Assembly (NCBI GenBank): GCA_965262915.1
Contig: OZ253564.1
Location: 3,744,001 to 3,808,000, forward strand
Source of the DNA: Candidatus Spongiisociaceae bacterium
GTDB taxonomy: Bacteria; Actinomycetota; Acidimicrobiia; Spongiisociales; Spongiisociaceae
Reading direction: 5' to 3'
DNA: 64,000 bases
How positions within the stretch are numbered: position 1 is the first letter of the stretch; each line of letters begins with the position of its first letter. The notes under the pieces are model-generated. The model was not told the origin of the DNA. It searched no databases and was given only the letters and a program-made list of their open reading frames with translations. Position numbers and translations under genes: made by a program. This document shows positions 1 to 64,000 of this stretch, one piece after another.

Positions 1-214
1 CCATCGAGTACACCTCGTCGGGCTTGTCGCTGTCGCCGTTGCCGCGCAGGTCCACAGCCACGCAATGGTGGTTGGGTGAGAAGTACTCCTCCTGGAAACC
101 GAAGCCCAGCCGGTTGCCGTAGATGCCGTGCACGAAGACGATGGGCGGGTCGCCGGCGCCTACCTCGTGGTAGGCGATACGCACCCCGTCCGGAGTGGTG
201 ATCGATGAAGCCAT
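1..214 (-). CDS. Alpha/beta fold hydrolase, 5' part (runs off window start)
   Basis: Manual translation from ATG at 214: MASSITTPDGVRIAYHEVGAGDPPIVFVHG...VAVDLRGNGDSDKP; HG and DLRGxGxS motifs. Not in the ORF track because it is truncated. Confidence 0.88.
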   Translation of the reverse strand, partial: MASSITTPDGVRIAYHEVGAGDPPIVFVHGIYGNRLGFGFQEEYFSPNHHCVAVDLRGNGDSDKPDEVYSM

Positions 215-229
215 ACCGGTCAGGCCCAG

Positions 230-389
230 TGGTCTGTCTGTGAAGTGGCTGCGTGGTTTGGGCTGGCAGCGGCGTTCCTCGCAAGGCCCGCCGACGAAGG
301 CGTACCGGCAGCGTACGTTGAGGAGGCGGAACACCGTGAGGGGCGTCGATGGCTGCCAGAGCAGGCCAAGTTGTCTTGCACACAGGCCA
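230..389 (+). mobile_element. MITE-like palindromic repeat, copy 1 (160 bp)
   Basis: Imperfect TIRs TGGTCTGTCTGTGAA / TTGCACACAGGCCA, flanked by CCAG and CTAG; about 20 differences by eye versus the copy at 31231-31391; folds as a long hairpin. Confidence 0.8.
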
Positions 390-1535
390 CTAGCCGACGA
401 AGTCCAGGAGCGCCGAGGCGGCTTGCTCCACCTGGGATTCCGTCATCTGGGGGAAACAGGGCAAGCCGATCATCCTAGCTGCGGTGCTCTCAGCTACTGG
501 AAGGGATCCTTGGCCGAGACCCATCCACCGGAAGGCGGGATGCAGATGCAAGGGCGGGTTGTAGTACAGGCGGCTGGCGACTCCCCGCGAGACCAGGTAC
601 TCCCGCGCCCTGTCTCGAACCTCTGCGGGCACCATCGCGTTGTAGGCGAAGTAGACGTGACGTGCCCAGGGCGCCTCGTATACAGGTGTCACCGGCGTAC
701 CGGAGAAGATCTCACGGTAGAGCGCGGCGGCTCTCCGGCGTCCGGCGATCCGGTCCTCCAGGGTGGGCAGCTTGGCGTTGAGCACTGCAGCCTGGAGGGT
801 GTCGAGCCTTTGGTTGAAACCTTCCTCCAGCACCTTCCAGCCGGTACCGCCGGTCAGGTCCTTGCCGGACAGCCTCAGTCCTGGGGCGTGGCCGTAGTTG
901 CGGAGAACCCGGATCCTGTGCGCCTGGTCGGGGTCGTTGGTCACCACCATTCCCCCATCTCCGTATCCTCCCAGGATCTTTCCGGGGGCCACGCTAAAGC
1001 AGCCCAAGGGACCGAAGGTTCCGGTTCGTCGGCCCTTGTACTCCCCGCCCACCGCTAGGGCCGAGTCCTCCAAGACCGTGATACCGTGGCGGTCGGCGAT
1101 CTCGCAGATGGGATCCATGTCGGCGGGATGGCCGAACAGGTGCACGGGGATGATCACCCTGGTTCGGGAGGTGATCCTTTCCTCCACTTTCTCGGGATCC
1201 ATCGTGAAGGTGTCCTCGGTCGTGTCCGACAACACCACCTTCGCGCCGGTGTGGGAAACGGCCGAGGCGGTGGGGTTGTCGGTGTTGGGGACGGTTATCA
1301 CCTCGTCCCCCAGGCCTATGCCTAGAGCCGTCAAGGCCAGGTGGAGAGCGGCGGTGCCTGATCCCACGCCCACGGCGAACCTGGCGTCGACGTAGTCGGC
1401 GAACGCCTCCTCGAAAGCTTCCAACTCTTCGCCCAGAACGTAGTTGCCGCTGGCCAGCACGCGTGCCACCGCATCGTCGATTTCGGTCTTCAGCGTCCGG
1501 TATTCCATCGCCAGATCGCTCATCGGTACTACCAA
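390..1535 (-). CDS. DegT/DnrJ/EryC1/StrS family PLP aminotransferase
   Basis: SGTAALHLAL, PVHLFGHPADM, LEDSA, FSVAPGKILGGYGDGG (PLP lysine), NQRLDTLQAA; TTG start at 1535 after GGAGGAG. Confidence 0.93.
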   Translation of the reverse strand: MVVPMSDLAMEYRTLKTEIDDAVARVLASGNYVLGEELEAFEEAFADYVDARFAVGVGSGTAALHLALTALGIGLGDEVITVPNTDNPTASAVSHTGAKVVLSDTTEDTFTMDPEKVEERITSRTRVIIPVHLFGHPADMDPICEIADRHGITVLEDSALAVGGEYKGRRTGTFGPLGCFSVAPGKILGGYGDGGMVVTNDPDQAHRIRVLRNYGHAPGLRLSGKDLTGGTGWKVLEEGFNQRLDTLQAAVLNAKLPTLEDRIAGRRRAAALYREIFSGTPVTPVYEAPWARHVYFAYNAMVPAEVRDRAREYLVSRGVASRLYYNPPLHLHPAFRWMGLGQGSLPVAESTAARMIGLPCFPQMTESQVEQAASALLDFVG

Positions 1536-1564
1536 GGCACACTCCTCCGTCAGGTTGTAACTGG

Positions 1565-1627
1565 TGGTCTGTCTGCAAGCCGGCTTGCCGTGCATTCCCA
1601 GGCAGCGACGCCCGCGGCTGCGTTCCG
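1565..1627 (-). mobile_element. Truncated inverted copy of the same MITE (right end only)
   Basis: TGGTCTGTCTGCAA..CTTGCCGTGC...GCTGCGTTCCG matches the reverse complement of the right end of copy 2; flanked by CTGG. Confidence 0.7.
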
Positions 1628-1840
1628 GGGACAATAGACATTACTTGACGGCGCGGGTAGCCCGCTAGATCCGGCGCGAGGCGTGCGGGTGGCTTCGTTG
1701 CTGGCGGTGGTCGGCTGAGTCGCGCTAGGCCCTAATCAGCGGTCTTGCGAAGATCGTGACTGTGGGTCGAAGGATATGAGCCGACCAGGCTTCCCGAGTG
1801 CCGCGCCGAGCATTGCCCGCTCGGCGCTGGCAGGCGGTGA

Positions 1841-2008
1841 TCACCCGAGCACCGCGATAATGATCGATGTAGCAGCCCCGACGACGATCGTGACTATGGC
1901 GGTTACCCAACCCACGATCCAGCGAGTCTGTTCGCCCAACCGCTCTTCGACGTGGGCCCGAAGTTCTGCGATTGCAGCCACAAGGCGATCTTCGGTAACC
2001 GTAACCAT
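1841..2008 (-). CDS. 55-aa small protein, short helical region plus C-terminal TM helix
   Basis: MVTVTEDRLVAAIAELRAHVEERLGEQTRWIVGWVTAIVTIVVGAATSIIIAVLG*; purine-rich AGAGGGAAG upstream; below the ORF track length cutoff. Confidence 0.7.
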   Translation of the reverse strand: MVTVTEDRLVAAIAELRAHVEERLGEQTRWIVGWVTAIVTIVVGAATSIIIAVLG

Positions 2009-2144
2009 CGCTTCCCTCTTCTGAAGTATCTAGTATTGTCAGGTTATCACACAGCTAGGGACTGTCGACAAGCGCGTAAGGGTGTTCCGCAGTCCGGTAC
2101 CGCAACTTCTCAACCCGGGGTCGCGATTCGACCCGTTATCAATG

Positions 2145-3236
2145 TCAGCCCGGAACCACCACGGTGCGCAGTGCCGACCCTGTCTCCAGGTTTTCGAAGC
2201 CCTTCTCCATCTCCGAGAGGGGAATCGTGTGGGTGACCATGGAATCGAGATCGAGGCTGCCCAGCTGGTAGAGCGAGTCCAGCACCGGGAAGTCCTGGGC
2301 CGGTATCCCTTCGCCTCCGTGGGTGGTCATCAACGTCGACGTGTTCCGGAAAAAGGCCGACGGATCGATATCGGCCGCCGACCCGGGAGGGGGCACTCCG
2401 ATCATGGTGGCCACTCCCCCGTACGACAGCATCCCCAGGGCCTGCTCCAGCGTGGCGCCCATTCCCACCGCCTCGAAGGAGAAGTCCACCCCTTCGCCGC
2501 CGGTGATGGCCCTTACCGCCTCCACCGCGTCTTCGCCCACCGAATTGACCGCATGGGTGGCGCCCATCGACATCGCCCACTCGAGCTTGAGGTCGGAGAT
2601 GTCCACCGCGATCACCTTGGAGGCGTTCGCCATGCGGGCGCCCTGCACGGTGGAGAGGCCGATTCCTCCGCAGCCGATCACCGCGGTGGTGGCGCCCGGC
2701 CACACCTTCGCGGTATGGAAGACGGCGCCGGTCCCGGTCATGACCGCGCACCCCAGCATTGAGGCGGAGGTCATCGGCATCCCGTCGCTGACCGGGAAAG
2801 CGGCCCCGGCATCCACCCCGATCCGCTCGGCGTACATCCCCAAGCCCATCGGCACCTCCACCCTGGATCCGTCGGACGCCAGGGAAACCATCGGAGCGCG
2901 TGGCGAGGACGAGTTGCACCGCCGGGGGTCGTTGCGGCGGCACATCGAGCACGAGCCGCACGGAACGCGGCACCCCACCGCCACCCGATCGCCTACTTTC
3001 AATCGGGTCACTCCCCTACCCACTTGCTCCACCACGCCGGCTCCTTCATGACCGAGGAGCATCGGGTAGCGGGGCTCCCGGCCTGACTGCAGCCCTTTCG
3101 ACACCTTGTAATCGGTCCGGCACACCCCGGCTGCTTCCACCCTGAGTATCACTTCCCCCTTCCGGGGAGGGTCGATCTCTATGTCGGCGATCTCGACTCG
3201 CCCCGGCGCTACCACCAGGGCCGCTCGGCTATGCAT
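2145..3236 (-). CDS. Zn-dependent alcohol dehydrogenase (MDR, class III/mycothiol-FDH-like)
   Basis: GVCRTD, LGHEGAG, CGSCSMC..C structural Zn, GCGGIG; ATG overlaps the upstream stop. Confidence 0.93.
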   Translation of the reverse strand: MHSRAALVVAPGRVEIADIEIDPPRKGEVILRVEAAGVCRTDYKVSKGLQSGREPRYPMLLGHEGAGVVEQVGRGVTRLKVGDRVAVGCRVPCGSCSMCRRNDPRRCNSSSPRAPMVSLASDGSRVEVPMGLGMYAERIGVDAGAAFPVSDGMPMTSASMLGCAVMTGTGAVFHTAKVWPGATTAVIGCGGIGLSTVQGARMANASKVIAVDISDLKLEWAMSMGATHAVNSVGEDAVEAVRAITGGEGVDFSFEAVGMGATLEQALGMLSYGGVATMIGVPPPGSAADIDPSAFFRNTSTLMTTHGGEGIPAQDFPVLDSLYQLGSLDLDSMVTHTIPLSEMEKGFENLETGSALRTVVVPG

Positions 3237-4395
3237 CCAGATCGACCAGGATGTCGTGGTCGTAGGTGAGACGCTCGCCACCGTCGGGAGTAACCCGGAT
3301 GTTGTCCGAAACGCAGATGCCGCCCACGGCCAGGGCCTCAGCCGGATCAGCGAAGGTGATCTGGGGATGGAGGTTGATCACCATGTCGGTCTTCATGATC
3401 CGTTCCTTACCGGGAACCCAGGGGGGCTCGTGGGAGTCGAGGCCGATGCCATGGGCCGTGTATGCGACCGACTCCTCGCCGCCCTGCCCGTACTTGCGGT
3501 GGACCCGGTTGCGAGCCTCCAGCACCGCGTCGGAGGAGTCACCGGTCTTCATCACAGCTATGCACGCATCCAAGGTCTCGATCCGGGTCTCCCAGTACCG
3601 GAGGATCTGGTCTGAAGGCCGGCCGAAACAGTAGGTTCTGCGCACCTCCACCCAGTAACCGGAGGGACCACCCCATTCGAGATCGATACAGAGGACATCG
3701 TCCCGTTCGATCTCGGCGTCCATGCCGAAGGTGTAGGCCCGGTATGGCTGGCGGCTCATCTGGGCGATCCCGTCGAGACACCCGTGCTGGCGGACCAGAC
3801 GATGAGCCTCGGCCAGCACATCCCGCTCGTTGGCGCCGGGCCTGATATGGCCCTCGAGCCCGGCGAACACCCGGCGAATGATCCGGGAGGTCTCGCGCAG
3901 GTTCTCTATCTCCTCTGCGCTCTTGACGGACTTGATGTCGTCGAAGAGGTCGGTGGCATCCACCAGGGTGGCGGTGTCGCCGAAGGCGCTCTGGAAACCC
4001 ATGTAGTGAGCTGCGGAAGTGATATCGGCCAGCCCCACGATCCCGATGGTCCCATGGGAGATGCCATGGTCCGAAAGTATCCCGGCGATCTCGACCTCGG
4101 GAGTCTGGGTGGCCCGAAAGTCCTGGATCCAGTTGACCAGAGCCACCCGCGACAGGCCCCACAACGGGTCCCCGATGAAAGTGGGTTCTCCCTTCTGGGG
4201 AAGCACCACCATCCCCCACCCTGCCCACTGGAAGATGTCGCTCACGTACTGCACGCGGCCCCGTACGAACTCGTCGCCCCGGCTGCAGATGATCATCGCA
4301 TCGATACCTGCCCCGGCCATGGTCTCGCGCAGCACGCGATGACGCCGTTCCCGCTCGGCGGGCGAAGAGATGTGGGTCAGTTTGCCTTCTGCCAT
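3229..4395 (-). CDS. M24 (Xaa-Pro peptidase/creatinase-like) family protein, paralog 1
   Basis: Creatinase-like N-domain, VKSAEEIE, HGIGLDSHEPP pita-bread motifs. Confidence 0.88.
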   Translation of the reverse strand: MAEGKLTHISSPAERERRHRVLRETMAGAGIDAMIICSRGDEFVRGRVQYVSDIFQWAGWGMVVLPQKGEPTFIGDPLWGLSRVALVNWIQDFRATQTPEVEIAGILSDHGISHGTIGIVGLADITSAAHYMGFQSAFGDTATLVDATDLFDDIKSVKSAEEIENLRETSRIIRRVFAGLEGHIRPGANERDVLAEAHRLVRQHGCLDGIAQMSRQPYRAYTFGMDAEIERDDVLCIDLEWGGPSGYWVEVRRTYCFGRPSDQILRYWETRIETLDACIAVMKTGDSSDAVLEARNRVHRKYGQGGEESVAYTAHGIGLDSHEPPWVPGKERIMKTDMVINLHPQITFADPAEALAVGGICVSDNIRVTPDGGERLTYDHDILVDLDA

Positions 4396-4408
4396 TTTCT
4401 TGGGCTCC

Positions 4409-5146
4409 TTAGCTGCTGGGGGTCGGGATCGACGCTGGCTGATACGGTGCGGACTCGTCTGGATTCTCGAGTTCTTTGCATATCTCGTCGGTGCTGCAGG
4501 AGGCGATGAAACCGCCGTCGGTCATCCTGTCCAGGGCGTTCTCGTGAAGTTCCCTGGTGGATGAGGTGCAGGCATCGCTCACCAGTGACACCGCGTAGCC
4601 CCGGTCGGCGGCGTCGCGGGCCGACAACTCCACGCATCCCTCGGTGACGATGCCCGTGAACACCAAGTGGGTGATGCCCATTCGCTTGAGGACATTGTCG
4701 ATGGCGCTCGAGTTGAAAACGCTGGAGGAGGTCTTGGAGAAGATCATCTCGTCGCCGTGTGCCGCAACTTCCGGCAGCAACTCGTCATCGCGTGCCTCGC
4801 GTGGCACCGGCTCCAGATCGGCGGAAGGCATGAACGCCTTCCCCGCGTCCCTGCCATCGTCCGTGCGATAGGCCACCCGGACGTGGATGACCTCCTCACC
4901 CGCGGCCCGGAAAGCGTCCTGGCATCTCCTTACGTTGGGCAGGATGCCGTTGATGTTGTCCCACCGCTCCTGCATGGTCTCGGGCCGGCCGGCGGCCTGG
5001 GCGATCCTTCCTATCCACCCTTCGCCATGCGCGTCGAGATACTGCAGATCGATGGTCAGCAGCGCTGTTCTTCCCGGCGCTATGGAAGGAAAAGATGGGC
5101 GGGGAAACAGGTCGTAGAAGGGGTCGTGCAGGTCCAAAGTCCTCAT
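4409..5146 (-). CDS. Isochorismatase-family cysteine hydrolase
   Basis: ALLTIDLQ, FSKTSSSVF, GIVTEGCVELSARDAADRGY (D-K-C triad). Confidence 0.92.
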   Translation of the reverse strand: MRTLDLHDPFYDLFPRPSFPSIAPGRTALLTIDLQYLDAHGEGWIGRIAQAAGRPETMQERWDNINGILPNVRRCQDAFRAAGEEVIHVRVAYRTDDGRDAGKAFMPSADLEPVPREARDDELLPEVAAHGDEMIFSKTSSSVFNSSAIDNVLKRMGITHLVFTGIVTEGCVELSARDAADRGYAVSLVSDACTSSTRELHENALDRMTDGGFIASCSTDEICKELENPDESAPYQPASIPTPSS

Positions 5147-5249
5147 CCTTTTTGTCGAGAATTGCCGGTTCGCGTGGAGTTAGGTTGCCTACGCAACAGC
5201 GCCACTTCCGGCCGGCGCCAAGTATACGGCCCGCCGGGGGTGGGTCGAT

Positions 5250-6362
5250 CTACACCGTCACCCGGCGGCCCTCGCGGCTGGAGGTCATGACAGCGTCGAG
5301 CAGGCGATGAAGGTCCACGCCGTCCTGGAAGTCAGGGCGGAAGCGCCGTCCTTCCCGGATCGAGTCGGCAAAGGCGGCTAGGGCTCTGGCGACGTTGTAA
5401 GCCGAGTGTCCCTCCGTGACCGGCATCTCCGAGTAATACTCGGCGGGGATCCCCACCTCTTCCAATGCCTCCGTCTCCTTGCCGCCTACCGAGACCTGCA
5501 TGGGACCTACGGAAACCTTTACGGGACTGAACTGGTAGTACGACGGAGCAGCCAGGAGGATCTGGCCGTCCTCGCCGAGGATTCGCAACGAATACCCCTG
5601 GGGAGGGGAGGTCGTGTTGGACACATAGGCCGTCCCTACGACTCCGCCGCTCAATTCGGCCATGGCCATCACCGTGTCGGCGGTCTGCCACTCGAAGGTT
5701 CCGCCGTCGGTGTACACGCCTGCCGGCGAGAGGGTGAGTTGGCGGGCGGAGATGCTCTCCACGTCTCCCAGGATAGAACGGACCGAGTCCATCACATGGG
5801 CGAAGGCCACGAACAGCGCGCCGCTGGCCTCTTCATGGCGCACCAGCCAGGCACGGTCGGGGTCGACATCGAACTTGGAGAGCATCTGGGAGACGACGAA
5901 GGACAACGGCCTTCCAACCGCGCCATCGACCACCAGCTGCCGCGCCCAGGCGATCGCCGGGGCGAAGCGGCCCTGCATTCCCACCGCGGTGGGAATGCTC
6001 CCCTGCTCGGCCACCAAGGCCATCTCCAGGGCCTCTGCGGTGTCGAGAGCCAGGGGCCACTCGCAGTAGACCGGCTTTCCTGCCCGAACAGACGCCATGG
6101 TCAACGGATAATGTAGGCGGGGCCGGACGGCTACCGTGACCAGGTCGACTTCGGGATCGTTGCACAGGTCGTCGATGCCCGCATACCATTTTCGAGCGCC
6201 CCAACGCTCGGCTGCTGCTCTGGCCGTCTCCTCCCGGGTGGTGCATACCGCCTCCAAGATCAGTCCGGGGGCGGACTGCACCGCCGGTAGATGGGCGCGA
6301 TCGCCGAAACCGGGCGGGCTGGCACCCACCACTCCAACCCGTACCCGGCCGCCGTTGCTCAT
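5250..6362 (-). CDS. Gfo/Idh/MocA family oxidoreductase
   Basis: VRVGVVGA, DPEVDLV, GKPVYCEWPLA, PDFQDG; start placed at MSNGG. Confidence 0.92.
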   Translation of the reverse strand: MSNGGRVRVGVVGASPPGFGDRAHLPAVQSAPGLILEAVCTTREETARAAAERWGARKWYAGIDDLCNDPEVDLVTVAVRPRLHYPLTMASVRAGKPVYCEWPLALDTAEALEMALVAEQGSIPTAVGMQGRFAPAIAWARQLVVDGAVGRPLSFVVSQMLSKFDVDPDRAWLVRHEEASGALFVAFAHVMDSVRSILGDVESISARQLTLSPAGVYTDGGTFEWQTADTVMAMAELSGGVVGTAYVSNTTSPPQGYSLRILGEDGQILLAAPSYYQFSPVKVSVGPMQVSVGGKETEALEEVGIPAEYYSEMPVTEGHSAYNVARALAAFADSIREGRRFRPDFQDGVDLHRLLDAVMTSSREGRRVTV

Positions 6363-6711
6363 CCTCGCCCCGTTTCCTGCTCGATCCCAGGTGGCAACAG
6401 GATCGACGCCAAGTTGCACCGGGGGTTTACCGGTCCGTGATTCTAGGCCGCTCGAGTGGTCGCAGGACCCGATCTTCTGTCGCACGCCCTCAACTCGGTC
6501 CGTCATGTAGCAGACCCCCACGAGGACCGGTCTACGTGACAGCACATCCCGAAATCGGCGGTCGAGGGGTCGGAAGCACCGGAGTTCGCGGCGAAGCCCT
6601 CCGGAGGCCGAGCGCCGCGTCCGCGCAGACTGTCTGGCGACCGCGACGCCAGGCTCGGTGTACCGCTGGCGCCGACAAGAAGCGATTCGGTGGACCGACA
6701 CAGGGTATATG

Positions 6712-6751
6712 GCTATCATAGCTAGAGACTTATAGGTTTGATAGCTATAAG
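6712..6751. promoter_or_regulatory. Probable TA autoregulatory operator
   Basis: AT-rich patch with palindromes GCTAT-c-ATAGC and CTTATAG-N9-CTATAAG just upstream of the antitoxin. Confidence 0.55.
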
Positions 6752-6772
6752 AACTGGGGTGTTTGGCGGGAG

Positions 6773-7111
6773 GTGGCAATGTTGACTGCGACTATCTCAC
6801 AGGTGAAGAACGGACTCAGTGCCTATCTGCGAAGGGTCAAGGCCGGCGACACGGTACTGATCGTGGACCGAAAGACGCCCGTAGCTCGTATCGTTCCGCT
6901 GACGGATCGGACAGTGTCGGCGACGACCGCGATCGGTGACGACCGTGCCCGGATCCAGCGGCTGATTGCCCAGGGCATCGCGACCCGCGAGAGTGACCGG
7001 GACGCTCTGGAACTACTGCGCGAACTCGGGGAGTCGTGGCCATCCGGTCACGGCCTGCTCGGCGCGCTGCTCGAAGAACGCGATACCGCGTATCAGGAGG
7101 GGTATCGGTGA
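6773..7111 (+). CDS. vapB: Phd/YefM family antitoxin
   Basis: ATISQVKNGLSAYLRRVKAGDTVLIVDRKTPVARIVP Phd fold; GGGAGG RBS; GTGA overlap with the toxin. Confidence 0.9.
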   Translation: MAMLTATISQVKNGLSAYLRRVKAGDTVLIVDRKTPVARIVPLTDRTVSATTAIGDDRARIQRLIAQGIATRESDRDALELLRELGESWPSGHGLLGALLEERDTAYQEGYR

Positions 7112-7533
7112 GGTTCTGGGACACGTCGGCGCTGGCGTCGCTGTCCTCCGACGAAGTCCGCTCCCCATTCGCCCGTGCCATCCTGCAGGACGATGACCGG
7201 ATGGTCGTATGGTGGGGCACCCCGGTCGAGTTCGTGAGTATGCTCGCACGTCACGAACGGACGGGGAACCTCACCTCCAGCGAGTTCTCCGAACACTTTC
7301 GGTATCTGAAGGCACTGTCTGCAGGGTGGGTTGAGATACAGCCGAGCCCAAGCCTGAGGAGGCTCGCGCAACGGCTGCTGAGAACCCATCCACTACGCGC
7401 AGCGGATGCGCTTCAGTTGGCTGCCGCGCTTACCGCTGCCGACGGTGACCCTACAACCCTGGGTTTCGTGTGTTTCGACAGACGCCTGAACCAGGCGGCC
7501 GAGCGCGAGGGTCTGGAAGTCCTTGGCAGATAG
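7108..7533 (+). CDS. vapC: PIN-domain VapC toxin
   Basis: RFWDTSAL, LRAADALQLAAAL, FVCFDRRLNQAAEREG. Confidence 0.93.
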   Translation: MRFWDTSALASLSSDEVRSPFARAILQDDDRMVVWWGTPVEFVSMLARHERTGNLTSSEFSEHFRYLKALSAGWVEIQPSPSLRRLAQRLLRTHPLRAADALQLAAALTAADGDPTTLGFVCFDRRLNQAAEREGLEVLGR

Positions 7534-7674
7534 CCCCGAGTTCACCACGAGATCACTGAGGAATCTTGCTTCCCCGAGCGAATAGAAACCTTGCTGTACC
7601 CGCGTGAAAGGATCACCGGCGTGCCGTACGGTAGCTTCTGCCATCTCGAAATCGGAGATCGAGGCCTTTTCCAC
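7534..7674 (-). pseudogene. Possible 5' remnant of a gene that originally followed the dihydroorotase-like gene
   Basis: Removing the IS gives TAG-GAGG-ctg-GTG (RBS plus start at 7674); the frame runs into the antisense strand of vapC. No family recognised. Confidence 0.35.
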
Positions 7675-7685
7675 CAGCCTCCTAG

Positions 7686-9437
7686 GAGCCTGCTGATTTA
7701 GGGGTAGGTGGGGTGGCTGTGTTGGTGTGTTGGGGGGTGGTGTGTGTGCTGGATTGGGATTTCGGGGGTGGTTTCGGGGGGTTTGGTGGCCGTTTTGGGG
7801 GTGGTGGGCCGGTCCGGGGGCGGTTGGTTTTGGTTTAGGTGGTGGTGAGCGTCCAGCCGCTGGTTGTGTGGGCCACGTCGAGGTTGATGAGCCGTTGTAG
7901 GTTGATGGCTGCTGTTTTGGTGGTGAACCACATTTGGTTGGCTTTGGTTCCTTGGTATGGGACGCGTCGGGCTTTGCCGCGGGTGAGCCAGGCGATGCTC
8001 CGTTCGACGGGTGGCCGGTATCGGCGGTAGGTGGTTTTGGTTTCGTCGTCTGCCCAGCGGGCTTTGTTGGCGGCTCGACGGTCGTGGTATTTGTCGACGA
8101 CGATGGTGCGTCCTTTCTTGGCGGTGGTGCACCGGGCCCGTTTGGGGCAGTCTTTGCATCGCTTGGCGAAGGGGGCGGTACCGCCGGGGCGGATGCGGGC
8201 GGTGTGCCCGACGGGACAGGTCACGGTTCTGGCTTTGGTGTCGATGTCGAAGTCGTCGCGGTGGTAGCCGTTTTCGATGTGGGGTTTGCGGACGATGGGT
8301 TTGGTGATGGGGGTGAGGTTGTTTTGGTCGAAGGTTTCGAGGGCGGGACCGGACCCATACGCCGAGTCGGCAATAACCTCGCTGTCGGGGGCCTGGTCGG
8401 CAACGAGGTCGGCAACCAGGTCGGCGTCGGGGGTGTTGGCCCCAGTTATCTTCGCGGCGGTGACCAGCCCGGTTTCGGGCTCCGCGGCTATATGCGCCTT
8501 GTAACCGTCCCGTTTGTGCGCCCGGGTCTTGTGACCATGCCGGGCGTCGGGGTCCACCGTGGATATGGTCCGGTCCTTGGCCACACGCCGGGCTATCCGC
8601 CAGCGGCCCTCCCGCTCCGGATCGGCTTCCACGTCCTGGCCCGCCACCACACCCAACAGTCCCACAGCGTCGGCCTGCTCGCCGCTCAACTTCGCATCCT
8701 CGACCGCTGCGATGACCGCCAACGCGTCGGACACCAGCCCGTTGATCAGCTCAGAGCGGCTTTCGGGATCGGACCAGTCGCAGGACGGTTTCGCCCTCGA
8801 GTCGTAATCGTGAGCTACCAGCACCAGATCGGCCGCCTGCGGTATCAGACGACGGCAACGCCGTATCTGCGATGAGATCATTGTTACCGTGTCCTGGGTA
8901 GCTACCGCGTCGTCCAAGATGGTGGAATCCAGAGCACGACGGTCCTTGCCTGCCAACACCCCACACTCGTCTATCACCCGCCGTACCGCGTCGAAGATAC
9001 GCTCGGGACGGTCACTGGCCCGGAGTCTTGCCCGCCACAGGGTAAGCACCGTCGGGTGGAATCCCCCGTCGCTCAGCGACAGACCCGCCGCCGCTTTCCA
9101 CGCTATATCACGCCGCAGACTCTGGATCGCTTCTCTATCCGACAGTCCCTCGAGCGCTTGGAGGACCATCACCACGGCGATCACCGGCCCCGGCACAGAC
9201 GGGCGACCCCGCCCACTCCCGAACAGATCCGCGAACATCTCGTCAGGGAACAGGCGGCGGCGGTTCTCGGCCAAGAACCGGTACACCGACCCCACAGGAA
9301 CCAGATGCCACAGATCTGTCGTGTCCAAAAACTCACGATCAAAACTCTCAAAACCCTGCATAACCCCTACACTAATACCAACAAACCCAAAACGCGAACA
9401 CCCCAAACCCCGATACAGCGATTAAATCAGCAGTCTC
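7686..9437 (-). mobile_element. IS1182-family insertion sequence, complete
   Basis: TIRs GAGCCTGCTGATTTA (7686) / TAAATCAGCAGTCTC (ends 9437), 14/15 match; CTAG on both flanks (7682-7685, 9438-9441). Confidence 0.93.
7835..9406 (-). CDS. IS1182-family DDE transposase (start may be ATG at 9361)
   Basis: GRPSVP, LSDRE, ALDST, STVDPDARHGHK..DGYKAH, ADSAYG, CPVGH..CKDCP..CT, YRRYRPPVER. Confidence 0.95.
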   Translation of the reverse strand: MGCSRFGFVGISVGVMQGFESFDREFLDTTDLWHLVPVGSVYRFLAENRRRLFPDEMFADLFGSGRGRPSVPGPVIAVVMVLQALEGLSDREAIQSLRRDIAWKAAAGLSLSDGGFHPTVLTLWRARLRASDRPERIFDAVRRVIDECGVLAGKDRRALDSTILDDAVATQDTVTMISSQIRRCRRLIPQAADLVLVAHDYDSRAKPSCDWSDPESRSELINGLVSDALAVIAAVEDAKLSGEQADAVGLLGVVAGQDVEADPEREGRWRIARRVAKDRTISTVDPDARHGHKTRAHKRDGYKAHIAAEPETGLVTAAKITGANTPDADLVADLVADQAPDSEVIADSAYGSGPALETFDQNNLTPITKPIVRKPHIENGYHRDDFDIDTKARTVTCPVGHTARIRPGGTAPFAKRCKDCPKRARCTTAKKGRTIVVDKYHDRRAANKARWADDETKTTYRRYRPPVERSIAWLTRGKARRVPYQGTKANQMWFTTKTAAINLQRLINLDVAHTTSGWTLTTT

Positions 9438-11015
9438 CTAGGTGCGTGAGGACGGTAGAGGAGGGGCGTCGAAGGGGGTGAGACCTTCCCCGATCACCCC
9501 TGCGAAGAAGGGGCTTTGACCGGGAGGGAGAGGAGGTAGGTCGGGAGAGACGAACCTGCCCATCGGTTCTTCGGTGATGTGACCCTGGTCGTAGACGATG
9601 CGGCCTCTGGACAGGGTGGTGAGGATACGGCCGGTCAGGCCTATACCGTCATAGACCTTGCCGCTCCCGCCCGACCTGCTCAGGAACCTGGACGAGTCGA
9701 CGGGTACGCGGGTATCCAGCAGAGTATCGAGGTCGGTGGTCCCGGCCACCACCAAGTCACCCCAGGCGCGGGCCTCCAAGAGGGTCTGGATGTCGGTGTG
9801 TCGGGTGAGCTGCATGAGCTTGGCCGTCTCGACGGTGATGTGCGATCCGGGATCCACCAGCACCAGATCGGCGTCGGCGCCTGCGACGATCGTACCTTTG
9901 CGAGGGTAGATGCCGAACAGTTTGGCCGGATTGGCGCTCATCACCTCCACCGCCCTGACAAGGGGAAGGCGTCCGGTCAGGCCGGCGTCCAGCATCACCG
10001 GGACCAGCATCTCCAACGAGGGAATCCCCTGTCCGGCGGCGGCGAAGTCGGCGGCCGCCTTCTCGGCGGGCGTGAAGGGGGCATGGTCGGAGGCCACCAC
10101 CGCCAGAGACGCATCCGCCAGTGACCGCCAGAGATAGTCGATATCCGATTTGGAACGGAGGGGCGGCGCCACCTTGACGAAATTGCCGAGGCGGGGAAGG
10201 TATGTCTCGTCGAACAGCAGGTAGTGGGGACAGGACTCGGCGGACACGTCGACACCGCTCGCCTGAGCGGCCTGCACCTCTTCGGTGGCCAGCCGGGAGG
10301 TGATGTGAACGATGTGTAGCGGAAGGCCGACTTCCCGGGCGATGGTGGCCACCAGTCCCACGGCGGCCGCTTCCACCATGGGAGGCCGGGAGGGATTGCC
10401 GAACCGGTCCGGAAACTTGCGGAAGTGTTCGATGAACGGCTGGCTCTCGGCATGGACCGCGCATCGCAGCCCCGTGGGCGCCACCGTCCGCAGGCACTCG
10501 TAGATCTCCTCGGGCGCCGAGGCCCACAGTCCCTCGAACTCGTCGAGACGTTCGGGAGGGGGGTTGTGCGTGAATAGCTTGAACCCGATCGCGCCGCTCT
10601 CAGCCATCGCCTCCGCCCGGGCCGGGTCGGTGATCCCCGCTCCGGCGTACAGGGCGAAGTCGATCACGCACTCGGCTTCTCCCAGCTTCCGTCGGGCTTC
10701 GAACGTCTGCGGGGTACTGCAAGGCGGGTTCGAGATAGGCATCTCGAAGAGGGTGGTGATCCCCGCCGCCGCTGCCGCCCGCGACTCGGAGGCGAAGGTG
10801 GCCCGCTCGGGGTGGCTGGGCGCCCGGCAGTGGAAGTGCGCGTCCACCGCACCGGGAATCACCAGCAACCCGGAGGCGTCAATCTCGCTACGGGCCGGTC
10901 CCAGGGAACCCGGTGAACCAACCTCGGAGATGCAGTCACCGTCCACGCCGATATCGGCCGGGTGGGCGCCCCGGTCGCTCACCACCGTCCCCCCGACGAC
11001 TCTCAGATCGAGCAT
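9438..11015 (-). CDS. Dihydroorotase/allantoinase-like cyclic amidohydrolase
   Basis: PGAVDAHFH, GFKLF, VHAE, HIVHIT, ESCPHYL, KVAPPLR, ASDHAP, KGTIVAGADAD. Confidence 0.92.
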   Translation of the reverse strand: MLDLRVVGGTVVSDRGAHPADIGVDGDCISEVGSPGSLGPARSEIDASGLLVIPGAVDAHFHCRAPSHPERATFASESRAAAAAGITTLFEMPISNPPCSTPQTFEARRKLGEAECVIDFALYAGAGITDPARAEAMAESGAIGFKLFTHNPPPERLDEFEGLWASAPEEIYECLRTVAPTGLRCAVHAESQPFIEHFRKFPDRFGNPSRPPMVEAAAVGLVATIAREVGLPLHIVHITSRLATEEVQAAQASGVDVSAESCPHYLLFDETYLPRLGNFVKVAPPLRSKSDIDYLWRSLADASLAVVASDHAPFTPAEKAAADFAAAGQGIPSLEMLVPVMLDAGLTGRLPLVRAVEVMSANPAKLFGIYPRKGTIVAGADADLVLVDPGSHITVETAKLMQLTRHTDIQTLLEARAWGDLVVAGTTDLDTLLDTRVPVDSSRFLSRSGGSGKVYDGIGLTGRILTTLSRGRIVYDQGHITEEPMGRFVSPDLPPLPPGQSPFFAGVIGEGLTPFDAPPLPSSRT

Positions 11016-11055
11016 CTAATGCTTCCGGATCGTCTCCGTTGCTCCGGACTCCCTG

Positions 11056-12300
11056 CTACGCCCGCCGGTAGCCGATCTCGGGGCCCGGTCCCCAACGGGT
11101 GCCCATACCCTCGACGTCCCGTCCGACCTGGGTATAGCCACCTTCGGAGGAGAAGGCGATGTGTCCTCTCACGAAGACCCGCTTGACGTCCTTCATGTGG
11201 TCCAGTGAGGCCAGCGGGTCGCCTCCCACAGCTACCACATCGGCGGTCCTGCCCGCTTCCAGGCTGCCCAGTTGGTCCTCAAGTCCTAAGAGTTTGATGC
11301 CCCGGCGGGTTATGGAGTTGAGCGCGTCCAGGTTGTCGGGACATACCCCGACTTTCACCATGAACTTGAGTTCCTCGGCGATGGCGTAGTGCGGGACCAC
11401 CGGACTTCCGGCGTCGGTACCGAACACGATGGGGATACCCGCGGCGGCGGCCGCGGCGTTGCCGGCGAACCGATCCTTCTCGGCCATCTGGTCCTTGCGG
11501 CGCTCCACATCGGAGACGGTCATCCCGAAGTCCAAGCCGAACTTGACCTGCTGCACCAGCGGGGAGAAGGTTGTGACGATGGGAGTGCCCTTCTCCACCA
11601 TCTTCTCGATGGTGGCGGGACTCATCGACCCACCGTGCTCCACGCAGTCCACCCCGGCGTCCACGACGCGCGAGATGGCCTCGTCGAAGGTGGCGTGGGC
11701 GGTCACCTTCATCCCGTTCTGGTGAGCCTCTTCAACCATGGCCCGCAACTCGTCCATGGTGAACTGCACCTCTTCGTGCGAGCCCATGATCTTGATCCAT
11801 GTCGCGCCGGCCTTGAACTGTTCCCGGATAGCCTTGCGCACCCCGTAGATACCGTCGGCTTCCCGGCAGCACCACCACGTGTGGCCGCCGGTCGTGCAGA
11901 TGGCCCTCCCGTTGGGGAACAGGCGGATCCAGGGGGCCCAGCCGTTGTCGATGGCGGTCTTGGCATCGATGTTGGCATTGTTCATGCCCAGGTCACGGAT
12001 AGTGGTGACCCCGGCCGACAGGGTGCGGTGAATGTTCATCACCGCCTTCATGGCGTTGACGGCCGGGGATTCGTAGGCCTGCACCTCCAGGTCGTGGGTT
12101 CCGTCCCACCCCAGGTGAACGTGGCAGTTCACCAGACCGGGCAGCAGGTACATGCCGGAAACGTCCACCACCTTGTCAGCCGGCCGGCCGTTGGCCGCTC
12201 CCACCGAGACGATCTGCTCGCCTTCGATGACCAGATCCTGTTGTTCGGAGGGTCCGCCGTCCAGGTTTACAACGACTCCGCCTTTGAGAATTGTGCGCAC
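11056..12300 (-). CDS. Metal-dependent amidohydrolase (Xaa-Pro dipeptidase/ochratoxinase-like subgroup)
   Basis: PGLVNCHVH, GVTTIRDLG, TGGH, WIKIM, AHA, VEHG, FGTDAG. Confidence 0.92.
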   Translation of the reverse strand: MRTILKGGVVVNLDGGPSEQQDLVIEGEQIVSVGAANGRPADKVVDVSGMYLLPGLVNCHVHLGWDGTHDLEVQAYESPAVNAMKAVMNIHRTLSAGVTTIRDLGMNNANIDAKTAIDNGWAPWIRLFPNGRAICTTGGHTWWCCREADGIYGVRKAIREQFKAGATWIKIMGSHEEVQFTMDELRAMVEEAHQNGMKVTAHATFDEAISRVVDAGVDCVEHGGSMSPATIEKMVEKGTPIVTTFSPLVQQVKFGLDFGMTVSDVERRKDQMAEKDRFAGNAAAAAAGIPIVFGTDAGSPVVPHYAIAEELKFMVKVGVCPDNLDALNSITRRGIKLLGLEDQLGSLEAGRTADVVAVGGDPLASLDHMKDVKRVFVRGHIAFSSEGGYTQVGRDVEGMGTRWGPGPEIGYRRA

Positions 12301-12323
12301 TTTTGTTCCTTTCTAGTTGCGGA

Positions 12324-13706
12324 TCAGATCTTGCCAAGCCGGCGCAGGGCGGTCCCCACCGCGGCCAGGTTGGGGAGGGTCAACTCCGAGTAGTTCCGGG
12401 AGATCATCACGCCTCCGGCCCCGCCTTCGAACGAGGCTTCCACCATGGCCTCGCAATCGGCGGGGGTGATGTCACGAGCCACCGTCTCCACTCCCAGTCC
12501 GATACCGGGATAGACCTCCACCTCCGGTCCCACCGCTTCCACATAGCGACGAGTGAAGTCGGCGACATATTTAGGGCTGAAACCGGTGGGTGGCAGGTCC
12601 TCGAAGGGCGCCTCGTCCAAGCCGAGAATCTTGTAGAGGATCGGGGTCCACTCGGAAGGGCTGGCGTCACCGAGGATTGTCTTGCACAGGTTGGTCACGA
12701 ACTTGGCGAACCGCGCCCCGCCCGGTGCGTTGTAGAAGACCGGCTTGAGCCAGTCGGCGTACAGCTTGTACTCGGCTGGATCGTGTGCGGCCCGCAACAG
12801 CGGGTTGAAGGTGTTGATCATCTGCCAGATCCCGAAGCCCACCTGGTAGTCGTCGCCGAAGAAGCGGACCAGCCCGGAGATCTCCCGGTAGAGATCCTTG
12901 TGGCCGTCCCACCACAGCTTCTGCCACTGCGAGACCTCGGGGTACTCGAAGAGATGGCGGAGGAACGTGATCAGCTTGCCATCGCGGGGCTGGTGCCCGC
13001 CTCGCACCGCGCTGAGGTATTCGTGAATCTTGCGGTACCCCTCGGCGGCCCGGCCGGCGTCGATGTTACGGCGGTGGGCCTCCGAACGGCAGTGGACGCA
13101 GAAGCACGTGGGGACCTCGTTGCTGACGATCATCGAGGAGAGCGGGTCCTCGCGCTCGATTCCCCACAAGACCCCGTTCAGGTCGTACTCGTTCAGCCAG
13201 TTGTCGATCACCCCGAACCACCAGTTCCGGTAGTTGGGGTTGTACAGGCAGGGGCGGGTGGCCTTGCGGCCCCACGGGTCGACCTCCAGCACCTGGGCGA
13301 AGCCCGGCTGCCAGAGTGGCTTGGGATTCACATGTGCCGTCTCGCAGTAGTAGGGGAAGACCTCGATACCTCTTTCCCGGGCGGCCGGAATGACGTCGCC
13401 CAGGATGTCCCGGCCTTCATAGAGAGGATCGGGGGCCGTGAAATCCTTGACGAAGGTCCCGTGGTAGTACCTGGCGTCAGGCGGGAAGAAGGCCCCGCCC
13501 TGCAGGTTGTCGGGTTCCTGGCCACCGTGGTCGGGATAGTCTCCGCTCCCCGAACGCCCGGCGTTGCCCCGCGCCCACGAGAGGGCGGAGATGAAGATGG
13601 CGTTGACGCCGGCCGACTCCACGAAGATGTCGAGGGTCTCGTCGATCCCCTCGTCGATGAAGCTGATCCCGCCGACCTGCATTCCGACAAAGGTCTGCTC
13701 ACTCAT
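12324..13706 (-). CDS. Conserved hypothetical protein, probable glycoside-hydrolase-like TIM barrel
   Basis: Strong GC3 codon bias, operon-coupled; PCLYNP and CFCVHC cysteine motifs; no signal peptide. Confidence 0.75.
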   Translation of the reverse strand: MSEQTFVGMQVGGISFIDEGIDETLDIFVESAGVNAIFISALSWARGNAGRSGSGDYPDHGGQEPDNLQGGAFFPPDARYYHGTFVKDFTAPDPLYEGRDILGDVIPAARERGIEVFPYYCETAHVNPKPLWQPGFAQVLEVDPWGRKATRPCLYNPNYRNWWFGVIDNWLNEYDLNGVLWGIEREDPLSSMIVSNEVPTCFCVHCRSEAHRRNIDAGRAAEGYRKIHEYLSAVRGGHQPRDGKLITFLRHLFEYPEVSQWQKLWWDGHKDLYREISGLVRFFGDDYQVGFGIWQMINTFNPLLRAAHDPAEYKLYADWLKPVFYNAPGGARFAKFVTNLCKTILGDASPSEWTPILYKILGLDEAPFEDLPPTGFSPKYVADFTRRYVEAVGPEVEVYPGIGLGVETVARDITPADCEAMVEASFEGGAGGVMISRNYSELTLPNLAAVGTALRRLGKI

Positions 13707-13707
13707 G

Positions 13708-14703
13708 TCATTCCTCCAATCGCCGCGCGATGACCCGGCCCGCCGCGGCCAGTTCCTGTGCTACCGATACGGCGCTGGGAATACCACCGGTGTGCGGAGT
13801 CATCAGCAGGTTCGGGGTGCTGCGCAGGGGACTGTCCGGCAGGATCGGTTCCCACCAGAAGACATCCAGGCCCGCTCCGGCCAGGTGACCGCTGTGGAGC
13901 GCGGCCGCCAAGGCGTCCTCGTCCACCAAGCGCCCGCGGGCGGTGTTGACGAAGAACGATCCCTCGGGCATCAAGGCGAACTCGCGCGCACCCATCATCT
14001 TCTCCGTCTCCGGAGTGAACCGGTTGTGAATCGAGACGCAGTGAGATGCCGCCAGCAGCTCGTCGAAGGGCAGATAACGGATCCCAAGCTCCTTTTCCAC
14101 TTCGGGGGAGAAGCGGTTGCGCTTGGTGTAGATGACATCCATTCCGAACGCCACCAGCCTGGTGGCCACCTCGCGCCCGATCTTGCCGACTCCGACCAGA
14201 CCGACCCGCTTGCCCACCAAGGCCTCGAAGAGGTCCAAGCCGACCCAGTTGTAGGAGTAGTTCTCCTGGTCGGTCACGAAGGGCTCCATGCCGTCGACTA
14301 TCACCCCCTCCATGAGGCGGCGGTGGGCGGTGGGCAGGCGTTTGAAGAGAGCCAGGATCATCATCACCGCGTGCTCTGCCACGCTGATCAGCGACGGGGA
14401 CAGGACCTTGTCGGCCCAGATCCCCTGCGCTTCGCAGATCTCGGACGAAGGAGTGGCGCCTCCCGAGTCGAGCGTTACCACCCCGCGAAGAGAGGAGAGA
14501 GCACGGAGTTGGTCGTCGCCGATCCCCTGGCGCCAGAGTGCCAAATAGTCGGCTCGGTCGACCGTGCCCGACGAGAGTGCGTCCTCCAGCACGGTTGCGC
14601 CGGCCGGCAGCGCGTCCAGGAGTGCTGCCACCTGGGCGGCCGAGAAATCCTCGACCAGGGCTACCGCGGGGCCGCTCACCGGCCGCTCCGGCAGTCGTTC
14701 CAT
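13708..14703 (-). CDS. D-2-hydroxyacid dehydrogenase family
   Basis: SVAEH, GLVGVGKIG, FVNTARG, AGLDVF..EP, LMTPHTGG. Confidence 0.92.
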   Translation of the reverse strand: MERLPERPVSGPAVALVEDFSAAQVAALLDALPAGATVLEDALSSGTVDRADYLALWRQGIGDDQLRALSSLRGVVTLDSGGATPSSEICEAQGIWADKVLSPSLISVAEHAVMMILALFKRLPTAHRRLMEGVIVDGMEPFVTDQENYSYNWVGLDLFEALVGKRVGLVGVGKIGREVATRLVAFGMDVIYTKRNRFSPEVEKELGIRYLPFDELLAASHCVSIHNRFTPETEKMMGAREFALMPEGSFFVNTARGRLVDEDALAAALHSGHLAGAGLDVFWWEPILPDSPLRSTPNLLMTPHTGGIPSAVSVAQELAAAGRVIARRLEE

Positions 14704-15872
14704 AGTCGCGTGAAGCGCTCCATGGCTTCGTGCAGCTCATCCCGAGGCGCCAGGTAGGAGATGCGGATGTATTTCACGGCACCCTCGGCGAAGATGTTGC
14801 CCGGTGAGAACAGGATCCCGTAGTCGACCGCCTTGTCGACGAAGGACACCGCATCCATCCCCGACCCCGAAACGTTGGCGAAGAAGTAGAACCCGCCCTT
14901 GGGTTCCCCGTAGGTGACACCCAACTTGTCGAAGGTAGCCCGCATGACAGCCCGGCGTTGGTGGTACTCGACCATCATCTCGTCCAGGAATTCCTGCGGT
15001 CCCTCGAGGGCGGCCAGCGCGGCGTGCTGGGAGGGAAGGGCCGTGGAGATGCTGAGGGAGTGGCGGGGCTCGGTGGCGGCCAGGATGTAGTCGCCCGGCC
15101 CGGCCATGTACCCCACCCGGAAGCCGGTCATGCTGTAGGCCTTGGAGAACCCGTTGATCGTGATCGTGCGATCCCACATTCCCGGCAGGGTGGCGAAGCT
15201 GATGTGCTCGAAGCCGTCGTACACTACCTTTTCGTACAGCTCGTCGGAGACGACCACCAGACCCGGATGCGCCCGCACCACGTCCGCGATCTCGTTCAGG
15301 GTTTCGGGGGTGATCACCCCGGCAGTGGGGTTGTTGGGGGTGACCAGCACCAGCAGCTTGGTGCGCTCGGTGATGGCCGCCTCGATGGCTTCCGGCTTCA
15401 GTTCGAAGTCCTCTTCCTCCACGGTGGGAACGTAGACGATCTTCCCCCCCGCCATGATGATGTTGGCCGGGTAGGCCATGTAATGGGGGGTGGCGAGAAG
15501 CACCTCGTCGCCGGGATCCAGCAGAGTCTGAAGGCTGACCGCCATCGACTCCTGGGCGCCGGCGGTTACCAGTATCTCGGACTCGGCGTCGTACTCGAGG
15601 TTGTTGTCCTGTTTGAACTTGCGAGCTATAGCCTCCCGCAGTTCGATCATCCCCCCGGGCGGGGTGTAGCCGATGTGGCCGGTGTCCAGACAGCGCTTGG
15701 CGGCATCGACGATGTGGGAGGGGGTCGGGATGTCCGGTTCCCCTCTCACCAGGCGGATGATGTCGTCACGGCCCTGGACCTTCCGCATGATCTGGAAGTA
15801 GGGCGACTCGTGGCCGCCGCGGATGCGTAACGTGCGCTCCGCTAACGCTGATCTCAGTGTGCTTTGGCTCAT
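14676..15872 (-). CDS. Class I/II PLP aminotransferase (aspartate aminotransferase-like)
   Basis: GEPD, PNNPT, SDELYE, NGFSKAYSMTGFRVG. Confidence 0.94.
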   Translation of the reverse strand: MSQSTLRSALAERTLRIRGGHESPYFQIMRKVQGRDDIIRLVRGEPDIPTPSHIVDAAKRCLDTGHIGYTPPGGMIELREAIARKFKQDNNLEYDAESEILVTAGAQESMAVSLQTLLDPGDEVLLATPHYMAYPANIIMAGGKIVYVPTVEEEDFELKPEAIEAAITERTKLLVLVTPNNPTAGVITPETLNEIADVVRAHPGLVVVSDELYEKVVYDGFEHISFATLPGMWDRTITINGFSKAYSMTGFRVGYMAGPGDYILAATEPRHSLSISTALPSQHAALAALEGPQEFLDEMMVEYHQRRAVMRATFDKLGVTYGEPKGGFYFFANVSGSGMDAVSFVDKAVDYGILFSPGNIFAEGAVKYIRISYLAPRDELHEAMERFTRLWNDCRSGR

Positions 15873-15937
15873 TGGGACTCCATATCTGAGGCTGTCGGGT
15901 TGGTTCCAGTCGGTCGGGTTGGAAGGCTGCGCGAAAC

Positions 15938-16870
15938 TCAGCCGCCCAAGTCGGCGTAGCGTTGCATACCTTCCGCGATCCCCACTGGATTCCAGCCGAG
16001 GTCGGCGCGGGCCTTGTCACAGGAGATGGTGGTGGCCCGGTCGGGAGTGGCGTCTATCAGCATCTCGGCATCGTCGTCCACCACCACGCCGAACGAATCC
16101 ATAGCCGCTTCCAGCACATCACGGAAGGGAATGGGATTTCCCGACGAGAACGCGAAGGAGCGGCTTCCCATTCCGCCCGAATAGAAGCGCTGGGCGCCCT
16201 CTGCAACGTCGTCCACGAAGATCCAGTCGCAGCGGTCGTCCATGCCGATCACGCGTACCGGAACACCGTCCATGGCGGCGTCGGCCAGTTGCTTGGCCTG
16301 GGTGACGAACGGGCGGGTGTTGCGGAACTCCTCAGCCGGTCCGTACATGGAGGTTGGCCGGATGGCGCCGGCGTCGAACCCGAACATGTCGGCGTACCTG
16401 TAGAGCATGATCTCGGCGGCCAGCTTGGCCGAACCGTAGAGCGAGAAGCCGCCGTCGGCGTCCTCCTCGGTGAGCACCTCTTCATCGAACTGGTTGTAGA
16501 CACCGGCCGAGGAGATGAACAGGAACTTGCCCAGATTCTCCTTGCGGGCGAACTCCAAGGCGTTGAGGGTTCCGATCAGGTTGACCCGCACCAGTTTGGA
16601 CGGGTCCTCCTTCGCCTCCTGGATGCTGGGCGTCAACGCCGCGGCGTGGACGATCCCGTCCACCGATCCGGTGACATCGGTGGACCAGGCAGCCGGGTCA
16701 CCCACATCAAGGACCACGTAGTCGACTCGGTCGCTCGGCGTGTCCGAGCGAGGTGCAAACTCGTCGGGCGGAAGGATGTCGGCCGCCACCACATGATCTC
16801 CGCCCCGGGCAAAGGCCCGGACCAGGGCTCTTCCGAAGAACCCCGCTGCTCCTGTAACCAGTACTCTCAT
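15938..16870 (-). CDS. NAD-dependent epimerase/dehydratase (extended SDR)
   Basis: VLVTGAAGFFG, HAAA, SSAGVY, YGSAK. Confidence 0.92.
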   Translation of the reverse strand: MRVLVTGAAGFFGRALVRAFARGGDHVVAADILPPDEFAPRSDTPSDRVDYVVLDVGDPAAWSTDVTGSVDGIVHAAALTPSIQEAKEDPSKLVRVNLIGTLNALEFARKENLGKFLFISSAGVYNQFDEEVLTEEDADGGFSLYGSAKLAAEIMLYRYADMFGFDAGAIRPTSMYGPAEEFRNTRPFVTQAKQLADAAMDGVPVRVIGMDDRCDWIFVDDVAEGAQRFYSGGMGSRSFAFSSGNPIPFRDVLEAAMDSFGVVVDDDAEMLIDATPDRATTISCDKARADLGWNPVGIAEGMQRYADLGG

Positions 16871-16955
16871 CTCGCCTTGTTCTTCCCTTCTCCCGTGCCT
16901 AGGCACAGGCTGACCTGACACTTGCCGGAATGGGTTGTACCCGCGGGGCCACGCC

Positions 16956-18119
16956 TCAGCCGTCGAGCACGATCCATTCGTCGGTCTGATCGACCATGCG
17001 GGTTCCGCCGTCGGGCCCGACCAGCACGTTGTCGGCGATGCTTATGCCGCCCAGCGCCGCGCCCACTTCGGGATCTTCGAAACCGATGGCCGGATGCAGG
17101 TTGATCATCATGTTGTTCTGCATCATCCGCTCTTTGCCGGGAACCCACGGGGGCTCCAGAGAGTCGATGCCGATACCGTGAGCTGTATAGGAGTTGGCGC
17201 CCATCGCCGAATACCCGTAGGCGTCGTAGACCCGATCACGGGCGTCGAGGACGGTGTCGGAGGACTCTCCCGCCTTCATCGCCTGTACGCAGGCCTCGAA
17301 GCTCTCAACCCGCATCTCCCAGAAGGCCTGCTGTTCGGCGGTGGGAGGTTTGAAGCTGTACACCCGGCGCACTTCGACCCAGTAGCCCAAGGGGCCGCCC
17401 CATTCCAGGTCGATCACGATGATGTCGTCCCTTTCGATCACTCCTCTGGTTCCAGGCCCGAAGCACCGGAAAGGAGCCCGTCCCATCAGAGCGATTCCTT
17501 CCATGCAACCCAGCTGGCGGGCGAGCCGGTGGGCCTCCGAGAGCACGTCCACTTCCTGGACTCCGGGACGCAACTCCGCCTCCAGCGCCCTGAACACCCG
17601 GCGCATGATGTTCCCGGTTTCGATGGTGGAGTCGATCTCCTCCTGGCTCTTGATGGACCGCACGTCGTCGAAGAGATCCGTGGCGTCCACCAGGTCGGCG
17701 TTGGGAAGCGCCGCCCGCATACTGTTGTAATCGGCCACGGAGGTTATGTCGGCCAGTCCCACTATTCCGATGGTGCCGCCGGACAGCCCGTGGTCGGAGA
17801 GGACCGCTCCGATTTCCGTGCCGGCGTCGTCGGGTTGGCGGTAGTCGTTGAGCCACCTGCCCTGCATGGCGTACCCGGTGCCCCACAGAGGATCGGTCAC
17901 GAAGGTCGCCTCGCCCTGCATGGGAAGGACCACGAAACCTCGTCCCGCCCACTGGAAGATGTCGCTCACGTACTGGACCCGTCCCCGTACGAACTCGTCG
18001 CCGCGGCTACATATAACGAAGGCGTCCATGCCCGCCGCCGCCATTGCTTTCCGTAAGGCGGCGTACCGTCGGCCACGCTCGGCATCCGAGGTGATGTGGG
18101 TTACGGGAACGTGTGTCAT
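16956..18119 (-). CDS. M24 family protein, paralog 2
   Basis: Near-identical blocks to 3229-4395 (RGDEFVRGRVQYVSDIFQWAG; IDLEWGGP.GYWVEVRR). Confidence 0.88.
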   Translation of the reverse strand: MTHVPVTHITSDAERGRRYAALRKAMAAAGMDAFVICSRGDEFVRGRVQYVSDIFQWAGRGFVVLPMQGEATFVTDPLWGTGYAMQGRWLNDYRQPDDAGTEIGAVLSDHGLSGGTIGIVGLADITSVADYNSMRAALPNADLVDATDLFDDVRSIKSQEEIDSTIETGNIMRRVFRALEAELRPGVQEVDVLSEAHRLARQLGCMEGIALMGRAPFRCFGPGTRGVIERDDIIVIDLEWGGPLGYWVEVRRVYSFKPPTAEQQAFWEMRVESFEACVQAMKAGESSDTVLDARDRVYDAYGYSAMGANSYTAHGIGIDSLEPPWVPGKERMMQNNMMINLHPAIGFEDPEVGAALGGISIADNVLVGPDGGTRMVDQTDEWIVLDG

Positions 18120-18272
18120 GCGCGGGCTCCTAGTCTTGCGGCGCGGGCTTGCGGGGCGATACTAGTTGGGAAGAGAGCAGCGAAAACCATAGGCGGGTAC
18201 CAGCTGCATGAGACCCGCGCAGGCGGGCTCCGATGGCCTGGCGCAATAGCGCGGAGCGGGACACGAGCCCGG

Positions 18273-19079
18273 TCAGGCGCGCCCGAGCACGATCTGTCTC
18301 ATCGTCCACTCGATATTCGACGTCGTGCCGGATCCGTGCGCCTCGACTTCGAGTTCGTCAGCCAACCGGCGGATCGCCCGGGTGCCATACGTGTCGACGA
18401 CGAATCCACGGTCTCGCCATGCCTCCAGGTTGAGCCGGAATACCGCCGCAGCATGCCGGTCCTGTACTGCGAGAGACCGGACGTGGTCGGCCCTCGTCCG
18501 GAGTAGCCCGTGCCCCCGGATCGTCGCCAATGCTGGGCCGACGTAAAGGGTCCTTCCCTCCTCGGTGAGCAGCGAGTCAACGATCTCGATGTAGCGTGAC
18601 AGCACGCGGTTGGTGGTGGTGATCGACTCCACTTCGTCCAGCAGCAGGAGGCCACCTCCGGAGAGTTGCGATACCCACGCGCCGACCACGGCCGCCGGAT
18701 CTCTCAAGTGCGTCGCTACGAACCGCGCGTACACGAGGTCGGCGGGCCCTACGGGGAAGGGGACGATGGTCGCGTCATGCACCAGGTAACGCTCACCTTG
18801 TCTCGCAGTGCGGCGCGCCTCGGCTACGAACACCTCCGAAATGTCCATCCCGACCGTCTGCCGGGGCCTCAGCATGCTGCTGACAAGGCGCGTCGTATAC
18901 CCGGGTCCGCATCCGATGTCCACAGCTAGATCCGGGTTGTGGGGTGCTGCCTCGCTCAGGAAGGCCCGCGAGGACCCGACGAAGATCTCGGCGAGTAGCC
19001 TCAGCCGGTGGGACGCCGCGGTGCTGTCGCCGAACAGGTACCCGGGCTCCCCCCATGGGTTTCCTCGACCTTCAGTCAT
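18273..19079 (-). CDS. Class I SAM-dependent methyltransferase
   Basis: VDIGCGPG, GMDIS, DLVYARF. Confidence 0.9.
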   Translation of the reverse strand: MTEGRGNPWGEPGYLFGDSTAASHRLRLLAEIFVGSSRAFLSEAAPHNPDLAVDIGCGPGYTTRLVSSMLRPRQTVGMDISEVFVAEARRTARQGERYLVHDATIVPFPVGPADLVYARFVATHLRDPAAVVGAWVSQLSGGGLLLLDEVESITTTNRVLSRYIEIVDSLLTEEGRTLYVGPALATIRGHGLLRTRADHVRSLAVQDRHAAAVFRLNLEAWRDRGFVVDTYGTRAIRRLADELEVEAHGSGTTSNIEWTMRQIVLGRA

Positions 19080-19162
19080 GTTGCTCGACCTTCAGTCTCC
19101 CGGGCAGGCCTCGACCGTTACTCATCCCAGCAGATCGGGGCTGACGCCTAGCGACGGTTCTG

Positions 19163-19190
19163 TGCCATTACTATGCTACTGTTATGCCAT
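19163..19190 (+). promoter_or_regulatory. Leaderless promoter/operator of mazEF
   Basis: TGCCAT/TGCTAC/TGCCAT repeated at 11-bp period; TACTGT -10 box 6 nt before the ATG. Confidence 0.55.
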
Positions 19191-19425
19191 GACTCGGGTT
19201 CGGATAAGCACCACCGTGAGCGATGACCTGTTGGACCGGTCCCGCGCCGCATTCCCGGGCCTCAACGATGCCCGCCTACTGGACCGGGCGCTGGCCGCGC
19301 TCTGTGCCCAGCACCGCGCCGCCGAGATCGACCGATCATATGAGGTCTACGACACCCTACCGCTCGACACCGAGGACGAGTGGGGCAACGTGGTCCATTT
19401 TCTCGAGTCGGCAGGCACCGCGTGA
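19189..19425 (+). CDS. mazE: MazE5-like RHH antitoxin
   Basis: MTRVRISTTVSDDLL...AEIDRSY...DEWG; GTGA overlap with the toxin. Confidence 0.85.
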   Translation: MTRVRISTTVSDDLLDRSRAAFPGLNDARLLDRALAALCAQHRAAEIDRSYEVYDTLPLDTEDEWGNVVHFLESAGTA

Positions 19426-19748
19426 GCGGGCTACCGAGACGGGGCGAAGTCTGGTGGTGCGAGGTCCCCGACAAGCAGCGAAGACCGGTAGTCGTGCTGT
19501 CTCGGGATGCGGCCGTCTCCAAGCTACGGAGGGTGATCGCCGCGCCGTGCAGCACGGTGGTCCGCAACCTCGCCACGGAGGTGCGGCTGGAGCCGGGAGA
19601 AGAACCCGTGATGCTTCCGTGCGTCGTGCAACTGGACGCTACGTTCAATGTGTCGGTTGGGAACCTAACGTCCCGGCTCGGCCGGATAAGCGGCGAGCGG
19701 ATGCAGCAGGTGTGCGCGGCGCTGGCCGACGCTCTCGACTGCCGGTAG
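19422..19748 (+). CDS. mazF: PemK/MazF endoribonuclease toxin
   Basis: PRRGEVWW, RRPVVVLSRD, APCST, LGRIS..RMQQVCAAL. Confidence 0.93.
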   Translation: MSGLPRRGEVWWCEVPDKQRRPVVVLSRDAAVSKLRRVIAAPCSTVVRNLATEVRLEPGEEPVMLPCVVQLDATFNVSVGNLTSRLGRISGERMQQVCAALADALDCR

Positions 19749-19972
19749 TCGCACCGCCGACCGAGTCGGCATCCCTCACTCGATGCAGTCCGGTCCCGGG
19801 CGTGTCCCGGAATCCGATCAGAGAACGTCGCCGGTCGATGCTTAGAGCGTGCGCGGATAGGTGGGGAAATCCACCGGTTGGGGTGCCATCTCTACATCGA
19901 ATGAGCGCTGGTCCCGTTCCGCGTCAGAGGGTTTGCCAGATCGGGGAAGCCGGCTGACCTACCGCCATGGAC

Positions 19973-21595
19973 TCAGACGGACGAAGGGATGATGGGGACC
20001 AGCAGATAAGAGGCCTGATCGGCTCCCAGATGGATGGTATGACGTCCACGCCACTGGTCCGAGTTGTCGTGCGAGTAGCGTATGGTCGGGTCGTCTTCCC
20101 AAGGTTGTATGTCGAGCCGCAATCGATGTCCCTTCTTGAACACGTTACACATAGGCAAGATCTCGACCTCGACAAGTGTGGGCTCGCCGGGAACCAAGGG
20201 TTGGATCTCGTCGTGTGGATGGTACGGGCGGAAAGGGAGCGACAGAGCTTGGTCCAACTTCCGGTGAGAGGCCCGGAGCCATCCTCGCGATGCGGGACTG
20301 GGTTGGGCCCAACCGTTGGGAAAGCACACCTCACTTCCGTCCGGTGCGATGTTGCGCACAGCGACGAAGATGTCCATATCGTCGGTTGTCGACGACACGC
20401 TCACCACCAGTTTCATCGGACCCGTGATCTCGACATCCTCAGCAAAGGGAGTCGTCGAGAAGCTTGCCCCCCGTAACTCGTCTGAGCGGGGGCCCTCGGC
20501 CGAGTAGCTCACCTCGCCCGCCGTCTCGGGAGCGTCCGGCGTCAGCCGCCCACAATCTTCCAGGCTCAAGAACAGCTTCGTCCAGCACGTCCGGGCCAGG
20601 GGCCATTCGTGCTCGAAACGCCACTCTTCCTCGTCGGCCGAGGTTCGGATGGCGAGCTTGACCGGAGGCTCCTCCATGAGACCGTTATCGATACCTTTGA
20701 GCCAGTAATCGAAGAAATGAATCTGGTCCAAGCGCGCCTCAAGCCGGTAGAACGGTCCGATGTGGGTGCCCGTGTGCATCCGGAGACGCTTGTGTTCCGA
20801 GGGAGATCGGAAGAACGCCTCGGTGTTGCCCCGCAGGTGGAGACCGGCGCCGCCCCAGTTGCCGGCGCTGAGGAACGGCACGGTGATCTCTTCGAAGCGG
20901 GCAGACCGCTCTCGGTAGTACGGACCGTCCAACTCGTGGTCGCGGATGTCGTCGAAGAACGGTGCGAACTGGTCGCGCCAGCGCCCGGTTTTCTCGCCGA
21001 GTGTCCGCTTGACGACACGACTCCAATACCAGAACGAGAAGAACCCGTCGGCGAAGATCCCCCCTTGATGGGTGGAGTCTCGATACAGGTCCGACCAGCC
21101 CTCCCACGGGATCATCGCCTTAAGTGCCGGCGAGTGGAGCGCAGCCACGTTCCACTGGTTCACTGCAAAGTACGAGATCCCCATAAGACCCACACTGCCA
21201 CTGCACCACGGTTGTGCCGCCACCCATTCGATGGCGTCGTAGTAGTCCAGCGCCTCCTGGGTTGACACGATGTCGCAGAACCCGGGAGAGCGGCCCGAGC
21301 CCCTCATGTCCACCCGTATCTGAACGAAGCCCCGCGGGATCCACCACTCCGGGTTGGCCGATTCCCAATGCATGTACGGGCCACTCTCCTCGGCGGCGTC
21401 GCCGTAGTCGTAGTGCTCGTCTTTGGGATACGGCCCGAAAGTCATGATGGCGGGGAACTCACCTTCATCGTCAGGCCGGAAGACATCGCATTTCAATGCC
21501 AGCCCATCGCGCATCGGAACATCCAGATCCTTCTTGACGATGAGCCCGTATCGGGGTTGAGAGACCGTTGCCGCACTCACCGTGGCCTGGATCAT
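19973..21595 (-). CDS. CocE/NonD family serine hydrolase
   Basis: VPMRDG, DMRGSGRSPG, GISY nucleophile elbow, GWLRASHR C-terminal domain. Confidence 0.93.
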   Translation of the reverse strand: MIQATVSAATVSQPRYGLIVKKDLDVPMRDGLALKCDVFRPDDEGEFPAIMTFGPYPKDEHYDYGDAAEESGPYMHWESANPEWWIPRGFVQIRVDMRGSGRSPGFCDIVSTQEALDYYDAIEWVAAQPWCSGSVGLMGISYFAVNQWNVAALHSPALKAMIPWEGWSDLYRDSTHQGGIFADGFFSFWYWSRVVKRTLGEKTGRWRDQFAPFFDDIRDHELDGPYYRERSARFEEITVPFLSAGNWGGAGLHLRGNTEAFFRSPSEHKRLRMHTGTHIGPFYRLEARLDQIHFFDYWLKGIDNGLMEEPPVKLAIRTSADEEEWRFEHEWPLARTCWTKLFLSLEDCGRLTPDAPETAGEVSYSAEGPRSDELRGASFSTTPFAEDVEITGPMKLVVSVSSTTDDMDIFVAVRNIAPDGSEVCFPNGWAQPSPASRGWLRASHRKLDQALSLPFRPYHPHDEIQPLVPGEPTLVEVEILPMCNVFKKGHRLRLDIQPWEDDPTIRYSHDNSDQWRGRHTIHLGADQASYLLVPIIPSSV

Positions 21596-21817
21596 GGTCT
21601 CCTTGCCTACCTCGCCTGCCCTTCCCGGATTCGACCATCCGGTCCGTCAAGCCAACTTAGCGGAGGAGATTCCATAGCGCCAGGGTGGGTCGGAGTCATC
21701 CGGCATAGGCACGGATCCGACAGGCTGGGCGATGACCATGATTCCACCAGCCGAGAGCAGACGCAGCCACTAGCCCTGATTCACTCATACTGGGGGGTGA
21801 GTCGCCTAGGGCGGGTT

Positions 21818-21848
21818 TGACCCGCCCCGGTTTACCTGGGGCGGGTCA
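21818..21848. mobile_element. 31-bp IS3-like end-to-end scar
   Basis: TGACCCGCCCC-GGTTTACCT-GGGGCGGGTCA; TG..CA ends resembling IS6110-type IRs, located at a gene breakpoint. Confidence 0.6.
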
Positions 21849-22108
21849 CCGTGCACGGGGTGGAAGACACCGTCGATGGTGCATCCGGCTCCGGCGTTCG
21901 GGAACATCTCCTGCCATCCGCCCCGGTGCCCGGACAGCCAGTCGAGGTCGGCTGAATAGTAGACGCCGCCCGCGCCGGTCCTCAGCGGCCATTCAGAGTC
22001 GATCCACGCTAGCCCCTTCATGCCTCCGGGACGGCCCAGCCGGACGATCTCCGCTCCTTTGGCCTGGTCTATCTCCACTTCCAGACGCTTGGTTCCCAGA
22101 CGGATCAC
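21849..22108 (-). pseudogene. Truncated aldose-1-epimerase/galactose-mutarotase-like gene
   Basis: GTGA-coupled start; GAEIVRL...GGWQEMFPNAG...HG, then breaks at the scar. Confidence 0.7.
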
Positions 22109-23116
22109 TGTCGGCTGCTCGGAGAGGTGATCTGCTCGGGAAAGTGGCATGCACTCCGCCAGCTGCCGGCCAGCCGGTGCTGGAGGCGGGTTGTCTCGGT
22201 GGCGCACAGTTCCTGCGCCTTCCAGCAACCGATGCGGAAGCGGCAGGCCGACGGAGGTTCGATCGGACTCGGCACCTCTCCGGAAAGCAGGCTGCGGCTT
22301 CGTTCCTCACGGGACACCGGCTCGGGAACCGGCACTGCCGATACCTGCGCCTGGGTGTAGGGATGGGAGGGACGGGAGAAGACCTCGTCACGGAGACCCC
22401 ACTCGACCATCCTCCCCATGTACATCACCGCCACCCTTTCGCATACGTGTCTCACCACGGACAGGTCGTTAGCGATGAATGGGTAGGCCAGCCCCAGCTC
22501 GTTCTTCAGTTCGATCAGCAGGTTGATTATCTGCGCCTGGATGGACATGTCCAGCGCCGAGACCGGCTCGTCCAGGACCAGCAGTTTGGGACGAAGCGCC
22601 AGCGCCCGGGCGATGCTTATCCGCTGCCGCTGACCTCCCGAGAACTCGTGGGGATACTTCTTGACGTCGCCGGGTCGAGCCCCACCAACCCGAGGAGTTC
22701 GGCGATCCGCTCCCGCTCCGGACGGCGTCCCTCGTGAACCAGCAGCGGCTCCGCCACTATCTCCCCCACTTTCATACCGGGATTCAGGGAGGCGAACGGA
22801 TCCTGGAAGACGATCTGCATGTTGCGCCGGATCGGACGCATCTCCCGGCGGCCCAGTTCGGTGATGTCCTGGCCCATGAAAACGATCCGGCCGCTGGTCG
22901 GCGAGAGCAGGCGCAGGATCAGCTTGGCGATAGTCGACTCCCGCACCCCGACTCCCCCACCAACCCCAGGGCCTCCCCCTCCGCGATGGAGAAACTCACC
23001 CCGTCCACTGCCCGCAGCCACCGCCGCCGACCCAACGCCCCTTCCATCTGGACGGGGTAGTGCATCACCACGTCCTCTACGCTCACGAGACCATCGGGTA
23101 CCCCATATGAAGTCAT
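22105..23116 (-). pseudogene. Oligopeptide ABC ATPase (OppF/DppF-like), frameshifted
   Basis: GESGCG(K) with a -1 frameshift at about 22939, second frameshift at about 22667 before [12 protein letters not shown]; H-loop HDL changed to NDL; PSHPYT and CRF..C C-terminus. Confidence 0.88.
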
Positions 23117-23267
23117 CGCTCGGCAGACTAGCGCAGTGGACATCGCTGGTACACGCCCCTATACCGGCATCCCTATCGCCACCGATCGCTGTCCACCACC
23201 GTGGATCAGGGCTTCCCGCGCTCCATCAGATCATGCCTCCGGTTGATGCTTGTAGTGTTGACTCCTG

Positions 23268-24023
23268 TCACGTCAACATGACACGGCCGCCGCTGGCTAC
23301 GACTGTCTGGCCGGTGATGTAACTCGCCTCGTCGCTGAGGAGAAAGTTGACGACCGCCGCTATCTCGTCGGGTTGACCGATGCGACCCATCGGGACGGCC
23401 TCGAGCGCCGCGGCGACGAAACCGGCCGGCACCCTGGAGACAGCCTCCGTATCGATCATGCCCGGACACACCGCATTGATACGGAGACCGTGCTGCGCCC
23501 ACGCCCCGGCGCTGGACCGGACCAGGGCCAGCACCCCTGCTTTGGCCACCGAGTAGTGGAGGACTTGCGGCCGAGGCCGCAGCGCTGCGATCGACGAGAT
23601 CATCACGATCCTCCCGTAGCCGCGTCGGATCATCCCGTCCTTGACTGCGTACAGGGCATTGAAGGAACCGTCGAGGTTGACCGACAGCAGCCGCCGCCAC
23701 GACTCCCAGGTCACCTCATCGGCCGGTTCCACGACCGCCAGACCGGCGCAGTGGACCAGAATGTCCAGAGGTCCGAGCGCCTTCCGGGCTGCTTCGGCGA
23801 CTGCGTTCGCCTGGGCCGGATCCGATACGTCCCCCCGGACGAGCAGGGCGCGACCCCCGAACTCCTCTACCTCTTGGCAGGCACGGTGTGCGGCGTCGTC
23901 CTTCGATAGGTAGTTCAGCGCCACATCCGCCCCTTCGGCCGCGAGCCGCAGGCTCACAGCCCGCCCGATCCCGCGGGTACCGCCCGTTACCAACGCGCTG
24001 CGCCCCTGGAACTGCCGGTTCAT
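23268..24023 (-). CDS. SDR family oxidoreductase (FabG-like)
   Basis: TGGTRGIG, YSVAK, NAVCPGMIDT. Confidence 0.93.
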   Translation of the reverse strand: MNRQFQGRSALVTGGTRGIGRAVSLRLAAEGADVALNYLSKDDAAHRACQEVEEFGGRALLVRGDVSDPAQANAVAEAARKALGPLDILVHCAGLAVVEPADEVTWESWRRLLSVNLDGSFNALYAVKDGMIRRGYGRIVMISSIAALRPRPQVLHYSVAKAGVLALVRSSAGAWAQHGLRINAVCPGMIDTEAVSRVPAGFVAAALEAVPMGRIGQPDEIAAVVNFLLSDEASYITGQTVVASGGRVMLT

Positions 24024-24140
24024 GGTGTTCTCCTTCCTCTCGCGAGAGGACGCCGCTCGACGCTCGGGTGGGCTACCGGAGCCAGGCCCGCCCGTCCATG
24101 CCTGTCCACCTTCGGCCCGCGGGCTTTGCGGCCCGAACGA

Positions 24141-25220
24141 TCATCCGTCCTCGTCCCCGATGGACCATCGAGCCGGACGGACCGGCCCGCCGGACACCCA
24201 ACTCTCCCACAGTGCTTCGACCAGGCCCATCGAGATGGCGCCGTCCTCCAGGGTGGGACCGATCTGTTTGCGGAAGCGGGTGACGATAGCGAAGGCGTGT
24301 AGTTCTTCCAGGTAACCATGCCGGAGCGTCCCGGCGTAGGTATAACCCTGGTTCCAGCCCCAGGACGGTGCGTCGGCGTACCCTCCGAGCACACCGCCCG
24401 CCGGCGACGAACCGATCACCCGCAGCTCCTTGGCGTTGGTGACGATGGCGGTCTGGCCGCCGCTGCCTCCGACCACTATCTCGGTTTCCAGCGCGGCTGC
24501 ATGCGATGTGCAGCCCAGTACGCCCACCGCGCCGCTCGCGAAGGCGAGGCCGGCCGCGAAGCTGAAGGCGTCGCCTCGGGTTCCGAGCCGTGCGGTGACC
24601 TCGGTCACCTCGCCCATCAGGAACCTCATACAGTCGATGAGGTGGATCGCCTGCGATCCGAGGTAGGCCTGTGGCGCGGAGCCAAGCCGGTAGTAATCGT
24701 CGCTCACAGGACCGGGCGCGAACAGACGACCGCTACAGAACAGCCCGTCGCCGAACTCTTCCTCGCGCATCAGATCCTTGAGCAGCCGGATTGCGGTGGT
24801 GTGCCTGAGCATGGTGCCGACCATCCCTGCATGGCCGGCCGCGGCCACCCGGCGGGCGAGTCGTCGCGCCTCCTCGGCCGAAGGCGCCGGGGGCTTCTCG
24901 ACGAACAGGTTCATCCCACGCGCAGCCACCTCGAGACCGAGTTCGTAATGCATGTGCGGCGTACCGACGACTATCACCGCCTCCGGTCGGCACTCGTCCA
25001 GCATCTGCGCGAAGTCGACGTAGGAGGCGTTCGCCCCGAACCGGCGGGCGCAATCGGCGGCCAATCCGGCGTCGAGGTCGCACACTCCGACCATGTCGAA
25101 CGATGGCAGGCGGGCCAGGTTGGGCTGCAACGCCGAGCGGGAGTGGCGTCCGCAACCAACTATCGCGACCCGTACCGGAGAATCGATGAGTCTGCGTTCC
25201 TCGTCCGTGGCGGAACGCAC
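24141..25220 (-). CDS. Gfo/Idh/MocA family oxidoreductase
   Basis: VAIVGCG, GVCD, FVEKP, IHLID; GTG start after GAGG is tentative. Confidence 0.88.
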   Translation of the reverse strand: MRSATDEERRLIDSPVRVAIVGCGRHSRSALQPNLARLPSFDMVGVCDLDAGLAADCARRFGANASYVDFAQMLDECRPEAVIVVGTPHMHYELGLEVAARGMNLFVEKPPAPSAEEARRLARRVAAAGHAGMVGTMLRHTTAIRLLKDLMREEEFGDGLFCSGRLFAPGPVSDDYYRLGSAPQAYLGSQAIHLIDCMRFLMGEVTEVTARLGTRGDAFSFAAGLAFASGAVGVLGCTSHAAALETEIVVGGSGGQTAIVTNAKELRVIGSSPAGGVLGGYADAPSWGWNQGYTYAGTLRHGYLEELHAFAIVTRFRKQIGPTLEDGAISMGLVEALWESWVSGGPVRPARWSIGDEDG

Positions 25221-25415
25221 GAAGTCCTCGTATCGACTCTCACCGCCCAAGTACCGGATGAGGGCCGGAGAGAGGCGGGTCGAGGGGCCGGAACGGCCGG
25301 GGGTTTCCTGGCTGTCCGTCTCGCTGATGATCCGACCCGGTGGTCGAGGCCCGGCCTGTGCTCGCACGACGCCCAGGGTACCGGTCTACAATCGCCCCAC
25401 CGACAGGAGTGGACT

Positions 25416-27182
25416 ACGGGCGATCCGACTGACATAACAGCCGCAGCCTCCCTCGTTCGCGCCTTGGAGCGCGAGGGGGTCGACACCGTTTTCGGGCTGG
25501 TCGGCCACGGCAACCTTGCTTTCGTGGATGCCCTCCAGGACAGCGACGCGATCGATTACGTGACGGTGTTCCACGAGCAGGTGGCAGCCCACGCCGCCGA
25601 CGCGTACTTCCGAGCCGGCGGGAGGATCGCGGTCGTGACGACCACCGTGGGACCAGGGTTCACCAACCTGATGACCGGGCTGGGCGATGCCATGCTCGAC
25701 TCGTCCGCCATGGTGGTCATCGCCGGGGGGATGCCGAGCGCCTACGTGGGGAGGGAGCCACTCCAGGAACTCTCCTACTCGATCGACAACGCCCAGCTCG
25801 ATATCGCCCGGCCCCTCACCAAGCGCATCATCCTCGCCACCGGGCCCGCGGAGCTCGCCAACCAGTTCCACCGCGCCGTCCGGTACGCCCTGGCCGGCTG
25901 TCCCGGGCCCGTGGTGCTGCAGGTCCCGCTGGACTTCTTCGGGGATTGGGTGGCGCCGTCGGTGGCGACCCTCCGACCCACCCGGCCCGGACGCAGCGGC
26001 CCCGACTCCGCCGAAGTGGAACGGGCCGCCGACCTGATTGCTCAAGCCGAACGTCCCCTCATATTCGCCGGCGGAGGCTCCATCATCTCGCGCGCCTCGG
26101 CTGCCGTGACCCATCTCGCCGATGAGTTCGGGTTACCCGTCGCCACCACCATGAGCGGGCAGGGCGCCATCGCCGAAGATCACCCCCTGTCGATCGGCTA
26201 CACGGGCGTCGTGGGAACCCGGCCGGGTAACAACGCGGCGAGGAGGGCCGACCTGCTGCTGGCGGTCGGTACCCGTTTCCCTGAGATGGACTGCAACAAC
26301 TGGCGACCGGAGTACTTCACCCCCATCCCGCCCAGCCGGCTGATCCACATCGATATCGACCCGAACCAGATCGGCAAGATCTACCCCACCGATGTCGCCC
26401 TGGTGGGTGACGCCCGCCGCTCCCTCGTGGAGGTCGCCACCGCTCTGTCCGGCCGCCTCGACGGAGGGAACCGGTGGAAGGACTGGCATGCCGAGCTAGC
26501 CCACGAGAAGCAGACCTGGGCGGACGACCTCCACGACGTCCGTACCACGCCCAGCTTCCCTTACGAGCCTGCCTACCTGGGAACCCTGCTGCGCGGGTTG
26601 CTGCCTCCCGAGACCATCCTGGTGACGGGGGTGGGTATCCGCCACGCCATCGGACAGCACTACCCGTTCCTGGAGGAGGGCACCCAGGTGGTGGCCAGCG
26701 GGTTCGGGACGATGGGCCAGGAGGTGGCCGCCCCGATCGGGGTACGGCTGGCCCGCCCGGACGTCCCGGTGGTGGCTCTGGTGGGCGACGGGGCGGTGAT
26801 GGCCTGCCTGGCGGCGCTTCCCACCGCGGCGGCGGCGAACATCGACGTGGTGTGGCTGATCGCCAACAACACCGGCTACGCATCGATCGCCCTCTACCAG
26901 ACCAAGCACTACGGGCGCGACGCCGGCACCTATTTCAAGGACTCGGAAGGGGTCTCCTACGATCTCGACTACGTGGCCTTCGCCCGTTCGTTCGGCGCCC
27001 GGGCCGAGCGGGTCACCGATCCGGACGACTTTCCCGGACTGCTCTCGAAGGCTCTCGAAGAGCGCGGCACCTGGGTGCTCGAACTGCCGGTGACGCCGTA
27101 TCCCCGGATCATCGGATCGGGCCACTGGGACGTGAACGACATCCTGGCGGCCGGTACCGAGAGGGGTCGTGCCGGCACCTGA
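25416..27182 (+). CDS. ThDP-dependent enzyme (ALS/IolD/cyclohexanedione-hydrolase-like); apparent ACG start
   Basis: FGLVGHGN, HEQVAAHAADAY, GPGFTN, GDGA..N-N ThDP motif; AGGAG-N6-ACG in frame. Confidence 0.88.
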   Translation, partial: TGDPTDITAAASLVRALEREGVDTVFGLVGHGNLAFVDALQDSDAIDYVTVFHEQVAAHAADAYFRAGGRIAVVTTTVGPGFTNLMTGLGDAMLDSSAMVVIAGGMPSAYVGREPLQELSYSIDNAQLDIARPLTKRIILATGPAELANQFHRAVRYALAGCPGPVVLQVPLDFFGDWVAPSVATLRPTRPGRSGPDSAEVERAADLIAQAERPLIFAGGGSIISRASAAVTHLADEFGLPVATTMSGQGAIAEDHPLSIGYTGVVGTRPGNNAARRADLLLAVGTRFPEMDCNNWRPEYFTPIPPSRLIHIDIDPNQIGKIYPTDVALVGDARRSLVEVATALSGRLDGGNRWKDWHAELAHEKQTWADDLHDVRTTPSFPYEPAYLGTLLRGLLPPETILVTGVGIRHAIGQHYPFLEEGTQVVASGFGTMGQEVAAPIGVRLARPDVPVVALVGDGAVMACLAALPTAAAANIDVVWLIANNTGYASIALYQTKHYGRDAGTYFKDSEGVSYDLDYVAFARSFGARAERVTDPDDFPGLLSKALEERGTWVLELPVTPYPRIIGSGHWDVNDILAAGTERGRAGT

Positions 27183-27230
27183 GGATCACCGACCGCCGAT
27201 GTACAAGGACCGCTCGAGGAGGGTGTCGCA

Positions 27231-28196
27231 TTGAGTGAACCGGGCCGGATACGAACCGTGCTGGGCGACGTAGCGTCCGAGCCTTGGGGGATAACCAACG
27301 CCCATGCCCATCTGATGGGTGGCGCGGACACTTCGAAGCCCCCATTCGACACCACCGATGCGTCCGAGCTGATCATGACCCTCGACGACAGCCTGCCCGA
27401 ACTCGAGGACTTCGCCCGCGCCGGCGGCTTCTGCCTGGTGGACCTGACCCCCGCGAGCATGGGACGGGACCCGGCCGCTCTGGTCAGAGCCTCCGAGGAG
27501 ACCGGAGTGCACATCGTCATGGGAACCGGCATCTATCACGAAGCCCACCACCCCGATTCCATAGCCGGTCTGAACGACACGGAGATCGCCGAGATCCTCG
27601 TCCGGGACATCACCGAGGGCGTGGACGGGACCGGCATCCGGGCGGGCATCATCGGGGAGCAGGGAACCTTCACCGGCCCGATGACCGAGCGCGAGGCGGT
27701 GGTGTTCCGGGCCTCGGCCATGGCGGCCGTCGAGACCGGGTTGGCGGTCACCACCCACACCCACCTGGGGCTCAACGCGCTGGATCAGATCGATGTCCTC
27801 CTCTCCCAGGGCCTCGATCCGGATCGCATCGTCATCGGCCACCTGGACGACGGGGAGCCCGACCTCGACCTGATCCGGGAGATCATCGAGCGGGGCGCCT
27901 GGGCCCAGTTCGACGACATCGGATACGAGTACTACACCGAGCGGCTCAAGATCCAGATGACCACCGACGTGGTCCGGGCCCGCAAGCTGGCCCAGCTGGC
28001 GGAGGAAGGCCTCACGGGGCAGGTCATCCTCGCCAGCGACTTCGGCATGCAACGCCACCTCCGAGCCAGGGGCGGGCCGGGCCTCGTCGTGCTGGCCGAC
28101 CGGTTCCGCAGGACCGCGCTGACACAAGGTGTTCCGGTCGAGGTGCTCGACCAGTGCATGATCACCAACCCGGCGACCATGCTGACCATGCGGTGA
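27231..28196 (+). CDS. Phosphotriesterase-family (Php/PTER-like) hydrolase 1
   Basis: HAH, GRDP, MGTG.Y, GIIGE, THT, GHLD, FD.IG, ASD, NPA. Confidence 0.92.
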   Translation: MSEPGRIRTVLGDVASEPWGITNAHAHLMGGADTSKPPFDTTDASELIMTLDDSLPELEDFARAGGFCLVDLTPASMGRDPAALVRASEETGVHIVMGTGIYHEAHHPDSIAGLNDTEIAEILVRDITEGVDGTGIRAGIIGEQGTFTGPMTEREAVVFRASAMAAVETGLAVTTHTHLGLNALDQIDVLLSQGLDPDRIVIGHLDDGEPDLDLIREIIERGAWAQFDDIGYEYYTERLKIQMTTDVVRARKLAQLAEEGLTGQVILASDFGMQRHLRARGGPGLVVLADRFRRTALTQGVPVEVLDQCMITNPATMLTMR

Positions 28197-28293
28197 GGTT
28201 CCGGTCCGCAACCCGCCGCCGTCCCGGTCCCGCTCCGTGCGCGTGACTCCGTTCCGCCGCTCGAACGTTCCGATGCCCGCCCCGGTCCCCACC

Positions 28294-28523
28294 TCGCGAA
28301 AACTCTCCCCAACCGAGGGGTTGAACCTGTCACACCGCCACCCCATACTTGAGAGGTACCAAGCACCTGCGCGGTCGGGAAGTCGACGTCGGCCCGGTCG
28401 CCGGAGGGAACAAGATTCAGGAGCAGCAGCCCCCGGCAGGCCGGGCGAAGCACGCTCCGAACCCAGGAGAGGTGGTGGTGGGGGAGGGCCCGGCGGATCG
28501 AACCACCGCGGCGATTTTCGCGA
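28294..28523 (+). ncRNA. Candidate structured RNA / mini-element with internal promoter, copy A
   Basis: Homologous to 41775-42042 (inverted); TCGCGAAAA..TTTTCGCGA ends; TTGAAC-N17-CATACT; 27-nt identical block at 28471-28497. Confidence 0.6.
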
Positions 28524-28652
28524 TTCGATGAGAGTGAGAGGTGTTCTCGGTTCATCGACTCGGGGACTCAGCCGCCGCATGGCAACCCGGTGCAGCTGCA
28601 CCCGCCCCTACGAACACGAAACGACACCGCCCGTGCAGGAAGGACGGGCAAG

Positions 28653-29627
28653 GTGAGCTCCCAGAGCCGCATCCGCACGGTGACCGGCGACGTGCCCTCG
28701 TCTTCGTGGGGTTTGACCAACGCCCACGCCCATCTGGCTCTCGGCGTGGAGGAGCAGAGCCATCCGGAGTGGAGCGACACCGCCGAGCGCTACAGCGACC
28801 ACGTCCTGTCCGTCGGGGACACCCTGCCCGAACTCCGGGCCTATGCAGAAGCCGGGGGATCATGCCTGGTCGATCTCACTCCGATGGGCTTGGGGCGGGA
28901 CCCGACCGGCCTGGTCGAAGCCTCGGAGCAGACCGGGGTGCACATCGTGATGGGCACGGGCATATACCACGAGCCCTTCCAGCCGGACTGCATCGCCGGC
29001 TTGGGGGCTGTAGAGATCGCCGAGGTCCTCATCGGGGAGATCACCCGAGGTGTAGGAGGCACCGGCATACGGGCCGGGATCATCGGTGAACAGGGCACCT
29101 ACAAGGGGCCGATGACCGAGCGCGAAGCGACCGTGTTCCGGGCCTCGGCCATGGCGGCGGTCGAGACAGGGGTGGCCGTGTCCACCCACACCTACCTGGG
29201 GCGCAACGCTTTCGACCAGATCGACATTCTCACCGCTGAGGGGCTCGCACCCGAGCGGATCGTCGTCGGGCATCTCGACGACACCGAACCGGACCTGGCG
29301 CTGTTCCGCAAGATCATCGAGCGGGGCGCCTACGCGCAGTTCGACAGCATTGGATACGAGTACTACACGGAGACGCTCGGCGTGCAGATGAGTACCGATC
29401 GGGTCCGGGCCGGGGCGCTGCGGCAACTGGCCGAGGAGGGCCTGGCCGACCGGATCATCGTGGCGAGCGACCTCTGCCGGAAGCGGCATCTGACGGTGAA
29501 CGGCGGACCCGGTCTTGCTCATCTCATCACGGGTTTTCGCGAGCTGGCCGGGGAAGAGGGTGTTCCGGTCGAAGTGCTCGATCGATGCATGATCACCAAC
29601 CCGGCCACCGTCCTGGCGATGGTGTGA
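28653..29627 (+). CDS. Phosphotriesterase-family hydrolase 2 (close paralog of 27231-28196)
   Basis: Same motifs; long near-identical stretches (FRASAMAAVETG, IGYEYYTE, CMITNPAT). Confidence 0.92.
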   Translation: MSSQSRIRTVTGDVPSSSWGLTNAHAHLALGVEEQSHPEWSDTAERYSDHVLSVGDTLPELRAYAEAGGSCLVDLTPMGLGRDPTGLVEASEQTGVHIVMGTGIYHEPFQPDCIAGLGAVEIAEVLIGEITRGVGGTGIRAGIIGEQGTYKGPMTEREATVFRASAMAAVETGVAVSTHTYLGRNAFDQIDILTAEGLAPERIVVGHLDDTEPDLALFRKIIERGAYAQFDSIGYEYYTETLGVQMSTDRVRAGALRQLAEEGLADRIIVASDLCRKRHLTVNGGPGLAHLITGFRELAGEEGVPVEVLDRCMITNPATVLAMV

Positions 29628-31222
29628 TGGCGGTTCCGAACGGCGGCGACGCGGTGGTCTCAGCCCTGGCGGACCGTGGCGTGAACACCGTCTTCGGCAT
29701 ACCCGCTAGCTACACGGTCGAGATCTACGACGCCATCGCCCGCCAGGGCGGGATCCGCTCGATCGTGGCGCGCAACGAGCAGGCCGCCGCCTTCATGGCC
29801 GACGGCTACGCCCGGCGCTCGGGCAAGCCCGGGGTGGTGATCGTTACCGGCGGCCCCGGCCTCGGGAACACCATCACCGGACTCCAGACCGCCTACGCGG
29901 ATTCTTCGCCCGTGGTGGCCATCGCCAGCGACCACGATCCGGCCCAGCGAGCGGCGCAGCCGGTCGGGCTGCCCCACGAAGCGTTCGACCAGGAAGGACT
30001 CGCCAGGGCCACCGGCGCGATCGTGGCGAGGGCAGACGAAGCCGGAACGATAAGGGACGCGGTGACCGCCACGCTGGACGGCACTCGCCGGGGGCGTCCC
30101 CGACCGGGTGTCGTGCTGATCGGACGGAGCGCTCTCGAAGCTCCCGAGGCGCAGGAAGATGCAGGAGAACGACCGCTGCCCTCGCCCCGTCCCGCTCCCG
30201 CCCGCCACCAACTGGAGAAGGTCGCCGAACTCCTGGGTTCGGCCGCCAACCCCGTCGTCGTGGTCGGCGCGGGTGTGGTCCTCGGCCGGGCCGAGGCGGA
30301 CCTGGCCCGCTTCCTGGCTGTCACTGCCCTGCCGGTCGTGACGACCGTCCCGGGTCGCGCGGCTGCCGATCAGGAGAACGGTTGGGTGGGTGTTCTGGAC
30401 AATCCCGCCGCAAGGGGGATCCTCGAACGCGCCGATGTGGTGCTCGCTCTCGGAACGAGCTTCGGGAATGCATCGACCGCCGAGTGGACGCTCGAGATGA
30501 ACGGTTCGCTCGTTCACGTCGACATCGATCCTGCCAGCCTGGGCCAGCACTACGAGACGGCCCTGGCCATCGAGGCGGACGCCGGAACCTTCCTCGCGGC
30601 TCTCACCGAACTCCTGTCCCGCCACCCGAACCGAAGATCCGGGCCACGGTCACAGCGGGCGGCATCGAGGGTCTCCCACCCATGGATCGACCCCATAGAG
30701 GCGGTGCTGCCCGCCCGCGATGCCACGATCTGCGGCGATGTCACCATGGCTCTGCGATGGATCCCCGGCGGGGTGTCGCTAGGACCCGAGCGCCGGCTGA
30801 TGACGCCCTCGAACTTCATGACGCTGGGGTGGGCCTACGCGGCTGCCCTGGGCGTGCAGGCCGCTGCACCCGGCGACGCGGTACTGGCGGTGATGGGCGA
30901 CGGAGGGGCCCTGTTCACGCTCGGGGAGTTGGCGACGGCCGCCGAGCACCGGCTGCCCGTGTGCCTGCTCGTGTACAACAACCGCTCCTACGGGATCATC
31001 GCCGAGGTGCAGGACATGCTCTGCGACGGGCGCCGCTTCGGCATCGACCTCCAACAACCCGACTTCGTAGCCGTGGCCCGGGCCTTCGGGATGCAGGCCT
31101 CCCGAGCGTCCACTCCCGAGGAACTCGAGGACGCGTTGGCGCGCCACATCGGAACCGGCCGGCCCAGCCTCGTCGACGCCCGGGTCGGTATCTCCGACCT
31201 GGGCGTCGGCTCGAACCTGTGA
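29627..31222 (+). CDS. ThDP-dependent enzyme (acetolactate synthase-like)
   Basis: VFGIP, RNEQAAAFMADGYAR, GPGLGN, GDGGALFT..YNN; TGATG coupling. Confidence 0.92.
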   Translation: MAVPNGGDAVVSALADRGVNTVFGIPASYTVEIYDAIARQGGIRSIVARNEQAAAFMADGYARRSGKPGVVIVTGGPGLGNTITGLQTAYADSSPVVAIASDHDPAQRAAQPVGLPHEAFDQEGLARATGAIVARADEAGTIRDAVTATLDGTRRGRPRPGVVLIGRSALEAPEAQEDAGERPLPSPRPAPARHQLEKVAELLGSAANPVVVVGAGVVLGRAEADLARFLAVTALPVVTTVPGRAAADQENGWVGVLDNPAARGILERADVVLALGTSFGNASTAEWTLEMNGSLVHVDIDPASLGQHYETALAIEADAGTFLAALTELLSRHPNRRSGPRSQRAASRVSHPWIDPIEAVLPARDATICGDVTMALRWIPGGVSLGPERRLMTPSNFMTLGWAYAAALGVQAAAPGDAVLAVMGDGGALFTLGELATAAEHRLPVCLLVYNNRSYGIIAEVQDMLCDGRRFGIDLQQPDFVAVARAFGMQASRASTPEELEDALARHIGTGRPSLVDARVGISDLGVGSNL

Positions 31223-31230
31223 ACCCCCAG

Positions 31231-31391
31231 GGGTCTGTCTGTGAAACGGCGGCGTGGTATGCGCCGTCAGCGGCGTTCCTCGCAAGGCCCGCCGACGAAG
31301 GCATACCCGCAGCGGTACGTTGAGGAGGCGGAACGCAGCGAGGGGCGCCGATGGCTGCCAGAGCACGGCAAGTTGTTTTGCAGACAGACCA
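31231..31391 (+). mobile_element. MITE-like palindromic repeat, copy 2 (161 bp)
   Basis: GGGTCTGTCTGTGAA..TTGCAGACAGACCA, flanked by CCAG and CTAG like copy 1. Confidence 0.8.
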
Positions 31392-31439
31392 CTAGATGGA
31401 GAGAGGGATGATGCCATCGAGCAGAACAGGACGGCTGCA

Positions 31440-32801
31440 ATGACCGGCCCACACGGACCCACCGCCGGAGCCGAGCTTCCGCAACTCGTGACGGAAGTGC
31501 CCGGGCCGGTCTCCCGGGCCGTGTTCAAGAGGGATCAGAACCTGGTGGCGGCCGGCAACTCGGCAGGATCGTTGTGGTCGGAGCTTGCCGTGGTCGAAGG
31601 GCGAGGGGCCATGATCACCGACGCAGACGGCAACCGCCTGCTCGACGCCTGCTCGGGCACCGTGGTGATGAATCTCGGTCACGGCCATCCGGCCGTGGCG
31701 GAGGCGCTCGGCCGCCAGGCCCGCCGGCTGACCCACTTCTACGACTTCGCCACCGAGGTCCGGGTCGAGTTCGTCGAGCTTCTCAAGAGCACCCTGCCGC
31801 GGGCCTTGGACGCCTTCCACCTGGCCAACTCCGGGAGCGAGGCGGTCGAGGCGGCTCTCCGCACCGTCCGGTCCGCTACGGGACGCCACGAGGTGATCGC
31901 CTTCCACAACGCCTACCACGGCCGCACCCTGGGGGCCCTCTCCCTGACCACCGGAGCCGGACGGGAGGGTCTCGGACCGCTGCTGCCCGGAGTCGTGCAC
32001 GCGCCGGCGCCCGACCCCACCGTGTCACCGGAGTCAGACGAGGCGCAGCGCGTCACCGAATGCGGGCGGCACCTCGATCGCCTGGTGTCGCAGGTACTCA
32101 CCGACCTGCCCGCCGCGGTCTTCATCGAACCCATGCAGGGCGCCGGCGGCATGCTCCCCATCCCGGCCGGATTCCTCGAGTTGCTGCGCCGTTTCTGCGA
32201 CCGGACCGGCGCTCTGCTCGTGTTCGACGAGATCCTCACCGGGGGCGGCCGGACCGGGCGGCTGTGGGCCTATCAACACTCCGGCACGACTCCCGACATC
32301 CTCCTGCTCGGGAAAGGCATCGGCGGCGGCTTCCCCCTGGGGATCGTGGCCGGGCCCCGCAGCGTCATGGACGCGGGACCCGGCGCCCAACCCACCCACA
32401 ACAGCAGCACCTTCGGAGGCAACCCCCTCGCCTGCGCGGCCGGGCTGGCTGCTCTGGCCGCGCTCCTCGACGAGGGCCTGGTCGAGAACGCCGCCCGCGT
32501 GGGCGGGCACCTGATCGAGGCACTGCGGGAGCGGTTGGCGCCCCGCCGCCATGTGGCCGATGTCCGGGGCCTGGGCCTGGCGATCGGAGTGGAGATGGTC
32601 ACCGACAAGACCACTCGCACGCCGGTGCCGGGCGACTTCATACGCGCGGCCCTGAGGGGGCTGCTGCGACGGGGCGTGGTCACTTCCAGCACCAGCCACG
32701 TGATGAGGATCACTCCTCCCCTGTGCCTGACGGTCCCCCAAGCCGACTATATAGCCGACGCAGTCGACGATACTCTGCTGGAGTTGGAACGGAACGCCTG
32801 A
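31440..32801 (+). CDS. Class III PLP aminotransferase (GABA/ornithine AT-like)
   Basis: DGNRLLD, LGHGHP, NSGSEAVE, YHGRT, EPMQGAGG, FDEILTGGGRTG, GKGIGGG, STFGGNP. Confidence 0.94.
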   Translation: MTGPHGPTAGAELPQLVTEVPGPVSRAVFKRDQNLVAAGNSAGSLWSELAVVEGRGAMITDADGNRLLDACSGTVVMNLGHGHPAVAEALGRQARRLTHFYDFATEVRVEFVELLKSTLPRALDAFHLANSGSEAVEAALRTVRSATGRHEVIAFHNAYHGRTLGALSLTTGAGREGLGPLLPGVVHAPAPDPTVSPESDEAQRVTECGRHLDRLVSQVLTDLPAAVFIEPMQGAGGMLPIPAGFLELLRRFCDRTGALLVFDEILTGGGRTGRLWAYQHSGTTPDILLLGKGIGGGFPLGIVAGPRSVMDAGPGAQPTHNSSTFGGNPLACAAGLAALAALLDEGLVENAARVGGHLIEALRERLAPRRHVADVRGLGLAIGVEMVTDKTTRTPVPGDFIRAALRGLLRRGVVTSSTSHVMRITPPLCLTVPQADYIADAVDDTLLELERNA

Positions 32802-32979
32802 CCGGGACTGTCCGCCGATCGTAACTGCGCGGCGGAACCTGCCTCCTCGACGACCCGTACGCCTCTGGCAGGCGACCGGGCCGAGTCGACGTCCATGCAC
32901 CTACCCGGCGTGAGAGTCCACCACCCGCCGGCGAACACACCGCCCGGTTCCGTGGGGGGCCGTACTCGTGTGCCCTTTG

Positions 32980-33071
32980 TGAAACCGGTTACAGAACCGA
33001 TTGCATGGTGAATAACATCCTCAACCAGTTAGTTTGTTATATGTAGATAACAGTCAATGTAATCGGTTGCA
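32980..33071. promoter_or_regulatory. Three LacI-type operators upstream of the BMP ABC operon
   Basis: TGAAACCGGTTACA (32980), CAGAACCGATTGCA (32992), TGTAATCGGTTGCA (33058) in an AT-rich promoter region; LacI gene at 38701. Confidence 0.75.
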
Positions 33072-33114
33072 AGAGGCAACTGGAATAGGGTGCAGCCGGC
33101 GAGGGAGGTAAGTG

Positions 33115-34176
33115 ATGAGATCAGGACGATTGCTGCTCGGGTTGGCGATCGGGTTTGCTCTCGCAGCACCCGCATGCGGCGGCAGCCGCGACACCGCTCC
33201 CTCCGTGACCCCGGCAGCACCGCCACCGGAGGCAACTCCGGTCACCGAGGAACCGATCAAGGTCGTCCTGGTCTCGAACCAGGCGGCGGGCGACCTGGGC
33301 CCCGTGGACGGGATGATCGATGGCCTGGAAGCCTCGGGTGCGGCCAGCGGACACGCCACCCAGTTCGTCGAAGCCTCCGAACCCGCTGCCTTCGAGATGC
33401 AACTCCGCAACCTCGCCGGCAGCGGCGCAGACATCATCATCGTGACGTTCTTCGATCTCGGTTCCACCGTCGCTCTGATCGCTCCCGACTATCCCGACAC
33501 TGCGTTCGTGGCCGTGGTGGCCGCGCCTATCGACGAGCCCAATGTCAACGTGGTGGACTACGAGTTCTACAAGGGCGCCTACATCGGCGGCATGTACGCG
33601 GCCATGATGACCGATACCGACCGGCTCGGCTACATCGGCGGCGCGCCTCTCCCCTTTGCCTGGGCGGACTTCAACGCCTTCACCGACGGCGCCCGTTCGG
33701 TCAACCCCGACATCGAGACGACGGCCACCTTCGCCAACGGATTCGAGGATCCCGCCGGAGCACGGGAGATGGCGTCGGGTCTGTACGCGCAGGATGTCGA
33801 CTTCATATTCACGGGCGCGGCGGCCGGCGACATAGGAGTGGTCCAAGCGGCTGTCGAGAACGACGCCATGGTGATGGTGGCCTCCGATCTCTCCGACCTC
33901 GGACCCGCCAACGTGGCATTGGTCGTCGAGATCGAATGGGCCATCACCATCCAGAACGAGATCGACTACGTACTCGGCGGCGGGGACGGAGGCCGGTACC
34001 GCAAGGCCGGACCGGAGTCGGGTGAGATCTCGTTCACGATTCCGGAGGCGTTCGTGGAAGGGGCCAGCGGCGACCGGCCTGAGCGCGCCGAAGCCTCACG
34101 ACCCGGCTTGGAAGCCTCCGTGGCGTCCCTCATCGCCGGTGGCCTGGTGATCGCCGAGGTAGGCGAAGAACGCTGA
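33115..34176 (+). CDS. BMP/PnrA-family ABC substrate-binding lipoprotein (nucleoside-type)
   Basis: Lipobox AAPAC; GAYIGG..A, LGYIGG, F.DGARSVNPDI, FEDP. Confidence 0.9.
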   Translation: MRSGRLLLGLAIGFALAAPACGGSRDTAPSVTPAAPPPEATPVTEEPIKVVLVSNQAAGDLGPVDGMIDGLEASGAASGHATQFVEASEPAAFEMQLRNLAGSGADIIIVTFFDLGSTVALIAPDYPDTAFVAVVAAPIDEPNVNVVDYEFYKGAYIGGMYAAMMTDTDRLGYIGGAPLPFAWADFNAFTDGARSVNPDIETTATFANGFEDPAGAREMASGLYAQDVDFIFTGAAAGDIGVVQAAVENDAMVMVASDLSDLGPANVALVVEIEWAITIQNEIDYVLGGGDGGRYRKAGPESGEISFTIPEAFVEGASGDRPERAEASRPGLEASVASLIAGGLVIAEVGEER

Positions 34177-34187
34177 GCGAACACACC

Positions 34188-35729
34188 TTGCCTACCCCTC
34201 CGGACCGCTCCCATCACGAATCGGGTAGGTGGGCGGTCCGGTGCAACGACCTCACCGTCCGGTTCGGTGCGCTCACGGCGGTATCCGGCGTGTCGATGCA
34301 ACTCCCCCGAGGCGGTATCCATGCCCTGGTCGGCCAGAACGGAGCCGGGAAGACGACGCTGGCCAGAGTGCTGGCGGGATTGCAGGCCCAAGACCACGGC
34401 ACCGTCGAGATCAACGGAACGGAAATCCCGGCCGGTGACCACCGAACCGCCCGGCGGGCGGGCGTCGATATGGTCTACCAGTACGCGTCGCTGGTTCCCG
34501 GCATGACGGTGGCCGAGGCGCTGGAACTCTGGGCTCCCAAGGGGCAGGTGGGCGGCTACCGGCGGCACAATATCGAGCGGCGCTGGACGGCGTACCTGGC
34601 CGAGCACGACATTGAGATCGATGTCCGGCAGCGGGTTCGCGACCTGCCGGCGGAAACGGTCCAGTCCATCGAGATCGCCCGCGCCGACCCGGGGCCGGGG
34701 GGCCTGCTGATACTGGACGAACCGACCTCGCTCCTCGCGCCGGGTCGGGTGGCGCGCCTCTTCGAGCAACTCCGCGCCGCGGCCGCCGCAGGAGTCACGG
34801 TCATAATCGTGCTTCACAAACTGGCCGAGGTGCGGGAGGTCGCCGACACCGTGTCGGTGATGCGCCGAGGTCGTCTGGCGCTGGAACCGACACCTATCGA
34901 ATCGGTGGACGACGCCCGGCTCGGCGAACTGATCATGGGGCGCGAGCACCCGTCGGGCGGCCACCCCCGAACCCACGTAACCGCCGAGAAGACCCTGGTG
35001 GCAACCGGACTCGAGGCGCCGGGCGGCCCCAACGATGCGCCGCTCCGGGATGTGACGCTGGAGGTGCGCGCCGGAGAGATCGTCGGCGTGCCCGGAGTCG
35101 CCGGCAACGGGCAACACACTCTGGTGGAGGTACTGGCCGGTCTCCGCACTCCCACGTCGGGTACGGTGACCATGTTCGGCACCGATATCGGCCGAGCCTC
35201 GACTGCCAAGCGGCGCTCGGCCGGACTGCGTTTCGTTCCCTTCGATCGCACCGCCGACGGCATAGGCACCGAACTGCCGCTGTGGCAGAACGTGACGAGT
35301 TGGGAGGCGGAACGCTTCCGGCGATGGAGAAGGCTTCCGTTCCTGTCCGTGGCCAGGATGCGTCGCGAGGCATGTGATCGCCTCGACCTTTTCGGCGTGG
35401 TCTACTCGGACATCGAGCAGCCCGCCGGATCTCTCTCCGGTGGCAACATGCAGCGTCTGATACTCGCTCGCGAGCTTCCCGACGCGGCTGCGCTCATCGC
35501 GGCTCGACCAACCCGAGGACTTGACATCGGCGGCACCCGGGTCGTCTGGCGGTGTATCCGGGACCTGGCGGCCGCCGGAGTCCCGATCCTGGTGATCGCG
35601 TCGGACCTCGCGGAGACCCTGGACCACAGCGACCGCGTCGTGGTGCTGCGCGGCGGGGTCATCGGTGCGGAATTCCTTCCTCCTTTCGACCGCGCCCGCA
35701 TAGGCCGCGCCATGACCGGGGGCGTGTAG
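34188..35729 (+). CDS. ABC ATPase with two NBDs (CUT2/nucleoside type)
   Basis: GQNGAGKTT, ILDEPT, LSGGNMQR, PTRGLD. Confidence 0.93.
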   Translation: MPTPPDRSHHESGRWAVRCNDLTVRFGALTAVSGVSMQLPRGGIHALVGQNGAGKTTLARVLAGLQAQDHGTVEINGTEIPAGDHRTARRAGVDMVYQYASLVPGMTVAEALELWAPKGQVGGYRRHNIERRWTAYLAEHDIEIDVRQRVRDLPAETVQSIEIARADPGPGGLLILDEPTSLLAPGRVARLFEQLRAAAAAGVTVIIVLHKLAEVREVADTVSVMRRGRLALEPTPIESVDDARLGELIMGREHPSGGHPRTHVTAEKTLVATGLEAPGGPNDAPLRDVTLEVRAGEIVGVPGVAGNGQHTLVEVLAGLRTPTSGTVTMFGTDIGRASTAKRRSAGLRFVPFDRTADGIGTELPLWQNVTSWEAERFRRWRRLPFLSVARMRREACDRLDLFGVVYSDIEQPAGSLSGGNMQRLILARELPDAAALIAARPTRGLDIGGTRVVWRCIRDLAAAGVPILVIASDLAETLDHSDRVVVLRGGVIGAEFLPPFDRARIGRAMTGGV

Positions 35730-35745
35730 TGAGGGGACGATCAGC

Positions 35746-36882
35746 ATGAGATCACTCCTTCTGTCAGCGTCCACCAAGGGGATCCCGGTGGCCGTGGCGT
35801 TGGGTTTGACCTTCTCGTTGTTCGAAGTCACCGGCTTCGACTCTCTGGGCGTGGCGTCGGGAATCGTCGAGGGCGCCCTCACCGGTCCCGGTGCGCTCTC
35901 CAACACGTTCCGCTGGGCCGTACCCCTCATTCTCATGGCCCTCGGTATCGCGGTGAGCCTGCGCGCCGGCGAGTTCAACATCGGCACCCAAGGGCAGTTG
36001 CTGGTAGGCAGCCTGGCCACCGTCTGGGTCGCCCTCGAATGGGAAGCCCCGGCACCGGCTGTGATCCTGGTGGCGACGTTGGTGGGGGTGATCGCCGGAG
36101 CGATGTGGTCTTCCATCGCCGGCGTGCTCAAGGTCCGCCTAGGCGCGGACGAGGTGATCACCACGCTGATGCTGAATCTCGTCTCGCTGCAGGTAATCCA
36201 GTGGGCCGCAACCGGGCCCCTGAAGGACCTGACCAACAGCGGTGACTCGGCTTCCACGCCGCGGATCGATCCCGCTCTGCGCCTGCAGGAGTCCGGTCGC
36301 GCGTCTCCCGAGATCCTGATCCTGACCTCGGCCATCATCATCGCGGTCTGGGTACTGATGGACAGGAGCAGGCTGGGGTTCCACATCCGCTACGTCGGCA
36401 CCAACCCGTCGGCCGCCCGCTGGCAGGGTATGTCGATAGCCCGCATCCAAATGTCTACGTACCTGATCGCGGGGGGCCTGGCCGGGCTGGCGGGCGCGAT
36501 GGAGGTACTGGGGCCGGCCGGTCGGGTAGTCACCGGTTCGACACCCACCCTCGGGTTCAGCGCTCTGGTCGTCGCGACCGTGGCCGGTCTAGGTGTGCCC
36601 GGCACCGCCGCGGTGGCAATCCTCGCCGGAGCGGTCCAGGCCGCCGTCCTATACCTCCCGATCGTCTCGGATGTGCCGGTCTCCGGTCTCCGGATCGGAG
36701 AAGGGCTCCTCGCCACGCTGATCACGGCGCAGGTCGCCACCGTTCTCCGGAGAAGGCGAAACCCCACCACCCGGGGCCGGGTCCGAGCGGACCGGCGACA
36801 CACCCTGTGCCGGAGCCGACGGTCCCCCGAGCACACCGGCCTCGATCCGGCCACCGGAAGGCGCTCATGGAAGAGTTCGTAG
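35746..36882 (+). CDS. ABC permease (BPD_transp_2)
   Basis: FNIGTQGQ, EVITTLMLN, GGLAGLAG; multiple TM helices. Confidence 0.9.
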   Translation: MRSLLLSASTKGIPVAVALGLTFSLFEVTGFDSLGVASGIVEGALTGPGALSNTFRWAVPLILMALGIAVSLRAGEFNIGTQGQLLVGSLATVWVALEWEAPAPAVILVATLVGVIAGAMWSSIAGVLKVRLGADEVITTLMLNLVSLQVIQWAATGPLKDLTNSGDSASTPRIDPALRLQESGRASPEILILTSAIIIAVWVLMDRSRLGFHIRYVGTNPSAARWQGMSIARIQMSTYLIAGGLAGLAGAMEVLGPAGRVVTGSTPTLGFSALVVATVAGLGVPGTAAVAILAGAVQAAVLYLPIVSDVPVSGLRIGEGLLATLITAQVATVLRRRRNPTTRGRVRADRRHTLCRSRRSPEHTGLDPATGRRSWKSS

Positions 36883-37778
36883 CATCGACCATTCGTGTGA
36901 GCGTCCCGATCGCACTGGCAGCAACAGCCTCTCTGTTCGCGGTGCGGGCCGGCATCTTCCATCTGGGAATCGAAGGCCTCATGCTCTCCGGCGCATTCAC
37001 CGCCGTCGGCATCGCTCACCGAACCGGTTCCCTGATCCTCGCCGTGAGCGGCGCCGTGGTGATCTCGGCGGTCGTCTCGTGGATCTACTGGTTGCTCATG
37101 GAGAAACTCGGGTCGAATGCCGTCATCACCGGCCTAGGCATCACCGGGTTCTCCCTCGGCGCCACCTCCTACTTCCTGGTTGTCATCTTCGGCCAGAGAG
37201 GCCGGCTGCACTCCCCGGTCCGGCTACCCAGGCCGGTGACCGGCACGCAGGAGGGCCTGGCGGCGTACGTCAACGAACTCTCGATCCTCGGATGGATGAC
37301 GCCCCTGCTCCTGTTGCTGTCCTGGTTCCTGATGCGGCGCAGCCAGTTCGGGTTGCGGCTCACAGCCGTGGGCACCTACTCGTACGGAGCTCGGGCAGCG
37401 GGGATCGACGAAGGGCGGATCCGGCTCCAGGCCATGATGCTGACCTCTGTCGGCGTCGCCCTGGCCGGCACCGAACTGGCTCTGGGCGGTCTCTCCGCGT
37501 TCACCCACGGAATGACCAACGGGCGCGGTTTCATCGCCCTGGCCGCCGCGCTGTTCGGTTTGCTGCATCCGATCGGGACCGCTGCCGCGTCCACGTTCTT
37601 CGGGGCAGCCGAGGCGATCGGTGTCGTCACCCAGGTCCGGGGCATCACGGTCCTGCCAAGACCCCTCATCCTGACGATCCCGTTCGTGCTCACGATCCTT
37701 GCCGTAACGCTCGGCGCAGCGGTCAGGAAACGGTCGCACACCCTCCGCGACAAGGAGGCGGATGTTGGCCAGCCCTGA
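36867..37778 (+). CDS. ABC permease (BPD_transp_2)
   Basis: LGIEGLML.GAF, FGLRL.AVG, GRGFIALAA. Confidence 0.9.
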   Translation: MEEFVASTIRVSVPIALAATASLFAVRAGIFHLGIEGLMLSGAFTAVGIAHRTGSLILAVSGAVVISAVVSWIYWLLMEKLGSNAVITGLGITGFSLGATSYFLVVIFGQRGRLHSPVRLPRPVTGTQEGLAAYVNELSILGWMTPLLLLLSWFLMRRSQFGLRLTAVGTYSYGARAAGIDEGRIRLQAMMLTSVGVALAGTELALGGLSAFTHGMTNGRGFIALAAALFGLLHPIGTAAASTFFGAAEAIGVVTQVRGITVLPRPLILTIPFVLTILAVTLGAAVRKRSHTLRDKEADVGQP

Positions 37779-38673
37779 AGCCTCGGATCTCTGGGAGTCT
37801 TTCCGCGAGGCTCGCGCCGCAGCCCCTCCTTTCGACCTGATCCGCGATAGGGAAACAGCCTCCCGAGCGGGCGAGATCATCCCGCCACCGTACGGGATCA
37901 CCTACTCGACATCGACCATGGCGGGAACCCCGACGCTGCGCGTCGTCCCGACCGAGCTCGTCTCGGATGTGCCGGTCCTGTGGATCCACGGCGGCGCCTT
38001 CACCATGCTGTCGGCCCACGCGTTCCGCCATTGGGCCGGATACCTGGCCGCCGAACTCCGACGCCCCGTGCTCATACCGGACTACAGCCTCGCCCCGGAG
38101 CATCCGTTCCCGACCGCCCTCGACGAGATCGTGAGGGTCTACCTGGAACTCGCCCGCATCCATCCCGACCGGCCCATGGTGGTAATCGCCGACTCGTCGG
38201 GCGGAGCGTTGGGGGTGGGACTCCAGCTACGTTTACGCCAGGACGGTTCGCCGCAACCGGCCCTCACGGTGCTGCTCTGCCCCTGGCTCGACCTGACCCT
38301 GACCAATCCGTCCATCAGCGCCAACGCCCGCCTCGATGCGGTACTGGACGCCTCGATGATCCACTCCTACACCGAGTCCTACCTGAACGGGACCGGCCCG
38401 ACGCACCCCTTCGCCTCCCCCGCTCACGCCGACCTTGATGGCATAGGCCCGCTCTTCATCATGTCCGCCGAGTACGACATCCTGGCCGACGACGCCCTTG
38501 GCTTCGCCCATCGTTGTGCGGAGGCCGGTGTCGAGGCCCATCTCGAGATCGCCCCCGAGCTTCCCCATTGCTACCAGTTCTTCGTGGGAGTGATCCCCGA
38601 GGCTGACGCGGCTCTCAGCCGGATCGTGGAGAGGATCCTGTGCCACGGTGAGCCATGGGACAGCGTCCTGTGA
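37762..38673 (+). CDS. HSL-family alpha/beta hydrolase (esterase)
   Basis: HGGAF, DYSLAPEHPFP, ADSSGG nucleophile, PWLDL, D.L.DD, H. Confidence 0.9.
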   Translation: MLASPEASDLWESFREARAAAPPFDLIRDRETASRAGEIIPPPYGITYSTSTMAGTPTLRVVPTELVSDVPVLWIHGGAFTMLSAHAFRHWAGYLAAELRRPVLIPDYSLAPEHPFPTALDEIVRVYLELARIHPDRPMVVIADSSGGALGVGLQLRLRQDGSPQPALTVLLCPWLDLTLTNPSISANARLDAVLDASMIHSYTESYLNGTGPTHPFASPAHADLDGIGPLFIMSAEYDILADDALGFAHRCAEAGVEAHLEIAPELPHCYQFFVGVIPEADAALSRIVERILCHGEPWDSVL

Positions 38674-38700
38674 CACGCGCCGGCGGAGCGAGCGGCTTGC

Positions 38701-39684
38701 TCAAGCTGACTCCCGCACCACCAGACCGGGTGGCAGGACGATGTCGATCGGGTCGCCGCCCAGACCTCCCAACCGGCGAGCCACCAACCGGACCACCTCC
38801 TCGGCTATCTCGCGAGCCGGTATCCGGATGGTGGTGATGGCCGGGGTCACCCATTCGGTCCAGTCCGCCCCGCCATAGCCCACCACGAGCGGCCGGTCGT
38901 CCGGCCCGAACCGCGCATCCAGCTCCGAGGACACCGCGACGGCCACCAGATCACTGCCGCAGACGTACGCATCCGGCGGCTTCGACCCTTCCTGGAGTTC
39001 GGTGGCCATCGCCCGACCGAACTCACGCGATACCGGCCCCAACCGGAGCATCGTGTCGAGCCCGTCGATCGACCCCGCCGCGGCCACGAAACCCTCCAGT
39101 TGCTCCGCGCCGATGATGCTGGACGTCCCCTCCCCCAGGAAGGCAACCCGCCGGGCACCCTCGCGAACGACGAAACGCACCGCTTGACGTACCCCGGCGG
39201 CATGGTCGGTTCGCACAGCGTCGGCGGTGCTGTCCGCCGGGCCCGAGTCCACGAGGATGACCGGCACATCGTCCCCAGTGGCGTACGGTCGAACAGCCGT
39301 CGGCGCTCCGGTCCGCACCAGCAACAGGGCATCGACACGCTGGGCGACCAGGCGCTTGATGCTGTCGGACTCGGATTCGGGACTCGCTGCGCCTTCCGCC
39401 AGCACCAGCGAGACATCCGACATCGCCAGGGCACGTTCCAGGCCCCGAACGAGATGCAACACGGCGGGATAGCGACCCAGCGGCACGACCAGCCCCACCA
39501 TCGCCGATCTCTGCCGTCGCAGGGCCTGGGCGACGCGATCGGGCCGGTAGCCGAGACGCTCGACGACTTCCCGAACCCGTCTGGCCGTCTCGGGCGCCAC
39601 CGCAGCTCCTCCCCCCAGGACCCTGGAGACGGTCGCCGGCGAGACCCGAGCCGCCGTCGCCACGTCGTAGATGGTTATTCCCAC
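38701..39684 (-). CDS. LacI family transcriptional regulator
   Basis: TIYDVA..ARVSPATVSRVL, LGYRP..AQAL, PAITTI. Confidence 0.94.
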   Translation of the reverse strand: MGITIYDVATAARVSPATVSRVLGGGAAVAPETARRVREVVERLGYRPDRVAQALRRQRSAMVGLVVPLGRYPAVLHLVRGLERALAMSDVSLVLAEGAASPESESDSIKRLVAQRVDALLLVRTGAPTAVRPYATGDDVPVILVDSGPADSTADAVRTDHAAGVRQAVRFVVREGARRVAFLGEGTSSIIGAEQLEGFVAAAGSIDGLDTMLRLGPVSREFGRAMATELQEGSKPPDAYVCGSDLVAVAVSSELDARFGPDDRPLVVGYGGADWTEWVTPAITTIRIPAREIAEEVVRLVARRLGGLGGDPIDIVLPPGLVVRESA

Positions 39685-39892
39685 TCGCCCTCCTAGCCGG
39701 CATCGCAACGCCGAAGGAGCTGATGCGGACCCGATGATGGACGGACCGAAATGCCTGGGCGATCCCAGAGCGATATGCGGCCCTTGATCGACTGTAGCAA
39801 CGCTCGGATCTCGACGATCACGGTAGGATCCAGAAGCGGTAACCATCAAGCTACCAGCTACTATTGATGTGATCCGTATGACACGACCGTTG

Positions 39893-40663
39893 TCAGACGG
39901 CGGAGTAGCCCCCGTCTACGATCAGATCGGCGCCGGTGACGTAGGAACTGTCATCGGATGCCAGGAAGAGGACCGCTCGGGCGATCTCCTCGGGCTCGGC
40001 CCAGCGTCGCATCGGAATGTGGGGAAGGAACAGGGAGCGACGCTCGGGATCCTCCCATGAGGACCGTCCCATCTCGGTCATCGTGAATCCGGGGACCAAC
40101 GAGTTGACCCGGATACCGAACCTGGCGTACTGGGCCGCGGCGGTCCTGGTGAGCAACCGCACAGCCGCCTTGGAAGCGGCGTACGCAGGGGCCTGGGCTT
40201 CTGTGATGTCCGGGTAGACGGCCGCCACCAGGCCCATCACCGACGACACGTTGATGATCGACCCCGAAGCCTGCGCCTTCATCACGGGCAGAGCGGCCCG
40301 GATACCCAGAAACGTGCCTGTCAGGTTGACCTCGTTGACACGATTCCACTCCTCGAGTGGCGTGTCCTCGAAGGCGGACCGGTATCCGGTACCGGCATTG
40401 TTGACCACAACGTCCAACCGGCCGAAGCGATCCACGGTCCTCTCCACCGCGAGCCGCCAGCTCTCCTCCCGGGTCACATCGAGATCGATGAAGGTGGCCT
40501 CTCCTCCGCGTCGCGAGATGCCGGCGGCAACCCGTGTCCCCCGCCCGGTCTGGATGTCGGCAACCACGACGGATGCGCCCTCCTCGGCGAAGAGCCTGCA
40601 CTCCACGGCACCCATGCCCTGGGCTGCGCCGGAGACCAGCGCGACCTTGCCCTCGAGTCTCAC
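39893..40663 (-). CDS. SDR family oxidoreductase (hydroxysteroid/cyclopentanol DH-like)
   Basis: SGAAQGMG, VNNAG, YAASK, TGADLIVDGG. Confidence 0.93.
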   Translation of the reverse strand: MRLEGKVALVSGAAQGMGAVECRLFAEEGASVVVADIQTGRGTRVAAGISRRGGEATFIDLDVTREESWRLAVERTVDRFGRLDVVVNNAGTGYRSAFEDTPLEEWNRVNEVNLTGTFLGIRAALPVMKAQASGSIINVSSVMGLVAAVYPDITEAQAPAYAASKAAVRLLTRTAAAQYARFGIRVNSLVPGFTMTEMGRSSWEDPERRSLFLPHIPMRRWAEPEEIARAVLFLASDDSSYVTGADLIVDGGYSAV

Positions 40664-40932
40664 ATCGTCCTCCGTTCCGGTGAATCGCAATGTCCGGATG
40701 TGCGGTGCCCGAGTCCCCGGTCCGACCTTACTGCGGCAAGGCAAACCCCCGAGCGTCGACTACCGGTCGCGGCCATGCCCCGGCTCCGTGGAACCGGACC
40801 ACCCCGTGCGTTGGCCGTTCCGCATCTCAGCGGCCGGATGTCCGCCATCCTCGCGGGTAGGCCGTTCCGGCCGAGTGTCCCAAACGCAGCAGGACTACGA
40901 TCCCCGCCAGCCGGAATCTGGCGGGGTGACAC

Positions 40933-41541
40933 GTGAATAGCAAGTTCCGATCCGTTCTCGCCCTCATGCTGGCGTGTGTGGGTAGCGCATGCCAGGGCAC
41001 GGCGCCGCCGACCACCACCTCGGCTCCGCCCGCAGTCCAGTCGGTGGTCTCGACCACCACCGTGCCGGCCCCTCCGGCATCCTCTACGTCCACGACCACG
41101 ACCAGCCTGGCGGCAACGGGCCTCTCGACCACCGCCGACGGTGCTCTGAACGAAGCCGCCCAGGAGTGCAACCGGTTCACGGTCGGGCTCGACCGGTTCG
41201 TGTTCAACCGGCTGCAACCGATCCTCACCGAAGCCACGGACCTTCTGCACTCGCCGCCCGACACGCCGGACCCCGGCGAGGTGGCCGCCGGGTTGATCGG
41301 TGCCGCCGAGCAACTCGGACGGCTCGTCGAAGAGTTCGACCTGATGGGAGTTCCGCCCCGGGAGATCGTGGACCTCGTGCTCTCCATCCGGGAGGCCGTC
41401 CAGCTCTTCGCCGCGAGCTTCAACAAGGGGGCCCTCGGTTGGGAGTCGGGCGACGCGGACCTGGTACGAGAGGCCAGGGACAACACGCAGGAGGCGGCGG
41501 CCGTCCTCAACTCCTTCTTCGGCTGGCAACTCTGCGGCTGA
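40933..41541 (+). CDS. Hypothetical lipoprotein with Thr/Ser-rich linker
   Basis: Signal peptide plus GSAC lipobox, TTT-rich linker, helical domain with two Cys. Confidence 0.75.
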   Translation: MNSKFRSVLALMLACVGSACQGTAPPTTTSAPPAVQSVVSTTTVPAPPASSTSTTTTSLAATGLSTTADGALNEAAQECNRFTVGLDRFVFNRLQPILTEATDLLHSPPDTPDPGEVAAGLIGAAEQLGRLVEEFDLMGVPPREIVDLVLSIREAVQLFAASFNKGALGWESGDADLVREARDNTQEAAAVLNSFFGWQLCG

Positions 41542-41774
41542 CAGCCGGTACGGGTGGGCGCCGACCCGCTGTCGAAATCCCGCCCCGGTCGATGAGTTCG
41601 CAGCAAGGACCGGGAATCTCGGCGGCCCGATCAGACCGTTCTCCCGGCTGAAGGCTGGAGCGTCTTCTCCCCGTAGCAAAGACCAGGATCACCTCGGCGC
41701 AATCCGGCTTGCAGTGAAGGAACCGGCTCCGAAGTCCTGCCCGCCCGCTCATGCTCGGGAGTCCCACCACCAGA

Positions 41775-42042
41775 TCGCGAAAAATGCCCCTGCAGGCCCC
41801 TCCGCCGGGCCCTCCCCCACCACCACCCTGCCAGGGCTCGGAGCGCGTTCTGCCCACCCGCAAGCGGGCCATCCGGTTCCAAGAAACTCGTGATCCCTCG
41901 GGCGGTCCGATGACGTCGGTTCGACACCGCCTGGGTGTTTGGTGCCTCCATAGTGCAACAGGACTGTGACAGATTCAACCCCCTCGTGACGCGGAGTCTC
42001 CCCGACTAGGAACCTCGCACCTGCCCATGCACCTTTTCGCGA
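41775..42042 (-). ncRNA. Candidate structured RNA / mini-element with internal promoter, copy B
   Basis: Inverted homolog of 28294-28523; TTGAAT-N17-CACTAT on the minus strand; identical block at 41801-41827; same 9-bp inverted ends. Confidence 0.6.
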
Positions 42043-42147
42043 CAACCTGGCATCTAGCCCGGCCGCCGAGGGTCTCCGCGGGACTCGCCCATCTCTCCGC
42101 TGCGGTATCGTCGCGTGGATCACCGCTTCGTCTCGTCGGGAGGAAAG

Positions 42148-43071
42148 ATGGCGCTACAGGTAATGACCGTGCGAGGACCCGTCTCGCCCGATGATCTGGG
42201 CCATACCCAGACACACGATCACATATTCTCCGACATATCGTGGGCACGCCATCGCTGGGTGGCGATGCCGATGACCGACGAAGTCCAGATGACCGAGGAG
42301 GTCGGTTTCTACAAGGATGCGGGCGGGGGCACCCTCGTCGACTGTATCATGGAACACATAGGCCGCAAACCGGAGGCGATGCGCCGCATCTCGGAGACCA
42401 CCGGCGTGCACATCGTGATGGGCACCGGCTTCTACCGGGAGCCCTATTACCCCGAGTTCGTCAACAAGTGGACAACCCGCCGACTGGCCGAGTACATCGT
42501 CGACGAGATCGAGCACGGCTGGGCCGACACCGGAGTCCGTCCTGGGATCATCGGCGAGATCGGTATAGACAAACGCTGGGTGCAAGGCGTCGAGGAGCGG
42601 GTCATCCGCGCCGCCGCCCGAGCCCACCACGCCACGGGCCTGGCGGTCACCACCCACACCCCCCCGCACACGGCTCTGCTGTTCCATGAGATCCTGCAGG
42701 AGGAGGGGGTGCCGCCCGACCGGATCATCTTCGGCCACTTGGACAACACTTTGGAGATGGACGAACTGGAACGCATCGCCCAGACCGGCGCCTACATCCA
42801 GTTCGACCTGATCGGGATCGAGTGGATAAACGCCGACCACCGGCGGGCCCAGTTCCTCGCCGAGCTGATCCGTCGTGGTCACCGGGACCGGCTACTGGTC
42901 GCCCAGGACATGCCGGCCCGGCCCCGCCTGATGACCAACGGCGGGCACGGATATCGCCACCTCATCGACAACTTCCTACCGATGCTCCGCAAGGAGGGAG
43001 TCGACGAGGACACCATCCATCACATCACCCACACCAACCCCGCCCGAGTCCTAGCGGTCGACGCAAGCTGA
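42148..43071 (+). CDS. Phosphotriesterase-family hydrolase 3 (Php-like)
   Basis: TVRGPV, HDHI, GTGFY, GIIGEIG, THT, GHLD, QFD.IG, AQD, NPARVL. Confidence 0.93.
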   Translation: MALQVMTVRGPVSPDDLGHTQTHDHIFSDISWARHRWVAMPMTDEVQMTEEVGFYKDAGGGTLVDCIMEHIGRKPEAMRRISETTGVHIVMGTGFYREPYYPEFVNKWTTRRLAEYIVDEIEHGWADTGVRPGIIGEIGIDKRWVQGVEERVIRAAARAHHATGLAVTTHTPPHTALLFHEILQEEGVPPDRIIFGHLDNTLEMDELERIAQTGAYIQFDLIGIEWINADHRRAQFLAELIRRGHRDRLLVAQDMPARPRLMTNGGHGYRHLIDNFLPMLRKEGVDEDTIHHITHTNPARVLAVDAS

Positions 43072-43176
43072 GAGCCGCTCCTGGGGGGATCAGCAGCCTG
43101 CTAACGCGCCCCGGGCAGATCTGTGAACCGCATGGTCGCAACCATCCAGACCAAGGCGGTTGAGTAGTTGGATCGA

Positions 43177-43707
43177 CTAATGACGGTCGGGAAGGGCACA
43201 GACATCGAATGTGGCCATGGCGTAGCCCAGCATCGTGTAGTAGCCGACGAGAACACTGAGTTCGACCACCCCCTCGGTGCCGAGTTCGGCTTCAACGCGG
43301 GCAAACGTGGATGCGGAGAGGGGAGACGAGGAACACATCTCCCGAACCACGTCCAAGATGGACGCTTCTCTTGGCGACAGGTCTCCCGGCGTTCCGTCCA
43401 GGTGATCGATTGCCTCCGGACGCACCCCTTCCCGGCGGGCTATGTCCAGATGCGTGTCCCAGACGTACTGGCAGCCGTGTGCACGGCCGGTCGCCAGGAT
43501 GGCCAGCTCCCTCGAGGTGCCGTCCAGGCCGGATTCGAAACGGACCACGTGGCCGAGCCGGGCGATGTGTTCCGCTTGCCGGGGGGCGTGCAGAAGCACT
43601 TGGAAGGGTCGGACGAGGGTACCCCGGCTCTCCACTATCCAGTCGAACAGTCGAGCCTGCTCAGGAGTGAGCCCCTCCTTGTCGGCGATCAGGTCGATCC
43701 TCGCCAT
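43177..43707 (-). CDS. Carboxymuconolactone decarboxylase/AhpD-like protein
   Basis: ESRG...PF..LLHAP, RELAIL, YVWDTH, VELSVLVGYY. Confidence 0.85.
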   Translation of the reverse strand: MARIDLIADKEGLTPEQARLFDWIVESRGTLVRPFQVLLHAPRQAEHIARLGHVVRFESGLDGTSRELAILATGRAHGCQYVWDTHLDIARREGVRPEAIDHLDGTPGDLSPREASILDVVREMCSSSPLSASTFARVEAELGTEGVVELSVLVGYYTMLGYAMATFDVCALPDRH

Positions 43708-43832
43708 GTCTCCTCGGCCTCCTGCTCTCCGGAACGCAATTACGAGGCCCGACCGTAGCGCGCCCCGCAGGCCGCACGGGCGAAGACCGACGGGGGTAGA
43801 CTCGCCGCCGATGGACGAACTCCGGCAGACAG

Positions 43833-44654
43833 ATGGTTGCTGAACCCGATCGGATCCGCATCCTCCGCGACGACGAGAACTGTCCCGAACTTCCGATCGT
43901 CGAGCGGGGGGGCCGGGCGTGGGCGGTCGTCTGGCCGGGGGTGGGCGCCTACCTGCGTTCCATGCACCGTATCTCGCTGGATCCCGGAGGGCGGACGGTG
44001 CAACTCGAGCATCCGACCGAGGCTGTCTACTACGTGATGGCAGGGAAGGCCACCGTCGACGGCGGGGATACCCACCGCCAGGAACTCTCCAGCGGTGCCA
44101 TGACGCACATAAGCCCGGCAACGGGCTACGTACTAGCAGCCGGTGACGGCGGAGCCGAGATCGTGGGGGGTCCGTGTCCTGCCGATCCGAGCTCGTACAG
44201 GCACCTGGGGACCTTCGAAACCGTGGAGATCGAAGACCGGCCCGACAGGCAACCGCCCGGAGGGATCCGGGTATTCCATCGTGACCGTCCCACTGCGATT
44301 GTCCCCATGATCGCCAAGGACGCCCGGCTGGTGGTGTGGCCGGGTGTGGAGGCCTACACCGCCAACATGAACTACGTGGACATGCAGCCGGGCGAACGGA
44401 ATATCGAGCACGTGCATGTCGAGTCGGAGGACACGATCTACATCCTGGACGGCAAGGGGAGCATCGACGATCTGACCAACGGGTTGCGTCTGGAGTTCGA
44501 AGCAGGAGAGGCGATCCACGTGCCCGTCGGTGTGTGGCACGCCGTCTCGGGCGACCGGAACGACCACATCGAGAGCGTCGGCGGACCTTGCCCGGCAGAC
44601 TGGAACATGCTGCGGGTGGCGGGACTGATCCCCGACGCACCGAACAAGGAGTAG
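43833..44654 (+). CDS. Bicupin protein
   Basis: Two homologous halves (VVWPGV..; GGPCPAD twice); second cupin has H.H..SE...H metal ligands. Confidence 0.88.
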   Translation: MVAEPDRIRILRDDENCPELPIVERGGRAWAVVWPGVGAYLRSMHRISLDPGGRTVQLEHPTEAVYYVMAGKATVDGGDTHRQELSSGAMTHISPATGYVLAAGDGGAEIVGGPCPADPSSYRHLGTFETVEIEDRPDRQPPGGIRVFHRDRPTAIVPMIAKDARLVVWPGVEAYTANMNYVDMQPGERNIEHVHVESEDTIYILDGKGSIDDLTNGLRLEFEAGEAIHVPVGVWHAVSGDRNDHIESVGGPCPADWNMLRVAGLIPDAPNKE

Positions 44655-44659
44655 TAACC

Positions 44660-45514
44660 ATGGCCAACACCGTTTCGATAGGTCTGGTGCAGATCGGCGG
44701 CGAGCCCTTCCTGGTCGAGGAGAACCGCGAGCTCTGCTACCGCTCGGCCAGCACCGCTTTCGACCAGGGTGCCGACATCGTGATCCTGCCCGAGATGATC
44801 ATCCATGGATACACCGCCGACTGGCGAGCCCTGTCGGAGGTGGCCGAACCGGTGGACGGGCCCACCGTCAAGCAGTGGACCGCCCTGGCAGCCGACGCCA
44901 ACGGCTACGTGGTGGGCGGGTTCTGCGAGCGGGACGGCGAGGCCCTCTACAACTCGGCGGTGGCCGTGGGGCCCGACGGGATGATCCTCCACTACCGCAA
45001 GACCCATCTCTTCGCCGAGGAGAAAGTGGTGTTCCGCAACGGTGACCTCGGCTTCCCGGTAGCCCATACCAGGTTCGGAACCATCGGGCTGTGCGTCTGC
45101 TACGACCTGCGGTTCATCGAGGTGGTCAGGCTGCTGGCTCTGAAGGGCGCCGACCTCATCTGCGTGCCCACCGCATGGCTGCCCGGGTTCGACCAGGAAC
45201 GCTGGGACAAGGACGGGATGTGTCCCCAGGGACGGGGAGCGGTCCTGCAGGCCAACCTCAACCAGGTGTACATCGCCTGCGCGTCCCAGGCCGGCCGGCG
45301 TGGGGATCTCGACTTCCTGGGATCATCCATCCTGGTGGATCCGTACGGCAAACTGCTGTCCGGACCGCTGCCCGGTTCCACCGACAAGATCACGGTGACC
45401 GAAGTCGACATCGGCGCCGCCAAGCGGGCCCAGGTGCGGGGAGAGTTGATCGCGCCACGGGCCGACCGCCGAACCGACCTCTACGGCATCTGGTCGGACG
45501 GCCAGCGGTACTGA
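44660..45514 (+). CDS. Nitrilase/carbon-nitrogen hydrolase (amidase/carbamoylase-like)
   Basis: LPE, YRKTHLF, VCYDLRF (E-K-C triad). Confidence 0.93.
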   Translation: MANTVSIGLVQIGGEPFLVEENRELCYRSASTAFDQGADIVILPEMIIHGYTADWRALSEVAEPVDGPTVKQWTALAADANGYVVGGFCERDGEALYNSAVAVGPDGMILHYRKTHLFAEEKVVFRNGDLGFPVAHTRFGTIGLCVCYDLRFIEVVRLLALKGADLICVPTAWLPGFDQERWDKDGMCPQGRGAVLQANLNQVYIACASQAGRRGDLDFLGSSILVDPYGKLLSGPLPGSTDKITVTEVDIGAAKRAQVRGELIAPRADRRTDLYGIWSDGQRY

Positions 45515-45581
45515 GCGGGTCTGACAGGCCGGACTCAGCCCTCTACCATCCCCTCGTCCAACAGCATCGGAGGCACCCCGG

Positions 45582-46412
45582 ATGAGACTCGTCGACCTTT
45601 CCCACCCGATCAACCTGCACACACCCGGCTGGGTCGGATACCCAGGATCCAAGATGTATTACACCCAGACACTGCAGACCAACCGGGTGGTCTCACAGCG
45701 AGTCGAGACATCCTTGCATGTGGGGACCCATCTCGACGGCCCGATGCACATGGCCGACGGCGCCGGCGACATGGCCTCCCTCCGGCTGGACAAGCTGGTA
45801 CACGAAGGCGTCATCGTGGACGTGTCGGACGTGGTCAGCGACTGGAGCATCATCACTCCGGAGCACATCACCTCCAAGGTCGAGGTGAAGAAGGGCGACA
45901 TCCTCATCATCCACACCGGCTACCACCGCTACTACGAGGGCATGCCGGAGCAGGACCTGACCCGCTACTTCTGCATGCATCCGGGCGGTACGCAGGAACT
46001 CGCCTACTGGATGCTCGATATGGAGATCCGTTGGTGGGGTGTCGACGCCGGCTCCGGAGACCATCCGATGAACACCAGCATCCGCCACATGCGACCCGAC
46101 CTCACCAAGCGCTTCGAGGAGCATGTCGGCATGTCCGCCCTCGAGTACTTCGGCGAGTACACCTACACGCACCACAAGAGCGGGCGGATCGTCAAAGAGG
46201 ACCTGTTCCCGTTGCACTACCTGGCCTTCCCCGACGGATGCATCCACGCGGAGAACGTCGGCGGCGACATCGACAAGGTGCTCAACCAGCGCTGCATCAT
46301 CGGGGCGTTCCCGTGGAAGTTCGAAGGTGGCGAGGCCTGTCCCTGCCGCATCATCGCCTTCTTCGATGTGGGCGACGACCTGTCCGTGGAGGAGATCGCC
46401 GAGGCCCTCTGA
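45582..46412 (+). CDS. Cyclase family metal hydrolase (kynurenine formamidase-like)
   Basis: VDLSHP, HVGTHLDGPMH, GDILIIHTG, HAENV, GGEACPCRI. Confidence 0.92.
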   Translation: MRLVDLSHPINLHTPGWVGYPGSKMYYTQTLQTNRVVSQRVETSLHVGTHLDGPMHMADGAGDMASLRLDKLVHEGVIVDVSDVVSDWSIITPEHITSKVEVKKGDILIIHTGYHRYYEGMPEQDLTRYFCMHPGGTQELAYWMLDMEIRWWGVDAGSGDHPMNTSIRHMRPDLTKRFEEHVGMSALEYFGEYTYTHHKSGRIVKEDLFPLHYLAFPDGCIHAENVGGDIDKVLNQRCIIGAFPWKFEGGEACPCRIIAFFDVGDDLSVEEIAEAL

Positions 46413-46595
46413 GAGTTCGGTAGCGGAGCCGAACCCTGGAGCGGGCTCGGCCACGACCCAACGTGTGTTGTCATATCGATGGTTCTGTTTGTGGCGATAT
46501 GTGACACTTGCCTTTCGAAACGGGGCATGACCTCTCGGACCACAAGTCCCACATAACCTGGACATACCAGAGCCCTCCTAGATCGCCGAGGCGAT

Positions 46596-48881
46596 CTAGG
46601 AGGGCAGGGCGCCCGATCCCCTCCTCACCAGATCCCGGACCCGGTCCGGGCTGAGCGGGAGTCGGGTCACGTCAAGCGGGCACTCCAAGGCGTCGGCCAC
46701 GGCGTTGCCGATGGCCGCTCCCACCGCGGTGATCCCGCCTTCACCGGCCCCCTTGACTCCTAGCGGGTTGATGGGGCTGGGGGCGTCTTCGCTGACCAGC
46801 ACCTCCACCGTGGGCATCTCGTGGAGGGTCGGCATCAGGTAGTCCATGAAGCTGGCCGCCAGAGGCTGGCCGGATTCGTCGTAGACGAACTCCTCGAGCA
46901 GGGCGCCACCGATTCCCTGGGCGGCGCCTCCGTGGATCTGCCCGTCGACCAGTTCCGGGTTGATGGCCCGCCCGACGTCGTACGCCACCACGAAGCGCTC
47001 GACCTTCACCTCCCCCGTGTCCCGATCAACTCGGACCACCGCGGCATGGACACCGTACGGATAGGTCATGTGGTCTGCCTCGAACCAGCCCTCGGCGACC
47101 AGGCCGGGATCGTCATCGACGAGCCCCGGGCGTAGCCTCCGGGCAACTTCACCCAGCGTCACCGACGGGCCTTCGGGGGAACCACGTACGAACACCCGCC
47201 CGTCCTCCACAGTGAGGTCCTCGTGACGGGCCTCCAACACCGACGCGGCCACATCCAGGGCCTTCTCGCGAACCCTTCGGGATGCGATGAGGGTGGCGGA
47301 ACCGGTCATGACGGTGACCCGGCTGGCGAACGCGCCCATTCCGTAAGCCATATCGTCGGTCTGACCGTGGCGGACCCGCACCGAGTCCATGCCCACCCCT
47401 AGAGCGTCGGCGCATATCTGGGCGATGGAAGTCTCGACACCCTGGCCGATCGACGCGGCCCCGGTCACCACCACCACCTGTCCGGCCTCGTCCACCTCCA
47501 CCCTCACACCGTCGAACGGACCGAGGCCGCTCTTCTCTACAAAAAAACCCATACCGATCCCCGCAGCCTCTCCATCGGCCCTCCGCCTGGCCAGATCCTT
47601 CAACAAGTGCTCGTAGTCGAGATGATCGAGCACGCGATCGAGGATCGCTCGGTAGTCCCCCGAGTCGTATGTGACGCTGGTGCCGAGCACATCGATGCCG
47701 CGGGAGAAGGGCATGGCGTCGGCCGGTATCAGGTTGCGCCGGCGGACGGCTGCCGGATCGAGGTCCAGCCGGTGGGCGATCACGTCCATGAGTCGTTCCC
47801 GTACGAAGCTTGTCTCGTAGCGACCGGGCGCCCGGTAGGTGCCGCACGGGGTCTTGTTGGTCAGCCTGACATGACCCCTGGCGCGGTAGGCAGGCCACGA
47901 GTACGGCCCGGGCAGCAGCGAGGCGCTGAGGTCGGCAACGACCACCTCATGGGTTCGCAGGTATGCGCCCTGATCCACCCAGAACTCGTCCACCACCCCA
48001 CGCACCCACCCGTCGGGGTCCACCGCGGCCCGGATCCGATGGACCTGATCGCGGGAGTGGTTGGCGGCGATCATGTGCTCCCGCCGGTCCTCCACCCACT
48101 TGACGGGTCGGCCTATCCGCATCGCCGCCAGGCACACGAGGACATCCTCGGGGTACAGCTCACCCCGTATACCGAAACCGCCCCCCACGTGGAGTTCCCT
48201 GAGCACCAGTGCTGCCGTCGGGAGGCCCAGCATGGCGGCGATTGCAGTGCGGTTGTGATGGGGCACCTTGGCGGCCCCGAACATCTCGATCGTCGAGCTC
48301 ATCGGGTCGTAGCGGGCCAACGCGCCCCGGGTCTCCATCGGTACGCCGGAGTGTCGACCCACCCTGAAGTCCATCTCCACCACGGTCGAGGCGATGTCGA
48401 AGGCCCTCTCCACGTCCCCGTAACCCTTCTTTACGACCGCCACCTCCGTGGCGCGACCCCCGTCAAGGATCGGATCAACCGCCGGTTCGAGCTCCTCGAT
48501 GTCGATGTGAACGGCTTCGGCTGCGTCCTCGGCGAGGTACGGGTCCTCAGCCAGGACTACCGCAACCGGTTCTCCAACATACCGGACATGTCTCTGGGCG
48601 AGCACAGGCTGGCGGTAGGCGTCGACCCCCACAACCATGGGCATCCGGTAGTCGATGGGGGGAACACCGGCGATGTCGGCAGCCGTCCATACGGCTTCCA
48701 CCCCCGGTATCCCCTCCGCAGCCGAAACGTCAACGTCGACTATTCGGCCGTGAGCCACGGGTGAACGGACAACCCGAAGGTGCAGTTGGTGGGGGACGGA
48801 GAGGTCGGCTATGAACCTGGCGGCACCGGTCAGGAGGGGACGGTCCTCGATCCTTTTGACCGAACTGCCGACGTAGGTCAT
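46596..48881 (-). CDS. Xanthine dehydrogenase-family Mo-binding subunit L1
   Basis: RIED..LLTG, RSPVAHG, GGGFG.RGE, YRAPGR, GQG, GQIHGG, KGAGEGG. Confidence 0.95.
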   Translation of the reverse strand: MTYVGSSVKRIEDRPLLTGAARFIADLSVPHQLHLRVVRSPVAHGRIVDVDVSAAEGIPGVEAVWTAADIAGVPPIDYRMPMVVGVDAYRQPVLAQRHVRYVGEPVAVVLAEDPYLAEDAAEAVHIDIEELEPAVDPILDGGRATEVAVVKKGYGDVERAFDIASTVVEMDFRVGRHSGVPMETRGALARYDPMSSTIEMFGAAKVPHHNRTAIAAMLGLPTAALVLRELHVGGGFGIRGELYPEDVLVCLAAMRIGRPVKWVEDRREHMIAANHSRDQVHRIRAAVDPDGWVRGVVDEFWVDQGAYLRTHEVVVADLSASLLPGPYSWPAYRARGHVRLTNKTPCGTYRAPGRYETSFVRERLMDVIAHRLDLDPAAVRRRNLIPADAMPFSRGIDVLGTSVTYDSGDYRAILDRVLDHLDYEHLLKDLARRRADGEAAGIGMGFFVEKSGLGPFDGVRVEVDEAGQVVVVTGAASIGQGVETSIAQICADALGVGMDSVRVRHGQTDDMAYGMGAFASRVTVMTGSATLIASRRVREKALDVAASVLEARHEDLTVEDGRVFVRGSPEGPSVTLGEVARRLRPGLVDDDPGLVAEGWFEADHMTYPYGVHAAVVRVDRDTGEVKVERFVVAYDVGRAINPELVDGQIHGGAAQGIGGALLEEFVYDESGQPLAASFMDYLMPTLHEMPTVEVLVSEDAPSPINPLGVKGAGEGGITAVGAAIGNAVADALECPLDVTRLPLSPDRVRDLVRRGSGALPS

Positions 48882-49360
48882 CTCCTCATTACCACCGCTG
48901 CCTGTCTGACCGCCTTCAGGATGTTCTGGTACCCGGTACACCGGCAGAGGTTGGATGACAGCATCGCCCGCAGTTCATCTTCATCGGGGTCGGGGTTCTG
49001 TTCGAGGTATCCGACTGCCAGCATGAGGAAGCCCGGGGTACAGAAACCGCACTGGAGTCCGTGGTTCTCCCAGAAGGCCTGCTGTATGGGGTGCAGACGG
49101 TCACCGTCGGCCAAGCCCTCGACGGTGCGCAGTTCCATGCCGTCGCACTGGACCGCGAACATCAGGCAGGACCGTACCGGTTCGCCGTCGGCCAGGATCG
49201 TGCATGCCCCGCACACGCCGTGCTCGCAGCCCAAGTGGGTTCCCGTGAGGCCACAGTTGTCCCTGAGGGTGTCGGCCAAGGTGCGCCTCGGCTCCACCCG
49301 AACCTCGTAGGAACGGCCGTTGACGTTGAGGGTCACATCGACCATGGTTCGCTCGGTCAT
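48878..49360 (-). CDS. 2x[2Fe-2S] small subunit (CoxS/CutS-like)
   Basis: GCEHGVCGACT..SC, QCGFCTPG, NLCRCTGY. Confidence 0.96.
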   Translation of the reverse strand: MTERTMVDVTLNVNGRSYEVRVEPRRTLADTLRDNCGLTGTHLGCEHGVCGACTILADGEPVRSCLMFAVQCDGMELRTVEGLADGDRLHPIQQAFWENHGLQCGFCTPGFLMLAVGYLEQNPDPDEDELRAMLSSNLCRCTGYQNILKAVRQAAVVMRR

Positions 49361-51675
49361 GCAGGGATCCTCTCCTTCTGCCTGATCAGCCGGCGCAACC
49401 GGGAAGGAGTCGCCGGGGTCTCGTTGACCTCCACGCCCATTGGCCGGAGCGCGTCGGAGATCGCGTTGATGATTGCAGCCGGAGCACCGATCGTGCCACC
49501 TTCGCCGACACCCTTGGCGCCGGTGATCGTGGCGTCGGAGACGGTGACCAGATGGTGGATCTCCATGTCGGGCACCTCGGCGAGGGTGGGGGGAAGGTAG
49601 TCCATGAGCGAGGTCGTGAGGATATTGCCCTCCTCGTCGTAGGCGATCTCCTCGTACAGGGCGCCTGCGATCCCCTGGGTGATGCCGCCGTGGATTTGGC
49701 CCTCCACGATCATCGGGTTGATCAGGACACCGGCATCCTCCACCACCACGAACCTCTCCACCCGGACCCCTCCCGTCTCGGGATCCACCTCGACCACCGC
49801 CGCGTGGCAGGCGTTCGAGAACGTACCGCCCGGATCGTAGGTGGCCACCGCGGCAAGCCCCGGGGTCATACCGGGACCCAAACGGTGGCTGGAGTGGTAT
49901 GCCAGACGGGCCACGTCGGCGACGCTGATTCCCGTGTCCGTCCCCGAAACACGCGCCACTCCCCCGGCTATGACGATGTCCTCGGGGGCGGCCTCCAGCT
50001 GGTCGGCTGCTATCGAGGCGATCTTCGAGCGGAGCAGAGCGGCCGCCTGCTTGGCCGCGCCACCGGCGATCACCAGCGAGCGACTGGCGAAGGTCCCCCA
50101 GCCGTAGGGCGTACGGTCCGTGTCGCCATGGACGAGCCTGATCGTCACGGGCTCGATCCCGAGTTCGTCGCCTATCAACTGAGCCAGGCTGGTTCCCAAC
50201 CCCTGGCCATGCGGTGAGGCTCCCAACCGAGCCTCCAAGTTTCCCGACGGATCCATCACCAGGTTCACGGTCTCGTATCCCAGTGTGACGTCCATGCTGC
50301 GGGCGGCAAAAGCCGATGTACCGTATCCGGTGCGCTCGGAGAAGACCGAGAACCCGACCCCCAGGTAGCGATTCTGCTCCAAGGCGGCGGACTGCCGTTG
50401 CCGGAACCCATCGAGGTCGATCACCTCGGCAGCCTTGTCAAGGGACTCGACGTAGGAACCCTCGTCGTAGACCAACCCTGTGACCGACGGGTATGGGAAC
50501 GTCCGGATCAGGTTCCTTCTTCGGATCTCGGCAGGCTCGATGCCAAACCGTGACGCTCCCTGGTCCATGAGTCGTTCCATTGCCAGGGTTATGACCGGGC
50601 GGGACACCCCCCGGTACGGTGCCATGGGACATGTGTTGGTGACGACGCCCCGTGAGCGGACCCGGTAGGTACGGAAGTCGTAGGGTCCGGGGAGTTCGGC
50701 CATGGCCATGAGCGGTTCGACACCGCAGGTCACCGGGTAGCAGGAATACGCGCCCACGTTGCACAGCAGGTCGGCGTCGAGAGCCAGCAGCCGTGCCCGG
50801 CTGTCGAAGGCACCCCTGATCCGGTATCGGTGGTCCCGGCTGTGGAACGAGGCCATCAGATTCTCGCGCCGGTCCTCCACCCACGAAACCCTCGCGCGGA
50901 GCCGCCTTGCCACCCACACCGCCACCACATCCTCGATGGCCAGGCAGAACTTCTGCCCGAAGGCGCCACCCACATCCGGAGCCACCACCCGGATCCGCGA
51001 CTCGGGGATCCCGATGAGGTCGGCGATGATCGTCCGCACGACATGGGGCGCCTGGACGGACGAAACAAGGGTGATCCGGCGGGATCGCCTGTCGTAGGAC
51101 GCGACCGATCCGCGTGTTTCCAAGGGCAGGGCGCTCTCGCGTCGGGATGTCAGGTCGAACCCGACGACCTCTGCGGCAGCTGCGAAGACCTCGTCCACCC
51201 CGTCGGTCTGGATTCTCGCATCCACGACCACGTTGTCCGGAACGTGGTCGTGGACAGCCGGAGCCCCCTGGCGCGTCGCCCCTGCTGCGGTAGTCACATG
51301 GTCACGAGGCTCGATGTCGACGTACACCTGCTCGGCGGCATCCTCAGCTTCCTCCGGCGAGCCCGCCACCACCACCGCCACCGGCTCGCCAACGAAACGA
51401 ACCGTGTCCCGCGCCAGGACCGGCTGGTCGACCGGTCGGTAGTCGTCCCGGTGCAGCAGCGGGCGAACCGGCCGAACATCGGCCAGATCATGTGAGGTGA
51501 ACATAGTGACGTGGTCGGGCGCTTCGATCGAGACGATCCGTCCGTGCGGCACCGGGCTGCGGACGAACCTCAGGTGGGAAGCGTCACCGATAAGATCGGC
51601 GACGAACCTTCCCTCGCCGGTGAGAAGTGGGGGATCCTCGAAGCGCAGCAGGGATTGCCCGATCCACGGGGTCAC
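49357..51675 (-). CDS. Xanthine dehydrogenase-family Mo-binding subunit L2
   Basis: SVQAPH, VGGAFGQK, PYRGVSRP, HGQG, FASRS, KGVGEGG. Confidence 0.95.
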   Translation of the reverse strand: MTPWIGQSLLRFEDPPLLTGEGRFVADLIGDASHLRFVRSPVPHGRIVSIEAPDHVTMFTSHDLADVRPVRPLLHRDDYRPVDQPVLARDTVRFVGEPVAVVVAGSPEEAEDAAEQVYVDIEPRDHVTTAAGATRQGAPAVHDHVPDNVVVDARIQTDGVDEVFAAAAEVVGFDLTSRRESALPLETRGSVASYDRRSRRITLVSSVQAPHVVRTIIADLIGIPESRIRVVAPDVGGAFGQKFCLAIEDVVAVWVARRLRARVSWVEDRRENLMASFHSRDHRYRIRGAFDSRARLLALDADLLCNVGAYSCYPVTCGVEPLMAMAELPGPYDFRTYRVRSRGVVTNTCPMAPYRGVSRPVITLAMERLMDQGASRFGIEPAEIRRRNLIRTFPYPSVTGLVYDEGSYVESLDKAAEVIDLDGFRQRQSAALEQNRYLGVGFSVFSERTGYGTSAFAARSMDVTLGYETVNLVMDPSGNLEARLGASPHGQGLGTSLAQLIGDELGIEPVTIRLVHGDTDRTPYGWGTFASRSLVIAGGAAKQAAALLRSKIASIAADQLEAAPEDIVIAGGVARVSGTDTGISVADVARLAYHSSHRLGPGMTPGLAAVATYDPGGTFSNACHAAVVEVDPETGGVRVERFVVVEDAGVLINPMIVEGQIHGGITQGIAGALYEEIAYDEEGNILTTSLMDYLPPTLAEVPDMEIHHLVTVSDATITGAKGVGEGGTIGAPAAIINAISDALRPMGVEVNETPATPSRLRRLIRQKERIPA

Positions 51676-52529
51676 TGCTCGATCGCCTGCGCGAGTGCGC
51701 GCCGGGTCAAGGCCCGGACCAGGTCTCTCCGGTACTCTGCAGAACCGTGGATGTCCTCCATGGGGTCCACCTCCTGCGCGGCAACCTCGGCGGCTTCCGC
51801 GAATGCCCTACCGGAGGCTGGGCCACCCCTGAGGTGATCTTCGGCGCCGGTAGCCCGGACCGGCCGGTCGCTCACCGCCCCCAGCGCGATCCGTACATCG
51901 GCCAGTTCCCCATCTCGCATCTCGAGTGTCACGGCGGCCATGGCCAGCGCGAAGTCACCGGCGCGGCGGCTGAACTGCTGGAAACCGACCCTGTTGGCAG
52001 CACTCAGCTTGACTAGACGGGTCTCGACCAACAGCTCGTCGGGACCCAGGTCGGTAGTGAACACGGTCTGGAAGAACCGTGAGGCGGGGATGGTGCGGGT
52101 TCCGGCCATGTTGGCCGCCACCATCTCGGCGTCGAGCAACATGGCGATCACACACCACTCGGCGGCGGGGTCGGCGTGCGCCAGACTGCCACCGAACGTT
52201 CCGCGAACCCGGATGGGTAGATGGCCCACGTGGTGGGCGGCGAGGCTGAGAAGCCGACCGAGCGGCCCGTCCACCACCGGCCGCTCGAAGGCAACATGGC
52301 GTACCAGAGATCCGACGCGCAGGGTGTCGCCGTCGTCGGTGATGTGGTCGAGTTCTCCCACCTGGTTGATGTCCACCAGCACGGCCGGCCTGGCGAGACG
52401 GAAGTTCATGGCCGGTACCAGGCTCTGGCCGCCTGCCAGGACCTTGGCGTCGTATCCGTATCGATCCAAGACTGCCAGCGCCCCTTCGACGGAACGTGCT
52501 TGGTGGTAGTCGAATCGGGCTGGCTTCAT
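51672..52529 (-). CDS. FAD-binding medium subunit (CoxM/CutM-like)
   Basis: MKPARFDY, LAGGQSL, RGTFGGSLAHADP, RRAGDFA, DIHGSAEYRR. Confidence 0.96.
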   Translation of the reverse strand: MKPARFDYHQARSVEGALAVLDRYGYDAKVLAGGQSLVPAMNFRLARPAVLVDINQVGELDHITDDGDTLRVGSLVRHVAFERPVVDGPLGRLLSLAAHHVGHLPIRVRGTFGGSLAHADPAAEWCVIAMLLDAEMVAANMAGTRTIPASRFFQTVFTTDLGPDELLVETRLVKLSAANRVGFQQFSRRAGDFALAMAAVTLEMRDGELADVRIALGAVSDRPVRATGAEDHLRGGPASGRAFAEAAEVAAQEVDPMEDIHGSAEYRRDLVRALTRRALAQAIEQ

Positions 52530-52570
52530 GCGGGCCGGAGTGTACTATCCGGGCGCCAACCCGAGGTTCC

Positions 52571-54904
52571 ATGACTGCACGACGGCAGGTGTCGACTCGA
52601 GGTGGGATCGGAGCTTCCGTGTTGCGGCACGAGGATCCGCCGCTGCTCACCGGGAAAGCCCGTTACATCGCGGACATCCACCTCGACCGCCAGCTCACCA
52701 TGTCGGTCGTGAGGTCACCGGTCGCCCACGGGACTCTCCACGGCATGGAAACCTCGGAAGCAAGGTCCCTTCCCGGCGTAGAGGCCGTGTTCACCGCCGA
52801 AGATATGATGGACGACCTCGGCCATGTTCCCCGTATCCCGCCGCGGGTGTCGTTCGACGAGACCGTGCTCCCCTACCTGCAGCCCATCCTGGCCCGAGAC
52901 CGCGTTCGGTACACCGGCGAACCTCTCGCGGTGGTTGTAGCCGAGGACCGCTACGTGGCCGAGGACGCGGCCGAGCTGGTATTCGCCGATATAGATCAGC
53001 GTCCGGCGATGCTCGACCGCGGGGACCGGCCGGGAGCCGGCGAGCAGCTCTTCGAAGCCGGAAACCTGATAACCACCCTCACCGGGGAATTCGGCGAGGT
53101 CGACCGTATCTTCCGAGATGCCGAGGTGGTGGTCGAGACCGAGTTGACCATCGGCAGGCACAGCGGCGTACCCATGGAAACCCGCGGCCTGGTGGTCGAA
53201 TTCGACCCGCGCACCGAACGTCTCATCGTGCACGGAGCGACCAAGGTTCCGCATTGGAACCTGCGTACCACCGCCGAGTTGCTCGGTATATCCCCCAGCC
53301 GTCTGCGGATGCGGGAAACCGCCATAGGAGGGGGATTCGGCGTACGCGGCGAACTGTACCCCGAAGACGTCCTGGCGGTATGGGTTGCCGGACGCGTGCG
53401 ACGTTCCGTGTCGTGGATAGAGGACCGCCGCGAGCACCTCCTGGCGGCCAACCACTCACGCGAACAGCGTCACAAAGTCAGGATCGCAGGCGATCGCAGC
53501 GGCAGGATCACGGGTATCGTCTCGGAGTTCCGGGCGGATCTCGGCGCCTACGTCCGCACACACAGCATCCGGGTGGCCGACCTGACGCTGTCGATGATCC
53601 CCGGTCCGTACGACCTGGCCGCCTACCGGGGAACCGCCCATTGCGTGGTCACCAACAAGACACCGACCGGCACCTACCGGGCGCCGGGACGGTTCGAGTC
53701 GAGCTTCGTCAGGGAGCGCATGGTGGACCTGTTCGCAGCCGAGATCGGCATGGACCCGGTGGAGGTACGCAGGCGGAACCTGATCCAGCCGTCGCAGATA
53801 CCCTACGAACGGCCCTTGTCGTCGACCGGCGAGCCCATGCTCTTCAGCGACGGCGACTTCCCGGCGATCCTCAACAGATTGGTCGACTCCTTCGATTGGC
53901 AAACCCTGGAGAGGCGTCGGGCGGAAGGCGAACGGGTGGGCGTCGGGTTGGCGATGTTCCTGGAGAAGTCCGGTCTGGGGCCCTGGGAAACGGGCGCGGT
54001 CGAAGTGGATCCGGACGGTCTGGTGCGGGTCCGAACCGGATGTTCCTCGGTGGGCCAGGGCATCCGGACGGTCATGGCACAGATAGTGGCGGACCGGCTA
54101 GAAGTGGACCACTCGCAGGTACGGGTCGAGTTGCTCGACACCGACCGGACGCGGTACGGGATCGGGAGCTACGCCAGCCGCTCGACGGTCACCGCGGGGA
54201 GTGCGCTCTTTCAGGCGGCCGACGAGGTCATCGGGTTGACCAAGCAGGTAGCTGCGGTGGAGTTCGAGGTAGCGATCGAGGACCTCGAGTACGGGGATGG
54301 AGCGGTGAGCGTGTCGGGCTCTCCTGATTTCAGCATGTCCATCTTCGATGCCGCGCAGCGGCTCCACCCGGTCACCGCCCGGCGTTACGGCCGGGACCGC
54401 CCGGGACTGGTAGCCGAGTCGGTATTCAATGTGGAACAGGTCGTCTACCCGTGCGGAGCCAACCTTGCGGTGGTGCGCGTGACTCCCGATACGGGTGAGG
54501 TGACCGTCGAGCAACTCGTACTCCTCTACGACGTCGGCCAAGCCATCAACCCGATGCTGGTGGCGGGCCAGATGGAGGGAGGGGCGGTGCAGGCGATCGG
54601 CGGAACGCTGTACGAGCAGTTCGCCTACGACGCGGAGGGAAACCCGATGTCGACGTCGTTCATGGACTACCTCCTGCCGACCTTGACCGAGACACCCGAG
54701 ATGCGGACCATCGTCGGGGAGACCGCTCCCACCGCCACCAATCCACTCGGCGTGAAGGGAGCGGGAGAGGGCGGCGTCCCCGGTGTGGCCGCTGCAATCG
54801 CAACAGCCATCGAACAAGCGGTGGGGCAACCCGGCCTGGTAACCGCGGTACCGATCCTTCCCGCAAACCTGATCGCCAAGGACCCCGAGAATCAGGAGAA
54901 TTAG
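52571..54904 (+). CDS. Xanthine dehydrogenase-family Mo-binding subunit L3 (paralog of L1)
   Basis: GATKVPH, GGGFGVRGELYPED, GTYRAPGR, KGAGEGG. Confidence 0.95.
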   Translation: MTARRQVSTRGGIGASVLRHEDPPLLTGKARYIADIHLDRQLTMSVVRSPVAHGTLHGMETSEARSLPGVEAVFTAEDMMDDLGHVPRIPPRVSFDETVLPYLQPILARDRVRYTGEPLAVVVAEDRYVAEDAAELVFADIDQRPAMLDRGDRPGAGEQLFEAGNLITTLTGEFGEVDRIFRDAEVVVETELTIGRHSGVPMETRGLVVEFDPRTERLIVHGATKVPHWNLRTTAELLGISPSRLRMRETAIGGGFGVRGELYPEDVLAVWVAGRVRRSVSWIEDRREHLLAANHSREQRHKVRIAGDRSGRITGIVSEFRADLGAYVRTHSIRVADLTLSMIPGPYDLAAYRGTAHCVVTNKTPTGTYRAPGRFESSFVRERMVDLFAAEIGMDPVEVRRRNLIQPSQIPYERPLSSTGEPMLFSDGDFPAILNRLVDSFDWQTLERRRAEGERVGVGLAMFLEKSGLGPWETGAVEVDPDGLVRVRTGCSSVGQGIRTVMAQIVADRLEVDHSQVRVELLDTDRTRYGIGSYASRSTVTAGSALFQAADEVIGLTKQVAAVEFEVAIEDLEYGDGAVSVSGSPDFSMSIFDAAQRLHPVTARRYGRDRPGLVAESVFNVEQVVYPCGANLAVVRVTPDTGEVTVEQLVLLYDVGQAINPMLVAGQMEGGAVQAIGGTLYEQFAYDAEGNPMSTSFMDYLLPTLTETPEMRTIVGETAPTATNPLGVKGAGEGGVPGVAAAIATAIEQAVGQPGLVTAVPILPANLIAKDPENQEN

Positions 54905-54960
54905 CATCTACTGCCGCCCAAGTAGCATCTCGGATATGAAGATCAGCGTCAGCCTTCGCG

Positions 54961-55296
54961 ATGAAGATGTCGGATTCTTGGATGACTACGCACAGACTCA
55001 CGGAATGCCTTCCAGATGTCTTCTTCGAGCACGACAAACTACTTGTGGAGAAGGCGAAGAGCGCCGTCCACTCCCTCGCCGGACGTAAACATGCCCGCAA
55101 TGACCGTCAACTGGCCAAGCCTGACCTGAACGCCAATCTCAGAAGCTTGTATCTCGGCTGGAACCGAAGAATCGAGACCGAAACCGAGACGAAGCTGGCG
55201 GAAATCGAGACGAGAAGCGCAGCCCGGTCTTCCCTTGAGATCATCGGGATGGCCGTCCTGTCACCTCAGAGCACCTCCAGGGTCGAGTCCGGATGA
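54961..55296 (+). pseudogene. Helical ORF, possibly an orphan C-terminal fragment of an SNF2/RapA-type helicase
   Basis: Lower GC; coiled-coil followed by a terminal strand (SSLEIIGMAVL); no RBS. Family assignment is weak. Confidence 0.3.
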
Positions 55297-55501
55297 TCCA
55301 CCCCCGTTCCGAAACCGGGCGCGTGGCGGGAGGCACAATCCGCCAGCCCGCCAGGTAGGCAGCGTCTCGCCGCCATGGGCCGGAAGGATCTTCAACAAGC
55401 TCTTCGCCCGGTAGAGCCACTAAAGATCCGTCTTCTCGGTGAGAGAGGTCAAGTTTGTCAACTATATGAGGTTGTATATGGCAAGTTTCGCTGGAGGGAT
55501 C

Positions 55502-55514
55502 TGTCAATTTGACA
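55502..55514. promoter_or_regulatory. Palindromic operator upstream of the AAA gene
   Basis: TGTCAA-T-TTGACA, 13 bp before the ATG, in an AT-rich patch. Confidence 0.45.
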
Positions 55515-55527
55515 CTAGGATCAGGAT

Positions 55528-56784
55528 ATGGGCCTCTTCGCGCGCCATATCCGAACCCAGGTAGAAGAAGCGCTGGATTGGGCCCGGGTAATCATGATCC
55601 ATGGGGCGCGCCAGAGCGGCAAGACCACCCTCGCCCGGATGATCGCCGAGGCCCGCGGGGGTACGTACGCGTCGATGGACGACGAGGGGCTACGAGAGAG
55701 TGTCCTGGACGACCCGGTGACATTCCTCGCTCATCAACGTTATCCGCTGGTGATCGACGAAGTTCAGCGGGGCGGCGACAGGCTCGTGTTCGCCGTGAAA
55801 CGGCTCGTAGACGAAGAGAGGACGCCGGGCAGGTTCATCCTCACCGGTTCAACCAATTTCCTGACCGTGCCGAATATCAGCGAGTCCCTCGCCGGACGGG
55901 TCCAGATCTTTCGCCTGTGGCCGTTGTCGGAGGCGGAACTCATCGGAACTCATCCGACAGAGATCGACTGCTGGTTCGAAGGCGGCCCCGATCCGACCCC
56001 GACATCCGAGCTAGACCGCGCCGACTATCTGGCACGGGTGTGTCGGGGGGGCTACCCGGAAGCCGTCAGCCTCGACCCCGGCCGGCGGCGCCGCTGGTTC
56101 CAGGGATATGTCGAGACCGTCGTCCAACGCGACATCGCCGCTCTTGCCGACATCCGTAAAGCCTATGCCCTGGCGCCGCTGCTCAGATGGACCGCCGCAC
56201 TCACCGGCAGGCAGGTCAACCTTTCCGACGCTTCTCGACGATTGGGAATAAGCCGGCCGACAATCGCCGGGTACTTCGAATGGCTCCAGACCGTCTTCCT
56301 CGTTCACGAGCTTCCCCCGTGGTCCCGAGGCCTGGCACCGGGTGCCGGACGGCGACCCAAGTTCTATCTCACCGACTCCGGCCTGGCGGCCGCCCTGCTG
56401 GGTACGGACGCCGACTCCTTGATCTCGCCCACTGCTCCCGCGACGGGGCCGCTTCTGGAGACCTTCACCGTAAGCGAGATCGCCCGACAACTCTCCGTGT
56501 CGCCGCGGGCTGCCACGCTCTCCCACTACCGCGACCACAAGGGCCGCGAGATCGACCTCATCCTCAGCGCAAGCAACGCCGATGTGGTAGCTGTGGAGAT
56601 CAAGGCCACCAGCTCCCCCCGATCGAAGCACATGGATCATCTTCGCTGGCTTCGCAACAGGCTCGACGCCGTTTCCCCAGGCGCCTTCCGCGCCGGCATC
56701 CTCTTGCACACCGGCCCATACGCCCTCTCCATGGGCGACCGGCTCTACATGCGCCCTATCAACTGCTTGTGGTCCCAGTCCTGA
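55528..56784 (+). CDS. AAA_14 + DUF4143 ATP-binding protein
   Basis: GARQSGKTTL, IDEVQR, FILTGS, ESLAGR, GGYP, KFYLTDSG, EIDL..VEIK nuclease-like end. Confidence 0.93.
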   Translation: MGLFARHIRTQVEEALDWARVIMIHGARQSGKTTLARMIAEARGGTYASMDDEGLRESVLDDPVTFLAHQRYPLVIDEVQRGGDRLVFAVKRLVDEERTPGRFILTGSTNFLTVPNISESLAGRVQIFRLWPLSEAELIGTHPTEIDCWFEGGPDPTPTSELDRADYLARVCRGGYPEAVSLDPGRRRRWFQGYVETVVQRDIAALADIRKAYALAPLLRWTAALTGRQVNLSDASRRLGISRPTIAGYFEWLQTVFLVHELPPWSRGLAPGAGRRPKFYLTDSGLAAALLGTDADSLISPTAPATGPLLETFTVSEIARQLSVSPRAATLSHYRDHKGREIDLILSASNADVVAVEIKATSSPRSKHMDHLRWLRNRLDAVSPGAFRAGILLHTGPYALSMGDRLYMRPINCLWSQS

Positions 56785-56971
56785 AGGGCCGCCGACTACC
56801 GCTGGGGAATCCACCGCGACCATGAAGGGAGACCAATGGTCGGCCGGATGACGTATCCCCGCCGGCTCCGGCCGGGACTCCGAGATAGAGACCGCCGTGG
56901 ACAAAGCAGCGTCGATCCTGACCAACCGCCGGGAATAAAAGGCGCCGGAGAAGGCGGCCTGAGCGGCGCTT

Positions 56972-57946
56972 TCAACCGGGAAGGAGTTCTCCGGCCGTCC
57001 CGCGCAGGATCCTCTGGCACGCGTCCGGACCCAGACCGGCCCGCCGGCAGGCCTGCTCTATGTAGCCCACCGGCGTGTCGAGGCTCATCGGGAACGGAGC
57101 GTCGGTTCCAGCCGCGATCCGGTCCGGACCGATCGATGCCATCATGAAAGCCAACGCCCGGGGATCGTGAATCAGGGTGTCGTAGTAGAAACACTGCAGG
57201 ACCGAGTCCGGATGATCGACCGCTCGCTCGAAGCCGGGTGCGTGACGGGACGCGTGCACGGCCCGGCCCGCCAGGTAGGGCAGCGTGCCGCCGCCGTGCG
57301 CCAGCAGGATCCTCAACTCGGGCCAGTTCGTGAAGACCCCGGCGAAGTAGAGCCTCATGGCCGCCAGGGTGGTCTCGAACGGGTTGCCGCAGACGTTGCC
57401 GAGGAAGTGCACCTTCATACGATCGCCACCCATCACCCGATTGGGATGGATGAAGAGCAGTACCCCCAAGGATTCCGCTGCCTCCCATAGTGGTTCCAAG
57501 CCTGCGACGTCGAGATCCTTACCCCCGACCTGGGTGGGGATGGCCCCTCCGACGAACCCGAGACGGTCCACGCAGCGACGCAGTTCGTCGGCGGCCAGCC
57601 CACCGTCGGTCACCGGAAGCGCCGCCAGCGCTCTGAGCCCGGGTTGTCCGTCGATATCCCCCGCTACCGCGTCGTTCATGGCTCGGCACCAGGTGCGGGC
57701 AGCAGGACCGGCGAGGTCGTCCCCGGCTACGTCCATCCAAGGAGACACAACCTGGATGTCGATGTCGCGTTCGGTCATCCACCGGATCCGTTCCGGTAGG
57801 TCCGTGAGGGCGGGAGGGACGGGACGGGACGGACCGGATGGGAAACCGAGGATGCGCCGACCGGGCTCGAAGCTCACCGGGAGCAGACCCCGAGCCGCCG
57901 GAGCGAGTATCGACGGCGGCAGGTAATGGGCATGAAGGTCGATCAC
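56972..57946 (-). CDS. Amidohydrolase_2 family (ACMSD-like decarboxylase/hydratase)
   Basis: IDLHAH, FIHP, GNPFETT, AHGGGTLP, YYDT, GTDAPF. Confidence 0.92.
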   Translation of the reverse strand: MIDLHAHYLPPSILAPAARGLLPVSFEPGRRILGFPSGPSRPVPPALTDLPERIRWMTERDIDIQVVSPWMDVAGDDLAGPAARTWCRAMNDAVAGDIDGQPGLRALAALPVTDGGLAADELRRCVDRLGFVGGAIPTQVGGKDLDVAGLEPLWEAAESLGVLLFIHPNRVMGGDRMKVHFLGNVCGNPFETTLAAMRLYFAGVFTNWPELRILLAHGGGTLPYLAGRAVHASRHAPGFERAVDHPDSVLQCFYYDTLIHDPRALAFMMASIGPDRIAAGTDAPFPMSLDTPVGYIEQACRRAGLGPDACQRILRGTAGELLPG

Positions 57947-57964
57947 GGCGACATCCCCACTCCG

Positions 57965-59566
57965 TCAGCCGAACGACTCGTCTCGCCAGGCAACCTCGCC
58001 CCCGACGATGGTCATCGACGGCAACATCTCCGCCAGTTCGTCCGGCGGCAGCGGTCGCGGGTCGCGGGGCAACACCGTGAAGTCGGCCAGGTAACCGGGC
58101 GAGATACGTCCCCTCTCGTGAGCGAGTCCGTCTGCCTCGGCCGGCCATGCGGTCATCATGGCGATGGCCTCGTCGAAGCCGATCGCCTCCCGCGGCCCCC
58201 ACACGGTGCCTTCGGCGTCGACGCGGGCCGTGGCCGTCGCTACGGCAGCGAGCGGCGCGGCGTCGGGCACGACGGGGGTATCCGAGCTGTGGATCGGCTT
58301 GAGGCCGGCGTCCAGCCAGCTGCGGAGCGGGTACATCGCAGCCAATCGCTCCTCCCCCAGCCCGGCCTGGAAATCGGGAGCGCGCAACCGCAGGAAGGCG
58401 AGTTGCGGAACCGGGATGGTTCCCGCGTCGCGCATCGCCTCGACAGCGGCTGCGGATGTCAGGCAGCAGTGCTCGATCCGATGGAAACGGTGGCGACCGG
58501 CAGGTGGATGTTTGCTGAGTACCTTGGCGACGCTCTCCACCGCGGCATCACCGATCGCATGCACGCACATCTGCCAGCCGAGCGCCGCCCCCTTGCGGAC
58601 CGTCGCTTCCAGTTCCCCCACGTCCGTATGCATCGATCCGTGCGAGTCTGCATCCGCATACGGTTCGGACATGGCGGCGCTGCGTGGCCCGAACGCACCG
58701 TCCGCGAACACCTTCGCCCCACCTATCCGGAAGTAGGAATCGCCGACCCCTGGGCGAAGTCCAAGGTCGCCGGCCGCGTCCAGCAGTTCGGCCCGGATCA
58801 TCGACGTGAACCTGAGCCGCAGGGCGCGGCGTTCGTCCATGCGCAGGAAGGCGGCCACCTCCTCCCCCGGCCGTGACATGGTGAGGGGAGCCGCGTTGGT
58901 CACGTAGGCGAATCCCAGCGAGAGGAAGTAGTCGGTGGCGAGTTCGATGGCCTGCTCGTCCTCCGAATCGGACCAGGGAGGGATGACGGGGTCGAGCAGG
59001 CTCCGGGCACCGTCGAGTAGCTCTCCCGTCGGAACACCGTGCTCGTCGCGGACGATCTCTCCATCGTGAGGATCGGGCGTGTCCGGACCGATCCCTGCCG
59101 CCGCCAGCGCGGCGTGGTTGGCTACCCGCCTGTGGAAGTCGAAGCTGTCCAGCATCACGCACCGTCCGTCGGGCAGGTCGAGTTCGGTAACGGTTGGAGC
59201 CCTTCCCTCGACCAGGCAGGCGGGGTCGTAACCCCGCCCCTTGATCCAGCGACCCGGCGGCAGCCGGTAGTGGGCCTCTCTGACCAACGCCACGATCTCC
59301 CCGACGGACGAGACATCCGAAGGCCAGCATGGAACACCCATGCGCGACCGGCCGTAGTTGACGGCATGCACGTGGCTGTCGGCGAAACCGGGGTAGACCG
59401 TCCCCCCGCCCAGATCGACTATCTCGGCGTTGGGGGACACCGACTCTCGAACTTGTTGGTAGTCACCCGACGCACGTATCCGTTGACCACTGACGGCGAC
59501 CGCGTCGGTCGGACGGTCGCCGTCAGTTACGAAAGATGCGTTTGTCAGGACTCGATCACTGGTCAA
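57965..59566 (-). CDS. Amidohydrolase_3 family (YtcJ/N-substituted formamide deformylase-like)
   Basis: PGFADSHVH, PTGEL, KVFADG, HAIGD, RIEHC, SSDTP. Confidence 0.93.
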   Translation of the reverse strand: MTSDRVLTNASFVTDGDRPTDAVAVSGQRIRASGDYQQVRESVSPNAEIVDLGGGTVYPGFADSHVHAVNYGRSRMGVPCWPSDVSSVGEIVALVREAHYRLPPGRWIKGRGYDPACLVEGRAPTVTELDLPDGRCVMLDSFDFHRRVANHAALAAAGIGPDTPDPHDGEIVRDEHGVPTGELLDGARSLLDPVIPPWSDSEDEQAIELATDYFLSLGFAYVTNAAPLTMSRPGEEVAAFLRMDERRALRLRFTSMIRAELLDAAGDLGLRPGVGDSYFRIGGAKVFADGAFGPRSAAMSEPYADADSHGSMHTDVGELEATVRKGAALGWQMCVHAIGDAAVESVAKVLSKHPPAGRHRFHRIEHCCLTSAAAVEAMRDAGTIPVPQLAFLRLRAPDFQAGLGEERLAAMYPLRSWLDAGLKPIHSSDTPVVPDAAPLAAVATATARVDAEGTVWGPREAIGFDEAIAMMTAWPAEADGLAHERGRISPGYLADFTVLPRDPRPLPPDELAEMLPSMTIVGGEVAWRDESFG

Positions 59567-60643
59567 TCAGCAGTCGGTGTCCAGATCGTTGGCCTCGTCG
59601 ATGATCTCCTGCTGGTCGAAATCGTTGATCTCGTCGAGCAGGTCGTCGATCACATAGTCGCCCATGTTGATCTGCTGGGAGAGAACACCACCCTGGATGA
59701 AGATGTTCACATACGTGTTCCACCCGGCCGCGTCCAGGAAACCGAACACGTAATCGCCGTCCACCTTGGGAGCGGTCGTGATCCCGATGACGGCTGCCAA
59801 ACCGGCCCGTCCTTCCGCATCGTCGGTGAACTCTTCGGGAATGAGTTCCTTCAGAACGCACACCGCGCCTTCCAGATTCGCATAGGCCACCAACTGACCC
59901 TTAGCCGTGGCACGGCCGAGACCGATCAACAGATCGTCGTCGTCCTTGTAGTCCTCGGCAGCCAGAAGCCCCTCGGCAGGAAGGGTATCGAGCGACGCAG
60001 GCGCGATCGACACAGTGTCGAGGCCCGCCGCGTTCATCGAGGCAATGTCGGACTTGGCGGACGAATAGGCATCGATCCGGGCATCGTCCAGAGACGCCTT
60101 GATGCTCGGAGCGTTGGTCCCCACCGCGATGATCTCCACGTCGGAGTCCGGGTCCAGCCCGGCTTCAACCAGCAGCGCCCGTACGAGCGGAACCTCTCCA
60201 CCGGCCAGTTCCGAGATACCGATCTTCATCCCTGCCAGGCCCGCGATATTGCTGATCGACGATCCGGCAGGTACGACAACATCGAACACCTCACCGTAAG
60301 CATAAGTGAAGAACGGGTAGAGGCCTGCACCAGCCTCGATGGCCGGCAGCATCGCCCCCGGAACACCCATTCCCGCCTCGGCGTTGTTGGCGGCCAGGAT
60401 CTGCGCGACATCGGATGATCCGCCCGTGCCTTGGAGGCTCACGTTGAGACCCTCGTCTTCGTAGTATCCGAGACCTACCGCGAGCCAGTAGCCGTAACCG
60501 AACGAACTGGTCGTGGAAAGGGCGAGGTTCACGTCCCGAAGGTCCTCTTCTTCCTCCGCGCACGCAGCCCCGATCATCGCCAGTACTACGGCGAGCGCCA
60601 GCATGACCGACCAGGGTCGTGCCCAGCGGGTAGTTGGTTTCAT
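59567..60643 (-). CDS. NMT1/THI5/SsuA-type ABC substrate-binding lipoprotein
   Basis: GAAC lipobox, LGYYEDEGL.V, GGSS, LAGMKIG. Confidence 0.88.
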   Translation of the reverse strand: MKPTTRWARPWSVMLALAVVLAMIGAACAEEEEDLRDVNLALSTTSSFGYGYWLAVGLGYYEDEGLNVSLQGTGGSSDVAQILAANNAEAGMGVPGAMLPAIEAGAGLYPFFTYAYGEVFDVVVPAGSSISNIAGLAGMKIGISELAGGEVPLVRALLVEAGLDPDSDVEIIAVGTNAPSIKASLDDARIDAYSSAKSDIASMNAAGLDTVSIAPASLDTLPAEGLLAAEDYKDDDDLLIGLGRATAKGQLVAYANLEGAVCVLKELIPEEFTDDAEGRAGLAAVIGITTAPKVDGDYVFGFLDAAGWNTYVNIFIQGGVLSQQINMGDYVIDDLLDEINDFDQQEIIDEANDLDTDC

Positions 60644-60689
60644 AAGTTCCTCCTTGTCTGGGTGAGCGGTGTGCTCACGACGATTTTAT

Positions 60690-61562
60690 CTAGGTGGTCT
60701 GGTCGACATCCACGTGCCAGAAGAGCAGTTTCCGCTCCAACCGGGCTGCCAGCAGAAACAGCGCCAGACCTATCAGGGACAGCATCAGCAGGTAGGCGAA
60801 TACATCATCGCTGCGGAACTGGAAAGCGGCCTTCTCGATCAGGTGGCCGGCGCCTTCGTTGGTACCGGACAACTCGCCCACTATGGCACCGATCAGGGCA
60901 AAAGTGAGGGCCGCCTTGAGCCCGGCAAAGACGGTCGGAACGGAACTCGGGAGCCGTAGATGGCGGAAGGTCTGCCAGCGCGTGGCCCTGAGAGATCTCA
61001 TAAGCAGTCCGGCGTTCTCATCGATGACCGTCAGCCCGGTGATGGTGTTGATAAGGACCGGGAAGAAGCAGATCGTCGCAGCCAGCGCGATCTTGGCGGT
61101 GATTCCGAATGCGAACATAGCAACGAACACCGGGGCCAGGGCCACGCGTGGAGTCGCCTGGAACAAAACGATTACAGGGAAGAAAGCCTTCCTGAAGGTC
61201 GGCACCAGGGCAACGTAAGTACCCAGCAGGAAGCCTCCTCCCGCGCCCACCACGAAGCCGATGGCCGTCTCCTGAAGGGTCACCCAGAAGTGCCAGAGCA
61301 CGAACGGAGTCTGGATGGCTTCGAAGAACGCCGGGATTATCTCCGAGGGTTTGGAAAGCACGATTTCCGGCCAGAAGGACGGATCGAGCCAGCTGAGAAA
61401 CTCCCAGATAACGAAGAAGGTGAGCACCACCGTGCCGGTCATCAGGATCTGGGACCAGAACCCACGGGAACGGGAATCCGGACCCGAAACCGGCAAAGAG
61501 TCCATTCCGAGCGTGCCGGTGTCGGACATGCTGTCGGTATCCATTCGGAGCTCCTTTCTCAC
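60690..61562 (-). CDS. ABC permease (SsuC/TauC-type)
   Basis: TLQET, PRVALAP, FFPVLINT, ALIGAIVGE. Confidence 0.92.
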   Translation of the reverse strand: MRKELRMDTDSMSDTGTLGMDSLPVSGPDSRSRGFWSQILMTGTVVLTFFVIWEFLSWLDPSFWPEIVLSKPSEIIPAFFEAIQTPFVLWHFWVTLQETAIGFVVGAGGGFLLGTYVALVPTFRKAFFPVIVLFQATPRVALAPVFVAMFAFGITAKIALAATICFFPVLINTITGLTVIDENAGLLMRSLRATRWQTFRHLRLPSSVPTVFAGLKAALTFALIGAIVGELSGTNEGAGHLIEKAAFQFRSDDVFAYLLMLSLIGLALFLLAARLERKLLFWHVDVDQTT

Positions 61563-61563
61563 C

Positions 61564-62355
61564 CTAGAAGAGACCGAGCACTTCGCGGATGTAGTTGACG
61601 ATCTCGGTGAACTCCGCCAGCCGGCGAGACCCCGGGACTCTCGGTCTGGGAAGACCGACTTCGACCATATCCAGTATCCGGCCCGGTTTGGTTCCCATCA
61701 CCGCCACCCGGTCGGACAGGAACACCGCTTCTCTGATGTTGTGGGTCACGAACACGGTGGTCTTGTTCTCGTGCTCGGTGATGCGCGCCAACTCGCTGTT
61801 GAGGTGCTCCCTGGTGAACTCGTCCAAGGCACCGAACGGCTCGTCGAGCAGCATCAGATCCGGTTCCGAGACAAGCAGCCTGCACAGGGCCACGCGCTGC
61901 TGCATCCCACCCGACAGCTCACGCGGGTAGTGCTGTTCGAACCCTTCCAGCCGGACCAACTCGATCACGTCCGCGATCCGCTGTTCCCCCTCCGGATCCA
62001 TGCTGCCGGTGATCTCGAGCGGCAGGGAGATGTTGCGGATCACGTTGCGCCACGGGAAGAGGGTCGAGGTCTGGAACATCAGACCGATCTCCTCGCGCGG
62101 TTCGACAACCGGACTGTGCCCGAGATAGACGCTACCCGATGTAGGCCTCAAGAGGCCGCCGATGATTTTGAGGAGCGTGGACTTTCCACATCCCGACGGT
62201 CCCACCAGGGTGAGGAACTCCCCCTGCCGCACCTTCAGCGACACATCCTTTACCGCAACCAGCGGTTCACCGTCCTTCTCGAACACCTGGGTGATGTGAT
62301 CCAGGGTCAACGACGAACCGCCCCGTCGCCGGTGGGCGCCGACAGCTTGAGTCAC
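61564..62355 (-). CDS. ABC ATPase (SsuB/TauB-type)
   Basis: GPSGCGKSTLL, LFPWR, LSGGMQQR, LDEPFGALD, FVTH. Confidence 0.94.
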   Translation of the reverse strand: MTQAVGAHRRRGGSSLTLDHITQVFEKDGEPLVAVKDVSLKVRQGEFLTLVGPSGCGKSTLLKIIGGLLRPTSGSVYLGHSPVVEPREEIGLMFQTSTLFPWRNVIRNISLPLEITGSMDPEGEQRIADVIELVRLEGFEQHYPRELSGGMQQRVALCRLLVSEPDLMLLDEPFGALDEFTREHLNSELARITEHENKTTVFVTHNIREAVFLSDRVAVMGTKPGRILDMVEVGLPRPRVPGSRRLAEFTEIVNYIREVLGLF

Positions 62356-62530
62356 TACGATCCGATCCTCCGCATAGCTTCTGAGCGTTGCGGGCTGATC
62401 GTAGACGCAACCGTCGGTCCCCAAAAAACGATTCCCGACCGGACCCCTGCCTGCGGACGATCCGTCGTCGGGTCGAGCACCGAAAGACCATCGTAGGTCG
62501 CCACAGGTGATGGGCACTACGCTCTCGCGG

Positions 62531-63580
62531 ATGGCAGACACGGCACACCAGCAGCTTCCCCGCACGATGCGGGTGGCGGAACTAACCGGCAATCGGACCC
62601 TCCGGCTGGGGGAACGGCCGGTACCCGGGGTGCCGGGTGGCTGGACCGTCGTCCGGGTTGCGGCGGCCGGGGTGTGCGGCACCGAACTCCACTTTCTCGA
62701 AGGTCTTCTCGACCCTCGAGGCGAGACGCGGGTGCTGGGACATGAAGTAGCCGGCACCGTGTGCGGTCCGGGAGTCCGCGGTCAACGCGCGGCTATATAT
62801 AACGTGTTGAACTGCCGGACCTGCCGCTACTGCCGTTCCGACCGGGATCGCCTGTGCGAGCGGTCGCAGGGCATGATCGGCTTCACCGTCGACGGCGGGT
62901 TCGCCGAGTACGTGGTGGTGCCGGAGGCGAACCTCGTTCCCCTGCCCGAGAGCGTGACCTTCGAAGCGGGCGCGGTGCTCGCATGCAGTGGGATGACGGC
63001 CGTACACGCGGTACGGGTGGCCGGCATCGGTATCGCGGAGCCGGTGGTCGTGAATGGAATCGGAGGGGTCGGATTGATGCTTACCCAGGTAGCGGCATTG
63101 GCCGGCGCGACAGTTCTCGCCGTGGCGGACGATCCTGCCAAGCTGGACCTGGCGGAGTCACTCGGCGCCCGGGCCGGCCTGCTCATCGAGAAGCCGGAAG
63201 GGTACGAGACCCTTCCCCAAGACGCGCGCCGGGTTCTGGGACAAGCTCCGGACGTGTTCTTCGAGACCGTCGGAACCCGTGAGACGATGCGGGCCGGGTT
63301 CGGATGCCTGGCCCCCGGGGGCGCTTTCGTCCAGATCGGATACACCAGCCAACCCCTGGACATACATCCGGGCGCACTGATCAGGAACGAGCTCCGCATC
63401 CTCACTTCAGCCGCCGGCTCCAAGAACGACCTGGAAACAGCCATCGCGCTGGCAGCACAAGGTCGCCTGAAGGTCGTCATCGCGAACCGCACGAACCTGG
63501 ACGGACTTGGAGACGCGATCCGCAGTCTGCAAGATCGCCGCGTTCTAGGCAGGAACGTGGTCGTATACGAAGCCGGATGA
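62531..63580 (+). CDS. Zn-dependent alcohol dehydrogenase (MDR)
   Basis: GVCGTE, LGHE, C..C..C..C, DGGFAEY, GIGGVG. Confidence 0.92.
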   Translation: MADTAHQQLPRTMRVAELTGNRTLRLGERPVPGVPGGWTVVRVAAAGVCGTELHFLEGLLDPRGETRVLGHEVAGTVCGPGVRGQRAAIYNVLNCRTCRYCRSDRDRLCERSQGMIGFTVDGGFAEYVVVPEANLVPLPESVTFEAGAVLACSGMTAVHAVRVAGIGIAEPVVVNGIGGVGLMLTQVAALAGATVLAVADDPAKLDLAESLGARAGLLIEKPEGYETLPQDARRVLGQAPDVFFETVGTRETMRAGFGCLAPGGAFVQIGYTSQPLDIHPGALIRNELRILTSAAGSKNDLETAIALAAQGRLKVVIANRTNLDGLGDAIRSLQDRRVLGRNVVVYEAG

Positions 63581-63604
63581 CGGTGGTGCACATAGCCGGC
63601 CTTC

Positions 63605-64000
63605 TCAAGCGGCGTGGTGACCCAGCGAGCGGAAACGCGTCGAGCGAATGCGTTCCGCGACCTTGCCGACCTTGGCGAGTATCCGTTCGGGGGAACCGGA
63701 GAGATCCACAGCCATGATCTCCAGTTGCTTGCCGGCATGATTGATCGCGTGGACGGTCGGGTCCTCCTCCCCCTGGGCGTAGATCAGTAGCCCGCCAGGT
63801 AGGTCGGCGTCGATCGTGTAGGCGAGCAACTGGTAGAGATCGGCGTTCGGTATGCCGTGATCCGTCTTCTTGTACTTCAGGTCACCGACGAAGACGCAGC
63901 GCCTTCCCTCCCACCACGAGATGTCCGGCTCAAGGCGTATCTTGTCGCCTCGGGCGAGCCACATCATCCGACCCGATGCACCTTGTGGGAAGTCTGGCTT
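63605..64000 (-). CDS. mcrC: McrC-like restriction nuclease subunit, 3' part (runs off window end)
   Basis: LEPDI...GDLKYK...ADLYQLLAY...LLIY PD-(D/E)xK McrC signature; frame stays open to the window end. Confidence 0.85.
   Translation of the reverse strand, partial: KPDFPQGASGRMMWLARGDKIRLEPDISWWEGRRCVFVGDLKYKKTDHGIPNADLYQLLAYTIDADLPGGLLIYAQGEEDPTVHAINHAGKQLEIMAVDLSGSPERILAKVGKVAERIRSTRFRSLGHHAA

Follow-up and report, generated by a model that had tools for sequence, protein, structure and literature searches.

A multicopy family of predicted structured RNA genes with self-complementary loop tips in Candidatus Spongiisociaceae

In this work, we focused on two related intergenic segments found in a stretch of 64,000 nucleotides (hereafter the window) belonging to the single-contig, 5.05-Mb genome of a Candidatus Spongiisociaceae bacterium. 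The first segment, copy A, is flanked by two phosphotriesterase-family (PTE, PF02126) genes and lies 5' of one of them, in the same orientation. The second, copy B, has a lipoprotein-like ORF on one side and a third PTE gene on the other; it is directed away from the PTE gene and convergent on the lipoprotein-like ORF. An alignment of about 230 nt joins the two copies and includes every sequence block that an earlier note on this DNA had named for them, each block being found in its place. The parts recognized in both copies are given below, where P1 to P4 denote the helices of the predicted RNA and R1 the covariance model of the family.

Copy A
28294-28523, + strand: whole segment (direct reading of the sequence)
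28294-28302, + strand: upstream TCGCGAAAA, inverted complement of the 3' TTTTCGCGA
28314-28349, + strand: promoter-like region, starting with CGAGGGG (family-wide conservation)
28321-28326, + strand: -35-like TTGAAC
28328-28334, + strand: spacer motif TGTCACA
28344-28349, + strand: -10-like CATACT
28355-28517, + strand: predicted RNA (end-to-end match to covariance model R1)
28357-28361, + strand: P1b, 5' strand (covariation-supported helix)
28364-28367, + strand: P1a, 5' strand (covariation-supported helix)
28371-28379 with 28393-28401, + strand: P2 (covariation-supported helix)
28385-28390, + strand: self-complementary GACGTC at the P2 tip
28406-28412, + strand: GGGAACA
about 28416-28424 with 28454-28461, + strand: P3
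about 28431-28445, + strand: P4
28471-28479, + strand: P1, 3' strand
about 28487-28514, + strand: terminator-like hairpin
28515-28523, + strand: T run and TTTTCGCGA (direct reading)

Copy B
41775-42042, - strand: whole segment (direct reading of the sequence)
42034-42042, - strand: upstream TCGCGAAAA, at a position not homologous to that of copy A
41950-41985, - strand: promoter-like region, with CGAGGGGG (family-wide conservation)
41978-41973, - strand: -35-like TTGAAT
41971-41965, - strand: spacer motif TGTCACA
41955-41950, - strand: -10-like CACTAT
41781-41946, - strand: predicted RNA (match to covariance model R1)
41827-41819, - strand: P1, 3' strand GGTGGTGGT
41775-41784, - strand: T run and TTTTTCGCGA (direct reading)
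41783-41775, - strand: 3' TTTTCGCGA (direct reading)

Both copies display the -35/-10-like pair that had been read in them, i.e. a TTGAA(C/T) hexamer, a spacer of 17 nt and a CA(T/C)(A/T)(C/A)T hexamer, and at the end of both, CGCGA follows a T run. The 27-mer that they were said to share, GGTGGTGGTGGGGGAGGGCCCGGCGGA, has two exact matches in the window (28471-28497 on the + strand, 41801-41827 on the - strand) and no more; none of 100 shuffles produced two matches. The predicted RNAs score 125.4 bits (copy A, G000:C1:3772355-3772517) and 136.9 bits (copy B, G000:C1:3785781-3785946) against R1.

The presence of the two copies was surveyed in the DNA contigs of three studies (X1, X5 and X6; the assembly itself may stem from the X1 sample). 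Copy A was present in all three data sets with bridging contigs; copy B was also present in the three, bridged in X1, with contigs breaking inside the 27-mer in X5 and X6. No contig joint skipping copy A or copy B was found among the DNA contigs of these three studies, a comparison that is no test of mobility. A variant of copy A was seen in X6, at 28398 (T>C), which converts a G-U pair of P2 into a G-C pair.

A profile built from BLAST matches and run with nhmmer on the 5.05-Mb genome retrieved not two but 64 matches, 56 of which are near full length, and the multicopy character proposed from the window was thereby extended to the whole genome. The distance from the -35 to the terminator end amounts to 201-217 nt in 52 of the 56 near-full copies, the other four being length variants of 265-279 nt. 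Two subfamilies were distinguished. Subfamily 1 gathers 31 copies, including A and B, whose flanks are unique; in subfamily 2, about 100 bp on each side are common to all 24 extended copies.

We further assessed the distribution of the family among relatives. Using copy B as a BLAST query, matches were obtained in 18 of 41 related genomes. With the covariance model, 4 to 90 matches per genome were recovered in 21 of the 29 genomes of the bacterial family, i.e. 16-90 in 20 of these 21 RNA-bearing genomes and four in the remaining one. By genus, matches were obtained in 7/7 genomes of g1, 11/12 of g7 (22-90 matches in each of the 11) and 2/3 of g4, and no R1 match was found in genera g2, g3, g5 and g6. 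The model gave no match among 150 genomes sampled from the rest of the class, for which stricter filters were applied than within the family. When one genome per prokaryotic species was scanned for an exact pattern, at least 114 stretches were retrieved, nearly all of them full-length units with the promoter part included. Among the 80 pattern matches listed, all titles naming a taxon referred to Acidimicrobiia or to a taxon within this class, several of them to Candidatus Spongiisocius or Spongiisociaceae. No pattern match was obtained in viral contigs.

The segments had been described as belonging to no recognized family. In agreement with this, no match at gathering score was obtained when the whole window was compared with Rfam 15; copy A gave nothing at E <= 10, six other members gave nothing at E <= 1, and copy B gave only chance-level matches, all to eukaryotic models. 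The family is not mentioned in the titles and abstract openings of the literature on sponge symbionts, Acidimicrobiia non-coding RNA, multicopy sRNA and MITEs, and a search under the name 'Spongiisocius' returned nothing.

The promoter-like part is conserved across the family in sequence and in position. All 137 unique members have 17 nt between the two hexamers; the -10-like hexamer fits NANNNT in 131 of them, and 117-128 retain the TTG of the -35. The most invariant upstream letters are those of the TGTCAC(A) motif located inside the spacer, the columns of TGTCAC being kept in 124-136 of the 137 members (110-136 when the final A is included). A generic scan for the sigma-70 consensus flagged no promoter on the RNA strand of copy A or B, and only 33/137 members reach at least nine of 12 consensus matches. 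In Actinobacteria, the -35 is often weak and the -10 is of the TANNNT type; our promoter call was made on the basis of positional conservation together with this actinobacterial habit, and not of consensus strength. At the other end of the unit, a generic terminator scan flagged none on the RNA strand of copy A or B, since the T run of 4-5 nt is too short for such a scan; the longest 3' T run has this length in 129/137 members. The 3' tails fold with a mean energy of -15.4 kcal/mol (87 tails). The invariant GGGCCC was considered as a second self-pairing site and rejected for that role, as its CCC sits in the 3' hairpin, with a pairing probability of 0.93-0.96.

The predicted fold shown by the comparative analysis is closed by helix P1 and further comprises the long hairpin P2 and helix P3, within which lies a variable hairpin (P4). 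P1 joins the 5' ACCA..CACC to the 3' GGUG.UGGU and is made of P1a, in which CACC is paired to GGUG, and of P1b, in which (U)ACCA is paired to UGGU(G), the subfamily 2 version of the latter being GCCG with CGGU. P2 has 8-9 pairs. P3 is formed by CUCGGAAC with GUUCCGAG, replaced in other members by GUUCGAGGC with GCCUCGAAC or by GUCGAGC with GCUCGAC. Three conserved stretches, AGGGAUCA, ACGCG and GGGGGNGGG, are left unpaired. A hairpin of CCGAG with CUCGG around GGGAUCA was also considered and was dropped in favour of P3 (CUCGGAAC/GUUCCGAG), which covaries.

Individual sequences were folded with ViennaRNA, and the helices were set by hand from these folds and tested afterwards; the fold was accepted because of covariation. 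When 26 members were aligned with MAFFT alone, standard pairs filled 81.2% of the cells; sliding the 3' partners by 1-3 columns lowered this proportion to 22.7-43.1%. In a set of 99 matches (other genomes and other copies) aligned with R1, comprising 2564 pair cells, 85.5% of the cells are paired, against 30.8-47.5% in the slid controls, these R1-based counts being biased towards the model structure as the alignment is fitted to the model. Changes on both sides occur in 23 of the 29 pairs of this set; the cells with such changes number 362, against a shuffled mean of 135, and none of 500 shuffles matched any of the five covariation measures. The covarying stem reported from copies A and B alone is thus borne out by compensatory changes in these 99 members.

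RNAalifold run on the R1 alignment independently predicts P2 and P3. Applied to plain MAFFT alignments, RNAalifold and averaged pair probabilities recover little besides P2, because the G-rich sequence permits many alternative folds. The column pair with the top mutual information in a sequence-only profile alignment belongs to P1b (A:U in 61 members, G:C in 55 and G:U in seven). Mutual information and covariation thus both confirm, as P1, the pairing of the 5' ACCA..CACC with GGTGGTGGT that had been suggested for these segments. P4 is the weakest helix (57% paired on the MAFFT alignment and 80% on the R1 alignment), and the outer pairs of P3 are also weak (about 50-60% paired). The abundance of G-U pairs fixes the strand of the RNA.

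The tip of P2 is self-complementary in most members. In 111 of the 137 members, this position holds 6 nt or more that are self-complementary by Watson-Crick pairing, whereas the shuffles give 22.7 such members on average and never more than 37; when G-U pairs are permitted, the number rises to 131/137 (shuffled mean 53.3, maximum 72), so that twenty members, a minority, need G-U pairs for their tip to be self-complementary. The forms observed include GACGUC, GGUACC, CGGUACCG, CGACGUCG, GGCGCC, GGCGUC (with G-U) and others. At the locus orthologous to copy A in the sister genome G002, GGTACC replaces GACGTC, i.e. four changes with the symmetry retained, for which substitution and conversion from a paralog are both conceivable origins. 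As the two innermost letters of the hexamer cannot pair within the hairpin, its self-complementarity requires either a second molecule or double-stranded DNA. A loop-loop ('kissing') contact joining one RNA molecule to another of its own loop class is a tentative proposal, with an appreciable chance of being right though less than an even one. The hexamer may also possibly be a DNA palindrome bound by a dimeric protein.

Comparison of orthologous loci gave insight into the constraint exerted on the units. The G002 ortholog of copy A lies between the same two PTE genes and scores 107 bits with R1, and a stretch of 1.9 kb around copy A aligns to G002 at 78% identity. Identity is 52/120 (43%) in the upstream intergenic flank, 35/38 (92%) in the promoter part, 123/164 (75%) in the RNA and 57/137 (42%) in the downstream flank. 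This comparison of two genomes shows that the copy A locus has been kept between species and is under purifying selection. Four more pairs of loci from different assemblies have both flanks in common. No counterpart of copy B was found in G002, G006 or G007 when 1.5 kb around the PTE gene were searched, this gene being the ortholog in G002 and G006 and the best match (76% identity) in G007. Gain and loss of copy B are indistinguishable, because in G002 gene order ceases to be conserved immediately upstream of the PTE gene; its absence from the sister genomes indicates that some copies come and go like mobile DNA.

The earlier note had raised, as an alternative to a structured RNA, a non-autonomous mobile element carrying one, and had suggested a search for a transposase between the same ends. 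Such a gene was found for subfamily 2, and the mobile reading holds for about 25 of the 56 copies and not for A and B. The shared flanks of subfamily 2 end in CTAGTGTCCYGA... and its reverse complement, and these ends also bound an insertion sequence of 1176 bp (12 exact end pairs in the genome) with a single ORF carrying DDE_3 and HTH domains, a domain set that we take to be that of an IS630-family transposase. At least 11 full-length intact copies of this transposase ORF are present in the genome. The carrier of subfamily 2 is a MITE of about 400 bp, without ORF, bearing the inverted ends of the resident IS630-type element; one MITE, examined in full, displays TA within CTAG at either side, and TA within CTAG is the target habit of IS630. 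The shared ends show that the putative RNA gene has been captured between IS630-type ends and then multiplied in this genome. The resident IS630-type element was found in six of the 29 genomes of the family and in none of the 12 genomes of g7. As the RNA is equally numerous in g7, where this element was not found, the MITE acts as a carrier locally and does not account for the family as such.

For copies A and B, the search for MITE features yielded only an inverted pair of 9 nt, with no duplication and no matching insertion sequence. The inverted ends TCGCGAAAA/TTTTCGCGA by which both copies had been described as bounded are indeed present in A and B, but the left ends are not aligned: that of copy B lies about 40 nt farther upstream than that of copy A, and no alignment exists between them. 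TCGCGAAAA occurs within 90 nt upstream of 39 of the 137 family members, against 59 of 2000 random windows, and it is not kept upstream at the G002 ortholog of copy A. Around 68 of 71 loci in other genomes, the unit is surrounded by no inverted repeat of at least 10 nt.

The gene context of the copies was studied with an ORF picker based on GC3, which called 4658 ORFs covering 82.5% of the genome. The 56 copies lie between tandem (28), convergent (18) or divergent (10) gene pairs, and none of the neighbouring gene families is clearly enriched around them.

Several known classes of functional RNA were considered as candidates and rejected. A sponge of the CsrB/RsmZ type does not fit, CsrA (PF02599) being found in 0/21 RNA-bearing genomes and only in four genomes without the RNA. 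A bacterial Y RNA was discarded as Ro60 (TROVE, PF05731) is found in 0/29 genomes of the family, control genomes being positive as expected. For guide RNAs (omega RNA, bridge RNA, seekRNA), no conserved ORF was found among the neighbours of the copies, the RNA begins in P1 and ends in the terminator-like hairpin, leaving no free guide, and its internal segments show no excess of complementarity to their own flanks (1.58 vs 1.19 shared 9-mers).

Taken together, these data make it probable that A and B belong to a set of about 56 paralogous genes, all encoding a structured non-coding RNA of about 165 nt, which we propose to be a trans-acting, self-pairing RNA. The earlier reading as a structured RNA is supported by the multicopy organization, the covarying fold and the conserved promoter-like and terminator-like parts. 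Each gene would be a self-contained unit made of a promoter-like pair, the RNA and a GC-rich hairpin followed by a short U run, and its transcription is predicted from parts that are conserved in sequence and position. Since the genes stand alone and in either orientation, the RNA would most likely act in trans. The self-complementary P2 tips would join two RNAs of the same loop class, and the unpaired AGGGAUCA, ACGCG and GGGGGNGGG are likely to be a contact surface for a partner. The family spreads as DNA, about 25 copies here being carried by the MITE of about 400 bp, while A, B and most copies elsewhere would be stable loci, some of them shared at the same site between species.

The main rival to a trans-acting RNA is a selfish, non-autonomous mobile DNA, whose internal promoter and RNA would serve its own spread or maintenance, few master copies being functional; the conserved fold would then be due to master-copy lineages rather than to a service rendered to the cell. 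We regard it as unlikely, although not lightly dismissed: the copies are dispersed by the dozen with unique flanks, about 25 of them have been mobilized as cargo of an IS630-type MITE, short inverted ends accompany 39/137 members, copy B is missing at the corresponding sites of three sister genomes, and the placement of the copies is roughly neutral (28 tandem, 18 convergent and 10 divergent). However, conservation peaks in the promoter and RNA and is lowest at the ends, the reverse of what a transposon displays, and at the ortholog of copy A the promoter and RNA are kept but the left end is not. The selfish reading also fits poorly with the 68/71 loci elsewhere that lack an inverted repeat of at least 10 nt, with the occurrence of the RNA in 11/12 genomes of g7 and of the IS630 element in 0/12, and with the lack of a conserved ORF beside the copies and of any excess of complementarity to the flanks. 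A different possibility is that the unit acts at the DNA level, as a movable promoter, terminator or insulator whose palindromes bind dimeric proteins. Several of its palindromes (GACGTC/GGTACC, GATC, GGGCCC, TCGCGA and TGAC..GTCA) are among the most conserved blocks, TGTCAC(A) in the spacer is more invariant than the -35, and there is a slight excess of copies at convergent gene pairs. We nevertheless hold such a cassette to be improbable, as the compensatory changes in P1, P2 and P3 and the many G-U pairs fit only an RNA of this strand, the CCC of GGGCCC is accounted for by the 3' hairpin, and the tips of twenty members are self-complementary only with G-U pairs.

The unit could also be read as a cis-regulatory leader (riboswitch or attenuator) of a downstream gene such as the PTE genes, in line with the position of copy A 5' of a co-oriented PTE gene, with the four PTE paralogs that flank copies (4/28, p = 0.004 uncorrected) and with the terminator-like hairpin at the unit end, which resembles an expression platform. 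Orientation largely refutes it: the downstream gene lies on the opposite strand for 36 of the 56 copies and is co-oriented for only 20, and copy B faces away from its PTE gene, towards the lipoprotein-like ORF. Moreover, this window alone accounts for three of the four PTE flanks, no coherent set of neighbours emerges, and each copy has its own conserved promoter-like part, which is unusual for a leader family; we thus consider a leader very improbable. Barely conceivable is a decayed protein-coding gene or a gene for a small peptide. Long spurious ORFs do traverse the region in this GC-rich DNA; yet conservation tracks helices rather than codons, and the distances between anchors fall in all three residue classes modulo 3 (25/44/42, 18/45/29 and 18/40/46), in agreement with the earlier argument that the shifting reading frame speaks against a peptide.

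Coming back to the proposed trans-acting RNA, three sets of known systems can be compared with this family. Sibling sRNA families, such as Qrr1-5 in Vibrio, LhrC1-5 in Listeria and NsiR1 and Yfr2 in cyanobacteria, comprise 2-12 copies, mostly short RNAs of the Hfq type or with a single hairpin, in tandem or at few loci. The family described here resembles them in that one RNA is encoded by several paralogs, which stand apart from protein genes and are each equipped with promoter-like and terminator-like parts. It differs from them by the 16-90 dispersed matches in 20/21 genomes, by the multi-helix RNA of 165 nt with its self-complementary loop, and by the absence of any sequence relation or Rfam match. 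Bacterial MITEs with promoters, terminators or sRNAs are also known, e.g. the Correia elements of Neisseria and the QMITEs of Coxiella, in which the transposon ends generate RNA or promoter activity as a side effect. Subfamily 2 is comparable to them, as a non-autonomous element of about 400 bp with IS630-type ends, a TA/CTAG target and no ORF; here, in contrast, the putative RNA gene is the conserved core, free of any MITE in the majority of copies and of genomes, and the MITE a late carrier. Finally, self-associating RNAs include the dimerization initiation site of HIV-1 and the homo-oligomeric bacterial RNAs OLE, ROOL and GOLLD. The likeness lies in a self-complementary hexamer atop a long hairpin, whose letters vary while its symmetry is kept; unlike in these RNAs, dimerization is here only deduced from the tip sequences, and size, fold, sequence and multicopy organization are unrelated.

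The host lineage is known from metagenome bins only, many of them from sponges. If the units are transcribed, a single bacterial family keeps 16-90 genes per genome for one uncatalogued folded RNA, and this would, to our knowledge, rank among the largest paralogous small-RNA gene families in bacteria. The family would also provide a clear example of how a MITE can capture and multiply an RNA gene. Its RNA would be a marker for this symbiont clade, and R1, which detects members reliably, could seed a new Rfam family. The natural series of loop variants is suited to testing RNA-RNA self-recognition. At its most speculative, and we think it quite unlikely, the family would represent a new, self-recognizing class of RNA, dozens of whose paralogs in each cell pair via loop 'address' hexamers (GACGUC, GGUACC, GGCGCC) into lineage-specific dimers or particles. 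Were this true, the dosage of the RNA and the specificity of its pairing would be governed by how many genes are present and which loop classes they carry; a ribonucleoprotein specific to symbiosis may be the outcome in this largely sponge-associated lineage.

Each copy of the predicted RNA gene family carries TGTCAC(A) inside the 17-nt spacer of its promoter-like sequence, at the following places in copies A and B:

28328-28334: TGTCAC(A) in the spacer of copy A
41971-41965: TGTCAC(A) in the spacer of copy B

The motif is kept in 110-136 of the 137 unique members, exceeding the -35 hexamer in invariance. Together with a preceding TGAC, it forms an imperfect inverted repeat, TGAC-N3-GTCA, that may be the site of a regulator.

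Phosphotriesterase-family genes (PF02126) number three within this 64-kb window and about 28 paralogs in the whole genome (BLASTP on the ORF set made in this analysis):

27231-28196: PF02126 paralog
28653-29627: PF02126 paralog
42145-43071: PF02126 paralog

Elsewhere in the genome holding the window (G000, contig C1), two predicted RNA genes lie in opposite orientation, 1.2-2.6 kb apart, at two places:

2069470-2072264: opposed pair
2496756-2498400: opposed pair, both genes pointing away from the single ~350-codon ORF between them

Several of the subfamily-2 MITEs, which carry RNA gene copies between ends of a resident IS630-type insertion sequence, are located at the CTAG of the palindrome CACCCTCCTAGGAGGGTG (e.g. 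near 2577000 and 4376200 of C1). This palindrome is part of a different repeat, roughly 100 bp long (GACCGATGACATAATGCC...), and the MITEs and this repeat are nested. The insertion sequence and a further repeat are as follows:

C1 481212-482387 and 11 further places: IS630-type insertion sequence, 1176 bp, 12 exact end pairs, the transposase stop codon TAG falling within the right terminal repeat
Window 31232-31392: MITE-like repeat, ~160 bp, ends GGTCTGTCTG...CAGACAGACC, then CTAG

In three metagenome runs, the bin 31267-31747, spanning part of the MITE-like repeat, showed a contig depth of 477-1250 versus about 12-30 elsewhere, and numerous contig breaks. Pieces related to this repeat also adjoin several subfamily-2 MITEs.

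Across the bacterial family, CsrA was detected only in genera g2, g5 and g6 (genomes G008, G011, G012 and G016), all without the RNA; the 21 genomes that carry the RNA gave no CsrA hit. The covariance model of the RNA family (R1) had no match in the near-complete genomes G019 (genus g7) and G010 (genus g4); their congeners had 4-90 matches. These two genomes are suited to searching for a partner gene lost together with the RNA.
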